Part shown: positions 1 through 47,282 of the stretch, one piece after another
Position numbering within the stretch: position 1 is the stretch's first letter
Layout: each line of letters begins with the position of its first letter
IMG/VR virus record: IMGVR_UViG_3300010376_000052
Coordinates: 1 to 47,282 of that record
Direction: 5' to 3' (one strand)
From: a virus
Lineage: Duplodnaviria > Caudoviricetes
DNA: 47,282 bases
Program-made: the position numbers and the translations under genes
Notes under the pieces: model-generated
What the model was told of the DNA's origin: nothing
What the model saw: the letters and a program-made list of their open reading frames with translations, nothing else
Databases searched by the model: none

Positions 1-77
1 ACCGAGGGACTCGTTTATACGTGGTGTGATCGGTGCTCCTCCGGGGTGGTTGTTTGTCCAGGCGGACTACTCCCAGA
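1..77. repeat. Terminal overlap identical to 47206-47282 (circular assembly)
   Basis: ACCGAGGGACTCG...CTACTCCCAGA is present at both ends; 77 nt is a common assembler k-mer; the polymerase frame continues across the join. Confidence 0.97.
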
Positions 78-799
78 TCGAGTTACGCATCGCTGCCCAC
101 ATCGCCAAGGAGAGGAGGATGCGACGAGCGTTCCTCGTAGGGGAAGATCTCCATCTGGTCACCGCGTCCTCTCTTACTGGGAAATCGCCGACGATGGTGA
201 CGAAGGAGGAACGCAAGCGGGCTAAGGCCGTCAACTTCGGTTTCCTGTACGGCATGTATCCGAGGAAGTTCCAGTCGTATGCGTTCGAGAACTATGGGGT
301 CGAGGTGTCGCTCGCAGAGGCGGAGCTGGCACGTTCGAAGTACTTCTCAATGTTCTCCGATCTGGAGGGATGGCATGATCGGCAGAGGCGCGTTGCCCAC
401 AATTATCACCGCGTCGTCTCACCACTCGGACGCATACGACATCTACCAGATATCCTCTCTTCAGATAACGGTGTCCGTATGGAGGCGGAGAGGCAGGCGA
501 TCAACAGCCCTGTTCAGGCCACCGCAAGTGATCTTATGCTATTCTCCATGGTTCAGCTCGCGCCTCAGCTTGACCCGAAGACAGCTTTCTTGGTCGGCAC
601 ACTCCACGATGCTATCTTCCTCCAGGTCAGGGAAGAAGTAGTCGATGAGATAGCACCTGTGGTCAAGGACGTGATGGAGAACCTACCTCTGAAGAAGACG
701 TTCGGCGTAGATATCGACATCCCCATCATCGTGGATGTTGAGTGGGCGCAGCATTGGACGGGGACTCCCGACGCATCGGGGCTAGGAATCGAGGCATGA
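2..799 (+). CDS. polA: DNA polymerase family A, C-terminal polymerase domain (continuation of the gene starting at 45575)
   Basis: Motif A ADYSQIELR, motif B RKRAKAVNFGFLYG, NSPVQATASD, motif C TLHDAI; in frame with 45575-47282. Confidence 0.96.
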   Translation, partial: PRDSFIRGVIGAPPGWLFVQADYSQIELRIAAHIAKERRMRRAFLVGEDLHLVTASSLTGKSPTMVTKEERKRAKAVNFGFLYGMYPRKFQSYAFENYGVEVSLAEAELARSKYFSMFSDLEGWHDRQRRVAHNYHRVVSPLGRIRHLPDILSSDNGVRMEAERQAINSPVQATASDLMLFSMVQLAPQLDPKTAFLVGTLHDAIFLQVREEVVDEIAPVVKDVMENLPLKKTFGVDIDIPIIVDVEWAQHWTGTPDASGLGIEA

Positions 800-805
800 T
801 ACAAT
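797..805 (+). promoter_or_regulatory. Extended -10 (TGaTACAAT), probably driving a leaderless transcript
   Basis: TGATACAAT lies 7 nt upstream of ATG 813; no Shine-Dalgarno. Confidence 0.5.
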
Positions 806-812
806 GACGGGT

Positions 813-977
813 ATGAAACTACTAATGTCGCCCGCCGAGGTTGGCCGTATCGTCGGTGTCAGACCACGGACGGTCGCGCGTTGGTGTAGGGAGGGCAAGA
901 TCGACGCGCTCAAGATGGGGCGAGTGTGGCGGATCAATCGTGCCACAGTGAAGCGGATCGTGAAGAAGGGCGTCTAA
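813..977 (+). CDS. Excisionase-like (HTH_17/MerR-type) DNA-binding protein, 54 aa
   Basis: Hand translation MKLLMSPAEVGRIVGVRPRTVARWCREGKIDALKMGRVWRINRATVKRIVKKGV; stop overlaps next start (TAATG). Confidence 0.8.
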   Translation: MKLLMSPAEVGRIVGVRPRTVARWCREGKIDALKMGRVWRINRATVKRIVKKGV

Positions 978-2050
978 TGCCGGGGATGAACCAGTCGCGG
1001 ATCAAGCAGTTCCGCCGGTGTCAGAAGCAGTACTCCTTCCGATACGACTACGCGCCTGACGGTCTCGAGCTCGTGCCGAAGCGACCGAAGGTTCAACTGC
1101 GTAGAGGGACGTGGCTTCATGCGTTGCAGCAGGCGCATAACCTGGAGTGGGCCAAGCTGAGCGGGTTCAAGATCAAAGGTAACACATCATGGGCGCTCGT
1201 ACATGAGCAGTTCTGCGAGGATTACGATCAGCTGTTCGACGAGGAGAAGGAGGAGTACGGTGATTTGCCGACGGAGTGCTATCGGCTGTTTCAGGGTTAC
1301 CTGCGATTCTGGCGTGACGAGGCTGATCAGTATAGTGTCGCTGCGCTCCATAACGGGAAACCCGCGATCGAGTTCCTCGTCAAGTACAGGCTTCCCAAGG
1401 TCGGTCGTGACTACCCCTTCAAGGGGCGTGTCGACCTCATGGTCGAAGACAACGAGTACGGTGGTCTTTGGATCCGAGACGCCAAGTGGGTGAAGAAGAT
1501 CCCCGACGACGACGAGCGGATGATGAGTCCTCAGAACTGCATGTACGTGTGGGCAGCACGCAAGATGGGCTACGACGTGCGCGGGTTCATCTACGACTAC
1601 GGTCGAACGAAGCCGCCAGCCGTCCCCAGGGTGCTGAAGCGAGGCACACTCAGCACTGCCCAACGTATGGACACGGACTACTACACGTATCTCTGGGCAA
1701 TCAAGGAACTTCACGGCAAGTTGTGGAAAGACTACGCGAAGGCCTACTACATCGACAAGCTGAGGCAGCTGAAAGACCGTGACGTGCTGTGGTATCGCCG
1801 TGAGCGTATCCCCGTCGAAGATCACAAGATCAAGCAAGCCCTGCTCGAATTCCTCGTGTCCGTGCGTGACATCCAGCGTCGGTCGAAGTTCGCCCCGCGC
1901 TCGTACTTCTACAACTGTCGGTGGGGTTGCGAATACCACAGTCTGTGTGTGGCTGAGTTCGCAGGCCTCGACATTGAACCGCTGATCAAGGCAGACTACA
2001 CAACGGAGGAAGAAAGGTATGCCTCAGAGCCAGATTTGCTCGCCGACTGA
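977..2050 (+). CDS. Cas4-like PD-(D/E)XK exonuclease
   Basis: SRIKQFRRC, RGTWLH, GRVDL...IRDAK, C-terminal CRWGCEYHSLC (4-Cys Fe-S staple); ATG 977 is coupled to the upstream stop. Confidence 0.85.
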   Translation: MPGMNQSRIKQFRRCQKQYSFRYDYAPDGLELVPKRPKVQLRRGTWLHALQQAHNLEWAKLSGFKIKGNTSWALVHEQFCEDYDQLFDEEKEEYGDLPTECYRLFQGYLRFWRDEADQYSVAALHNGKPAIEFLVKYRLPKVGRDYPFKGRVDLMVEDNEYGGLWIRDAKWVKKIPDDDERMMSPQNCMYVWAARKMGYDVRGFIYDYGRTKPPAVPRVLKRGTLSTAQRMDTDYYTYLWAIKELHGKLWKDYAKAYYIDKLRQLKDRDVLWYRRERIPVEDHKIKQALLEFLVSVRDIQRRSKFAPRSYFYNCRWGCEYHSLCVAEFAGLDIEPLIKADYTTEEERYASEPDLLAD

Positions 2051-2378
2051 GGCAGCGTACATCGCGGGCTTCTTTGATGGTGAGGGTAGTATCAACATCA
2101 CCAACAAGGGTCAGGTGAGAGTAGTTATGTCGCAGAAGAAGCCCGAGGTTCTCTACTGGATTCGAGATACTTTGGGCGGTGGTACAGTTAGACAACTTAC
2201 TAAACGCGGTGAGGCGTACGAGTGTTGGCGGTACGGTGTTTACTCCATTCGCCAGGTGTGTAGTTTCTTGGACATGGTACTTCCGTATGTAGTAGTGAAG
2301 CGTAGGGAGGTAATGAGAGCAAGGGAGCTTATGAAGATACCGGGGAGACAACGGATAGGACTGAAGATTCGTGGCTAG
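2019..2378 (+). CDS. Free-standing single-motif LAGLIDADG homing endonuclease
   Basis: AAYIAGFFDGEGSI motif, then VMSQK..EVL.WI...LGG.V and LPYVVVKR. Confidence 0.88.
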   Translation: MPQSQICSPTEAAYIAGFFDGEGSINITNKGQVRVVMSQKKPEVLYWIRDTLGGGTVRQLTKRGEAYECWRYGVYSIRQVCSFLDMVLPYVVVKRREVMRARELMKIPGRQRIGLKIRG

Positions 2379-3162
2379 GGGTAGAACAACTGACCGATCG
2401 AAGGTTAGTGAACGCGTCCGCGCGAAGATTCATCCTGCGTCAGAACTACCGCAGAATCAGAACTTCCTGATCTACGGCGACTCAGGCACGGGTAAGACGC
2501 GTCTGGCTTCGACCGCACCGAAGGTGCTCGTCGTGGACGTGAACGACAAGGGGCAAGATTCCGTTCGCCGTGATCTGAACCCAGACTTCATCCAGATCGA
2601 GTACTGGCGTGAGGTCATCGACATCTACTGGTTCCTACAGGAGGGGGACCACGAATATGAGTCTGTGGCTATTGACACCGTCTCAAACCTACAGAATATC
2701 TGCATGGACTTCGTGCTTGGAGATGAAGCGAGTCGTGACGCCAGCAGGGATCCAGATATGCCTTCGCGTCAGGCATGGGGTAAGGTTGGAAAACTCATGC
2801 GAACTCAGATCATTAACTTCCGCAACCTCCCCATCAACACCATCTTCGTAGCCCAGTTACGAGCCAAGCAATCGGGGGACGACGAGGATGATGAGAGTGA
2901 AATCGTCTACGGTCCTGAAGTCTCACCTAGTATTGAGAAGTCCCTCAAAGCAGCAGTGGGGACAATTGGATATCTCACCAAACGGGAGGTGGTCATTAGG
3001 AACAGGAAAACGAAGGCCGCGCGCAAGGAGGTCAGACGCCGGCTGCTCCTAGGCGACTCGGAGCGCTATGTCTCGAAGGACCGCAACGGTATGTTTCCAC
3101 AGCATATCGACGCGCCTGACCTCGCGGAGATGCTGGCACTGATATACGAAGGGAGACAGTAG
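2371..3162 (+). CDS. AAA_24/Sak4-like P-loop ATPase (recombination/annealing)
   Basis: Walker A IYGDSGTGKT, Walker B VAIDTVS, C-terminal SKDR; sits between Cas4-like nuclease and SSB-like gene. Confidence 0.8.
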   Translation: MARGRTTDRSKVSERVRAKIHPASELPQNQNFLIYGDSGTGKTRLASTAPKVLVVDVNDKGQDSVRRDLNPDFIQIEYWREVIDIYWFLQEGDHEYESVAIDTVSNLQNICMDFVLGDEASRDASRDPDMPSRQAWGKVGKLMRTQIINFRNLPINTIFVAQLRAKQSGDDEDDESEIVYGPEVSPSIEKSLKAAVGTIGYLTKREVVIRNRKTKAARKEVRRRLLLGDSERYVSKDRNGMFPQHIDAPDLAEMLALIYEGRQ

Positions 3163-3683
3163 TGGCAAGGAAGATCAAGATTGACTTCAGTGGAGTGGAC
3201 AAGGGGATCCGCTCCGGAGGCAGGGCAGCGCACGTGCCGGAGGGCGATTATCTCGCCAAGCCGGTGAACGCTGAACTTCGCAAGTCCGAGAAGTCTGGTG
3301 GCCGCTACCTGTCGTGGCGGTTCCAGATCATCGAGCCCAAGAAGTTCAAGGGCAAGACACTGTACGACCGCACGTCGCTCAAGCCCGACGCTCTGTGGAA
3401 TCTTCGGAATCTGATCAACGCTGCGCTCGGCAAGAACGTCGCCGGTAAGGTGGTCAACTTTGACCCCGAGGTGGCGTACGGCAAGACCGTGATGATCACC
3501 GTGGAGGACGACGAGTACGAGGGCAAGATCCGCAGCCAGATCGTCGACTACCAGCCCAAGGACAAGTTCGAGGAGGGCGATGGCGAAGAGGAAGACGACG
3601 ACGAAGAAGAGTACGACGAAGAGGAGGAAGAAGAGGACGAGGAAGACGAGGATCTCGAAGACGTAGACGTCGAGGAGCTGTAA
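3162..3683 (+). CDS. ssDNA-binding protein (DUF669-like) with long acidic tail
   Basis: VPEGDY start, beta-rich core, about 40-residue D/E tail; typical context after a Sak4-like ATPase. Confidence 0.7.
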   Translation: MARKIKIDFSGVDKGIRSGGRAAHVPEGDYLAKPVNAELRKSEKSGGRYLSWRFQIIEPKKFKGKTLYDRTSLKPDALWNLRNLINAALGKNVAGKVVNFDPEVAYGKTVMITVEDDEYEGKIRSQIVDYQPKDKFEEGDGEEEDDDEEEYDEEEEEEDEEDEDLEDVDVEEL

Positions 3684-3703
3684 GTTCCGCTGCGCGCGGG
3701 AAG

Positions 3704-3737
3704 GAGAAGGGCCCCCTATGCGGTGGGGGCTCTTCTC
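3704..3737 (+). terminator. Stem-loop after SSB gene (terminator or translational control of next gene)
   Basis: GAGAAG-GGCCCCC...GGGGGC-T-CTTCTC inverted repeat. Confidence 0.5.
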
Positions 3738-3742
3738 ACCTT

Positions 3743-4012
3743 ATGAAGACAAGCCCTCATAGATGTAGAACCAAAGCAGATCGTCGGCGTTTCCGCGACT
3801 ACGGATTGACTCGGGAGGCGTTCGATCAGCTGGTCGTTGAGAGTAAGGGTCGGTGCATGATATGCCGACGCCGACGTAAGCTGCACGTCGACCACGACCA
3901 TGCTACAGGTGAAGTGAGAGGATTGCTGTGTCGGCAGTGCAATATCGGCATCGCATACCTCGGAGATAATCCCAAGGGGCTTCGACGTGCTCTGAGGTAC
4001 CTCCTTCGCTAG
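3743..4012 (+). CDS. Endonuclease VII-like (His-Me) nuclease
   Basis: YGLT, CMIC, LHVDHDHATGEVRGLLCRQCN. Confidence 0.88.
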   Translation: MKTSPHRCRTKADRRRFRDYGLTREAFDQLVVESKGRCMICRRRRKLHVDHDHATGEVRGLLCRQCNIGIAYLGDNPKGLRRALRYLLR

Positions 4013-4120
4013 TCCTCCCGTTTTTGTTATCATCTCATGTGAGGGACGGGCCGGAAGACTTCGGGTTACCTTTCATCAGGAGAAAACCCCGTAGTCACCA
4101 ACACGACCGTCCCTTTTTCT

Positions 4121-4501
4121 ATGCCTAGACAACCAGAAGGTAAACTCGTAGCCAAGGTAAAAGACCTCATCAAGGACAAGGGCGGACGGCCCTTCAAGAT
4201 ACAGGGCACTGACGATACCTTCCAGGAAGTCGGGATTCCGGACATCCTCTGCTGCTACCGAGGATTGTTCGTCGGCCTAGAAGCGAAGCTGCCAGGCAAT
4301 AAGCCAACGCCGAAACAGCTGAGGGTGCTTGACGAAATCGCGGAGGCTGGCGGCATCGCCGTCGTCTTCACAACGGTCGGGCAGGTAGCTTCCTTGCTAG
4401 GGAAGATCGATCGGGAGGTAGAACGTGCATCGTCTCGCCTTGGTGGTACTGTGTACCGCCTCGATCGTCCTGGTGATGGGAACGTCCGTCGCCAGCGCTA
4501 G
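4121..4501 (+). CDS. VRR-NUC domain nuclease / Holliday junction resolvase
   Basis: E.KL, GIPDILCC, GLEAK, PTPKQ, GGIAVV. Confidence 0.85.
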   Translation: MPRQPEGKLVAKVKDLIKDKGGRPFKIQGTDDTFQEVGIPDILCCYRGLFVGLEAKLPGNKPTPKQLRVLDEIAEAGGIAVVFTTVGQVASLLGKIDREVERASSRLGGTVYRLDRPGDGNVRRQR

Positions 4502-4766
4502 CCTGATTCACCGCTACCCACGCATCGTCCACAACCTACTCTGCATCCATCGCTATGAGGGGAGCTGGAGGGACCCCTTCTCACCTTACTGGGGCGGGCT
4601 GCAGATGGATCTCACTTTTCAGAAGACGTACGGCCCCCGCTTTTACCGACTGTGGGGGACAGCCGATCACTGGCCCGTATGGGCGCAGTTAGAAGCTGGG
4701 GTACGTGCAGTCCTCGTCAGAGGGTATTCGCCCTGGCCGCGTAGTCGCTTGTATTGCGGCGTCTGA
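4425..4766 (+). CDS. Secreted Rpf-like (lysozyme-fold) transglycosylase
   Basis: N-terminal hydrophobic signal ending ASA; CIHRYEG (catalytic Glu), YWGGLQM, AQ, GYSPWP...C, matching the Rpf pattern C..E...YGGLQF...Q...WP.C. Confidence 0.75.
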   Translation: MHRLALVVLCTASIVLVMGTSVASASLIHRYPRIVHNLLCIHRYEGSWRDPFSPYWGGLQMDLTFQKTYGPRFYRLWGTADHWPVWAQLEAGVRAVLVRGYSPWPRSRLYCGV

Positions 4767-4879
4767 CACGAATGCCGCGTTCAGCGTGAATGAGTTGCGT
4801 CACTCACACGTGCCCTCATCCGAGGGGATCTTCTGATGCGTGCTGCAGTGATGCCGAAACGCTGATCGACGACGAGTGT

Positions 4880-4912
4880 GAGGGTAGGGGCCGAGGCTAG
4901 ACCCCTACCCTC
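4880..4912. terminator. Hairpin between convergent operons, probably a bidirectional terminator
   Basis: GAGGGTAGGGG...CCCCTACCCTC perfect 11-bp stem. Confidence 0.7.
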
Positions 4913-4993
4913 TGCGGTTGCCTGTGGCTAGGGAGGGGCGACCGCTGTTAGCCGGTGAGCGGCGACTAACCTTACTACCCCGCGAGCGGGGAA

Positions 4994-6085
4994 TTACTTG
5001 CCCTTCGGTGCCGGCAGCATCCCGGTGTAGCGACGTGCCGCGACGAACCCACCACCGAGGTAAGACTTGAGGGGGATGTAGGAGTTCACTGTCCCAGTGT
5101 GAGGCGACTCCTGGATCATGCCATGCCCGATGTAGAGCCCGACATGGTTGGGGCCCGCGTGACCCGGTTCCGTGAACACTGCATCCCCCGGCTTCAGTTG
5201 CTTCAGACTCACGGGCTGGCCTTCGTTGACCTGCTCGTAGGTTGTGCGACCGATCTTGATGCCTACATCCCGCATCACGTTCTGGAGGAATCCGGAACAA
5301 TCCATCCCTGACTGACGAGATGTACCACCCCACTTGTATGGCACGCCAAGATATCCATGTGCAGCCTGCACGATGCCCTGCCCACCGCCTCCTCCCTGCA
5401 CGTTCACGGTCAGTCGGGGACCAAGCGAACGGAGGATAGAGTTGTAGGGTGTGGGGTTGGACTTGTCTGAGACGTACTGCTGCCACGCATTAGGATCCGT
5501 ACCACCCAGATCGAGGCCAGGAGTAGTCTCATCAAGACTGCTGCTCATGGTGTCGGGTAGCGCCTTCTGTCCCTGCTGCGCGAGGTTCTCTGCCATCGCC
5601 ATGAAGTTGGGCATCTTCGGAGTGGGAGTTGTGGGAGCGCTCAGACCCGGGCCCGCTGAGGCAGCAGAGGCGGGCGGCGACTGCTGGGGAGCAGCCCCCA
5701 CACTTGGGAGACCACCAAGAATCTGGTGAACGTAGTCCTGGGTCTCTGCGAATGGAGGCACGCCACCATACTTGACCACAGCTCCTGGGCCTGCATTGTA
5801 CGCTGCGAGTGCCTTGCTCCAGGAGCCGAACTTCGCGTATTGGTCGGCGAGGTACTTCGCTCCACCCATGATGTTCTGCTGCGGGTTGAACGGATCCGAC
5901 ACGCCGAGACCCCTTGCCGTACTCGGCATCAACTGCATCAGTCCCATCGCGCCTGCCTGTGATCTGGCAGTGGGATTGCCCCCTGACTCTGCCATGATAT
6001 GACGCTCGAGGAGCTGAGGCGGAATGCCGTACATCTTCGCTGCCCTGCCGATGATGCCTGAGTAGAGTGCGAGTGCGTTAGCCAT
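4994..6085 (-). CDS. Virion-associated peptidoglycan hydrolase: SLT lytic transglycosylase + NlpC/P60 peptidase
   Basis: ESGGNP..S.AGAMGLMQLMP and AYNAGPG (SLT); YKWGG, DCSGF, HVGLY (NlpC/P60); Pro/Ala linker. Confidence 0.9.
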   Translation of the reverse strand: MANALALYSGIIGRAAKMYGIPPQLLERHIMAESGGNPTARSQAGAMGLMQLMPSTARGLGVSDPFNPQQNIMGGAKYLADQYAKFGSWSKALAAYNAGPGAVVKYGGVPPFAETQDYVHQILGGLPSVGAAPQQSPPASAASAGPGLSAPTTPTPKMPNFMAMAENLAQQGQKALPDTMSSSLDETTPGLDLGGTDPNAWQQYVSDKSNPTPYNSILRSLGPRLTVNVQGGGGGQGIVQAAHGYLGVPYKWGGTSRQSGMDCSGFLQNVMRDVGIKIGRTTYEQVNEGQPVSLKQLKPGDAVFTEPGHAGPNHVGLYIGHGMIQESPHTGTVNSYIPLKSYLGGGFVAARRYTGMLPAPKGK

Positions 6086-9000
6086 TATCTACCCGGTGTG
6101 AGTGTCGGTGGCGCCGTGTTCTTGACGGCGTCCTTGTATGCGTTGGAGACTGCACCAATACCTGAGGAATCCCACCATGCGGTGGCAAGTGCCGTCAGCG
6201 TGGTATCGTCGGTGCTGGTGTTGATCAGATGCTGGTCGGCAAGCGCCTCCGCCGAGGAGATGTACTTGTACTGGTGGAGAAACTGTACCGCTGCCTCGGC
6301 ACGGTTCTTCGGTGGCAAGCTGCGGATGCTGTTCGCACCGTGTGCCTGCGCGTAGTGATACTGCCAGGTGTCGCGCTCCTTGACCATCTCGAGGTCGTGA
6401 CGCCAGCTGCTGAGCTGGTTGCCTGAGATCCCAAGCTGTTTGGCCTGCTGTGGCATTTGCTCCAACGCGCGGTTGTACCGGAAGTTGATTTCGTCGGGCT
6501 TCGCCAGCATCTGCTCGAAGTCCTTGACACCCAGCGCGCCGGTTTCCTTGGCGCTGCGCAGGTGAGACACAGGAACTCCGAACTCCTGCAGAGCAGCAGG
6601 CAGCAACCCCTGCTTAAACGTGCCGCCACCCTTCTTGGACTCGAAGAGTGACTTGCCCACAGCGTAGGGTTCGAACCGCGAGATGAGGTCCAGTATCGGC
6701 TGCGTCAGTCGTTGGTTGCCCTTCAACTGCTGACCATACTTCGTCAGTCCTGTAAGCGCCTCGAGGCCTGCGCCGAGACCAGGTGATTCCATGCCCGCCA
6801 GCGATTCAGTCTGACCCTTAGTCGCAGCAGGCAACATCTGAAGCAGCTCGCCCGCCGTCTGTGCGGGGTTGATCACGCCACCCTCACCGAGCCATGGTGA
6901 ATCGCCCTTGCCCATCGGCAGGTAACCCTCGAGCCACTGAGGCGGTAGACCTCCACCATGCTTCATGTAGTAGTCAGCGACGGCTTGATGGCCCTGCTGC
7001 CCCAGCTGCGACGCGATGCCGAACTGGATGGGATGCTGGAACGCGAAGCGACCTGTGTAGGTCGTAGCGCCTCGTGTCCATCCCCACGCAGTGAACATCT
7101 TCTGCACTGTAGCCCGCTCCATCGGGGACATCTCACTGTAGTCGATAGCCTCACGCTGTGCCTGCCGTGCGATGCTGCGGAACTTCGCGGGGTCGTTGTG
7201 CATGAGGTTGGAAACCTGATCCGCAGTCGTGTAGCCATCACGATGAAGCTCGTGGGCGAGGCTCATGCGACGGAACGGTGCGTCGTCCACAGCGTGCCAG
7301 AACTTCGCTGCCTTCTGCGTGAATCCCTTGGCGCCGGGGATTGCCTGCTCAAGCTTCACAGGTCCGAGGTGAGTGGTCTCACTACCTGCTGAGGCACGTG
7401 CAATGCCACCGCCGAAGTGACCCGCGCCCACAGCGTTGTCGTAGAGTGCCTTGTCTGTGGCTGAGAACTTCGAGTACTCGTTCTTGACCCAGAGCGCGTT
7501 GCGGACTACGTGCATGCCAGCCTGCGACAGGTGGAGGATGCCGTTCTGGAGCGCCCATGCGATGTAGCCAGGATGCAGGAAGCGACCAGCACGCACGAGC
7601 TGGGTCACATTGTCCATCGTGTTCACTGGCTTCTGCAGCATGCCGAGGCTGGGATCCTTCATCCGCATCTGATTCCAGGTGCGCTTCGGCATGAACGCGT
7701 ACTCGTTCGGTGCCTCCCTGACCTGCTCAGCAGCTGTCGCGTCGTGAGTGTTCTGGACGATCGTCTTGTCCCACTGCCGACTGATGTTGGCCTCACTGTT
7801 GTAGGCCTTCGCGTTCTTGAGTATATCCTCCTTGGGCGGAGGCTTCTTGATCGCCACGTAGTCTTGGAGATTGTTCTCGATGTGCGGATTCCAACCCATT
7901 CCGCCCTCGTAGAGATTGTGCCACTCGTCGGCGTGAACCTTCGCACTGCCCTGACCATACGCGAGTCGCTGAATCTCACCGGGGTGGGGCTGGTTGCGAA
8001 TATCCACGTTCGGGATCTGTGCTGTGTCGGGGTAGGGACCCTTGAGACCTGCCTCACGAGCGAGGCGAACCTCAGCAGCACCTCGCTCCATCTGCGTCTT
8101 CATCTCAAGGTCGCGGCGAATGAACTTACCGTATCGTCCCTGCGCGAGGCCAGTGAGCGGGTTGGGGATCTCGACGTCCCTACCCATGGCACGGAACGTG
8201 GGCTTCACGCCCTTCATCAGCGCCTTGACCGTGTACGGATCAAGGATCCTCGTCTGGATCAACGCACCGAGAGCACTCTTCGCTGTAGGCGGCATGACAG
8301 CGTATGGGTCAGTACGATTTGCTTCGCCCAACTTCTCGTTGGCCAGCTTCATCAGCTTGTCAGACAGCGCCTTTTCCGCGTCAGGCGTAAGTCCACCACC
8401 CTTACCGTGGAGGTTGATCTTCACTACCTGACCCGTCTGAGGATCACGGATGCCCGACGCCTGCAGCATCCCCTTGCCCTCAGGCATATCCGAGTGACCC
8501 AAACCTGGCGGTCCGAACAGCGACTTCTCGGGGTTCTTCGTGTGCGCGTAGATAGGCATGCGTGGGAAGTGGTTATCCGCGTACATGCCCTTGTCGTACT
8601 TCATGGAGTCGAAGCCGCTGAGGTTGAAGTGCTTGTCAGCGGGGCCAGTACCCATGAACCGCCGTACGCCGTGAGGTTCTGTGAGACGCTTGGCGACAGC
8701 CATCGTCGCTTCTGTCGGTGTCATCTCACCCGCGCGAGCAGCAGACAAGATGTCCGCGATCGAGCCACCCTTGAGCGCCAACGATGCACCGCCTGATGCC
8801 ACAGGGAGGACGTTAGTGATGAGTCCGAACGGGTCTTCCTGCCACTGACGAAGTGGGTGGTTGATCGTCTCGCCATAGCTGTGGAGGAATCCCTTGCCTA
8901 CCGTTGCGAAGTACGGCTCCTGACTCGGGATGGGTGTACCGCCTGGCTTCATGCCCATCGCCCTCGAGGTCTGCTGTCCAAGGCGTGCACCCGCCAACCC

Positions 9001-9783
9001 CGCATGCTTCGCCAAGTCGTAGAGCTGCGGTCCGAGGCCAACACCCGCAGCCGCTGCCTCAGTACCGATCTGCTGTGCCTTGCCAAGCACGGGGCCGATG
9101 ACAGGAAGCCCCATCGCACTGACGCCGCCCTGCTCGATAGCACCGAATCCCCGTTGCGAGGCTTTTTCCTGCTGCTGTCGCGTGTAGTAGTCCTGCGCCT
9201 GCGAGGCAGTCACGCCCGTGCCGGGACCCCACTTACCCGCTGCGAGGTTCTTCGCCTGCTTGTTGAACTTGTCGATGCCCCATGCCTTGTTCAGCGCCTG
9301 AGCTTCTGGGCCTACCTGCCCTAGCAACGCCTGATGCTGACCCTGAAGAAACGGGTCCACAGCGAGGTGCAGATGCAGACTGGGCGAGGGGTTGGTGATG
9401 AGGTTCTGCACCTGCTTGCTAGCATTATGGAACTCCTGCGGGTTGTTGTCCGTGATGATGGACTTCGCACGCTGCTCGTTCTTGTTCAGCTTGACCTGAC
9501 TCGGCGACGGCAGTGCCTGATGCAGCGCAGGACCAAGATGCTGTAGCGGGGCGAACAACGATCCGAGGCCGCCCATCATGCCAGGCTGTTGTCTCGTCCG
9601 TGCTTGTGCCACAGCTCCCATGTTGATCGGCGGTGCTGGTGATCCGAGGTGGATGTGTGGGACACCGGGCATCGGTGCAGGCAACCCGCGAGCCTGACCC
9701 CCAGGCTGACGAATACCGCCTCTGACACCCTGCCCCACCTTGAGCTTGTTCAGCTGTGGATCGAAGACTTCGCCGACTGGCAT
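6085..9783 (-). CDS. Large internal virion / DNA ejection protein (1232 aa)
   Basis: Size, G/A/Q richness and position at the end of a podovirus-like tail module; coupled to neighbours. Confidence 0.55.
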   Translation of the reverse strand: MPVGEVFDPQLNKLKVGQGVRGGIRQPGGQARGLPAPMPGVPHIHLGSPAPPINMGAVAQARTRQQPGMMGGLGSLFAPLQHLGPALHQALPSPSQVKLNKNEQRAKSIITDNNPQEFHNASKQVQNLITNPSPSLHLHLAVDPFLQGQHQALLGQVGPEAQALNKAWGIDKFNKQAKNLAAGKWGPGTGVTASQAQDYYTRQQQEKASQRGFGAIEQGGVSAMGLPVIGPVLGKAQQIGTEAAAAGVGLGPQLYDLAKHAGLAGARLGQQTSRAMGMKPGGTPIPSQEPYFATVGKGFLHSYGETINHPLRQWQEDPFGLITNVLPVASGGASLALKGGSIADILSAARAGEMTPTEATMAVAKRLTEPHGVRRFMGTGPADKHFNLSGFDSMKYDKGMYADNHFPRMPIYAHTKNPEKSLFGPPGLGHSDMPEGKGMLQASGIRDPQTGQVVKINLHGKGGGLTPDAEKALSDKLMKLANEKLGEANRTDPYAVMPPTAKSALGALIQTRILDPYTVKALMKGVKPTFRAMGRDVEIPNPLTGLAQGRYGKFIRRDLEMKTQMERGAAEVRLAREAGLKGPYPDTAQIPNVDIRNQPHPGEIQRLAYGQGSAKVHADEWHNLYEGGMGWNPHIENNLQDYVAIKKPPPKEDILKNAKAYNSEANISRQWDKTIVQNTHDATAAEQVREAPNEYAFMPKRTWNQMRMKDPSLGMLQKPVNTMDNVTQLVRAGRFLHPGYIAWALQNGILHLSQAGMHVVRNALWVKNEYSKFSATDKALYDNAVGAGHFGGGIARASAGSETTHLGPVKLEQAIPGAKGFTQKAAKFWHAVDDAPFRRMSLAHELHRDGYTTADQVSNLMHNDPAKFRSIARQAQREAIDYSEMSPMERATVQKMFTAWGWTRGATTYTGRFAFQHPIQFGIASQLGQQGHQAVADYYMKHGGGLPPQWLEGYLPMGKGDSPWLGEGGVINPAQTAGELLQMLPAATKGQTESLAGMESPGLGAGLEALTGLTKYGQQLKGNQRLTQPILDLISRFEPYAVGKSLFESKKGGGTFKQGLLPAALQEFGVPVSHLRSAKETGALGVKDFEQMLAKPDEINFRYNRALEQMPQQAKQLGISGNQLSSWRHDLEMVKERDTWQYHYAQAHGANSIRSLPPKNRAEAAVQFLHQYKYISSAEALADQHLINTSTDDTTLTALATAWWDSSGIGAVSNAYKDAVKNTAPPTLTPGR

Positions 9784-11288
9784 TAGGGATTGACTCCAGG
9801 TCCTGTAGCGTTGTGCGGCAGGTGTAGGATCCAGTCGATCAGGTTCTGACGCGACGCCCCACTCTTACCACCGATCTTGCCTGGGAATCCGTGATCACGT
9901 GCCACACCGTACAACTCGCCCATCGACATGGCGTGTAGTGTAGCTCCGTTGTAGTTCATGTTCTTCCCCGGTGACCATCCCTTGAGCCCAGTCTGCGCAC
10001 GGATGAGGTTGACCGTAGCCTTCGCACCGAGCTGCGGGATCGTGCCACGTACCAGGTCGTACAGGCGGTTTGGATCGTGGATAGGTGTCGCTGCCCCACC
10101 CTGGCCACTCATCTGTGCCCACTGCGCGGGCGTCATGGTCTCATGGGCGATCTTGTAGTACTGCCCATTCTTCGGATCGAGGTACGCGCCAGCAACCTTG
10201 CCTACCTTGGCGAGTGCTGCCTGCGGAGTGTTCTTCGGGATGTAGTCGCGGTACGTGCGACTGACGGGCTTGCCTCCGCCCATCGCCGCTTCGACCACAG
10301 AGGCCGCATCCTTCGAGATGGCGTCGGAAACGCGTGCCGCACCGACCTTGGCCATCTGATTCTGATGCTGTGCCCGCTGGACGAACTCAGCCTTCGACAA
10401 CCCCAGCCGCGCAGCCGCGATCTTGTCTGCTTGAGACATGTGCTGGATCTCAGCCTGCGTGCGTGCAGCCGTGATCCTGAGCGCAGTGCCGCGCTGCTGA
10501 AGTGTGATGCCAGCGCGCTTCGCAGCCTGCTGTGACAGCTTCCCACTGAGCTTCGAAGACGCGATCTGCTGCTGCTGAACCTTCCAGTCACGCGCAGCCT
10601 TCTGCTTGTCCAACTGCAGCTGCGTCTGATTCTGCGCGAACGACCTCTCCTGCTGGAGTAGATCGTTGAACGTCTTCCCGACGAGGTCTGACTTCGTGGC
10701 AGCGTTGGCGTCGATCTGGTCCTGGAGCGTCTTGATCTGGTTGTTGTAGTAGCTGTCCGACTTCGCAACGTCCTCAGTGTTGAGCGCGGGGAAGACCTGC
10801 CCAGCGAACTGTTGCGCCTCTGTGGTGTTCGCCAAGCCCGAGCCGAGTGCACCGAGCACGCCAGCACCCTGCTCGCCAGGTAGCGCTGCCATGTACGGCT
10901 CGACGCCCTGAGTGAACTGACCCGCTGACACAGGGCCACCGATCTGCTGCGCGAGTTGCTGTGCCTCAGACGCCTGCTGCTGGTAGAGCTGATTCATGCG
11001 TGTGCCCGCGGCCGCAAACACCTGTTGCGCCATGGTCGCGGCGTTTTCCTGCGCGCCCTGGACAGCCTGAGCGGACTGCTGAACGTACGGCAGGAGCTGA
11101 CCGTACATCTGGTTGATCTCTTGCTCGGCTGCAGTCTTCTGACCTCCAAGGGTTCCGACCTGCGCCTGGAGCGGTGCGTTGGTCGCATTGATCTGCGCCG
11201 CTGCTTCAGACTGCGCGAGAGCCTGAAGCTGATCGACCGTGTACGGTGTGGTGATCGGGTTAGATGCGGTGGGTGCAGCTGCTGACAT
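9783..11288 (-). CDS. Internal virion / ejection protein, Q/A-rich helical
   Basis: Composition, position, overlapping stop/start. Confidence 0.5.
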   Translation of the reverse strand: MSAAAPTASNPITTPYTVDQLQALAQSEAAAQINATNAPLQAQVGTLGGQKTAAEQEINQMYGQLLPYVQQSAQAVQGAQENAATMAQQVFAAAGTRMNQLYQQQASEAQQLAQQIGGPVSAGQFTQGVEPYMAALPGEQGAGVLGALGSGLANTTEAQQFAGQVFPALNTEDVAKSDSYYNNQIKTLQDQIDANAATKSDLVGKTFNDLLQQERSFAQNQTQLQLDKQKAARDWKVQQQQIASSKLSGKLSQQAAKRAGITLQQRGTALRITAARTQAEIQHMSQADKIAAARLGLSKAEFVQRAQHQNQMAKVGAARVSDAISKDAASVVEAAMGGGKPVSRTYRDYIPKNTPQAALAKVGKVAGAYLDPKNGQYYKIAHETMTPAQWAQMSGQGGAATPIHDPNRLYDLVRGTIPQLGAKATVNLIRAQTGLKGWSPGKNMNYNGATLHAMSMGELYGVARDHGFPGKIGGKSGASRQNLIDWILHLPHNATGPGVNP

Positions 11289-12565
11289 CAGACCCCCTGT
11301 GCGATCCGGTCGAGTGCCTCATGCACGGCGGCGTGAACCCAGTTCGGCATGGCGCGCGCCTTGCCCAACATCGCACCCGGGTGGTGCTGCATCCACATGT
11401 TCACGGCGGCGTCGTGCTGGCCCTGAGCCTGAAGCGCAGCAGCTGGCGAAATCGGTGGCGGTTGAATTCCGCGCACGGGCCCGCCCGCGTTGGGATCACC
11501 GGGGTACGCGACACCCGATCCGCCAGGACCGAACCAGTGAATGCCTGGTTGCCCCAAGCGTGCCTGTGCAGTTTGACGCAAGCCTGTGAGCAAGTCGTTC
11601 TCAGGCGGTGTCAGTCCTGAGCGTGGGACCACAGATTCGGGGCCAGCTTCACCGATGACTGCCTGTGTAGGCTGACCGACCTCACCACCACCAGCCATCA
11701 GTATCCCACCCGCCATTGCTGCCTGACCCCCACGCTGGTATGGCAGGAGTGAGTAGATGTTCTTGCTGGACTGCTGCGCTGTGGGCTTAATGATGCTACC
11801 AGGACCGTAGATCGGTTGAGGCGATCCAGCGAGTTGATCCATCTGAGCACCAAGTGACGCTGTAGTCATACCTGCGAGACCATAGGGGTCAGATGCAGAT
11901 GGTGTAGTCGTGTTCCCACCTGACGAGGAACTGCTTGAGGAACTACCGCCAGCGGGCGTGATTGGGTTCTGTGTCGCTGCTGCCGCAGCGCGCGCAGCTG
12001 CTGCTGCGAGAGACGCGTTGTTCTGCGCGGCGTAATCGGAGATGGCTTGCTTCGCCTGCCCGAGGTAGTTCGCCAGGTCCTGCGGTAGCTGGTTCTCGAT
12101 GCTGGCGATATCCGAGACGAATGGCTGCTCAGCCTGCGCCTGCATCTGACCACGCATGCCACTGAACAGGATGCTGTTCTGCTGCGCGTTCTGCGTGTTC
12201 TGCAGGATCGCCTGCTGCCGCGCTGTTTGATCCTGCGCCTCCTTGATCTGCGCAGCTGAGATGAGTGCGCCAGGGATGAACTGCCCAGTCGTCGGGTCGG
12301 TGTACCCCAGCTGCTGAAGCGCTGCACCGTACGCTCGCGCGAGGTCAGCCCGTTGCTGTGCATTCTCCTGGAGGTACTGGGCATCCGTCGCGCTGGCAGG
12401 TGCAGCGGACATCAACGCAGGACCCGCACCGTAAGCCATTGGATCGAACGGCATGGCGTACTGCGAGAAGTCCTCATTCAGTACTGGAGCTGTCAGTGGC
12501 TGTGCACCGCCTGTACCGCTCTGCGTCTGCGGATTGGCGTCAGCGGTTAGATCAAGTGCGCTCAT
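11288..12565 (-). CDS. Internal virion / ejection protein
   Basis: Q/A-rich; contains the short AGGGEV..PT.AVIGEAGPESVVP motif often seen in tape-measure/ejection proteins. Confidence 0.5.
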   Translation of the reverse strand: MSALDLTADANPQTQSGTGGAQPLTAPVLNEDFSQYAMPFDPMAYGAGPALMSAAPASATDAQYLQENAQQRADLARAYGAALQQLGYTDPTTGQFIPGALISAAQIKEAQDQTARQQAILQNTQNAQQNSILFSGMRGQMQAQAEQPFVSDIASIENQLPQDLANYLGQAKQAISDYAAQNNASLAAAAARAAAAATQNPITPAGGSSSSSSSSGGNTTTPSASDPYGLAGMTTASLGAQMDQLAGSPQPIYGPGSIIKPTAQQSSKNIYSLLPYQRGGQAAMAGGILMAGGGEVGQPTQAVIGEAGPESVVPRSGLTPPENDLLTGLRQTAQARLGQPGIHWFGPGGSGVAYPGDPNAGGPVRGIQPPPISPAAALQAQGQHDAAVNMWMQHHPGAMLGKARAMPNWVHAAVHEALDRIAQGV

Positions 12566-12960
12566 GTTGTCTTCACCACCCAATCGAAGTTCAGCCCGCC
12601 CGCAGGAGCGACGACGGCTACGTTGATTACGAACTGATTGTTAGTCTTACCTGTGATCCAGAATGCATCTCCGCCCCACGCCAGAGCAACCTCCTGACTC
12701 ACGGGCGTGACTGCCACAGCGTTCGGGGCACCAAGCGTATGGTTCACGGTCACGGTTGTCTGACCAGCGGGCATGTTCACACTGCCTGCTTGGATCGTCG
12801 CAGCTCCACCGATCGCAGCTATTTGGCTCAGGATCGAGGCGATCTGTCCGTCGTAGATGGAGTTGATGAAGTAGAGCAGCATGGTCCACGTCGTCCAGAC
12901 CTGCTGCTCGGCAGGCGCCTTCCTGGCGGGCCTCTGTGGTAGTACGGTTTGCTTAGCCAT
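12562..12960 (-). CDS. Minor tail protein (beta-rich C-terminal domain)
   Basis: G.VNMPAGQTTVTVNHTLG...F.I...FDWVV pattern; tail module. Confidence 0.5.
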   Translation of the reverse strand: MAKQTVLPQRPARKAPAEQQVWTTWTMLLYFINSIYDGQIASILSQIAAIGGAATIQAGSVNMPAGQTTVTVNHTLGAPNAVAVTPVSQEVALAWGGDAFWITGKTNNQFVINVAVVAPAGGLNFDWVVKTT

Positions 12961-13174
12961 TCAGGAGTTCCCTCAACTTCTGCTTGTCCTCGTCAGACAT
13001 ATCGCCTACCTGAGCAAGTAGCGGGTGCGGCATGTTGTCGTAGTCTGGTGCGTTCTTCTGACGCTCCTTCAGATCTGCGAACTCCTCATCGTTCATGGGT
13101 CGATGCACGAGCATCTCTTCACCTTCATCGTTCTCTTCGTACACGGCTACCTTCGGACGCCTAGCCAAGGCCAT
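12953..13174 (-). CDS. Small protein following fibre 2, possible fibre chaperone
   Basis: Coupled ORF; HRPMNDEE and KLRELL patterns. Confidence 0.45.
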   Translation of the reverse strand: MALARRPKVAVYEENDEGEEMLVHRPMNDEEFADLKERQKNAPDYDNMPHPLLAQVGDMSDEDKQKLRELLNG

Positions 13175-14021
13175 ACACCGTGAATCGACCGGTTGACAGG
13201 TTAGGCCCCGTATTGGGCAGGAAGGTGAGCGTAGTCCACGCAGCGGAAATGTTGGAGAAGTTACCTCCGATGTAGAGGCTCGAGTTAGGCACGCTGTTCA
13301 CACCGAAGCCCACGCAAGTGATGGCCTTGTATACCGATTGGGCGTAGTCGCTGATGAAGACAAAACCGCCTCCTCCGAAGCCCGTGTTCTGGCCGAGGAA
13401 GCCGATCGTCGTCGCCGAAGCGTTGGACGTTGCAGCTGCCGCGATGCTGCTTACCTGAGCAGTAACCTGCTCGCCGTAGTAACCCGTAGTCGCACCGTTC
13501 ACTCGCATCAGCATGGTATCCAAGCCCGCGAGAGTGGAGGTGCACCGCCAGACGACGAGTAGATGCTTGGCAGTCTGCGGTAGTGAAGTTGTCGTGATCG
13601 AGGCGACTGGGAACACGACACCGGCTGCACCGGAATCGTAGAACATGGTGAGTGCCCCACCGCCACCTGCCGATAGCACGGGCCACGATCCATCCCCAGC
13701 GAGGTACTTCGTCGCGTCGTTCGGGAAGCCTGCGAACTTCGACGGCGCAATCGCTGCTGCAGCAGCCACATCTGCATTGACCACAGAGCCTGCGAGGCTC
13801 AGCTTGGAGTACGCGATTGCCGCTCCTGCTGCTATGTCGGCGTTCGCCCACGGGTAGCCTGCGAGTTTCGAGTTCGCCACTCCACCCGCCGCGAGGTTCG
13901 CTCCGTCGATGTTGCCGTTGAGGACGTTCTGAATCGCGGTGAAGTTCGCCAACACCTGAGAGACATCTTGCGGCTGACCTGAGACCAGGCTGCCGGGGTT
14001 GACAATGTTGTAGAGCGTCAC
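13161..14021 (-). CDS. Tail fibre / receptor-binding protein 2
   Basis: N-terminus paralogous to 14332-15240; AI..SKL/F repeats; L.GDGSW motif. Confidence 0.65.
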   Translation of the reverse strand: MTLYNIVNPGSLVSGQPQDVSQVLANFTAIQNVLNGNIDGANLAAGGVANSKLAGYPWANADIAAGAAIAYSKLSLAGSVVNADVAAAAAIAPSKFAGFPNDATKYLAGDGSWPVLSAGGGGALTMFYDSGAAGVVFPVASITTTSLPQTAKHLLVVWRCTSTLAGLDTMLMRVNGATTGYYGEQVTAQVSSIAAAATSNASATTIGFLGQNTGFGGGGFVFISDYAQSVYKAITCVGFGVNSVPNSSLYIGGNFSNISAAWTTLTFLPNTGPNLSTGRFTVYGLG

Positions 14022-14342
14022 TCACTTGACCCCATGAAGCTCCAAGTAAGCACGCACGCTGTCGGCGCAGACAACGTTCACAGCCTCACCCGTTCGACTG
14101 TCGAGCGTAATGCGGAATTCAGGAGCACCTGTGTTCGCCTCCTCAGGAGGTACATACGCGACGTGCAGATGCTCATGCTGACCGAGGAGATCGTGATCTC
14201 TGGTGGGAAGCTCACCCCATTCCTGCTCGTGGTAGCCCGCCTCGATGTGCATGGGCCGCCAGTTCCGCGCGTGAGCGACAAGCAACTTGCCATCGCGGTG
14301 AATCGAATGCTTCTTGGACGGTTTTGGTTTCTTAGCCGACAT
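14022..14342 (-). CDS. Hypothetical protein following fibre 1
   Basis: Fills the gap between the two fibre genes with tight junctions. Confidence 0.5.
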   Translation of the reverse strand: MSAKKPKPSKKHSIHRDGKLLVAHARNWRPMHIEAGYHEQEWGELPTRDHDLLGQHEHLHVAYVPPEEANTGAPEFRITLDSRTGEAVNVVCADSVRAYLELHGVK

Positions 14343-15240
14343 GAGACACCACGATTATCACTCCGTTTCCTCCTGTCGCACCAGCAACTGCGGTCGTAGA
14401 CGTACACACGCCGCCGGTACCGCCACCTCCGTAGTTCGCTGCTGCACCCGACTGGAAGTTTCCTGTCGAAGACGTTGCGGCGTTGAAGTAGTACTGAGCG
14501 AGGACGGAATCTCCGCCGATAGACACGCCATCACCAGCAGCGAACCTCATGCCGTAACCGCCACCTCCAGTCCTGCCGTAGTCACCAGCAGCCGCACTAC
14601 CGCCAGCGGTCACATACTGAATGCCTGCACCGCCACTATTCATGAAGGACGGTGCCGAACCCGTAGGCAGGAGATATGTACCTCCATTGCCACCAGTAGC
14701 CGAGCAAACCACAGTTGTGGCAGTGTCTGCAAAGGTAGTCTGACCGCCAGTGCCACCATTACCACCAGCAGACGACCCAGCAGCACCACCAGCACCAACT
14801 GCCACAGTGTGGGTGCCGATGTTGGTGTTGATGATCTTCGTCGACCAGCCACCGCCACCACCACCAATACCGATCGAGATAGTGTTGGAAGATGCGGAGG
14901 TCGAGTTGTTACCTTTACCCCCGCCGCCAGCAGCCTGGCACTGGATGTCCAACGACGTAGCGCCTGTGGGTGCAGTGTAGCTGACAGTACCCGTAAGGAT
15001 AACCGTCCGCGCTGGAACAACTGTACCCCACGAGCCATCACCCTTGAGCACCTTGGTGGGATCGTTGGGATAGCCTGCGAACTTGCTAGCTTGGATTGCT
15101 GCGGTGGCGCGGATGTTCACGTCGTCGATCCCGCCGTTGAGCACGGTCTGGATCGCCTGGAAGTTGGCGACTACCTGACCAACGTCCTCGGGCTGCCCTG
15201 CCACCATGGAAGACAGGCCCACGATGTTGTAGAGACTCAT
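14332..15240 (-). CDS. Tail fibre / receptor-binding protein 1, glycine-rich domain
   Basis: MSLYNIV start with RBS; YTAPTGAT, AAGGGG, GGNGVIIV glycine-rich phage domain. Confidence 0.7.
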   Translation of the reverse strand: MSLYNIVGLSSMVAGQPEDVGQVVANFQAIQTVLNGGIDDVNIRATAAIQASKFAGYPNDPTKVLKGDGSWGTVVPARTVILTGTVSYTAPTGATSLDIQCQAAGGGGKGNNSTSASSNTISIGIGGGGGGWSTKIINTNIGTHTVAVGAGGAAGSSAGGNGGTGGQTTFADTATTVVCSATGGNGGTYLLPTGSAPSFMNSGGAGIQYVTAGGSAAAGDYGRTGGGGYGMRFAAGDGVSIGGDSVLAQYYFNAATSSTGNFQSGAAANYGGGGTGGVCTSTTAVAGATGGNGVIIVVSHVG

Positions 15241-16805
15241 GTGTTCCTCACTCCCAGTAGCTGGCCATCGAGGATGCACCCCAGGATCGACCACTGACCC
15301 GTCGGTCTCGAGTAGTCACGAGAGCCTACAGGGATAGTCATCGACCCAGCGTTGGGATCGGCGTCGTAGAATACCACAGTGATGAAGCGTCCGTACGCGT
15401 CTGGGTTCACGGTGGTTTCCTTGACATTGGCGTCAGGACCCCAGTTATCAGAGTTCCAGTTGTTGTTATTCCACATGTCCGTGCCCTGCGAGAGGTCCAC
15501 AGATGCGGTTCGGTAGAGCGTGTTCTGGAAGTTTCGCTTGATTGAGACGTTGAACTTACCGCGGCCTAGGATTCGCATACGTCGGACGTACTTCGTCAGC
15601 AGTGGTGCACCAAAGTCGAACGCCGCTGTCTCCAGGATCGCCGTGAACGTTTGTCCATCGTCTTGCCCGATACCATCAGCGAACACCCAGTAGAGCTTGT
15701 TCGCCAACGTCGAGCCGCCGTACAAGCGGACCTTGTCCTGATAGCGATATACTGAGGCGCACGCGACTGGCACCCGATCCACACTCCACGGACCCAGACC
15801 ACGAATACCCAGTGCCGTGAGCTCAGCGAGACGTGGATAGTAATTGATCTGCATGGTCGGGTAGGCTGCACCAATCTCAGCAACACACCACGAGATTACT
15901 TGACCGTAGGTGTAAGCCCACGCAGTCGCTAGGAGGTTGTAGTTGAGAATGTGCGGGTCGAAGATGGGGTCAATCTTGTACGAGATGAGGTCCGCTGGTG
16001 CGTCACCCGCCCACTTCGCCACACCTCGACGAGTGATGTAGTAGATGTCCGACTCGTGCTGGATCACGCCCCAGTGAGATTCAAACCCTTTCTCGTAGTC
16101 GTAGACACGGTTGTAGAACAGCGCGGGGTCGTAGATGATAGTCCCCGTGTTACGCTTGCCCACGATCAGATAAACCCCATCCGACGCGAGCCCACGTACC
16201 ACATCGCCGTCACCATGGCGAATGTCGACCCAGTTCGCTGCAGGCCACGTCTCCGCATCACCAGGGTTACTAGAGTAGATGCGGTCAGGCAATCCGAACA
16301 CACCCGCCACCCACATGGTGTCCTTGTAGAGGCGAATGTACTTACCCTTCGGTGCACTCGGGTACGTGGCGTATGTCGTGCCATCCCACGAGGAGTAGTG
16401 CGTGCCGTCGCAGAAGTAGCACTTGGAGTTGAACGTCTCCCACGCCATGGGCTGACTAATCGAGAAGCCTGACACCACGACAGGCGTCCACACGATGGGG
16501 TTAGCTGTGGGATCGGTGGTGTAGTACACCGCCCCAGCTGAGGTGTGCACCATGAGGTGTGGTGCTACAGCATCGCCACGGTTGAAGACGTAGGTGCTGA
16601 TGATGCGATCACCTGCTGCACCCACAGTGCCCATGTTCTGGCAGCCAGCACGCTTGGAGAAGCCGCCTCTCTCGTCGAAAAGCCCATTCTCCGCTCTACG
16701 AACCTCGACGTTCTCGAGGAGGTTCGGGGCGTCCTGAATGTTGAGGCCCTTCTGGAAGCCCTGGGTTACGACCTCAACTTCTTTTACGTCGGCGACTTGC
16801 GGCAA
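15237..16805 (-). CDS. Tail nozzle / stabilisation protein (P22 gp10 / T7 gp12-like, beta-propeller)
   Basis: F.KGLN start, KRAG, RIYSSNPGDAETW, aromatic beta-rich composition, position after adaptor. Confidence 0.65.
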   Translation of the reverse strand: MPQVADVKEVEVVTQGFQKGLNIQDAPNLLENVEVRRAENGLFDERGGFSKRAGCQNMGTVGAAGDRIISTYVFNRGDAVAPHLMVHTSAGAVYYTTDPTANPIVWTPVVVSGFSISQPMAWETFNSKCYFCDGTHYSSWDGTTYATYPSAPKGKYIRLYKDTMWVAGVFGLPDRIYSSNPGDAETWPAANWVDIRHGDGDVVRGLASDGVYLIVGKRNTGTIIYDPALFYNRVYDYEKGFESHWGVIQHESDIYYITRRGVAKWAGDAPADLISYKIDPIFDPHILNYNLLATAWAYTYGQVISWCVAEIGAAYPTMQINYYPRLAELTALGIRGLGPWSVDRVPVACASVYRYQDKVRLYGGSTLANKLYWVFADGIGQDDGQTFTAILETAAFDFGAPLLTKYVRRMRILGRGKFNVSIKRNFQNTLYRTASVDLSQGTDMWNNNNWNSDNWGPDANVKETTVNPDAYGRFITVVFYDADPNAGSMTIPVGSRDYSRPTGQWSILGCILDGQLLGVRNT

Positions 16806-17064
16806 TTTTCTTCTCGATCTTCTCCCGCTCTTCGACGGGGATGTAGGAGTCCTGATCCATGACGATCATGTCCGCGATGTGAGTCTCGTTCTCCAAGCTA
16901 TCGTGGCCTGTGGTATCGACCATCTCATCCACGAGACCCAACTTCTTGACCTCCTGGCGTATGTACGCCTCGAGCGTCTTGCCCTTTGGGTTTTCCTTCC
17001 ACGCCTCGACCCACGCAGTCACGTTTTGGCGGTCGACGGATATCTCGTTAGCTGCTACAGCCAT
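16774..17064 (-). CDS. Hypothetical protein
   Basis: ORF overlapping both neighbours. Confidence 0.5.
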   Translation of the reverse strand: MAVAANEISVDRQNVTAWVEAWKENPKGKTLEAYIRQEVKKLGLVDEMVDTTGHDSLENETHIADMIVMDQDSYIPVEEREKIEKKIAASRRRKRS

Positions 17065-17726
17065 TGGTTGTCCGGGACTACCCGCTCCTGTTGTTCCTCC
17101 ATGGTCCACACATCGTCCTGCAGCATGTCCATGATGGCCTCGTCTACGCGTGCCTGCGCCTCAGCCGCGAGCTGCAACTCGTGGGCGCGACGGTGACAGC
17201 GGACTAGCGCTGCATCGAGGATCACTTCGTCGAGGATCTGTGGTGTGGCGGGCGTGTCTGTGAGCGCGACCAAGTCTGCGAGGTAGTTCTTGAAGTAGAT
17301 CACGACCTGGTACGTGGTCTGTGCAGGCGCAAGCAAATAGATCTGCTCGTTGAAGACGTAGTACCAACTCGGGTTGGTGGATCGGTTCGCTGGATCGGTC
17401 AGGTCGAGGGGAAGCCACTTCCGCTCGAACGCGTCCTGCCGCATCACGATCAGCTTCTTCCGGTACGGATTCGTGAGAACGTAGCATCCGACTACGTTGT
17501 CAGCACCCAACGGTGTCGCACCTGCGAGCGCGATAGGTGGATCACCGGGGTTGACCGTGAACGTCTTGCTGTACTCCTCCCACGACCATGGGTACTTGCG
17601 AGCGATGTAGCGATACGCGAGGTTGATCATCTGCGACCGCTCCACAGGCTGGAACCCATCGAACCCACGCGCTACGAGTGCAGCGTCGTAGTCCTGGAAC
17701 TGTAGCTGTCCGCTAGCGCTTGGCAC
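17055..17726 (-). CDS. Head-to-tail adaptor
   Basis: INLAY..I....PW, P..YYV...IYL..P, LVALTDTP..P pattern; position after capsid. Confidence 0.65.
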   Translation of the reverse strand: MPSASGQLQFQDYDAALVARGFDGFQPVERSQMINLAYRYIARKYPWSWEEYSKTFTVNPGDPPIALAGATPLGADNVVGCYVLTNPYRKKLIVMRQDAFERKWLPLDLTDPANRSTNPSWYYVFNEQIYLLAPAQTTYQVVIYFKNYLADLVALTDTPATPQILDEVILDAALVRCHRRAHELQLAAEAQARVDEAIMDMLQDDVWTMEEQQERVVPDNQWL

Positions 17727-18165
17727 GCTGAGTCCTTCCCTTGTTCAGTCCGACAGTCAGCGGGAGTGATTCACCGCGGCCCTCCCGCTTCAGTGCGTAG
17801 GCCATCTCCTCCGCAACTTCGCGCAACTGCTCCTTGCTATGCTCGTCCTTCGCTTCCTGAAGCGAGTCGTGAGCCTGTTCCGCTTCGTCGTAGGGGTCGA
17901 TGTACGCACGGCCGTGACTGTCGGATCTTAGGAGACGCTCTAGAGCGCGAGGATCAAGCTCGACGCATGTGAACACGAGTCGATCAGTGCCGTCCTCACA
18001 ATGCTCTACGAACGCGTATGGCTCTGGTGAGTCGGGCAGCAGCTCGATCGTGATCCGCCGCCCGTACTGTTCGCGGACTTGGCGGACGATGGATAGCACA
18101 TCGTCTTCGAGCTCGATGACACCGTGTTCGTGGTTGTACCAAGCCTTCATCGGCAGCATTTCCAT
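17713..18165 (-). CDS. Hypothetical protein (head module)
   Basis: RBS GAGG, coupled to adaptor gene. Confidence 0.6.
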   Translation of the reverse strand: MEMLPMKAWYNHEHGVIELEDDVLSIVRQVREQYGRRITIELLPDSPEPYAFVEHCEDGTDRLVFTCVELDPRALERLLRSDSHGRAYIDPYDEAEQAHDSLQEAKDEHSKEQLREVAEEMAYALKREGRGESLPLTVGLNKGRTQRAKR

Positions 18166-18192
18166 CGTCCGCCTCCTATCCCGGAGAGTGGC

Positions 18193-19476
18193 CTACGGGA
18201 TGTCGTCCGCGAGGTTGTAGATCGCTCCCTGCGTCTTCCGGCGGAAGCAGCCCAGATCGCAGTACTTGTAGAGGGTTGCCTTGTAGGCGTCGGTGTCGGG
18301 GTTCTCCACCTTGCGGAGGATCGCACCGTCCCTGTTCATCCACCGGAAGTCGTTCCCGTTGAGCTGCACCCACAGGAAGTCGTCGGGGCGGATGAGGAAC
18401 ATGTACTGCTTCGGGCAGTCGTCGTCGAACAGCATCGGGAACCCGTTGTAGTCGATGTACTTGAAGCCACCGTGCATGGTGCCGGCGTTGGCATCGTTCC
18501 ACCGCTTCTGGGCCTTGAGCGTGTTCACGTACCGACGACGGATGCCCCTCGTGGTGAGGAGCAGTTCGGTCTCCCAGCCCTCGGCGCCGATCTGGTCCAG
18601 CATGAGCTGGCCAGCGTCTTCGTCGAAGGTCGAGTTTCCACCGTCCGCCTGCTTCGCCTGCCAGTACTCGTTGCCTGCCACCGACGCGTCGATGGAGTGC
18701 AGGACGTAGTTCTGGGAGAGATCGCTGCGGATGATGTTGCGGAGACCGTTGATCTCCTGCTTCCAGTTGCCCTCGACCGCGAGCACGTGCGTGCCAGGGA
18801 CAGCCGTCACGTCGGAACCGCTGTAGGTCACCACACGAGTGGCACGTGTGATGGCGGTGATCTGTACGCGAGCAGCGAGAACCGCGTCCGTGCTCTGGTT
18901 CACGATGTCCACGTACATGCCGACGCGTAGGTACTGCAGGTTGTCGACCGTGACCGTGTTCGAGCCGTCAGCGGTGATCTGGCACAGCGTACCGCGCTGA
19001 TCACCGAACGCCTGACGGTTCATGTCCTTCCGGAGATCGTTGACCGCACCAACGGTCTCCGCTTCGAGCAAGCGCAGGTACGCGCCCAGATTCCGCTCCG
19101 TGACCTCCATGGAGAAGCCCGTGAGCTGGATCTGCTTGTACTCCTTGCGGACCTTGTCGAGAATGTCCGCCCATCCCTGCTGACCCGGTGTAGGCAGCGT
19201 CGCACCCTCAGCGCGAGCCGTACCTGACTCGTTGCGGGTGACGTGGAGCGCGATGACCCACTGCCGGCCTGCGAACTCGACCACGTCCGCATCCTTGGAG
19301 ATCCCCGTGTAGTCCAGGGTCTCGCCCTTGGCAGCGTTCATCGTCCCCGCGCCCGCCTCCAGCTCGGCCGGCGTGTACCCGAAGAGCAGGATGGCACGCT
19401 GGTTCACCATCTCCCTGACCACAGGGAGGTAGTAGTTCTGGAGGATCGCGTCAGCTGATGTGGTAGTCTGTACCAT
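18193..19476 (-). CDS. Major capsid protein
   Basis: 427 aa after scaffold; strongly biased codon use; INGLRNI; C-terminal YCDLGCFRRKTQGAIYNL typical of HK97-fold capsids. Confidence 0.85.
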   Translation of the reverse strand: MVQTTTSADAILQNYYLPVVREMVNQRAILLFGYTPAELEAGAGTMNAAKGETLDYTGISKDADVVEFAGRQWVIALHVTRNESGTARAEGATLPTPGQQGWADILDKVRKEYKQIQLTGFSMEVTERNLGAYLRLLEAETVGAVNDLRKDMNRQAFGDQRGTLCQITADGSNTVTVDNLQYLRVGMYVDIVNQSTDAVLAARVQITAITRATRVVTYSGSDVTAVPGTHVLAVEGNWKQEINGLRNIIRSDLSQNYVLHSIDASVAGNEYWQAKQADGGNSTFDEDAGQLMLDQIGAEGWETELLLTTRGIRRRYVNTLKAQKRWNDANAGTMHGGFKYIDYNGFPMLFDDDCPKQYMFLIRPDDFLWVQLNGNDFRWMNRDGAILRKVENPDTDAYKATLYKYCDLGCFRRKTQGAIYNLADDIP

Positions 19477-19490
19477 CTCTCAGCTCCTAT

Positions 19491-19826
19491 CTAACCGGGA
19501 GAGCCTTTGCCCAGGACCATCGCCCGGGCAACTACCGCGTTTAGAACCGCGGAGTTGTTGGCTAGCTCGGTGTTGGGCGAGTTACCCGCTCCGTTCTGGT
19601 AGGCCTTGATCTTCTGGTTGACCTGATCGTACTCGAGGATGTACCCGATCTTCGCAGCCGAGAGATCCACAAACACGATCGTTCCACCAGCACCAATGCC
19701 CAACGCTGCGGGACTTAACGACCAACCACCAGGCGACGGATAGGCGTTGTCGAACGTAATGTCGACTACCTTCATCCACATGTCGCCAACAGAACCGCGG
19801 CCCTTGATGCTGTATCCAAGTGCCAT
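19491..19826 (-). CDS. Capsid decoration / minor head protein
   Basis: DITFDNAYPSPGG...YD....KIKAY pattern; between scaffold and capsid. Confidence 0.55.
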   Translation of the reverse strand: MALGYSIKGRGSVGDMWMKVVDITFDNAYPSPGGWSLSPAALGIGAGGTIVFVDLSAAKIGYILEYDQVNQKIKAYQNGAGNSPNTELANNSAVLNAVVARAMVLGKGSPG

Positions 19827-20686
19827 CAGCTCTCCATTTCGATTCCGGGTAGACGCCCTGCTCGGATGTCGGCCATGATCTGCTTGTTCGCCGCACCGAA
19901 GTCCTTGAACTCCTCCGGGGGCGAAGGCGCAGCTGCACTACCGGGCACCGTGCGAGGCGTTCCCGACTTGCCCGACTGAACGGCTGACCCAAGGGAATGA
20001 TCCCTGTCCTCGAGGTACGCAGTTCGCGCAGCCTCTGCGAGCTGCTCAAGGGTCTCGTACCCGCCACCAGCGGCAGCGGACGAGATCCATACGAGCTTCG
20101 TGCGCTCGGGAACGTCGAGATTGTCCTGTTTATCCAGGCCGTCCCAGTGACGAACCACGATGTCTAGACGCGCCTGACGGTCGGCCTCCTCACGCTCCTG
20201 CATGATCTGGTCGACCTGAGCGAGTCGCTGAGCCACCTCGGGAGGAATAACAGCACCATCGTTGCCCCCGTCCTCGTCGCCTTGAGCGCCAGCACGAACA
20301 GTGGCGGCATCTGTGGTGAGCAATTGCTTCATCACTGCCTTCTGCTCGTCGGACAAGTCCTGTTGGCTGTCGATTAGGGTGCCAATGATGCCCTTTGGGT
20401 CCTGCACGTAGGCGGCTTCGAAGTTCGCCAAGCGAACCGCGGAGTCCGGTTCGATGCCGTATTCTTCCAGAGCTTCGTAACCCTTGAGCGCCTGGTAACG
20501 GCTGTTTACCTCCTGGAATCGGGAGTACGGAATCGTCTCAGGAGGGCCCTGACGACCGGTATCGGTGTTATCGCCCCGCGGCGTGTCGTCAGCGCCTTCC
20601 GTTCCGGTACCCGGTACTGCAGCGTCGCCCTCGAGCCCTCCCTCGGCTTCGATCGCGGCCTGCATCCTGTCTGCCATTTCACCCAC
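19826..20686 (-). CDS. Capsid scaffolding protein
   Basis: Acidic N-terminus, IPYSRFQEVN motif, helical; between portal and capsid. Confidence 0.7.
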   Translation of the reverse strand: MGEMADRMQAAIEAEGGLEGDAAVPGTGTEGADDTPRGDNTDTGRQGPPETIPYSRFQEVNSRYQALKGYEALEEYGIEPDSAVRLANFEAAYVQDPKGIIGTLIDSQQDLSDEQKAVMKQLLTTDAATVRAGAQGDEDGGNDGAVIPPEVAQRLAQVDQIMQEREEADRQARLDIVVRHWDGLDKQDNLDVPERTKLVWISSAAAGGGYETLEQLAEAARTAYLEDRDHSLGSAVQSGKSGTPRTVPGSAAAPSPPEEFKDFGAANKQIMADIRAGRLPGIEMES

Positions 20687-20701
20687 TGTGATCCTCCTGG
20701 C

Positions 20702-21013
20702 CTACGATTTTACGCCCTCGTTGGCGATTGGGCCTGCTGGTACGGATTTCCCCGGTTCGCGTGGGCCACTCGGACGATGGTCGGCACGAAGCTCCTCATC
20801 GCGCATGGCCATGCGCCGGGCGCGCTCGGGAGTCATACGATACGGAATACGCTTCTCGATGCGGTCTTCGATCTCCGCCTCGAGTACGTCCCGCTTCTCC
20901 TCGAGCAGCCTTCTCACGTCGTCTACCTTGACATACGAGCCCTGACTCGTCTCGATAGCCACCTCTTGGATGGCATCGAGTGCTTCGTTCAGGTTACGTA
21001 TGTCTCTAGGCAA
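20702..21013 (-). CDS. Hypothetical protein
   Basis: ORF coupled to upstream gene. Confidence 0.55.
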   Translation of the reverse strand: MPRDIRNLNEALDAIQEVAIETSQGSYVKVDDVRRLLEEKRDVLEAEIEDRIEKRIPYRMTPERARRMAMRDEELRADHRPSGPREPGKSVPAGPIANEGVKS

Positions 21014-21578
21014 ACTCCGCCGGCCTTCCGTGCGTGTGGATCTCCTTGAACGCGTCCAGTGGCAAGTACAAGAGCGTGCCCTGTCCGCGCTCCTTCACCG
21101 TCAGGCTCGCACCTGGCGGCAGGTAGGTCTCGACGATCCCGGTGTCGGGGTCCTGCGCGACCGTTGTCGGGTACTCGACCACAGCTGCGATCTTGCCGTC
21201 CAGCTCGTCGGGTACTTCCTCGTGATCACCGTCGAGCACGACCCACGACTCGGCGTTCAGCGGAGCCAGATGTTCACCTTCATACTCCGCGTCCGGGTCC
21301 TCGATGTTCGCCAGGTCAGGCTCGATGGGACGCCGCTCAGGAAACTGCTCAGAGGCGACCGCGCCAGGAGAGCTGTCGTACGCTTCCTCCTCGCCAGTCT
21401 CCTCCTCGTCAGCACCCTCTTCCTCGGCGCCCTCCTCGTCCCCCGACTCGTCAGCCTCAGCTTCGTTGATCTTGTCGACCAGTTCCGCCTTGGTGTCGGA
21501 ATCGTCGTACTCTACGCCTAGCTCGTCGGCCTTCGCCTGAAGCTCTGCCTTCGAGTAGTCGCTGTAGTCCTCAGTCAC
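21006..21578 (-). CDS. Acidic protein with N-terminal HeH/Rho-N-like motif
   Basis: SKAELQAKADELGVEY...TKAELVDKI; strong RBS GGAGGT. Confidence 0.6.
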   Translation of the reverse strand: MTEDYSDYSKAELQAKADELGVEYDDSDTKAELVDKINEAEADESGDEEGAEEEGADEEETGEEEAYDSSPGAVASEQFPERRPIEPDLANIEDPDAEYEGEHLAPLNAESWVVLDGDHEEVPDELDGKIAAVVEYPTTVAQDPDTGIVETYLPPGASLTVKERGQGTLLYLPLDAFKEIHTHGRPAEFA

Positions 21579-21579
21579 T

Positions 21580-21750
21580 CTATTTACCTCCCTTCTTCAT
21601 CCGTGACCGTGCAGCCTTCGCTACATCTGAGCCCATGATGGACGCGTAGCAGATCGCGTAGGCGTTCTTGGCATTACCCTTCGCCTTCACGTCACTGACG
21701 CAACGATCCATACGGGCCCACATGGATTTGGGCATGTTGGCGTACGGCAT
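21580..21750 (-). CDS. Small basic protein, 56 aa (MDRCV...AYAIC motif)
   Basis: Hand translation MPYANMPKSMWARMDRCVSDVKAKGNAKNAYAICYASIMGSDVAKAARSRMKKGGK; start coupled to portal stop. Confidence 0.55.
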   Translation of the reverse strand: MPYANMPKSMWARMDRCVSDVKAKGNAKNAYAICYASIMGSDVAKAARSRMKKGGK

Positions 21751-23969
21751 TACCTACCCGGCCTCGGACTCGCTGGGAGGGCAGGTTCACGGCGTGCCGT
21801 CAACTGCGTCTGACCGCCCCCGATGATATCCGGGACGGCTGTCTGCTGCCTTGTCATGCCAGGTGGTGCCATGGGCGGTGGGCCTCCATTACCCGCGGGA
21901 ATACCGCCTGCCGATTCAGGGGCGCCCTTCGCGGCCTGCAGTGCCTGGGCCTGTGCCGCCTGTTGGTCGGCCAGCATTTTCTGGTGTAAAGCAACATGTT
22001 CGTCGAAGAGCCGGACGATACCAGGGTGAGAAACCTGGAGACGGTCAAACTCCTCATCCATCATTTGCATGGTGTGGTGCTCGATATGCGTCGCGTGGTC
22101 CTGCCACGCCTTGACCGGGATCGCCGCGCTGACAGTCTGCTCAGCCTGCTCCGGCGTAGCATCCCGAGCCAAATGGAACATGCCCATCGCCAGACCGTGC
22201 AGCATGATGTTGTTCTCACGGTTAGCCTGCGCGATGTTCATGTCCTTGAGTGAGGGAGCGCCACTACCTATGTCGAGCATCTCCTCGATCTGCTCCGGGT
22301 CAGTGAGAATCCCGAGGCTGACGAGCTCGAGTGTGTACTGCTGCTTCGCAGCCTTACTACGAGGCATGGCGCTCCCAGCCTGGCAGATGACCTGCGTGTT
22401 GTCCTTGAGGTTGGACCCCTTGAACTTCATGGCATCGAAACGCCCGTCAGGGCGGTAGAACTGGATGATGCGATCCACCACGTAGAACTGAGAGAAACGC
22501 TCGAGCGTGAGTGAGCCTTCGAGGGCTATCGCATATTCCATATTCTCGATGGTCGGGGCAATCTTCGTATCGTCCTCCTCCTGGAGGTAAGCGACCGCGA
22601 CACCACTTCGCACCCCAGTAGGCACGTTTCCGTGGGCGACCTCAGACTGCCCCGAGATTTCCATGATCTGCTCGCGCAACCCGGCCAGCAACGACTCGAC
22701 CTGTGCAGGCAACTGCAGACCCTGGATTGGCTCAGGAGGCGGTACATTAGGCACGTGTACGTAACGGAGAATCGAGCCCGCAGCCGCCTTGATCTGCCCC
22801 TTGACCTTCTGCTGCGTAGCAACCCGCCACATCGGGTTCGCCATGTAGTCCTTCGCCTCGATGAGCTGGCTGACGATCTTGTCCACCTCGAGGTTAGGAC
22901 CCCGAATGTGATTGACCACAGTGTCAGGCCAGATGGACGTAGCCTGCGGAATGTGCTGGAAGAAGACGAACGGAATCCGCGCGTCCTGGAACGGGAAGCC
23001 AGGCGAGGCGTCGATTATCCGATTCTGACACCACCGCACGTACTTGCCGTTCTCGAGGTACGAATTGCCCCTGTAGACCTGTGGGACGAGCCAGAATGTG
23101 TGGATGTAGCACGCATTGTCCTGGTTGCCCCCGGTCATCATCCAGTTACCCCAGCCCGCACGCTGCATGACGCGGCGTTCCATGGTCCCGAGGTTCACCT
23201 GCTCCGGTTGGATATCCCTCGCAGCCCTCCCATAGAGGCCGCGAATTACGTCCACGTCCGCAACCTCCGTGGTGATGAGATCCTTGAGCTCGTCGAAGTC
23301 CAACGCGGTCTCGTCGGGGAACAACTGAAACGGGGAGTAAACCTTGAACTCCACCTCACCAAGTGGGAAGTTCACTTCTGGGGCCTCGTCGATCGTGCCA
23401 TCGTCGACCATACGCTGGATTTCCTGTTTTCGGACAGGTGAGAACGTGGGGTCACCGGTGGCAGGGTCTATGATGTAGGAAAGACGGCCTGCATCGTCGT
23501 TGTGGGAGTCCCACCCGACGTAAACAGCGCCAATTCCGCACTGAATCATCCACCACAGGGCTTGTTTGCGCAGCCGAGGCAGTTTGAACTTCCATTCTGC
23601 GTAGTCAAGCGCGCTGCGGCCCACCTTCACGGCCGCCAAGTCCTGCGGATCGTCGGAATTAGCAATTACGTCCGTGATCGGACGGCTTTTCGTCAATTTT
23701 GAGAGCTCGGTCCGAGCCACCGACAGCGCATGGTTGATCACCATACGCGGTTTCTTCTCCTTGGCATCCACAACCGGGTCAAAAGTCGGGTCGCGGTCGA
23801 CGTAAAGCGCTCTCATGGGGTCCCACGTAGCGTAGTGGTCCCCAGCAACCAGCGCCAAGTTGTTCCACCAGACGATTTCCCAGCCTCTGCGGTTCTGCAT
23901 CCTGCGCTCACGAGCGGTCTCAAGCGCCGCCAGAAGATCAGCGTCCTTGGTACACTCGCCAATTCTCAT
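21750..23969 (-). CDS. Portal protein (podovirus/P22-like)
   Basis: 739 aa; RMVINH, SGVAVAYLQEED, Q/P-rich tail; position after terminase. Confidence 0.8.
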   Translation of the reverse strand: MRIGECTKDADLLAALETARERRMQNRRGWEIVWWNNLALVAGDHYATWDPMRALYVDRDPTFDPVVDAKEKKPRMVINHALSVARTELSKLTKSRPITDVIANSDDPQDLAAVKVGRSALDYAEWKFKLPRLRKQALWWMIQCGIGAVYVGWDSHNDDAGRLSYIIDPATGDPTFSPVRKQEIQRMVDDGTIDEAPEVNFPLGEVEFKVYSPFQLFPDETALDFDELKDLITTEVADVDVIRGLYGRAARDIQPEQVNLGTMERRVMQRAGWGNWMMTGGNQDNACYIHTFWLVPQVYRGNSYLENGKYVRWCQNRIIDASPGFPFQDARIPFVFFQHIPQATSIWPDTVVNHIRGPNLEVDKIVSQLIEAKDYMANPMWRVATQQKVKGQIKAAAGSILRYVHVPNVPPPEPIQGLQLPAQVESLLAGLREQIMEISGQSEVAHGNVPTGVRSGVAVAYLQEEDDTKIAPTIENMEYAIALEGSLTLERFSQFYVVDRIIQFYRPDGRFDAMKFKGSNLKDNTQVICQAGSAMPRSKAAKQQYTLELVSLGILTDPEQIEEMLDIGSGAPSLKDMNIAQANRENNIMLHGLAMGMFHLARDATPEQAEQTVSAAIPVKAWQDHATHIEHHTMQMMDEEFDRLQVSHPGIVRLFDEHVALHQKMLADQQAAQAQALQAAKGAPESAGGIPAGNGGPPPMAPPGMTRQQTAVPDIIGGGQTQLTARREPALPASPRPGR

Positions 23970-24343
23970 GTCTCAGGCTCCTCCTCGGCTGGAAAATCCT
24001 CCAAAAGTATCTGTCTTTCCTCAGCCGCTCGCCGTAAATCGTTCTCACCATAGGAGCGACTGACACCCGGCACCTCCAAGACGACTGTAGCTTCCTCTTC
24101 GGGGAACTCCTGACCACCTGTATCGGCTTCCTCAGCGAGCTGGTAACTCTTGAAGCTCTCGAAGTCCATCGCCATCAGGCGGTCAAGGATCTGGTCGATT
24201 CGCTTCCCATCGTTCTGATGCACTCGTTCGAGCGTTGAGAGTGCGTTGGCCAGAGTTTGAGAGACGCTCTGGAGAGATAGGAATACGCTGATCGAGAATA
24301 CAACAATGGTGACGATGACAAGTCCGAAAAGCGCCCAGGTCAC
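23966..24343 (-). CDS. Single-pass membrane protein, possible lysis accessory
   Basis: N-terminal TM helix WALFGLVIVTIVVFSISVFLSL; two genes from endolysin. Confidence 0.55.
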   Translation of the reverse strand: MTWALFGLVIVTIVVFSISVFLSLQSVSQTLANALSTLERVHQNDGKRIDQILDRLMAMDFESFKSYQLAEEADTGGQEFPEEEATVVLEVPGVSRSYGENDLRRAAEERQILLEDFPAEEEPET

Positions 24344-24684
24344 GTCAGGGACTCCACTGCACGAGCGCGGCGTACTGCACTCTGTTCACGGCGGGCTCGG
24401 ATGTCGATCTCCGCGTCCTTGTCGTGGAGCTTCTTCTCCAAGCGCTTGATCTGCTTCTTGAGCTCCTTCTCCGTGTCGGGCGAGATCCAGCCCGCCGTGA
24501 CGGCGACTAGGGCAACGCAGTCCATGCACAGGTAACCCGAATCACCCCAGTTGTACTCGAGACCCAGGTCGAGGAAAGGCCCGATCTCTCCCGTGCGACC
24601 ATCTGGGGTGTTGCCTCGTCCGCACTTCATGCAGGTCGCAGGCGGTAGCGTCATGCGCTCCACCAGGCTCACGTTGTGGTTCAT
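24340..24684 (-). CDS. Zn-finger + coiled-coil hypothetical protein
   Basis: CMKC...CMDC followed by a coiled coil. Confidence 0.55.
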   Translation of the reverse strand: MNHNVSLVERMTLPPATCMKCGRGNTPDGRTGEIGPFLDLGLEYNWGDSGYLCMDCVALVAVTAGWISPDTEKELKKQIKRLEKKLHDKDAEIDIRARREQSAVRRARAVESLT

Positions 24685-24689
24685 GTTAC

Positions 24690-25556
24690 CTACCCCCTTG
24701 GGGCGGACGCAGTGTCCAGGTTGGGATTGTCGAACTTGAGTACGTAGTCGTTGTCCACCCACCAGAACTCAGGGATGGTCTCAGGTGCACCGTCAGGGCG
24801 ATCCTCGGGCTTGCTGCCTTGGACGCGCCAGTCGATCCAGTCACGCTCGGAAGGTGTCATACCCTTCCGCTTGGCGATGTTGTGGACTTCCTTCTGGTAG
24901 TCCCACGCCCACTGCGGGATGTCGTTGGGGACACCAGCAGGGCGTTCGCTGTTCTCACGGGACGTACACTCGTACCACTCAAGCCAGTCCCACAGCCATG
25001 CAGGTGGGTTCATGTAATCCTCGCCTCCTCCGCCGCCTCCGGCATAGTTCTTCGCCATCTTGAGTACGTCGTCCATCGGGAAGCCGCTGCCACAGTCGTG
25101 ATGCCCCCCGCCCCAGGATCCAAGATCCTTATGCTGACAGACTCCACGCCCAGAGCCTTGAGCTTGAGCGGGGGACAACTTGGTGATCGGAATGCCGAAC
25201 TTCGCTGCCTCTTCCGCGATCCACTTCGCGCAGTTCTCCAGCATCTTCTGATGCTCGTTGTGCCAGGTAGACTTGGTCCACGAGGCGAAACCGCACAGCT
25301 CAAGTTGAACAGCGACGGGATTGGCGTTGGCCGCTGTCCACGCCTTGTTGTTCCGCTTGACATACTCACCCACAGTGTTGACCTTGTCGTCCGCACCACA
25401 GTGGCTGGACACCTGACTGCTAGTGGACGCGAAGAAGTTGCCCAACTCCTCGATCGTCCTTGCACCCTCAGCGGTGTGGATCACGATCAGCCGTACGCCA
25501 GCACCACCCCGACTGGAATAGTTAGGCGAAGGTATCTGTTTGCGCGTCAGCGGCAT
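24690..25556 (-). CDS. Endolysin, N-acetylmuramoyl-L-alanine amidase (amidase_2) with Trp-rich C-terminal repeats
   Basis: SPNYSSR, IVIHTAEG, SSH, AWTA..AN, ELCG, H.D...HHDCG; RBS GGAGG before ATG 25556. Confidence 0.88.
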   Translation of the reverse strand: MPLTRKQIPSPNYSSRGGAGVRLIVIHTAEGARTIEELGNFFASTSSQVSSHCGADDKVNTVGEYVKRNNKAWTAANANPVAVQLELCGFASWTKSTWHNEHQKMLENCAKWIAEEAAKFGIPITKLSPAQAQGSGRGVCQHKDLGSWGGGHHDCGSGFPMDDVLKMAKNYAGGGGGGEDYMNPPAWLWDWLEWYECTSRENSERPAGVPNDIPQWAWDYQKEVHNIAKRKGMTPSERDWIDWRVQGSKPEDRPDGAPETIPEFWWVDNDYVLKFDNPNLDTASAPRG

Positions 25557-25692
25557 TGATCTCCCTCCATCCTGGCCACTCGTCTTGGTCGTCGACCTGC
25601 CGCGCCCATGGCTCATTCACTTCGTTGCGCGGCTCAGGCATCGGCCACGGCCAGTCGATGTCCCCGTGCTCCTCTTCTGTCGGCATGTGCCC

Positions 25693-25920
25693 TCACTTCC
25701 AGTTGTCGAAGGTGGGACCCGTGCAGCCCAAGGCAGCGACTCGCTTCTTGATGTGTGCGCGGGCTGTGGCAGTGTTGTTGGCACGGCCCAAACTTCGGAT
25801 CGCGTTCTCCGCGCTGAAGCCCTCGCCGGTGCACTTAGTGATGGGGAAACTGCCATCAGACCTGGCAGCTCCGCTCGCTGCGAGCTTCTTACGAATCGCG
25901 GCGTTATCTTGCTGAGCCAT
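25693..25920 (-). CDS. Small basic protein (DGSFPI...AI...GRA...HIKKR..ALG)
   Basis: RBS GAGGAGG; motif pattern I recall from phage head-region proteins. Confidence 0.6.
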   Translation of the reverse strand: MAQQDNAAIRKKLAASGAARSDGSFPITKCTGEGFSAENAIRSLGRANNTATARAHIKKRVAALGCTGPTFDNWK

Positions 25921-25931
25921 GTGGGTCCTCC

Positions 25932-27422
25932 TCACCCGACTGTAGACGCGTAAGTGCCTGGTCTGTAGCCACGAGCAAGAGACCGCTCGACGGCAAGTTC
26001 GAGCTCCTGGTCGAAGTGGGCGTCCAGTTCTGCAGCCTCGGCGTCAGCAGCGGAGCGAGGCCTGCTCGCCACCTCAGGATCAGGAAGTTCATCCATTGCA
26101 ACGAGGATGTGTCCGAGGCAGTCGATGTTGTGGTCGTCCTTCTTGCGTGGCTTTTCTGCGGAGTCTTCTTCGGTGAAGTTCGTTCGCTGCGGCTTCCATC
26201 TGTACTGTGGGAGGTATTCTCGCAGGCGCGGCACCGCCTCATCGTCACGGAAGATATAGAGGCGAGGAGCTCCCTCAGGCTTGCCCTCCACAGTCCCGAA
26301 TGGATATAGGTGTCCAGCAGCGGGTCGAAGGTACTCGGTGATCCGAGATATCCGAGCGGTGGGGTCTCGATCAGAGAACTCAGGGTAAAGTCCGTTCTCT
26401 CCAAGAAGATCGTAGACAGACTTCCCGTCAGTGGTGGATCGGATTCTTGCCTCGGGTCCAACAAGACGGCGGAAGATCTCTTCATCCGGCCCTCCCCAAT
26501 CGTCCTCAGCTTCAGCCGCGAACGTCATTTGCGACCACCATTCGATCGTCTGATTTGGCTCCAGGATTTCCCTGTAGACGTAGCAGTTACCGTCATAATC
26601 ACGAGCCAGCCAGAACGAACAACCCTCATGCCGCATACCTGGATCGAAGCACCACCAACGCTCCCAGTCGGATGGGATGCGGAATGGGTCTATCTCATGC
26701 ACGTCCGGGTTGTAGTCGATGAAGATCTGCCCCGTGAAGACGTCGTGGCTACCTTCGATGAAGCGTTGGTACCAATGCTGAGGGAGGCCATCAAACTGCT
26801 CGAGGTAGTCATCGGGCAGATTCGGGTTGTCGAACATCGTAGCCTCGATGCACTTGTACCGCTGCTTCTTGCTCGCGGTGCGTTCGGGGTCGATGAAGTA
26901 GCGCCACAGCCAGTTGTGTCCGTTCGGGTTGAACAGAAGTAGCCCCTCGCGGGGCGAGTGGTTCTGACGAAGACGTCCATGGATCTTCAGCAGGATGTCT
27001 TCCTCGACCTCCTCGGCCTGATCGAGCAGGAACAGCCCAAGGTTGTAGTTCTCGAGCTTCGCTGGATCGTCGAGCGGCAGTCCGTGGATGCGTGAGCCGT
27101 TGATGAGCTCTATGTAGAGATCACTCACGCGGTACTGTCGGATGACCGACTTCGGAATGCCCGTCCACCCAGTGTCCTGAGTATCGCCGTTCACTAGCAT
27201 GTCCCACGTCGTAGACTTCAGCTCCGGACGTGTCTTGCGGCTAACGATACTGTTGGTGCCTGGGTACTCGATCAGGCGGAGGAAGAACTCAACGCAGCCT
27301 GCCGTAGTCTTCCCGTTACCCCACCCACCACAGAACCCACGGTACTTCGCTTTGAGGCCGTGGAACTCCTGCTGCTTCGGGTTGGGTTGATAGGGAAGAT
27401 CGACTGTGGCGCTTGTCTTCAT
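25932..27422 (-). CDS. terL: Terminase large subunit
   Basis: PNPKQ..FH, Walker A GGWGNGKT, Walker B LLDQAEE, FNP, nuclease FDPG and DDHNIDCL. Confidence 0.93.
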   Translation of the reverse strand: MKTSATVDLPYQPNPKQQEFHGLKAKYRGFCGGWGNGKTTAGCVEFFLRLIEYPGTNSIVSRKTRPELKSTTWDMLVNGDTQDTGWTGIPKSVIRQYRVSDLYIELINGSRIHGLPLDDPAKLENYNLGLFLLDQAEEVEEDILLKIHGRLRQNHSPREGLLLFNPNGHNWLWRYFIDPERTASKKQRYKCIEATMFDNPNLPDDYLEQFDGLPQHWYQRFIEGSHDVFTGQIFIDYNPDVHEIDPFRIPSDWERWWCFDPGMRHEGCSFWLARDYDGNCYVYREILEPNQTIEWWSQMTFAAEAEDDWGGPDEEIFRRLVGPEARIRSTTDGKSVYDLLGENGLYPEFSDRDPTARISRITEYLRPAAGHLYPFGTVEGKPEGAPRLYIFRDDEAVPRLREYLPQYRWKPQRTNFTEEDSAEKPRKKDDHNIDCLGHILVAMDELPDPEVASRPRSAADAEAAELDAHFDQELELAVERSLARGYRPGTYASTVG

Positions 27423-27863
27423 CTACCAGCTCTCGGTTCTCCAAGAGGCCGTGATGGTCTTGGTGGCTGCGTTGTTGTTCTTGATCTGGAACTGCACCTT
27501 GTCGATGCCCTGGACGTTGTACTGCTGCACGGCAGCGCTACTCCCCGATGCGAGCGTCGGAGGATAGCCGACGTTGGGCACAGCGGGTAGTGGGCTCGTG
27601 AGCAGCGTGATGCCGTCAGCAGCGTAGGGGAAGCACTGCACGGCGAGGTCACCTGCAGCTGCGGCACCCGCCAGGGACGCCTCGATGGTCACCCAGTCCG
27701 CTCCGCCCACAGGTGCATCCATCGTGACGGTTGCGCCGGTGGCGACGCTCTGCTGTGCGGCGGGGATCTTGCCGCGTGTGATGGTCTGACCGACCAGCGC
27801 GTTGTACTGGTCGATGGTGGTGAACACCCACCGCGTGACGAGGAAGATCAGGAACGCTAGCAT
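27423..27863 (-). CDS. Beta-rich hypothetical (possible virion) protein
   Basis: ORF abutting terL start. Confidence 0.55.
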   Translation of the reverse strand: MLAFLIFLVTRWVFTTIDQYNALVGQTITRGKIPAAQQSVATGATVTMDAPVGGADWVTIEASLAGAAAAGDLAVQCFPYAADGITLLTSPLPAVPNVGYPPTLASGSSAAVQQYNVQGIDKVQFQIKNNNAATKTITASWRTESW

Positions 27864-28060
27864 GTCAGCGGTGGTTCGTTTGCGGTTGACGTGCCTGCGG
27901 GCATGGGGAACGGCGGGTTCATACCAGCGGCGCCACCGTAATCGCCACCAGCGTCTCCGTCGCCGTCACCGTCGTAGTTACCGAGCCTCACGTCAGGGCC
28001 ACCACCTGGGGCCCCACAAGGATCAGCGCCACCTTCCATGCCGTCGTCCTTAGTTGCCAT
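27857..28060 (-). CDS. Small Gly/Asp-rich protein
   Basis: MATKDDGMEGG..., overlaps neighbours. Confidence 0.4.
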   Translation of the reverse strand: MATKDDGMEGGADPCGAPGGGPDVRLGNYDGDGDGDAGGDYGGAAGMNPPFPMPAGTSTANEPPLTC

Positions 28061-28205
28061 ACGGCTTCCATCCTTTCCGGGTTGGGGGCTTCTTGGGGTT
28101 GCGCCAGGTCTGCGTAGCCTTGCCTCGGGACGAGGTCCAGCTACTTGGCCCGACACCGTGTGAGCGAGGCTGCTGGAACACAGACCGTACCTTCTTACGC
28201 GGCAT
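28050..28205 (-). CDS. Small basic protein, first gene of late block
   Basis: RBS GGAGG before MPRKKVRSVF. Confidence 0.5.
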   Translation of the reverse strand: MPRKKVRSVFQQPRSHGVGPSSWTSSRGKATQTWRNPKKPPTRKGWKPYGN

Positions 28206-28317
28206 GAGCTTCCTCCCACGCGGCTCTATCCCTGGCGGCCGTGCTGCGTCCTTCTCGCTTCGCTCTCTCACGACAAAATCCGACGTCGATTCCTCCTTCG
28301 CGCACGCGCAGGGGGGG

Positions 28318-28424
28318 TTCATTGAAAACGTGAATGATTGAAACGTGCAACGATTGACGTTGTGAACGATTGTCACACGCAATCGTGTGCGGATTCAACG
28401 ATTGTGATATGTTTACACAATCAT
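28318..28424. repeat. Iterated AYGATTG heptamers with 16-bp phasing
   Basis: Copies at 28334, 28350, 28366, 28398; inverted copies at 28380 and 28418; partial copy at 28318. Confidence 0.7.
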
Positions 28425-28494
28425 TACACGATGACGTGTGTACGTGTGCAATAATCACGTTGTGATCAACGAACACACGAAAGGGGGTGACGAC

Positions 28495-28671
28495 ATGGCA
28501 AAGACGATGACGCCGACCGAGCTGGCGCTTGAGCTGAACGTATCGCCCAAGACGCTGCGCGGGTGGCTTCGCAAGCATCACACGCGCCCTGTGAACGTGA
28601 AAAACACTTCGTGGGCGCTCGATGCGAAAACGTGCAACGCTGCACGTAAAGCGTTCAAGCGCGACGCGTAA
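28495..28671 (+). CDS. Small HTH DNA-binding protein, paralog 1 (58 aa)
   Basis: MTPTELALELNVSPKTLRGWLRK...KNTSW; RBS AAGGGGGTGA. Confidence 0.8.
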   Translation: MAKTMTPTELALELNVSPKTLRGWLRKHHTRPVNVKNTSWALDAKTCNAARKAFKRDA

Positions 28672-28682
28672 CGCGCTCGATC

Positions 28683-28719
28683 GTGTGTGTGACGTACACA
28701 ATGTGTGCGTCACACACAC
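28683..28719. terminator. Long (GT)/(AC) hairpin after HTH paralog 1
   Basis: GTGTGTGTGACGTACAC-AAT-GTGTGCGTCACACACAC. Confidence 0.55.
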
Positions 28720-28740
28720 ACACAACGAAACGACGTGCCC

Positions 28741-28815
28741 ATGACAATCGTCCTGCTCATCATCATCGCCGTGCTGCTCATCGCCTACTACCGCGCCTGC
28801 AACCCGCCCGATTGA
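28741..28815 (+). CDS. 24-aa membrane peptide
   Basis: MTIVLLIIIAVLLIAYYRACNPPD; followed by a terminator-like hairpin at about 28842-28875. Confidence 0.45.
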   Translation: MTIVLLIIIAVLLIAYYRACNPPD

Positions 28816-28896
28816 CGCCGACGCCTGACCGCGATCCGCGTCGAACCGTGCCCCGTGAAAACGGGGTTCGGTTTTGGTGCGGCGGTGGCGCGGCCA

Positions 28897-28934
28897 ACTA
28901 ACTGAGGACCCACATGGATCCTCCACCAGAGGCC
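28897..28934 (+). repeat. 38-bp dispersed repeat, copy 1
   Basis: ACTAACTGAGGACCCAC-atggat-CCTCCACCAGAGGCC. Confidence 0.9.
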
Positions 28935-28987
28935 TGTCCTCGACCAATCGGTCTTGGAGATTCGAGGACACGCGAGGCACCAAACGG

Positions 28988-29016
28988 TTGACAATGGTAG
29001 CCACATGCGTCATGAT
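28988..29016 (+). promoter_or_regulatory. Sigma70-type early promoter
   Basis: TTGACA-N17-CATGAT. Confidence 0.65.
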
Positions 29017-29061
29017 GTGTTTGTGATCAACGTCAACCGACATGCGAAAGGAGGTGACGAA

Positions 29062-29265
29062 ATGGCGACCAAGTCCAAGACCATGACCCCGAAGGAACTC
29101 GCGTCCGAACTCGGAATCGACGCGAAGGTCCTGCGCGGATGGCTCCGCAAGGAACATCCCCGCGCCGCCGAGGCCAAGAACACGTCGTGGGTCATTCCTG
29201 CGAACGTGTGCGCTCAGGCCCGCAAGGTGTTTGCCAAGAACAAGGCAGGCTCCGCGAAGGCGTAG
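29062..29265 (+). CDS. Small HTH DNA-binding protein, paralog 2 (67 aa)
   Basis: MTPKELASELGIDAKVLRGWLRK...KNTSW; RBS AAGGAGGTGA. Confidence 0.82.
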   Translation: MATKSKTMTPKELASELGIDAKVLRGWLRKEHPRAAEAKNTSWVIPANVCAQARKVFAKNKAGSAKA

Positions 29266-29270
29266 GCCGA

Positions 29271-29312
29271 ACAACATGGGGGACCTCATTACGCGGGGGT
29301 CCCCTTTGTTGT
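29271..29312 (+). terminator. Intrinsic terminator
   Basis: ACAACA-GGGGGACCTC...GGGGGTCCCC-TTTGTTGT. Confidence 0.75.
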
Positions 29313-29352
29313 GGGCAAGTGCATGGACCACAGTGGGTGTGTGGTCGAGCCC

Positions 29353-29390
29353 ACTAACTGAGGACCCACTAAAGGCCTCCACCAGAGGCC
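29353..29390 (+). repeat. 38-bp dispersed repeat, copy 2
   Basis: ACTAACTGAGGACCCAC-taaagg-CCTCCACCAGAGGCC. Confidence 0.9.
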
Positions 29391-29424
29391 CGGGCCTTAT
29401 GGAGTGTGTGGTTCTCCCGGCCAT

Positions 29425-29955
29425 TTAGCTGTCAGGTCTGGCCACATTGGCGAGGTTTACGGTCACATTCACGGCGCCTTGATCTTGATCCTTCGTGTGC
29501 CGACCTGTCAATTCCAACGCGAGACGCGCGGCATCGACTCGACCGCGCTTAGCTCTGCGCGAAAGTCCAACGAGGATCGCAGAACTGTCCATGTCGAGGT
29601 CCACGACCGCGTATTGCCAAACCAGATCGCGGAACTCCTGACTGTATTCCCATCGCCGCAACTTTTGCCGAGCCGACGATAAGCGCTGCTCTTCGGTCCT
29701 CGCGGCGCCATTCGCGGGATATAGGTGGTCCAACAGGGCGCGAGCTATCTGGCTACGCTTATATCCGCGGCCATACAGCTTCGCTGCCGTGATTCGGACG
29801 TCGGACCACTCCATCTTGGCCGAAAACTCCGCGTGGTGGTCTATTTCGGCCTCAGGAACCCCGCTGGCTCTTTGCAACTCTGAACTCGTGATCTTTTTGG
29901 CCGGAACCGCTGAGTTTCGTCTCGCCTTACGCCCTGTCCGATGTCTGATTCCCAT
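29425..29955 (-). CDS. Probable terminase small subunit
   Basis: HTH-like N-half (SQIARAL...LRRW...EF), helical GRVDAARLALELTGRH, beta-tail VNVTVN; apparently leaderless behind TGGTAATAT. Confidence 0.6.
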   Translation of the reverse strand: MGIRHRTGRKARRNSAVPAKKITSSELQRASGVPEAEIDHHAEFSAKMEWSDVRITAAKLYGRGYKRSQIARALLDHLYPANGAARTEEQRLSSARQKLRRWEYSQEFRDLVWQYAVVDLDMDSSAILVGLSRRAKRGRVDAARLALELTGRHTKDQDQGAVNVTVNLANVARPDS

Positions 29956-30056
29956 ACGGGAATATTACCAATCCGCTGGGACCTTTCCGTGCGTCGGACT
30001 CCCCGTTGGCTCTACGCATCTTGGGCATTAGGTAGGAAAGGGATGGACATGGAGAG

Positions 30057-30085
30057 TTGACGTTGGCGTCAGGATTGTGTATGAT
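30057..30085 (+). promoter_or_regulatory. Sigma70-type early promoter
   Basis: TTGACG-N17(ending GGATTGTG)-TATGAT. Confidence 0.75.
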
Positions 30086-30130
30086 GTTCATGCACGTTCA
30101 TGAACCTTGTCAACCGAAAGGAAGTGCCCC

Positions 30131-30316
30131 GTGAACGAATCACGGATCCTGTTCGAGGACGATATGTCCGACGACCCGTACGGCACCGCGATCGCGCTCA
30201 TGAAGGTTGTGCTCGATCATGCGCTGGCCGACGACGCGCAAGGCAAAATGTCCGACGACGAACACGGCAACCTCGTTGCCATCGACGAACTCATCCACAC
30301 CCGCGACAACTCCTAA
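30131..30316 (+). CDS. Small acidic early protein
   Basis: RBS AAGGAAG, GTG start, D/E-rich. Confidence 0.6.
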   Translation: MNESRILFEDDMSDDPYGTAIALMKVVLDHALADDAQGKMSDDEHGNLVAIDELIHTRDNS

Positions 30317-30334
30317 CGAAAGGAACCACACATC

Positions 30335-30778
30335 ATGCCGAACGCACGCTGGGCTGCACCTGACCTGAACGAGGCAGGAATCAGCCGCATACAGGAGATC
30401 GTGTCGGAACTTGACGGATTGTGGTCGACGCCGACGCAATTCACGACCCGCGACGAAATCGACTCCATGACTCCCGAACAGGCCGAGATGGTCCGCATCC
30501 ACACGCGAAGGATGCTCGTGATGCAACTCCTATACCAAGAGTTCCACCAACACGAACTCGACGATTGCGGCGACTACCTGACTGCCGCAACCGACAACTG
30601 GGCCGCATTGTTCGGGACATTGTGGTCTGACGACTTCCAGGATGAACTTCCGATCACCAAGGAATTCCTCACCAACTTCGACCGATTCCCCGAAGGCGGG
30701 TCCGATGGCGAAATCCGTTATTCGCTCCTGTCCGACGAACTCTTCGACCAATTCCGTGACGAAAGGACTGACTCATGA
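30335..30778 (+). CDS. Acidic early protein
   Basis: RBS AAGGA; D/E-rich, one Lys. Confidence 0.7.
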   Translation: MPNARWAAPDLNEAGISRIQEIVSELDGLWSTPTQFTTRDEIDSMTPEQAEMVRIHTRRMLVMQLLYQEFHQHELDDCGDYLTAATDNWAALFGTLWSDDFQDELPITKEFLTNFDRFPEGGSDGEIRYSLLSDELFDQFRDERTDS

Positions 30779-31101
30779 CCGATTCCACACAACTCGCGAG
30801 GGTCCGTGTGATGATGCACGACCTGGGCCGCATCGCGGGGGTTGCTCTCGAAGGCGCAATCCCCGCTGTACCAATCGAAGGCGCTACTGGCATCAACGGC
30901 GACTACCTCGAGGACATCACCGATCAGGTCGTGGTCTTCATCGCCGAACTCGTACAGGCGTTCATCAACGCAGGATCCGAAAGGGAGGTCACCTACGAAA
31001 ACGAGGAACTTCGTCACGCAATTTACGAGGAACTCCGTGGCTGGTCGACACGATACGACGAAGACCAAGACAACGACGAACCCGAACACCACGCGCACTG
31101 A
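30775..31101 (+). CDS. Acidic early protein
   Basis: ATGA coupling; no Lys. Confidence 0.7.
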   Translation: MTDSTQLARVRVMMHDLGRIAGVALEGAIPAVPIEGATGINGDYLEDITDQVVVFIAELVQAFINAGSEREVTYENEELRHAIYEELRGWSTRYDEDQDNDEPEHHAH

Positions 31102-31110
31102 AAGGAACCC

Positions 31111-31479
31111 ATGCCTAACCCACCCATGAATCCCAACAACTTCCTCGTCGCCATGCTGGACGCCTACATCGAATGGCTGAACATGTGGAACGAAGCCGAC
31201 GAACTGAACGACAACGACTTCCGTCACACCATGGAGATGTTCTCCGCCAACAACCCACACATCGTCGGGATTTGCTTGACCGGGGCCTCGAACTCATTCC
31301 AACGCGTGCTTGTCGAGGCTTGCGTGTACGACGGCGACGATGGGGGGCCAACCGATCTCACCGCGTGGTTTGAACTCGATACCGTGAACGGGACCAACGC
31401 ACTCGAACACATGATCCAAGGGTTCGACACCATGCTCCAATTCATCATCAAGGACGGCAAGCCCGTCAACCTACCGTAA
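31111..31479 (+). CDS. Acidic early protein
   Basis: RBS AAGGA. Confidence 0.7.
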   Translation: MPNPPMNPNNFLVAMLDAYIEWLNMWNEADELNDNDFRHTMEMFSANNPHIVGICLTGASNSFQRVLVEACVYDGDDGGPTDLTAWFELDTVNGTNALEHMIQGFDTMLQFIIKDGKPVNLP

Positions 31480-31488
31480 GGAGATCAC

Positions 31489-31695
31489 ATGCCACGCAAA
31501 CGCACCGCACCTACCACAGAGCCGGTGGTGGAATTCACCGTGACTCGCACCTTCAAGGTCTCTCTGCCCATCTCATTTATCCGTGAGGAACTCGAGGACC
31601 GTGTGAACGAAATGGCCTACGAATACGATGCCGGTGGCGATCACCAGGGGATGGTAGAACTCGTCGGGGTCGAAATCAAGGAGGCGGGGGCCTAG
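31489..31695 (+). CDS. Small early protein
   Basis: RBS AAGGAG. Confidence 0.65.
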   Translation: MPRKRTAPTTEPVVEFTVTRTFKVSLPISFIREELEDRVNEMAYEYDAGGDHQGMVELVGVEIKEAGA

Positions 31696-31763
31696 CGCCC
31701 CCACTTCAACCGCGGCCATATGGAATTTGCCTCACTACGTCCCGCGTCGGCAGCCCCGAGCCC

Positions 31764-31801
31764 ACTAACTTAGGGCCCACGTGAAGCCGCCACCAGAGGC
31801 C
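31764..31801 (+). repeat. 38-bp dispersed repeat, copy 3
   Basis: ACTAACTTAGGGCCCAC-gtgaag-CCGCCACCAGAGGCC. Confidence 0.9.
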
Positions 31802-31828
31802 TGACCCACGTTGGTCAGAAACGGACAG

Positions 31829-31857
31829 TTGACGACGGTGCGCGGATCGTGTATGAT
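31829..31857 (+). promoter_or_regulatory. Sigma70-type early promoter
   Basis: TTGACG-N17(ending GGATCGTG)-TATGAT. Confidence 0.75.
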
Positions 31858-31899
31858 CGTAATGTGACGTTTGACAACTCAGGAGAGGAGGTGATACCA

Positions 31900-32310
31900 A
31901 TGCAAATCGGATTCACAGGCACTCAACGCGGTATGACTGATGACCAACGCGTCGCCGTAGAGTCCTTGTTGCGGGCACTCGACGCAAGCCACGTTCATCA
32001 TGGCGACTGCATCGGGGCTGACGCTGAGTTCCACGCACTCGCGGTTGCGCGTGATGCACGGATCGAAATACACCCGCCGACTGATTCCAGTAAGCGCGCG
32101 TGGTGCAAGGCTGACACGATGTGGCCTGATCACGGCTACATGATGCGGAATCAGCACATCGTCGATTGCTCCGACACGCTCATCGCAACACCAGGTGAGA
32201 GTGAGGAAGTACTGCGGTCAGGCACATGGGCAACGATTCGCCGTGCCCGACACAAGCACATTCGGATCTACATCGTAACACCCGACGGACACATTCACGA
32301 GGAGGGGTAA
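31900..32310 (+). CDS. SLOG superfamily (DprA/YspA-like) protein
   Basis: IGFTG, HHGDCIGAD, RNQHIVD.SD.LIA, SGTWATIRRA; RBS GGAGGTG. Confidence 0.78.
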   Translation: MQIGFTGTQRGMTDDQRVAVESLLRALDASHVHHGDCIGADAEFHALAVARDARIEIHPPTDSSKRAWCKADTMWPDHGYMMRNQHIVDCSDTLIATPGESEEVLRSGTWATIRRARHKHIRIYIVTPDGHIHEEG

Positions 32311-32540
32311 TGGAAGAAGATCCAACGATGGCACCGCCACAACGCGCGTGGCATCGCAAATACGTGAGGAACCACCTGGAGATCAGTCGGTTGCTCGACG
32401 ATCTCCAAAACGACCCCGCGATGGAACACGCTGAGGATCTCGGCGACTGGGTCGAGACGCTATCAACCCTCGTGTCGTTCCATCCGACGACGCGATCCGA
32501 CATTGAACTCGAAGTCCGACAGGAGATGGGCCTAGCATGA
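32310..32540 (+). CDS. Hypothetical early protein
   Basis: TAATG coupling, RBS GGAGG. Confidence 0.6.
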   Translation: MEEDPTMAPPQRAWHRKYVRNHLEISRLLDDLQNDPAMEHAEDLGDWVETLSTLVSFHPTTRSDIELEVRQEMGLA

Positions 32541-32800
32541 ACTATCGGCAACAGGATACGGTTGGTGCGATCAACCTCGACCACGCACTCGCGGACATAT
32601 GCACCGATCCCGATTGCGAGATCCATAACCTCGACGTTGCGTTGGAAGAAGGCACGATCAACCTAACCGACGTGGCGTTTTACATCGCAGGTTACATGGC
32701 AGGTGCGGCAGCACTAGGCGATCAGGTCGACGACGTGAAGGGCAACCTACGAGACGAGATGAAGCAGCTGATCGACCCACAGGAGGGTATGAATGGCTAA
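32537..32800 (+). CDS. Hypothetical early protein (H...C.DPDCE.H metal-site-like)
   Basis: ATGA coupling. Confidence 0.6.
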   Translation: MNYRQQDTVGAINLDHALADICTDPDCEIHNLDVALEEGTINLTDVAFYIAGYMAGAAALGDQVDDVKGNLRDEMKQLIDPQEGMNG

Positions 32801-32987
32801 CCCGTTCGGAGTCGCGGATGCGCGTGAGACCGCAATCGCACACCAATTGGTCGACGATCCTGAGTTCAATGAGGATCCCGTCGATCTCTACCAGAAGCTG
32901 TTGACCGAACACGGGTCCGACAGCACGGGCAGGATCTGGTCCCTCGCGTGTACGCTCTGGGATCGAAAGCACAACGCGGACAGTTGA
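32793..32987 (+). CDS. Hypothetical early protein
   Basis: RBS GGAGG, overlap with upstream gene. Confidence 0.55.
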   Translation: MANPFGVADARETAIAHQLVDDPEFNEDPVDLYQKLLTEHGSDSTGRIWSLACTLWDRKHNADS

Positions 32988-33012
32988 CGTTGGCGTGTGG
33001 ATCATGTACGAT
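32984..33012 (+). promoter_or_regulatory. Sigma70-type early promoter
   Basis: TTGACG-N17(ending GGATCATG)-TACGAT. Confidence 0.7.
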
Positions 33013-33050
33013 GTTCACATGAACGAACGACACACGCGGAAGGAGGTGAA

Positions 33051-33260
33051 ATGATGGCAACAAGGAGAAGGTATTACGGAACTGCTGAGGTCGCTGAGGC
33101 ATGTGGCGTCACGCAACAGGCAGTCAGCAATTGGCTGTCACGGGGTCAAATCGTGAAGCCGACGTTCAGGCTGCGAATGGGTCCCGTGTGGGATATCGAG
33201 TCGCCCCGCTTCCGGAAATGGTTGCGGGCGAACAGGGCAACGACAAGGAGAGCAGCATGA
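33051..33260 (+). CDS. HTH DNA-binding protein (AlpA/excisionase-like)
   Basis: YGTAEVAEACGVTQQAVSNWLSRG..P..RLRMGPVW; RBS AAGGAGGTG. Confidence 0.8.
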   Translation: MMATRRRYYGTAEVAEACGVTQQAVSNWLSRGQIVKPTFRLRMGPVWDIESPRFRKWLRANRATTRRAA

Positions 33261-33511
33261 CCGACCAGTACGACGAGGAGACGCGTAGGCGCATGGTAGA
33301 TGACGCGATGGGCAACATTTGCCGTGACGCCTACGCAGTCCTTGACGAACTCCTGCATCAACTCGAGGAGTCATGCGAGGAGCAAACGACATGGTTGGAA
33401 GAGATCGACCGTCAGAACCTACGACAGCTGCTGGTCGACATCGACCGTGTCCAACGGGTCAAGATGCTCATCGAGCAAATCGTTGACCCCGCTACAAGGG
33501 AGACCGAGTGA
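33257..33511 (+). CDS. Hypothetical helical protein
   Basis: ATGA coupling, RBS AAGGAG. Confidence 0.6.
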   Translation: MTDQYDEETRRRMVDDAMGNICRDAYAVLDELLHQLEESCEEQTTWLEEIDRQNLRQLLVDIDRVQRVKMLIEQIVDPATRETE

Positions 33512-33732
33512 GCACAATCACGTCCAAGGAGATCGTGGATGAAACGATCGCCAACAACGGGGTCTATCCTGGTGATCCCCCAGTCATCAAGATAGTCCAG
33601 TACAACAACATGTTCAACGGGGGACTGGCGTGGGGCTTCGTGTACGAACACGAGGATCCCATGCGGTACGAGAACAGCCCGGCGTGTCACAACCCCGTGG
33701 TGATTTGGGAGCGTGACGCACAACATGGCTAA
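33508..33732 (+). CDS. Hypothetical protein
   Basis: GTGA coupling. Confidence 0.6.
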   Translation: MSTITSKEIVDETIANNGVYPGDPPVIKIVQYNNMFNGGLAWGFVYEHEDPMRYENSPACHNPVVIWERDAQHG

Positions 33733-33970
33733 GGGAGAAACCAAAGCTGAGGCGCGGCAACGCACGCTACGCACCACGATGCAGGACCTGATCGCGGCGA
33801 GGATCCAGTTCAAGGTGCACTACCCGTCCAAGAACTCCATGGTCATCACCTGCGAGAGCAACCTGAACAACGACCAACTCAGGGTAGTTCTCGACGCCGG
33901 CGGTCAGTTCGGACCGAGCAAGGATCTGATCATTCTCATCCCTGATCTAGGGGCGAACAATGGTGAGTGA
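33725..33970 (+). CDS. Hypothetical protein
   Basis: ATG 33725 overlapping upstream gene end. Confidence 0.5.
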   Translation: MAKGETKAEARQRTLRTTMQDLIAARIQFKVHYPSKNSMVITCESNLNNDQLRVVLDAGGQFGPSKDLIILIPDLGANNGE

Positions 33971-34172
33971 ATGGTTCGACGAGGTGATCACACCACAGGA
34001 GCGTGAGGAGATCGAGCAAGCCGTGCAGTCGATGTGTGAAGTTCTCATCGTGGGCACAGTACTGTGTGAGAACATCACGGACTTCATCGACGCACGGATG
34101 CCTCATGCTTGACTCGTCATGGACGCCCGAGAAAGGATACAGCCACGCGCTTGAACTCCTAAGGAAGCTAGA

Positions 34173-34334
34173 ATGCAACGAGGCAAACTCAAGCCATACC
34201 GATACAGAACCAGCGACAAGCGTGTCCACGTCTTCTACGCACCCACCGTCGTCATCGCCGACAAATACGCCAAGCGATGGGCGCGGAAGCAAGGGTACAA
34301 GCGAATCGTGAGGCTGCGGAGACGTCGGAAATGA
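34173..34334 (+). CDS. Small basic protein (53 aa)
   Basis: Hand translation MQRGKLKPYRYRTSDKRVHVFYAPTVVIADKYAKRWARKQGYKRIVRLRRRRK; RBS AAGGA. Confidence 0.45.
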   Translation: MQRGKLKPYRYRTSDKRVHVFYAPTVVIADKYAKRWARKQGYKRIVRLRRRRK

Positions 34335-34391
34335 CGTGTTGGCTCTGCAACAACGAAGGATGCTGGCTATGCAGGGAAGGAGGTGAAGAGC

Positions 34392-34577
34392 ATGAACGAG
34401 GAGATGACAAACGGCAAGGGCGTCAGGTTGAGTCTCGATCAGGTCAGGAAGCTGGCCCAGTCGATGAACAATGCCAACGCGACGGAGGTCGAACTGACCA
34501 ACGGCAGTGATGGTCGGTTGATCGTGAAGCAGGTCATCAAGACCGAGAAGTTCAAGGCATTGCCGTTAAGCAAGTAG
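34392..34577 (+). CDS. Hypothetical protein
   Basis: RBS GGAGGTG; followed by a terminator. Confidence 0.6.
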   Translation: MNEEMTNGKGVRLSLDQVRKLAQSMNNANATEVELTNGSDGRLIVKQVIKTEKFKALPLSK

Positions 34578-34586
34578 CACTACATC

Positions 34587-34630
34587 GAGGGGCACGGGTG
34601 CATGGCGACTCGCATCCGTGTCCCTTATTT
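34587..34630 (+). terminator. Intrinsic terminator
   Basis: AGGGGCACGGGTGC...GCATCCGTGTCCCT-TATTT. Confidence 0.7.
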
Positions 34631-34646
34631 GCTGGCACTGACGGAT

Positions 34647-34675
34647 TTGACGTGAGCGGTGGGATCATGTATAAT
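34647..34675 (+). promoter_or_regulatory. Near-consensus sigma70 promoter
   Basis: TTGACG-N17(ending GGATCATG)-TATAAT. Confidence 0.8.
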
Positions 34676-34740
34676 GAACTACGTCATGCGTTCACCGCCC
34701 GCGCTTGACCTCACACACCACAGGGCGGGAAGGAGGCACT

Positions 34741-35361
34741 ATGCCCCGTAAGCGCAGCAAGGCAGAGGTCGAGGAGCTCGACGACGAGCTCGAGGACGAC
34801 GAAGAACTCGACCTGGAAGACCTCGACGACGAGGCAGACGTCGAAGACGAGGACGTCGAGGAAGAGGACGAGGATGAGGACGAGGAAGCTCCGAAGCCTC
34901 GCCGCAAGAAGAAGGCGACGACCGCCAAGTCCAAGAAGAAGGCAGCGAAGGCGAACGGCAGCATCGGATCGTCAGAACTCGCTGAGGCACTGGGCACGGA
35001 CGGTCGGAACCTGCGTGTCATGCTCCGCAGCAAGGGCGTCGAGAAGAACGAGAACAACCGCTACGAGTGGGACTCGGTCGACGACGCGCTCGAGGAACTC
35101 GGCTTCGACGACCTCGAGGAGGCGCAGGACGCACTCAAGGCTGCGCGTGACGAGAGGCTCGAGGAGCTGAAGTCGCGCAACGCCAAGAAGAAGAAGTCCA
35201 AGTCGAAGGCTCAGGACGACGACGAGGACGAAGACGAAGATGAGGACGAAGACGAGGATGAGGACGAGGAGGAAGAGGAGGAGGCCCCGAAGCCGAAGAA
35301 GAAGCCGGCTGCGAAGAAGGCCCCCGCCAAGAAGCCGACTCGTGCTCGGGCTCGCAAGTAG
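34741..35361 (+). CDS. Acidic/basic block protein with central HTH (family of 28495/29062) and histone-H1-like tail
   Basis: Two D/E tracts each ending EEAPKP.KK; core SSELAEALGTDGRNLRVMLR...NRYEW; tail PAAKKAPAKK; RBS AAGGAGG. Confidence 0.8.
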   Translation: MPRKRSKAEVEELDDELEDDEELDLEDLDDEADVEDEDVEEEDEDEDEEAPKPRRKKKATTAKSKKKAAKANGSIGSSELAEALGTDGRNLRVMLRSKGVEKNENNRYEWDSVDDALEELGFDDLEEAQDALKAARDERLEELKSRNAKKKKSKSKAQDDDEDEDEDEDEDEDEDEEEEEEAPKPKKKPAAKKAPAKKPTRARARK

Positions 35362-35380
35362 TTCTCACTTCCAGTGCACT

Positions 35381-35410
35381 GGGAGGGGGCGGCGAAAGTC
35401 GCCCTCTCTC
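35381..35410 (+). terminator. Terminator hairpin
   Basis: GGGAGGGGGCGGC-GAAA-GTCGCCCTCTCTC. Confidence 0.7.
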
Positions 35411-35568
35411 AGGGCTCACCATATGTCCAAGCGACCAAGGGCATCCAGGGTTTGCGTCTGACGTGTGCGATGCACGATACGCATGTCGCGTGGCAATCAA
35501 CCCTGGTCGCCTATGGACGCCTTGTGGTATGACGCCGAATCGCATGACGACACGCGAAACGAGGGTAT

Positions 35569-35928
35569 ATGGGCAAGCTCACGAAGTTCTTGAAGGTCTA
35601 CGAGCATCCGTTCTCGATCCGCAAGAAGAACGGCAAGGGCATCGTCGAGGTACGCTTCTACGAAGGCTACGTCTCGATCTACAGTCGTCAGCCTGGGAGT
35701 CGCGGGTACGAGCAAGAGATCCACATCACACGCAGCACATGGTACAAGCTACTGAACTCTAACCTGCGTGGTGTCAGTCGCCACATGGAGGGTCCTGACT
35801 TCGATCGCTACCGGGCGGAGCGTCGGTATCTGCGGGAGGAAGCTCAGCACCTCGCAGACCAGAGAGAGCTGAAGCGACAGATCTATGGAACGCGGCGGCG
35901 TCCTCGGAGGCGTCACCGTAGAGTTTGA
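35569..35928 (+). CDS. Hypothetical basic protein
   Basis: RBS GAGGG, phage-like codon use. Confidence 0.55.
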   Translation: MGKLTKFLKVYEHPFSIRKKNGKGIVEVRFYEGYVSIYSRQPGSRGYEQEIHITRSTWYKLLNSNLRGVSRHMEGPDFDRYRAERRYLREEAQHLADQRELKRQIYGTRRRPRRRHRRV

Positions 35929-36217
35929 TACGTCGCCAGTCCGACAGACGATGGTACCACTCGTCAGCGGCCTCAAGCAAATCTTGATCTATGATCAAGG
36001 TTTGGATCACAGCGATGGTATCCTCCTTGGACGGCAACAGCGAGTGGTCCTCGATGATCTTTGCCACAGTCATCAACTCCATGGCCATCGCCACTCTGCC
36101 CGCGTGGAGCATTCTCCTAATGGCCTCGGGCGTTGTTCCCGATTGCGCAGCCAAATAGCTACAGAGTTCCTCCGTTGGCCTCTGCATGAAGTCCTCTTCG
36201 CTACCCACAGCCTTCAA
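35774..36217 (-). CDS. Hypothetical protein
   Basis: Follows 36201-36461 in the same operon; start uncertain. Confidence 0.45.
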   Translation of the reverse strand: MKAVGSEEDFMQRPTEELCSYLAAQSGTTPEAIRRMLHAGRVAMAMELMTVAKIIEDHSLLPSKEDTIAVIQTLIIDQDLLEAADEWYHRLSDWRRIKLYGDASEDAAAFHRSVASALSGLRGAELPPADTDAPPGSDRSQDPPCGD

Positions 36218-36461
36218 CCTCCCTGCCTAGCTTGTCATGCTGCAGCTGACCCATACGGCCTGGCCACGGTTCATTCGGGTGATAACGTTTCCACAGTGCC
36301 TTCTCGCGCGTGTCGAACCGTTCCTGGAGCTTGCGTCGTCGTTTCTGCTCGTCGGATACGCGCTGGCGAATGAGCTCACGGTACTGTGGATATTCACGCA
36401 ACCACCCATAGAACCTGTCGATTTCGTCCTGGGACAATTTCCTGCGGCGCTTCAATTCCAT
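36201..36461 (-). CDS. Hypothetical basic helical protein
   Basis: RBS GAGG, ATG 36461. Confidence 0.55.
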   Translation of the reverse strand: MELKRRRKLSQDEIDRFYGWLREYPQYRELIRQRVSDEQKRRRKLQERFDTREKALWKRYHPNEPWPGRMGQLQHDKLGREVEGCG

Positions 36462-36475
36462 ATAATCCTCATTAG

Positions 36476-36538
36476 TATGTTGTATTATCCAATATTATAC
36501 CGAAGGTATAAATATGGATAAATACAAACAAATACATA
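36476..36538. other. AT-rich imperfect palindrome with C-GAA-G loop, candidate replication origin
   Basis: TATGTTGTATTATCCAATATTATACC-GAA-GGTATAAATATGGATAAATACAAACA; the most AT-rich stretch I saw in the genome. Confidence 0.5.
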
Positions 36539-36550
36539 GCTCAGTGGATT

Positions 36551-36901
36551 TTAATCCGAGGACCGGGATTTTAGGTTACGCTGGCGCCCGTCCAACGGGG
36601 GATACGGAGCGTCCCAAACGCCCAACGCTACGAGGTCATCAGCCGTGAACCATACGTAGTCACGCAACGATCCCACACCTGTGGTAGTGATCAACTCATC
36701 GAGCTTCGTCATGGAGATGGTGCGGACCTTCCCCTGATGGTACCGGCGGAGTACTTTGAGACGCGTGTTCGACAGGTAAGCAACTTGCCTCCAACTCCCA
36801 TGGCGGGCGCGCATACGCGCGAACAGCTCCACCAGCTCGGGGGTCATCGGCGTGTACAGATCCCCACTCTTGGGATGAGTGGACTTACCCTTCGGCGCCA
36901 T
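36551..36901 (-). CDS. XRE-like HTH protein
   Basis: MAPKGK start overlapping primase end; SWRQVAYLSNTRLKVLRRY..G....IS...LDEL. Confidence 0.6.
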   Translation of the reverse strand: MAPKGKSTHPKSGDLYTPMTPELVELFARMRARHGSWRQVAYLSNTRLKVLRRYHQGKVRTISMTKLDELITTTGVGSLRDYVWFTADDLVALGVWDAPYPPLDGRQRNLKSRSSD

Positions 36902-38849
36902 TGTCCGAAAGGAACAGTTGCCACGAGTGGCCACGCCCGCGGCGACCGCCAGCCATTTCGATGAGGTCCGAATCACGTGCCTTGCCCAGCACTGTCTTGC
37001 GCGACGCGCCAAGTACCTCGGCAAGCCGGTTAGCAGTAATCCCCGGCTCCCTACGCACCGCATCGACGATCATGCCCATCAGGTCGTACCGTGAGATCTC
37101 ACACTTCATGTTCAGATCCCCGGGTTCACCCCACCAGAGACGTAGGTCAAGCGGTCGGCGAGGTGACATAGATCGGAACTCCAGCTCCAGTCGACTTCCA
37201 ACCCACCCCACCCTCTCTTCATCGAGCGCTGCGCAGTAGATCGCGGAGTCGACCCAGCCATGCAACGTGGTGGTGCCAAGCAACCGTTGCCCACCACGCC
37301 TAGTGTGCGATCCAGGGGCTGTGGGCGCCTTCGTGAAGTGGTGCACGAGACCAATCGCGCAGCCGTACTCGTTCCGCAGATACAGTAGCCACTTCAGGTA
37401 CGGGTACATCTGTGCAGCCTTGTCAGTATCGACGCCCCCGAAGCACAAGTACAGTGGATCTATCAGCATCAATACAGGCCGTACTGCGCGGACCTCTTCC
37501 TCGAGCATCTCCCGATCCTCTTCCAGCGACAGATCAACCCCGTAGTTGTTGAGAAGCTTCAACGGTAGGTCCGCTGGGAACTCCAGCTCGACGGTTTTCT
37601 TACCGAGTGCCCCGCGTCCAGCGCGCTCCTCAGTGAACTGCGAATCCCCGATCAGCTTGTGGAACCTAGCCAGCTTACGCATGCGGTCCTGCACCATCCA
37701 CTGCGCGTTTTCTTCCTGGACAACTAGGACTGGTCCAGGGGTGTGTACGGGATACTGGCCTAGGAACGGCTTGCCAGACGCAACCGATACCGCGAGTGCC
37801 AGCGCGAGGCCTGACTTCGAGGTCTTCGGGTCACCGCCGATGATGCCATGCGAACCCGCAGTCCAGATGTCCTCGACGAGCCACTTCGGTTCGGGTAGGT
37901 CCACAGCCATGAACGTCGAGTACCTGATCCATGGGAATCGCTGAACCTCCCCGACTTCCTCGAGCTCCTCGCCCTCCCCGGGGGGAGTGGCCTTAGCGCG
38001 CACGTGCCGCATCGCCTTAGCGATCTCGCGTCGCAGTCTGCGCTCGCCCGTGCGTACCTTCGCCCATTTATTCCACGCGCTCGCCGAGACTACCTCGAAG
38101 ATGTCATCTTCGCCCCATCCTGCCTCAGCAAGTAGGCATTCGAGTTCCCATAGTCGTGCACTCCGTTCTCCTTCCACGACACTATCTGCTGGGACCCGAA
38201 GCAGAGCTCTCGCGCGGGCAGGCATATCCTTTCTGACAATCGGTACCGCGGAGAAGACGCGCTCCACTGGAGGAGCACTCCCCTTGACAACCTCCCATAT
38301 CGACTTGGCCGAGTATGAAAGTTCCTCCTCATACCAGAGGAGCTGCACGGGCGGGCCGTCAGGATACTTGAAGTTTCGAGTGCCAGGAAGTCGTAAGACC
38401 TGAGTGCGGTCCCATCCACCTTGGTCGGCTCCAAGATGATAGGATAGTGCCTGATTGATGCGCTCCTGTATCTCCGGGCGTAGTCCCTTGTGCAGTCGCC
38501 ACAGAGCCTGATACCGGTCGGGCGAAGATTCCCACGCCATCGTCGGCATAATCCCCAAATCCGCAGCCTCTGTGGGATGTATCTCATCGAGGTCAGCCCA
38601 GAGCCAATGCGTAGAAAGCATGTCCTCATAATCCCGCCCCCGTTGCTTGAACTGCGCAGCCGAAAAGTACAAGCTCTCACCATCACGTAGGCAGGAGTCG
38701 ATGCGGCGTGTCACCTCCGTGTCCGCGGGCCACTTCAGGTAATAGGGGACCCAATAACTACCAACTTTGGCGGGTAGATCGACCCAGCCCCGCCGCACAC
38801 CCCATACTACGTCGAGGAAGTCCTCCGCTTCCAGCTCGGTTACGTCCAC
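36885..38849 (-). CDS. Primase-helicase: RepB-like primase + AAA_25 (RecA-type) helicase
   Basis: LWADLD, WESSP.RYQALW, QVLRLPGTRNFKY; GERS (PriCT-like); Walker A GDPKTSKS, Walker B MLIDP, LVHH; RBS AAGGAGGT. Confidence 0.85.
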   Translation of the reverse strand: MDVTELEAEDFLDVVWGVRRGWVDLPAKVGSYWVPYYLKWPADTEVTRRIDSCLRDGESLYFSAAQFKQRGRDYEDMLSTHWLWADLDEIHPTEAADLGIMPTMAWESSPDRYQALWRLHKGLRPEIQERINQALSYHLGADQGGWDRTQVLRLPGTRNFKYPDGPPVQLLWYEEELSYSAKSIWEVVKGSAPPVERVFSAVPIVRKDMPARARALLRVPADSVVEGERSARLWELECLLAEAGWGEDDIFEVVSASAWNKWAKVRTGERRLRREIAKAMRHVRAKATPPGEGEELEEVGEVQRFPWIRYSTFMAVDLPEPKWLVEDIWTAGSHGIIGGDPKTSKSGLALALAVSVASGKPFLGQYPVHTPGPVLVVQEENAQWMVQDRMRKLARFHKLIGDSQFTEERAGRGALGKKTVELEFPADLPLKLLNNYGVDLSLEEDREMLEEEVRAVRPVLMLIDPLYLCFGGVDTDKAAQMYPYLKWLLYLRNEYGCAIGLVHHFTKAPTAPGSHTRRGGQRLLGTTTLHGWVDSAIYCAALDEERVGWVGSRLELEFRSMSPRRPLDLRLWWGEPGDLNMKCEISRYDLMGMIVDAVRREPGITANRLAEVLGASRKTVLGKARDSDLIEMAGGRRGRGHSWQLFLSDNGAEG

Positions 38850-38880
38850 ACCCAGTACCTCCTTTCAGGAGAACGTGTAG

Positions 38881-38938
38881 CATCATTATATCAAACCATA
38901 CGGCCCAAAATCAGGAGAGACGTGGATTTGATATGATG
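38881..38938. promoter_or_regulatory. Divergent promoter pair (TTTGATATRATG on each strand)
   Basis: CATCATTATATCAAA (38881) and TTTGATATGATG (38927) form an inverted repeat between divergent operons. Confidence 0.65.
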
Positions 38939-39055
38939 ACGTTGTGACGCACGCGACATGGCACTTCATCGCTACGTCATGTACCAGGGCCGCAGGGGGC
39001 GGGTCGCTCCTCCAGTCACTCGCCCCCTGCATTGATCCTTGACAAAGGAGGTAGT

Positions 39056-39250
39056 ATGCAAACCACCGAGTGGGTGTTCGACCCAGCGGATGAGAGCACT
39101 TACCCGTCGATATGACTCGACGAGGAGTCTGTGGCGCATCGCTTCGGACTCGTAGGCGGGGAGGTTCTCCGTCAAACTCGTAAGGAGCTACGAGCGTACC
39201 GCGACGGGGTGATGCTCTGGCGTTGGATCGATTACCGACATACCACATAG
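39056..39250 (+). pseudogene. 64-codon ORF interrupted by one in-frame TGA (39113-39115)
   Basis: Strong RBS AAAGGAGGT; MQTTEWVFDPADESTYPSI*LDEESVAHRFG...DYRHTT; the TAG stop abuts the next RBS. Confidence 0.5.
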
Positions 39251-39258
39251 GAGGTCAT

Positions 39259-39465
39259 GTGTCAGACTACCAGGACATCGCCCTAGCAAGTGCACAACTG
39301 GCGGTAACAGTCGGCATTGTCGAAGCTGCTGTCATGCAGGGGGAGGATACTCCTGACGAGGTCAAGGAAAATCTGACCGAGAAGATCGACGACGTGGTAG
39401 CATTCCTCAAGCGGGAGATCGAGGAGTTCGTCAGTTTCGGTGAGGCGTATGACAGTGAGACGTAG
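39259..39465 (+). CDS. Small acidic helical protein
   Basis: RBS AGGAGG, GTG start. Confidence 0.6.
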   Translation: MSDYQDIALASAQLAVTVGIVEAAVMQGEDTPDEVKENLTEKIDDVVAFLKREIEEFVSFGEAYDSET

Positions 39466-40195
39466 ACGAATAACCACGTCATCGAAGAAGCTACGCAGAC
39501 GGCTCAAGGTAACTGATCTCTACGGTGAGGGGGTGAGTGGTAATTTACTCCAGGGGCGATATGGGACCGAGGCCGTGTATGCATGGTTCCAGAATCGCCA
39601 TCGACGAGGTTACCAGCGACTCGACGACGGGGTGTACCACAGTGGCAAGTATTCGTGGACAGTACCACCCACGGTGCTTGCGTGTCTGAGGCAGCCAATC
39701 ACCACCAACCAGATGAGTGTGAGGCTAGCGTGGTATGTGACGTGGATATCACCGAGGACCGGGCAGAGACTACGGAAGTACTTCATGTCGCCGTGGGTAG
39801 CGATGGAGTTCCTGGCGACGAAGGCTTCGCGTGTCGATCCGCATGCTGCTCTGGTCTCTCGCACACGTCCGTACGACGTGCCCGCGAAGTATAGGGGCAA
39901 GTTCCCGCACAAACAACCGTTCCGAGGCAGAGAACGAACGTGGTATTGGTGTCCCCTCTGTATGCAACCGCGCAGGTTTAGGGCAGTGAAACCACCCCGC
40001 GAGTTCTATGCGACAGTCAAGGTGTGGTCAGAAGAGAAGCAGCGTTACATCCCGAAGGACAGGAAGCTACGACTGCTTGAGTGTTCGTACTGCTCGTGCA
40101 CCAACCAGAACTCTGTGTTCCGACGGTCGAATCAACCGTGGGAGCTGCGTAAGTTCAAGAAGGGTGCGCGGAGAGCAAGGAGAAGGAGGAGGTAA
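39449..40195 (+). CDS. Basic Zn-ribbon hypothetical protein
   Basis: WCPLC...CSYC; Arg-rich C-terminus; start uncertain. Confidence 0.6.
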   Translation: MTVRRRRITTSSKKLRRRLKVTDLYGEGVSGNLLQGRYGTEAVYAWFQNRHRRGYQRLDDGVYHSGKYSWTVPPTVLACLRQPITTNQMSVRLAWYVTWISPRTGQRLRKYFMSPWVAMEFLATKASRVDPHAALVSRTRPYDVPAKYRGKFPHKQPFRGRERTWYWCPLCMQPRRFRAVKPPREFYATVKVWSEEKQRYIPKDRKLRLLECSYCSCTNQNSVFRRSNQPWELRKFKKGARRARRRRR

Positions 40196-40416
40196 TGGCA
40201 GAGAAAGTTAAGTTCAAGCCGTTCGCACTACGGTTCGAGTTCCACGATCCGGAGGAGGCGGAGGTCTTCTTGCGTGGCTGCATCCTGGCCATGCAGAACA
40301 ACAACAGCCACCTGTGGTCGGAGGTGATCGACGGCATCAACAGTGCCATGGGTGACTATCGTGCAGCGAGGCTTCACGCTGACCTCGCTGCGCGTGCCGC
40401 TGCTGGCATGCCGTAG
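40195..40416 (+). CDS. Hypothetical protein
   Basis: TAATG coupling, RBS GGAGG. Confidence 0.6.
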   Translation: MAEKVKFKPFALRFEFHDPEEAEVFLRGCILAMQNNNSHLWSEVIDGINSAMGDYRAARLHADLAARAAAGMP

Positions 40417-41850
40417 GTGAAGTACCTCGCGAAGACCAAGCCGTTCAAGCATCAAGCCAAGGCTACACTTCGTGCCGTCCGCCACCGCAATTATGCGGTT
40501 TTCTTTGAGCCACGACTTGGGAAGACGAAGGTAGCCTTGGACTACTCGGCTATACTCGCATTGAAGGGTGAATGTCGCAGGGTACTGATCCTTGCGCCGT
40601 CGATTGCCCTCGACGTGTGGGCGAGTGAGCTACACAAGCACTTCCCGTACTGGTATGACGCCGAGACGTTTGAGGAGGAGTGGCACAGTGCTACTACGAT
40701 TTATGCTGGAGATCCGCCTGAGGTCAGATTTTTCCTCGCGGGACGGGAGGAGACGTTCAGAGCGGTCCGTGCTCGTACCAACCTCCGACGCCCGAAGCAG
40801 GAGATCCTCGAGAAGTGGGACCCGGACGTGGTCGTCATTGACGAGAGCCATCAGTACAAGCGACCCGGTGGGCGCGCTGCTCAGGATGCCTGGAGGCTTG
40901 TCCGTCGTCTGCGCAAGAAGAGACAGGACGGACGGCCGTACGTACTTCTACTCACCGGAACTCCAAACCCCAAGGGCTGGCGCGATCTGTTTGCTCAGTT
41001 CCGAATCATGGATGAGTCGCTGTTCGGCACGAATGCTGGCTCGTTTGACGAGGAGTACGTTGTCCGTGGTACAGGACGACGGCAGTGGGCGATACTGGGA
41101 TACAACCATCTCAGTAGACTCAAGCGGATAGTTAGACAGAACAGCATCACCTGCACCGCGCAGCAAGCCGGCCTTGCCGGCCAGCTATTCTGGCAGATCC
41201 TACCGGTCAAACTACCACAGAGGGTGATGGACCTCTATGAAGAACTGGCTGAAGAATACATTGTGGAGACTGAGCACGGGGTTCTGGATGCTGCCAATCA
41301 GGGTGTTCTGCGTCTGCGCCTACTTCAGCTTACGTCTGGGTTCCTCACAGGTGGGGAACAGATCCATGATGGTAAGACTACCATTCTCCGAGCGTATGCT
41401 GAGGGTCTCCGTGACCAGGATGAAGACGTGGTCGTTAGCTGTCGTTTCACAGCAGAGGTTGATTCCTCCCGGGACGTTCTGGAACGACTGGGCTATCACA
41501 CTCAGGTACTCGACGGTAGAACGAAGCGCAGAGATCGCCGTCACATCTTGGACACGTTTCAGTCATCACGCCGTAGCCCACAGGCGTTGGTCATGCAACA
41601 CCAAGCCGGATCGCTCAGCATCGAACTCACTCGTGCTGCCGAAGTGGTATTCCTCACACTCCCGGATGATTGGGTAGCATTCTGGCAGGTGCTCAACCGA
41701 CTCAGAGGTCCCAACCAAAAGCGACCCGTCCGCGTCTCAGCAATCATAGCCCGCAACACAGTGGACCGGCGCGTTCTATATGGCTTACGCAGGAAAGAGG
41801 ATTGGCATGGGGATCTCATGCGCGATCCGCACAGGTTCCTCTGCGTTTGA
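40417..41850 (+). CDS. SNF2-family (superfamily 2) DNA helicase
   Basis: PFKHQ, EPRLGKT, IDESH, LTGTP, LLQLTSGF, LDGRT, QVLNRLRG. Confidence 0.9.
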   Translation: MKYLAKTKPFKHQAKATLRAVRHRNYAVFFEPRLGKTKVALDYSAILALKGECRRVLILAPSIALDVWASELHKHFPYWYDAETFEEEWHSATTIYAGDPPEVRFFLAGREETFRAVRARTNLRRPKQEILEKWDPDVVVIDESHQYKRPGGRAAQDAWRLVRRLRKKRQDGRPYVLLLTGTPNPKGWRDLFAQFRIMDESLFGTNAGSFDEEYVVRGTGRRQWAILGYNHLSRLKRIVRQNSITCTAQQAGLAGQLFWQILPVKLPQRVMDLYEELAEEYIVETEHGVLDAANQGVLRLRLLQLTSGFLTGGEQIHDGKTTILRAYAEGLRDQDEDVVVSCRFTAEVDSSRDVLERLGYHTQVLDGRTKRRDRRHILDTFQSSRRSPQALVMQHQAGSLSIELTRAAEVVFLTLPDDWVAFWQVLNRLRGPNQKRPVRVSAIIARNTVDRRVLYGLRRKEDWHGDLMRDPHRFLCV

Positions 41851-41856
41851 TATAAT
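41846..41856 (+). promoter_or_regulatory. Extended -10 promoter of the nucleotide-metabolism/polymerase operon
   Basis: TTTGATATAAT, same motif as 38881/38927. Confidence 0.65.
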
Positions 41857-41888
41857 GGTACGTATAACTACTAGGAGGTGAGCACGGG

Positions 41889-42089
41889 GTGTCAGATCGT
41901 TGGAAGGTCAAGGGACTGCCGCTCGAATCGTTCAACCACGAAGGTGGCAGTGCGGGTGAACCGTTCGCGGCCATCCAGCTCCCGAGCGGGACGGTTATCT
42001 TGACCAAGGAACCGTACTTCTACGAGGGCGACGAGGACAGGTCGTCAGCGCTAGAAGAGAACAGGCAGCTGGAACGTGAGCGCGGATAA
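41889..42089 (+). CDS. Hypothetical protein
   Basis: RBS GGAGGTG. Confidence 0.5.
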   Translation: MSDRWKVKGLPLESFNHEGGSAGEPFAAIQLPSGTVILTKEPYFYEGDEDRSSALEENRQLERERG

Positions 42090-42636
42090 GCTGCCCATGA
42101 TCGTCGAGGGGCCTGATGGATCGGGTAAGACGCAGCTCGCGCATCAGCTGTGTGAGGAGTTCAATCGGGAGTATCGTCGGCCGCCGCCTGCAGCGTTGTC
42201 ATCTACGCACGGGCCCACAGGTGGGTCACTCGTCGCGTGGTGGGACAACCATCTCGCTCGACCCTGGACTTTCCTGCGAGCTGGCGTGTACGACCGCTGC
42301 TTCTACATCAGTGATCCGATCTACCAGCAGGCGCAGGTCGACAGGGATCTGATCGTCGCACCCCACGTGCTCGCTCGAGGCATCGCCAGACTGTGGTCGA
42401 TCGAGCCAGTGATGATCTTCTGCTTGCCGCCGTTCGATGTGCAGCTCAGCAACGTGCGCCATGACGGTAGGCCTCAACTTGAGGGCGTGAGCGCGCAGGC
42501 ACTGGCGAAGATCTGGAATGCGTACTACGCTGCGTATGCTGTCTGGTCACAGGCGCTGTTCGACAACGTCTTGCTCTACGACTACACCGAGGAGGATGCG
42601 TGGGAGAAGCTACTGGACAAGATATCCTCGATCTGA
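42076..42636 (+). CDS. dNMP (thymidylate-type) kinase
   Basis: IVEGPDGSGKT P-loop, YDRC.YISD.IY, IFCLPP. Confidence 0.85.
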   Translation: MSADKLPMIVEGPDGSGKTQLAHQLCEEFNREYRRPPPAALSSTHGPTGGSLVAWWDNHLARPWTFLRAGVYDRCFYISDPIYQQAQVDRDLIVAPHVLARGIARLWSIEPVMIFCLPPFDVQLSNVRHDGRPQLEGVSAQALAKIWNAYYAAYAVWSQALFDNVLLYDYTEEDAWEKLLDKISSI

Positions 42637-42950
42637 GGAGGATCCAAACACTACACAGACTGTGGCTGAACCACAACTTCCCGACGCAGACTCGGGAGCA
42701 GATCGTGTTCGGGATGGTGGAAGAGCTGGGAGAACTCTGTCACCACCTGCTGAAGCGTGAGCAAGGAATCCGAGGAGGTGGTGTCGACCACGAGTATGAG
42801 ATCCGCGACGCGTGCGCTGACCTCGTTATCTTCATGATGGGCCTCGCAGACGAAGAGGGCTTCGATCTGCTGACGGCTATCAACGAGGCTTGGGATCAGG
42901 TCAAGCGTAGAGACTGGATCAGATTCCCCAAGAACGGAGTTGACGCATGA
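42600..42950 (+). CDS. MazG-like NTP pyrophosphohydrolase
   Basis: MVEELGEL, EIRDACAD. Confidence 0.85.
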   Translation: MGEATGQDILDLRRIQTLHRLWLNHNFPTQTREQIVFGMVEELGELCHHLLKREQGIRGGGVDHEYEIRDACADLVIFMMGLADEEGFDLLTAINEAWDQVKRRDWIRFPKNGVDA

Positions 42951-43126
42951 GCACCCCCGCAGCGCAGTCCTTCTCCATGAAGCTCTTGTTCCTTCTCGCC
43001 GCCGTAGTCCTGCTCATCTTGGTAGTAGTCTTCGAGTTCTTCGTTCACAAGATCTCAGAGCACACTGACCTCGGCTTGCTCGCGCTTGGCCTCGCCTGCT
43101 ACGTGATCGCGCAGGTGGTGCCGTAA
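42947..43126 (+). CDS. 59-aa two-TM membrane protein
   Basis: Hand translation MSTPAAQSFSMKLLFLLAAVVLLILVVVFEFFVHKISEHTDLGLLALGLACYVIAQVVP; ATGA and TAATG coupling. Confidence 0.65.
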   Translation: MSTPAAQSFSMKLLFLLAAVVLLILVVVFEFFVHKISEHTDLGLLALGLACYVIAQVVP

Positions 43127-43302
43127 TGCTTGCTGACAAGAGAGACCAACGCGATCCCACAACCATCGGGCAGCAGATACTTGCCATGCAAGGCAAGACC
43201 GCCCATGAGAAGGCCGACAAGGTTCTCGGTGTCAGCATGAACGGCAAGAAACCGTGGCAAGGTGTACCCGGACTGAAGAAAACGGTGAGGCATGATCAGT
43301 AA
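43126..43302 (+). CDS. 58-aa hypothetical protein
   Basis: Coupled ORF MLADKRDQRD...TVRHDQ filling the gap. Confidence 0.5.
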   Translation: MLADKRDQRDPTTIGQQILAMQGKTAHEKADKVLGVSMNGKKPWQGVPGLKKTVRHDQ

Positions 43303-44116
43303 GGACTACGAGACACTGTCGGATCTGTGGAGGGGGTCGATCTGGCGCATGTGGCGGGGCACGATTGACAATGGCCTCGTCGATTGCGTCGGTAGTGCAG
43401 ACATCATCAGCTACGACAACGTCCTGCGGTGCGACAGCATGGCGTTCGACCTCGACATGGGCCGCGACTTGTGGCTCAACAAGCAACGGTGGACGAGGTT
43501 GGTGAGGGACTATGTGGACAAAGAAGAACTCCTCAGGTTCATCGAGAAGGCGACGGAGATCGGGTACGGAGATGGAGCTAAGGGAGCCTGTACTTCCATG
43601 TTCTCCCGAAACGTTGAGCGTTATAGCAAGCGCCATCGGTGGGGGAACTGCATGCTCGGTTTCACGTATCGAGGCAAAGTGGGACGGGAAACTCCCACCC
43701 TATCTATGCACTCTCGCGTGTCCTACATCGCCTACATCGGCGGACTGGATCTTGCACTTGCCCATGTCCTGGCGAGAACTATCGGAAAGCGAATTGGAGC
43801 GCCGCCTGAGGATTTTGCTTTCCGGTGGCATGTAGACGCGTTGCAGTTCCACGGGTTCAAGTCGCTCCCGATGCTGTACAAGACCGCATACATAGACGAC
43901 CTCGAGCGAAAGGAGTTACGCCGACAGTATCCAACGATCAACCTAGTGGGCAAATGGTACGACAAGATCAAGGAGTATCATGAGGCCGGAATCCACGACA
44001 ACAAGTACGGACCACTCAAGCGGGTCATGCGACGGTACCGTGAGTACATGGCCGAGGATTACCTGCCCACCGTCACGGTCAAGGACCTGACATGGCAGCC
44101 TCTCTATCCCCGGTGA
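43292..44116 (+). CDS. Divergent thymidylate-synthase-fold protein A
   Basis: WGNCMLGFTY (Cys), LSMHSRVSYIAYIGGLDLALAHVLA and FRWHVDALQFH align by eye with TS PCH..QF / QRSCDVFLGLPFN / HLY. Confidence 0.62.
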   Translation: MISKDYETLSDLWRGSIWRMWRGTIDNGLVDCVGSADIISYDNVLRCDSMAFDLDMGRDLWLNKQRWTRLVRDYVDKEELLRFIEKATEIGYGDGAKGACTSMFSRNVERYSKRHRWGNCMLGFTYRGKVGRETPTLSMHSRVSYIAYIGGLDLALAHVLARTIGKRIGAPPEDFAFRWHVDALQFHGFKSLPMLYKTAYIDDLERKELRRQYPTINLVGKWYDKIKEYHEAGIHDNKYGPLKRVMRRYREYMAEDYLPTVTVKDLTWQPLYPR

Positions 44117-44847
44117 ACGTCTTCGAGTGGATTGACGACGCCATCGCGCAGTCGATCGCGTGCCTCGTCGAGACTGGCGAGGACGTAGATGCGGGTCGGT
44201 GGCAAGGTGTGCCCACAGAGGGTAGACCTGACATGGTGACCAAGGAAATCATCAATCTCCAGTGGTCAGCGCAGATGCCTGAGACCATGGAGGAGGCTCA
44301 GGAACTGATCAATCCGAACCTCCCGTGGGCGGAGGATCACTTCCAGGAACGCATCGCCGGCGAACCAACGAACCCGGGCAGGGAGTACGAGAACTGGCCC
44401 TGGTGGCGTGGGCAGGACAGCGAGACCATGATCGGAGGCAAGTTTACGCACACCTACCAGGAGCGATTCTGGCCACCTCGAGGGCTACTCGGCATTCGCT
44501 TTTCGTACGGAAACCTCGACGATGTGGTCGGCCATCTATCTGAGAACCCACTGTCGCGGCAAGCAACATTCCCGATTTGGTTCCCAGAAGATACTGGTGT
44601 CGTGCATGGTGGACGTGTACCTTGCACGTTGCACTATCACTTCCTCCGTCGCAAAGACAGGCTACACCTGTGGTATCCGATACGCAGTTGTGACGCCGTG
44701 CGACACTTCCGCGACGACATCTACATGGCAGTAAGACTCGCGCAGTACGTGCTCGCACGACTCGGTTGGGAGGATGTCGAGGTAGGCTTCCTCAACTTCA
44801 ACGCCTACTCATTCCACGTCCACAAGGGGGATCTGCATTTGCTATGA
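44113..44847 (+). CDS. Thymidylate synthase homolog B (dCMP hydroxymethylase-like Asp)
   Basis: NPLSRQA, IWFPED, RVPCTLHYHF, IRSCDAVRHFRDDIY, SFHVH; GTGA coupling to gene A. Confidence 0.85.
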   Translation: MNVFEWIDDAIAQSIACLVETGEDVDAGRWQGVPTEGRPDMVTKEIINLQWSAQMPETMEEAQELINPNLPWAEDHFQERIAGEPTNPGREYENWPWWRGQDSETMIGGKFTHTYQERFWPPRGLLGIRFSYGNLDDVVGHLSENPLSRQATFPIWFPEDTGVVHGGRVPCTLHYHFLRRKDRLHLWYPIRSCDAVRHFRDDIYMAVRLAQYVLARLGWEDVEVGFLNFNAYSFHVHKGDLHLL

Positions 44848-45374
44848 GTGAGATCAGTTTCCCAGGGATCGGCCGCGACATACTGCGGAAAGACGTGTTC
44901 ATGCGGATAGCAATCGAGCTGTCTCGCCTCGGCACTTGCCCCCGCAAGGCGGTGGGTGCTATCCTCGTGCGCGACGGTCGCTGCATCGCGTGGGGCTACA
45001 ACGGTGCGCCCGCTGGTCTGCCCCACTGCGAAGACAACAATCACGGTTGGGTGTTACAACCTGAGTACCGCGAGCAATACGAGGATCACGACGCCATCGA
45101 GATAGAGAACACGATGCTCTCCGAGTACGGCTGTCGCAACGCGACTCATGCAGAGGCGAATGCCCTTGCGTTTGCGGCGCGTCAGGGGATCTCTACAGAC
45201 GGTACGACACTGTTTGTGACTGTTGCACCGTGCGACGTATGCAGCAAGTTGCTGATCGCCGCAGGAATCCGTCGCGTTTACTACGAAGAGGAGTACCGCG
45301 ATCCCGCTGGCATCGAGCTACTCAAGCTCGCGGGTATCGGCACCGTCAAGCAGGAGTTCCATGGGGACACCTAG
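44844..45374 (+). CDS. dCMP deaminase
   Basis: TC.RKAVGA, GYNG.P, HAEANA, APCDVC; ATGA coupling. Confidence 0.92.
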   Translation: MSEISFPGIGRDILRKDVFMRIAIELSRLGTCPRKAVGAILVRDGRCIAWGYNGAPAGLPHCEDNNHGWVLQPEYREQYEDHDAIEIENTMLSEYGCRNATHAEANALAFAARQGISTDGTTLFVTVAPCDVCSKLLIAAGIRRVYYEEEYRDPAGIELLKLAGIGTVKQEFHGDT

Positions 45375-45585
45375 TCCAGTAAGGCGAGTCGCATGGTTCC
45401 ACGTCGTGATCGAGTCCTCAGACGAGGACGTAGTCAATCGCTGGCTTGCCACAGTGAACCAGGCGGTAGACGTATTCGCTAGGCAGGCCGCGGACATCTG
45501 CGAGGGCAAGGTCAGAGTGATTGAGGTCGAAGCGCCAGGTCAGTCGATCCCAGTCAATGCGCTCCGCCACAAAGATGACGTATAA
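45361..45585 (+). CDS. Hypothetical protein
   Basis: RBS GGAG; overlaps both neighbours. Confidence 0.55.
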   Translation: MGTPSPVRRVAWFHVVIESSDEDVVNRWLATVNQAVDVFARQAADICEGKVRVIEVEAPGQSIPVNALRHKDDV

Positions 45586-47282
45586 GTCCCCACTCGATCA
45601 CCTGATGGACCACGACTGTGATCGTTGTCCTCTCGCTGAGACCACAGACCGCATCTGTGTGGGTGGATCGGGTAATCCCAAGAACCGCATAATGATCATC
45701 GGGGAGGCGCCGGGTGAGCAAGAAGCCGTCAGTGGGCGTGTTTTCAGTGGACGAGCTGGAACCCTCCTTGACCGGTTACTGGAAGAGGCGGGTCTTGATC
45801 GAGACGAGTGTTATGTTACCAACGTCGTCAAGTGCCGTCCGCCTGACAACCGTCGTCCGGATCGGGTCGAGTTCGAGGCTTGTCGAGTTTACCTCGAGGC
45901 TGAAGCTCGTGCGGTCAAGCCCCGATTCGTACTACTACTTGGGAACGCTGCCCTACAGGCTGTGGCTAGGAAATCTGGCATTACTAAGCAGCGCGGTCTT
46001 CGTCTCAAGTGTAAGGACCCTGTGTGGTCGGGTCGTCAGGTCATGGCTACATTCCATCCAGCGTACATTCTCCGCAATCCGGGGCAGCACTCGACGCTAG
46101 CGGAGGACGTGAAGCGCTTCGCCCGCATGATGCGCGGCGAGTTCCAGGTAGTCCCAGTGAGGAGCAAGTATGTCAATACCGTCGAAGGGGTCAACTGGCT
46201 CACGAGGAAGGTTAGGGCCCTGCCCCCTAAAACTGTGGTCTCCTATGACGTGGAAAACCGAGGAAGACCTTGGGAAGCGGAGTGGGATATCGTATGCCTG
46301 GGTATTTCTTGGGACGGACGTACTACCTACGTGGTTCCCCTTTCTCATCCTGAGTCACCCTTCCGTCGGCGATGGCGAGATGTGGTGTATCACCTCGGTA
46401 AAGCTCTCCAGAGATCCGATCTCAAACTCGTCGGTCAGAATGCGAAACATGACAACCAGCAGCTTGCGGGAGCCAACGTCTTCCTTGAGCACACTTTCGA
46501 CATTATGCTGGCTGCGCACCTTCTCGACGAGAATCGTCCAAAGAATTTGGGGTTCCTCAGCCAAAGTGTACTAGGCGCTGACGTCTACAAAGGCATGGTG
46601 GAACTCAAACCTGACAAGATTATGAAGGAGCCGCTAAGGAAAATCTGCTCATACAACGGCAACGATGTAGGCTACACGCACCAGATATACCCTCGGCTTC
46701 GTGAAGAACTGCTCGCACAACCTCGCCTCACACGCCTGTTTGCCAAACTCATGATGCCAGCCTCACACGTCGTCCAGCAAGTCGAGGCGGCGGGTATGTA
46801 TGTGGATCAGCGGAGGTTGTTCCACAGGATGGCTATCCTACAGGGGGAGATAGACGAGCGCAAGGAGGTGCTTCGTGAAAATCTTCCAAAGGCATGGCGC
46901 GAGGACTTCAACTTCAATTCCCCACAGCAGCTTGGGCGTTGGCTTTTCTCTAAGCGGGGACTGGGACTCTCACCATTGGAGACAACGGCGTCGGGCCGTC
47001 CGTCGACTAAGGAAGCAGTCCTTCTCCACTATCACGATCACCCCGCTATCCAGGCCCTTCTCGAATACAGGACGCTACAGCTCAAATGGATGAACACCTA
47101 CTTGTTACCATGGTCTACGAGATTGGATACTCGAAGCAGGCTCCACACTACCTACAAGCTGTACGGGACAGTGACTGGACGATTGTCTGGCGACCTGCAG
47201 CAGGTACCGAGGGACTCGTTTATACGTGGTGTGATCGGTGCTCCTCCGGGGTGGTTGTTTGTCCAGGCGGACTACTCCCAGA
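45575..47282 (+). CDS. polA: DNA polymerase A, N-terminal part: family-4 uracil-DNA glycosylase + 3'-5' exonuclease (continues at 1-799; about 809 aa in total)
   Basis: Hand translation: CDRCPL, IIGEAPGEQE, TNVVKCRPPDNR, EACR, TFHPAYILRNP; ExoI YDVEN, ExoII QNAKHD, ExoIII YNGND; FNSPQQL, TGRLS. Confidence 0.92.
   Translation, partial: MTYKSPLDHLMDHDCDRCPLAETTDRICVGGSGNPKNRIMIIGEAPGEQEAVSGRVFSGRAGTLLDRLLEEAGLDRDECYVTNVVKCRPPDNRRPDRVEFEACRVYLEAEARAVKPRFVLLLGNAALQAVARKSGITKQRGLRLKCKDPVWSGRQVMATFHPAYILRNPGQHSTLAEDVKRFARMMRGEFQVVPVRSKYVNTVEGVNWLTRKVRALPPKTVVSYDVENRGRPWEAEWDIVCLGISWDGRTTYVVPLSHPESPFRRRWRDVVYHLGKALQRSDLKLVGQNAKHDNQQLAGANVFLEHTFDIMLAAHLLDENRPKNLGFLSQSVLGADVYKGMVELKPDKIMKEPLRKICSYNGNDVGYTHQIYPRLREELLAQPRLTRLFAKLMMPASHVVQQVEAAGMYVDQRRLFHRMAILQGEIDERKEVLRENLPKAWREDFNFNSPQQLGRWLFSKRGLGLSPLETTASGRPSTKEAVLLHYHDHPAIQALLEYRTLQLKWMNTYLLPWSTRLDTRSRLHTTYKLYGTVTGRLSGDLQQVPRDSFIRGVIGAPPGWLFVQADYSQ

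Follow-up and report, generated by a model that had tools for sequence, protein, structure and literature searches.

Two cytosine-type thymidylate-synthase-fold proteins in a soil phage operon that may cooperate to alter a DNA letter

Why would a phage place two adjacent genes for thymidylate synthase (TS)-like proteins between its nucleotide-handling enzymes and its DNA polymerase? The question arises from the complete genome of a soil phage, 47.2 kb in length, which is the whole stretch of DNA analysed here (the window). This genome is circular, with a 77-bp terminal repeat; its record is classed as having direct terminal repeats and as 100% complete. Judging from predicted folds and their cytosine-type active sites, the paired TS-fold enzymes, A and B, likely cooperate to alter a DNA letter.

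The operon lies on the plus strand in the order kinase, MazG, A, B, dCMP deaminase and UDG/PolA, with all genes present. A TMK-like P-loop dNMP kinase (42076..42636, alternative ATG at 42097; phrog_761, E 7.4e-14) is followed by a MazG-like all-alpha dNTP pyrophosphatase (42600..42950; phrog_715, E 2.9e-7), whose substrate would be dCTP and/or dUTP. Both assignments rest on PHROGs, the Pfam matches being weak (E 0.017 and E 0.009, respectively). Protein A (43292..44116) was assigned as a divergent TS-fold protein from its fold and conservation, and matches phrog_13667 of 'unknown function' (E 9e-33). Protein B (44092..44847), a dCMP-type TS homologue by fold, alignments and family matches (PF00303, E 8.5e-5; phrog_160, E 4.4e-25), probably starts at the GTG at 44113 within a frame open from 44092. 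Next come a dCMP-deaminase-family zinc deaminase (44844..45374; PF00383, E 7.4e-22; phrog_174, E 2e-50) and DNA polymerase A, the gene of which spans the ends of the circular genome. Its N-terminal part (45575..47282) comprises a family-4 uracil-DNA glycosylase (UDG) domain (TIGR00758, 164.1 bits against a cut-off of 125.3), a 3'-5' exonuclease (PF01612) and the start of the polymerase domain (PF00476); the C-terminal part lies at 2..799 (PF00476, E 2.1e-59). Stops and starts overlap all along the operon (ATGA at 42947 and 44844, TAATG at 43124–43128, GTGA at 44113). The sequence-only reading had proposed five genes plus the polymerase in one translationally coupled operon, and the ORFs, families and overlaps bear it out. 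The arrangement is not due to chance, since the gene order is identical in relatives.

By sequence alone, A gave blank results in Pfam, NCBIfam, a PDB phmmer search and a PDB profile search, and an hhalign comparison of A1 with A2 returned a probability of 0.1. Its AlphaFold model (pLDDT 93.2) was compared with the PDB by Foldseek, and all 42 matches listed were TS-superfamily members. When VIA-align was run against 48,161 chains, the best 7 matches were again all from this superfamily (Z 14.8 to 9.4), and the next had a Z of 3.8. The closest solved fold was the flavin-binding AfhB (Z 14.8, rmsd 3.2, 185 aligned). On this predicted model A belongs to the TS superfamily, as had been suggested, and the motifs quoted for it (WGNC, RVSY-IAYI-GGLD) are present. 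With equivalences set by spacing and secondary structure rather than residue-level superposition, C120 corresponds to Cys146, R142 to Arg166 and D153 to Asn177 (replaced by Asp), and Y145 stands at Asp169. Among 132 divergent homologues, counted as clusters below 50% identity, Cys146 is kept in 131/131, Arg166 in 132/132 and Asp177 in 128/132. The earlier remark that A has no RSxD Asp holds for the family, in which Asp169 is replaced by Tyr (95), Phe (12), Glu (7) or Arg (5 of 132). A is labelled 'hypothetical' in every record seen, yet its catalytic residues are kept.

In B, the TS fold, Cys146 and the RSxD motif were all found by Pfam, predicted fold and alignments, the described motifs (RVPC, RSCD-AVRH-FRDD) are in place, and the top Foldseek row is the flavin-dependent AfhB. 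Its key residues are R175 (Leu143), C178, T179 (His147), D201 (Asp169), H205 (Gly173) and D209 (Asn177 replaced by Asp), and its C-terminus is short. Asp177, Arg143 and Asp169 are each present in 129/129 family members, and His173 is invariant too; the Asp claimed for both proteins at the Asn177 position is thus a family feature of each. According to two studies (PMC13326640, PMC8670742), Asn or Asp at 177 governs base choice and is linked to modified-C contigs. An acidic residue 143 marks hydroxymethylases (PMC13326640). B does not have the canonical ThyA signature (Asn177, His147, Leu143) but Asp, Thr/Ser and Arg instead. With T4-type dCMP hydroxymethylases it shares Asp177 but not Asp/Glu143 (Arg in 129/129). 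The D169N marker of 5-hydroxy-dCMP synthases is found neither in B (Asp) nor in A (Tyr/Phe/Glu/Arg), and B does not carry the Asp143 plus Asn177 pair of the SPO1/YuA dUMP hydroxymethylases. As in Xp12-type modules, a pyrophosphatase, an Asp177 TS and a deaminase adjoin; a DHFR in the module, a TS with Asn143/Gly173 and a long tail do not occur. The other reference types seen keep Gly at 173, where B has His, except the flavin enzyme AfhB. Folate use by B is not assured, because residue 143 is not acidic and His replaces Gly173. So far, every divergent TS class put to the test has had a nucleotide chemistry of its own: methylation, hydroxymethylation of C or of U, or hydroxylation. The Arg143, His173, Asp169, Asp177 signature of B, as read from its sequence, fits none of these four classes.

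The A-B pair is present in dozens of cultured phages, including the therapy phage Muddy; carriers infect Actinobacteria, Clostridium, several Proteobacteria and a Desulfofustis host. A lies upstream of B in 29/29 B loci with upstream DNA (Muddy, Serbin and Clo-PEP-1 among them), and B follows A in 20/20 A loci, so the neighbourhood survey called for earlier recovers a gene order common to relatives. These counts leave out Maribacter phage Molly_5, which has Asp143/Asn177 and no A. The deaminase is almost always immediately 3' of B. Polewnik would be an exception by its annotation, but our locus analysis contradicts the annotation and we rejected this case. The other slots are more variable: DUF6378 proteins fill the kinase slot in 6/6 tested loci without a kinase, and the pyrophosphatase slot holds dUTPase_2 (Muddy, Serbin, Triscuit), a PRA-PH protein (PMBT14 and Polewnik, as in the 5mC phage Xp12) or, in one locus (L050), a trimeric dUTPase. 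In Triscuit a canonical ThyA is retained next to the A-B pair, and Pfam detects no further TS in 7/8 cultured relatives. No DHFR was detected in 9 cassette genomes, while the Xp12 positive control was. Across 31 loci and the window, pairwise identities of A correlate with those of B at 0.74, of the polymerase at 0.84 and of the deaminase at 0.85; these correlations show co-inheritance only, with no signal specific to A and B.

The operon had been called undescribed. This cannot be upheld, since an operon of this general layout has been published before (Yang 2021, 2024; Xp12) and the A-B pair occurs in many cultured phages. The metavirome work of Yang et al. (PMC8670742; 10.1101/2024.12.05.627091) describes a cassette of an Asp177 TS, a dCMP-family deaminase, PRA-PH and PolA on modified-C contigs. 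In the second report, deaminases within 3 kb of a TS number 104/149 on modified-C contigs against 17/277 on unmodified ones, PRA-PH and PolA are among the top deaminase neighbours on modified-C contigs, and 5/7 tested enzymes made 5mdCMP alone. The window matches this cassette in gene set, Asp177, a deaminase at most 3 kb from the TS, pyrophosphatase and PolA, but has two TS-fold genes where the passages on that cassette mention no second one. The Xp12/PaMx74 5-methylcytosine module shares the order pyrophosphatase-TS-deaminase and Asp177 with the window, and the PRA-PH family with some relatives. It differs in having a DHFR, no A and a single long-tailed TS in which residues 143 and 173 are Asn and Gly; B matches the Xp12 TS over 80 aa only, at 27.5% identity. 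T4 gp42 and B have in common Asp177, Thr147, the Glu of the E28 column, a short tail and the motif FR(N/D)D. The logic of pyrophosphatase, kinase and deaminase is similar as well, but gp42 has Asp143 and Gly173. The T4 enzyme is a single homodimer in a pathway that also involves gp56, gp1, cd, td, glucosyltransferases and a B-family polymerase. The flavin-dependent dCMP hydroxylases (HY126 AfhB, RB69 gp48; PMC13326640) have lost Gly173 as in B and Asp169 as in A; their diagnostic D169N contrasts with Asp in B and Tyr/Phe/Glu in A, and the window has no recognisable arabinose or glycosyltransferase genes. Finally, the SPO1 hydroxymethyluracil pathway shares a deaminase, a TS homologue and a UDG-like domain with PolA, but its enzyme has Asp143 and Asn177, and no A homologue was found in SPO1. 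The A family and the B signature may be new. Neither was found in the literature searched, and four B motifs had no match in the enrichment table, the part of the eLife supplementary files searched.

The explanation we favour, at somewhat short of an even chance, is that B and A together produce a C5-substituted dCMP and that the modified C likely replaces some or all C of the virion DNA. We infer the reactions from the observed gene content, predicted folds, residues and linkage. The pyrophosphatase would convert dCTP to dCMP and so clear the dCTP pool. The Cys of B would attack C6 of dCMP, forming a C5 methylene or hydroxymethyl species with no oxidation of folate, which would explain the missing DHFR. 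A, which keeps Cys, Arg and Asp but not the folate Asp169, might then bind the product, re-activate it via its own Cys and complete or exchange the substituent, as the dimer partner of B or as the next enzyme; this role of A is the weakest step and is doubtful. The kinase and a host NDP kinase would yield the triphosphate for PolA to incorporate, the deaminase would feed some of the cytosine nucleotide into the thymidine pool, a diversion also proposed for Xp12, and the UDG domain would clear stray uracil. A modified C is favoured by Asp177, the closeness of deaminase and TS on published modified-C contigs, the likeness of B to T4 gp42, the absent DHFR, the PRA-PH proteins, the A-B linkage, the restriction escape of Muddy and the ThyA of Triscuit, which makes B an unlikely dTMP source there. 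Palindrome loss, the L050 dUTPase, residues 143 and 173 and the missing ThyA in 7/8 relatives argue against it, and an ordinary dTTP-supply set likewise comprises kinase, dUTPase and deaminase.

Full protective replacement of C should abolish selection on palindromes, and the site loss in relatives therefore argues against it. C-containing 6-bp palindromes were nearly lost in 35/319 cases in cassette genomes compared with 3/144 in modified-C controls (per-genome p 0.008), for example CTCGAG (1/36) and CAGCTG (0/21) in Zuko and CCCGGG (0/13) in Serbin. Unmodified-C controls lay above the cassette genomes (38/104, p 0.07), and the window (2/37) equals Xp12 (2/38). This loss leaves room for a cytosine route to ordinary dTTP or for a modified uracil. 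In the former, which we consider rather unlikely, A and B would produce 5-methyl-dCMP without DHFR (B forming, for example, a hydroxymethyl or methylene group that A reduces) and the deaminase would lead on to dTMP/dTTP; the kinase would be a plain thymidylate kinase and virion DNA canonical. Such a route would fit the deaminase placed right after B, the missing ThyA, the dUTPases of L050, Muddy, Serbin and Triscuit and the likeness of A to a flavin-binding fold, and a 5mdCTP to dTTP deamination is proposed for Xp12 in 10.1101/2024.12.05.627091. It sits poorly with the extra ThyA of Triscuit, a palindrome loss below that of unmodified-C controls and the escape of Muddy from a restriction system, and we saw no reductase partner.

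Less probable still is that A and B modify dCMP and the deaminase yields 5-hydroxymethyl- or other 5-substituted dUMP/dUTP replacing T, as with hmU in SPO1, the pyrophosphatase then removing dTTP/dUTP. Deaminases of such cassettes made 5hmdU from 5hmdC in an E. coli screen (10.1101/2024.12.05.627091), and SPO1, which also has a deaminase and a UDG-like domain on its polymerase ORF, still loses restriction sites. G/C-only palindromes are lost in PMBT14 (4/8) and Serbin (2/3), but most lost sites contain T, the ThyA of Triscuit would oppose replacement of T, and B does not share the Asp143/Asn177 found in the enzymes of SPO1 and YuA. That B is a divergent dUMP-to-dTMP synthase breaking the Asp177 rule, with A as an inactive scaffold or regulator, is improbable: the neighbours resemble a canonical dTTP-supply set and GenBank annotates B as thymidylate synthase, but B does not have Asn177, His147, Gly173, Leu143 or a long C-terminal tail, A keeps its Cys and Arg throughout its family, and 9/9 genomes have no DHFR. 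DNA containing dU was rejected, as the family-4 UDG domain appears intact.

As had been stated before, no glycosyltransferase or hypermodifier was recognised among 61 ORFs scanned (many without an assigned family), the 48 further ORFs elsewhere in the genome included, and the product indeed cannot be predicted from known rules. We tentatively suggest that the pair may be the first TS-fold enzyme to work as a heterodimer or in two steps, with a chemistry outside the four tested classes that makes a novel pyrimidine or DHFR-free thymidylate. If so, the DNA of Muddy and of a large cross-phylum phage group would hold a never-seen pyrimidine, or thymidylate made from cytosine without DHFR would join ThyA and ThyX as a third route. 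Muddy is given to patients, and a non-canonical base in its DNA would bear on its escape from host restriction. A strain whose hsdSMR locus restricts BPs is fully infected by Muddy and Maco6, both of which carry the cassette (PMC11604996). A lack of sites or an anti-restriction protein could also explain the escape of Muddy.

Some smaller features complete the region. No sigma-70-type promoter passed a scan of 41600–45700, and a 409-aa ORF at 28195–29424 reads as non-coding. Four small plus-strand ORFs were absent from the earlier gene list: a 59-aa hydrophobic, probable membrane protein by its sequence, with no significant Pfam/PHROG family (42947..43126); a 58-aa ORF, also with no such family (43126..43302); a 74-aa ORF with a look-alike by eye in L010 (45361..45585); and a 66-aa ORF with no Pfam/PHROG match, the first after the SNF2 helicase gene (41889..42089). 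By eye, the last has look-alikes in loci L036 and L041.

The A-B cassette, the two adjoining thymidylate synthase (TS) fold genes of the window, is real, conserved and unexplained. The window is a whole phage genome, a single contig that is classed as 100% complete and bears a terminal repeat of 77 bp. A sequencing run from a soil metagenome contains 0.96 of the words sampled from it and may be where it came from. Terminase, portal, capsid, tail and lysis genes were all found in it, and the polymerase gene spans the contig ends. Directly after an SNF2 helicase gene, the operon runs from 41889 into the polymerase. The operon genes and the A and B motifs quoted in the sequence-only reading are all present, with overlapping starts and stops; its gene list stands for the genes named and had overlooked four small ORFs.

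Of 50,697 phage records searched by tblastn, 85 gave a match to A and 138 a match to B. Nine records were opened, and all eight B-type phages (Muddy, Serbin, Triscuit, Zuko, Clo-PEP-1, PMBT14, Polewnik and MD02) carry an A-sized gene with the Cys/Arg/Asp pattern upstream. Molly_5, whose TS is of another type (Asp143/Asn177), was excluded from the counts. The A profile was seeded with these eight phages and matches in them by construction; tblastn had picked up three of their A genes independently, and structural similarity one more. The IMG/VR loci found with B contain A in 16 of 17 cases, the remaining locus beginning inside B, and the GTDB loci in five of six (L050 weakly, E 5e-5), the other having just 180 bp upstream. 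Conversely, B is present in 20/20 loci found with A, many of them on the same contigs as the B-found loci.

Some loci showed peculiarities. A 125–135 aa protein with a coiled N-terminus, a likely helix-turn-helix and the motif VRSHLNR recurs between A and B (L011, L012, L013, L016, L037, L038, L039, L041, L045), and in L006 a LAGLIDADG-like gene is placed there. In L009 (597–1411) the A gene is split over two frames, by a sequencing error or because the gene is broken.

The good family match of A was phrog_13667 alone, of unknown function. In a model built from 76 sequences (pLDDT 93.2), the Foldseek matches listed against the PDB were exclusively TS-superfamily rows (best E 2.5e-6). VIA-align gave seven TS-superfamily chains at Z 14.8–9.4, headed by the flavin dCMP hydroxylase AfhB, with the next row at 3.8. 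An uncharacterised PMBT14 protein was row 3 in a viral library search, and the ESM Atlas tied A by features to a cluster with 37% PF00303 annotation. A profile search yielded 259 clusters at E ≤0.001. Of the 150 listed, 27 fell outside 230–380 aa; the other 123 were aligned with the window protein and eight GenBank homologues, and ThyA numbering was placed by spacing and secondary structure. C120 (131/131), R142 (132/132), Y74 (130/130) and D153 (128/132, Glu in the other four) are conserved. Because the Cys, Arg and Asp are strictly kept, the alignment suggests that A may still bind and attack a cytosine nucleotide. Asp169 of TS is a folate contact; this column of A holds Tyr (95), Phe (12), Glu (7) or Arg (5) among 132 sequences, and its loss suggests that A would make no use of folate. 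The Ser167 column is mainly Thr or Val.

B has the TS fold by sequence and by predicted model. Arg175, Cys178, Asp201, His205, Asp209 and Tyr122 are each present in 129/129 aligned sequences (the window, eight from GenBank and the best 120 of 2532 homologues, mostly close relatives). According to PMC13326640, residue 177 selects the base (Asn for U, Asp for C), residue 143 the product (Leu for methyl, Asp/Glu for hydroxymethyl), and Asn169 leads to a hydroxyl product. By these rules B is a putative dCMP-type enzyme, yet one without a product class. The computed motifs of the reference enzymes are Asp143/Asp177 (T4, Ilzat), Asn143/Asp177 (Xp12, PaMx74) and Asp143/Asn177 (SPO1, YuA, Molly), all with Gly173, whereas B has Arg175 at 143 and His205 at 173. 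AfhB has Val at the Gly173 position. The E28 column, Thr147 and a short tail are common to B and the T4 enzyme.

We tentatively favor, at just short of an even chance, a modified-cytosine pathway in which B would act first on the cytosine nucleotide and A second, as obligate catalytic partner. Outcomes beyond this pathway and the rivals already named are very improbable. The Arg126 equivalent is kept in B (R156, 129/129), and the likely matching column of A has Arg in 65/121; this pattern agrees with either a heterodimer or two successive enzymes. In the open-access literature searched, we found nothing that describes the A family, nor any account of modified bases in these phages. The accessible part of PMC6509536 notes the Serbin kinase, TS and deaminase as a set, with no mention of A there. 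What is new is one unrecognised TS-fold family (A) and one unclassified active site (B), while the kind of cassette is known; it can be tested right away in cultured phages.

The deaminase directly follows B in the loci compared, L038 excepted; in Clo-PEP-1 one lies elsewhere in the record. The deaminase genes of Polewnik (L026:5698–6174) and Muddy (L001:10732–11274) are missed or "hypothetical" in GenBank annotations. The kinase slot held DUF6378 (PF19905) in 6/6 kinase-less loci tested (L015:5357–5662, L018:5352–5672, L019:2391–2702, L037:2545–2979, L039:2197–2511, L041:5183–5500). Since this is the exact position of the P-loop kinase in other loci, DUF6378 is suggested to be a nucleotide kinase or to perform the same job. 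The pyrophosphatase slot is filled by MazG-like, dUTPase_2, PRA-PH or trimeric dUTPase proteins, depending on the locus. With families varying in both slots, functions are therefore kept while families change. A search for DHFR in nine genomes found it in none, and among the eight phages a further TS recognised by Pfam, a canonical ThyA, occurs only in Triscuit. The window PolA carries an N-terminally fused family-4 UDG domain (45575–46140) over the NCBIfam cut-off, its motifs apparently intact. Most relatives have this domain; none was detected in Muddy, Polewnik or Desulfofustis MD02. A divergent cassette (L050:1370–6768), on a contig binned as Pacearchaeota, encodes TMK, trimeric dUTPase, a protein of 288 aa that carries a DDDD motif, A, a SAM methyltransferase of class I (PF13578) and B, possibly a variant with further modification.

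As an indirect test of DNA content, we took 6-bp palindromes for which 8 or more copies are expected and scored them as lost when down to ≤20%, a threshold fixed only after an earlier set of counts had been inspected. C-containing palindromes were lost in 38/104 cases in SPO1 (4/35), YuA (20/33) and D29 (14/36), which we take to have unmodified C. The cassette genomes lost 35/319 (window 2/37, Muddy 5/39, Serbin 3/25, Clo-PEP-1 2/22, PMBT14 6/39, MD02 3/36, Triscuit 1/40, Zuko 7/41, Polewnik 6/40). The modified-C controls lost 3/144: Xp12 2/38 and PaMx74 0/32, both labelled from 10.1101/2024.12.05.627091, T4 0/42 (140 of 169 kb; label from the literature) and Ilzat 1/32 (label inferred from its genes). 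Per-genome tests of the cassette group gave p 0.008 against modified-C and p 0.07 against unmodified-C phages, with differing hosts and small n. This intermediate loss speaks against full protective replacement of C in the group and is compatible with a partial or weakly protective modification; the window's own count carries no weight either way. In Muddy (L055–L057), 5/5 lost palindromes contain CpG, which may point to a nuclease that depends on modification or acts at CpG sites. As a counterweight to the palindrome loss, a strain with a restriction-like system blocking BPs is fully infected by Muddy and Maco6, an escape whose cause the authors do not address in the accessible part of PMC11604996. 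GATC occurs 3 times in Serbin (L058–L060) against 180 expected, and the CpG ratio of Clo-PEP-1 (L061–L063) is 0.13.

Elsewhere in the window, a LAGLIDADG homing endonuclease gene (2019–2378) lies 3' of the exonuclease gene, and an Arg-rich 251-aa ORF with two CxxC pairs near its C-terminus (39440–40195) has no family match. A very acidic/basic 218-aa protein with a folded middle (34705–35361; weak phrog_3724 match) resembles phage DNA-binding or DNA-mimic proteins.
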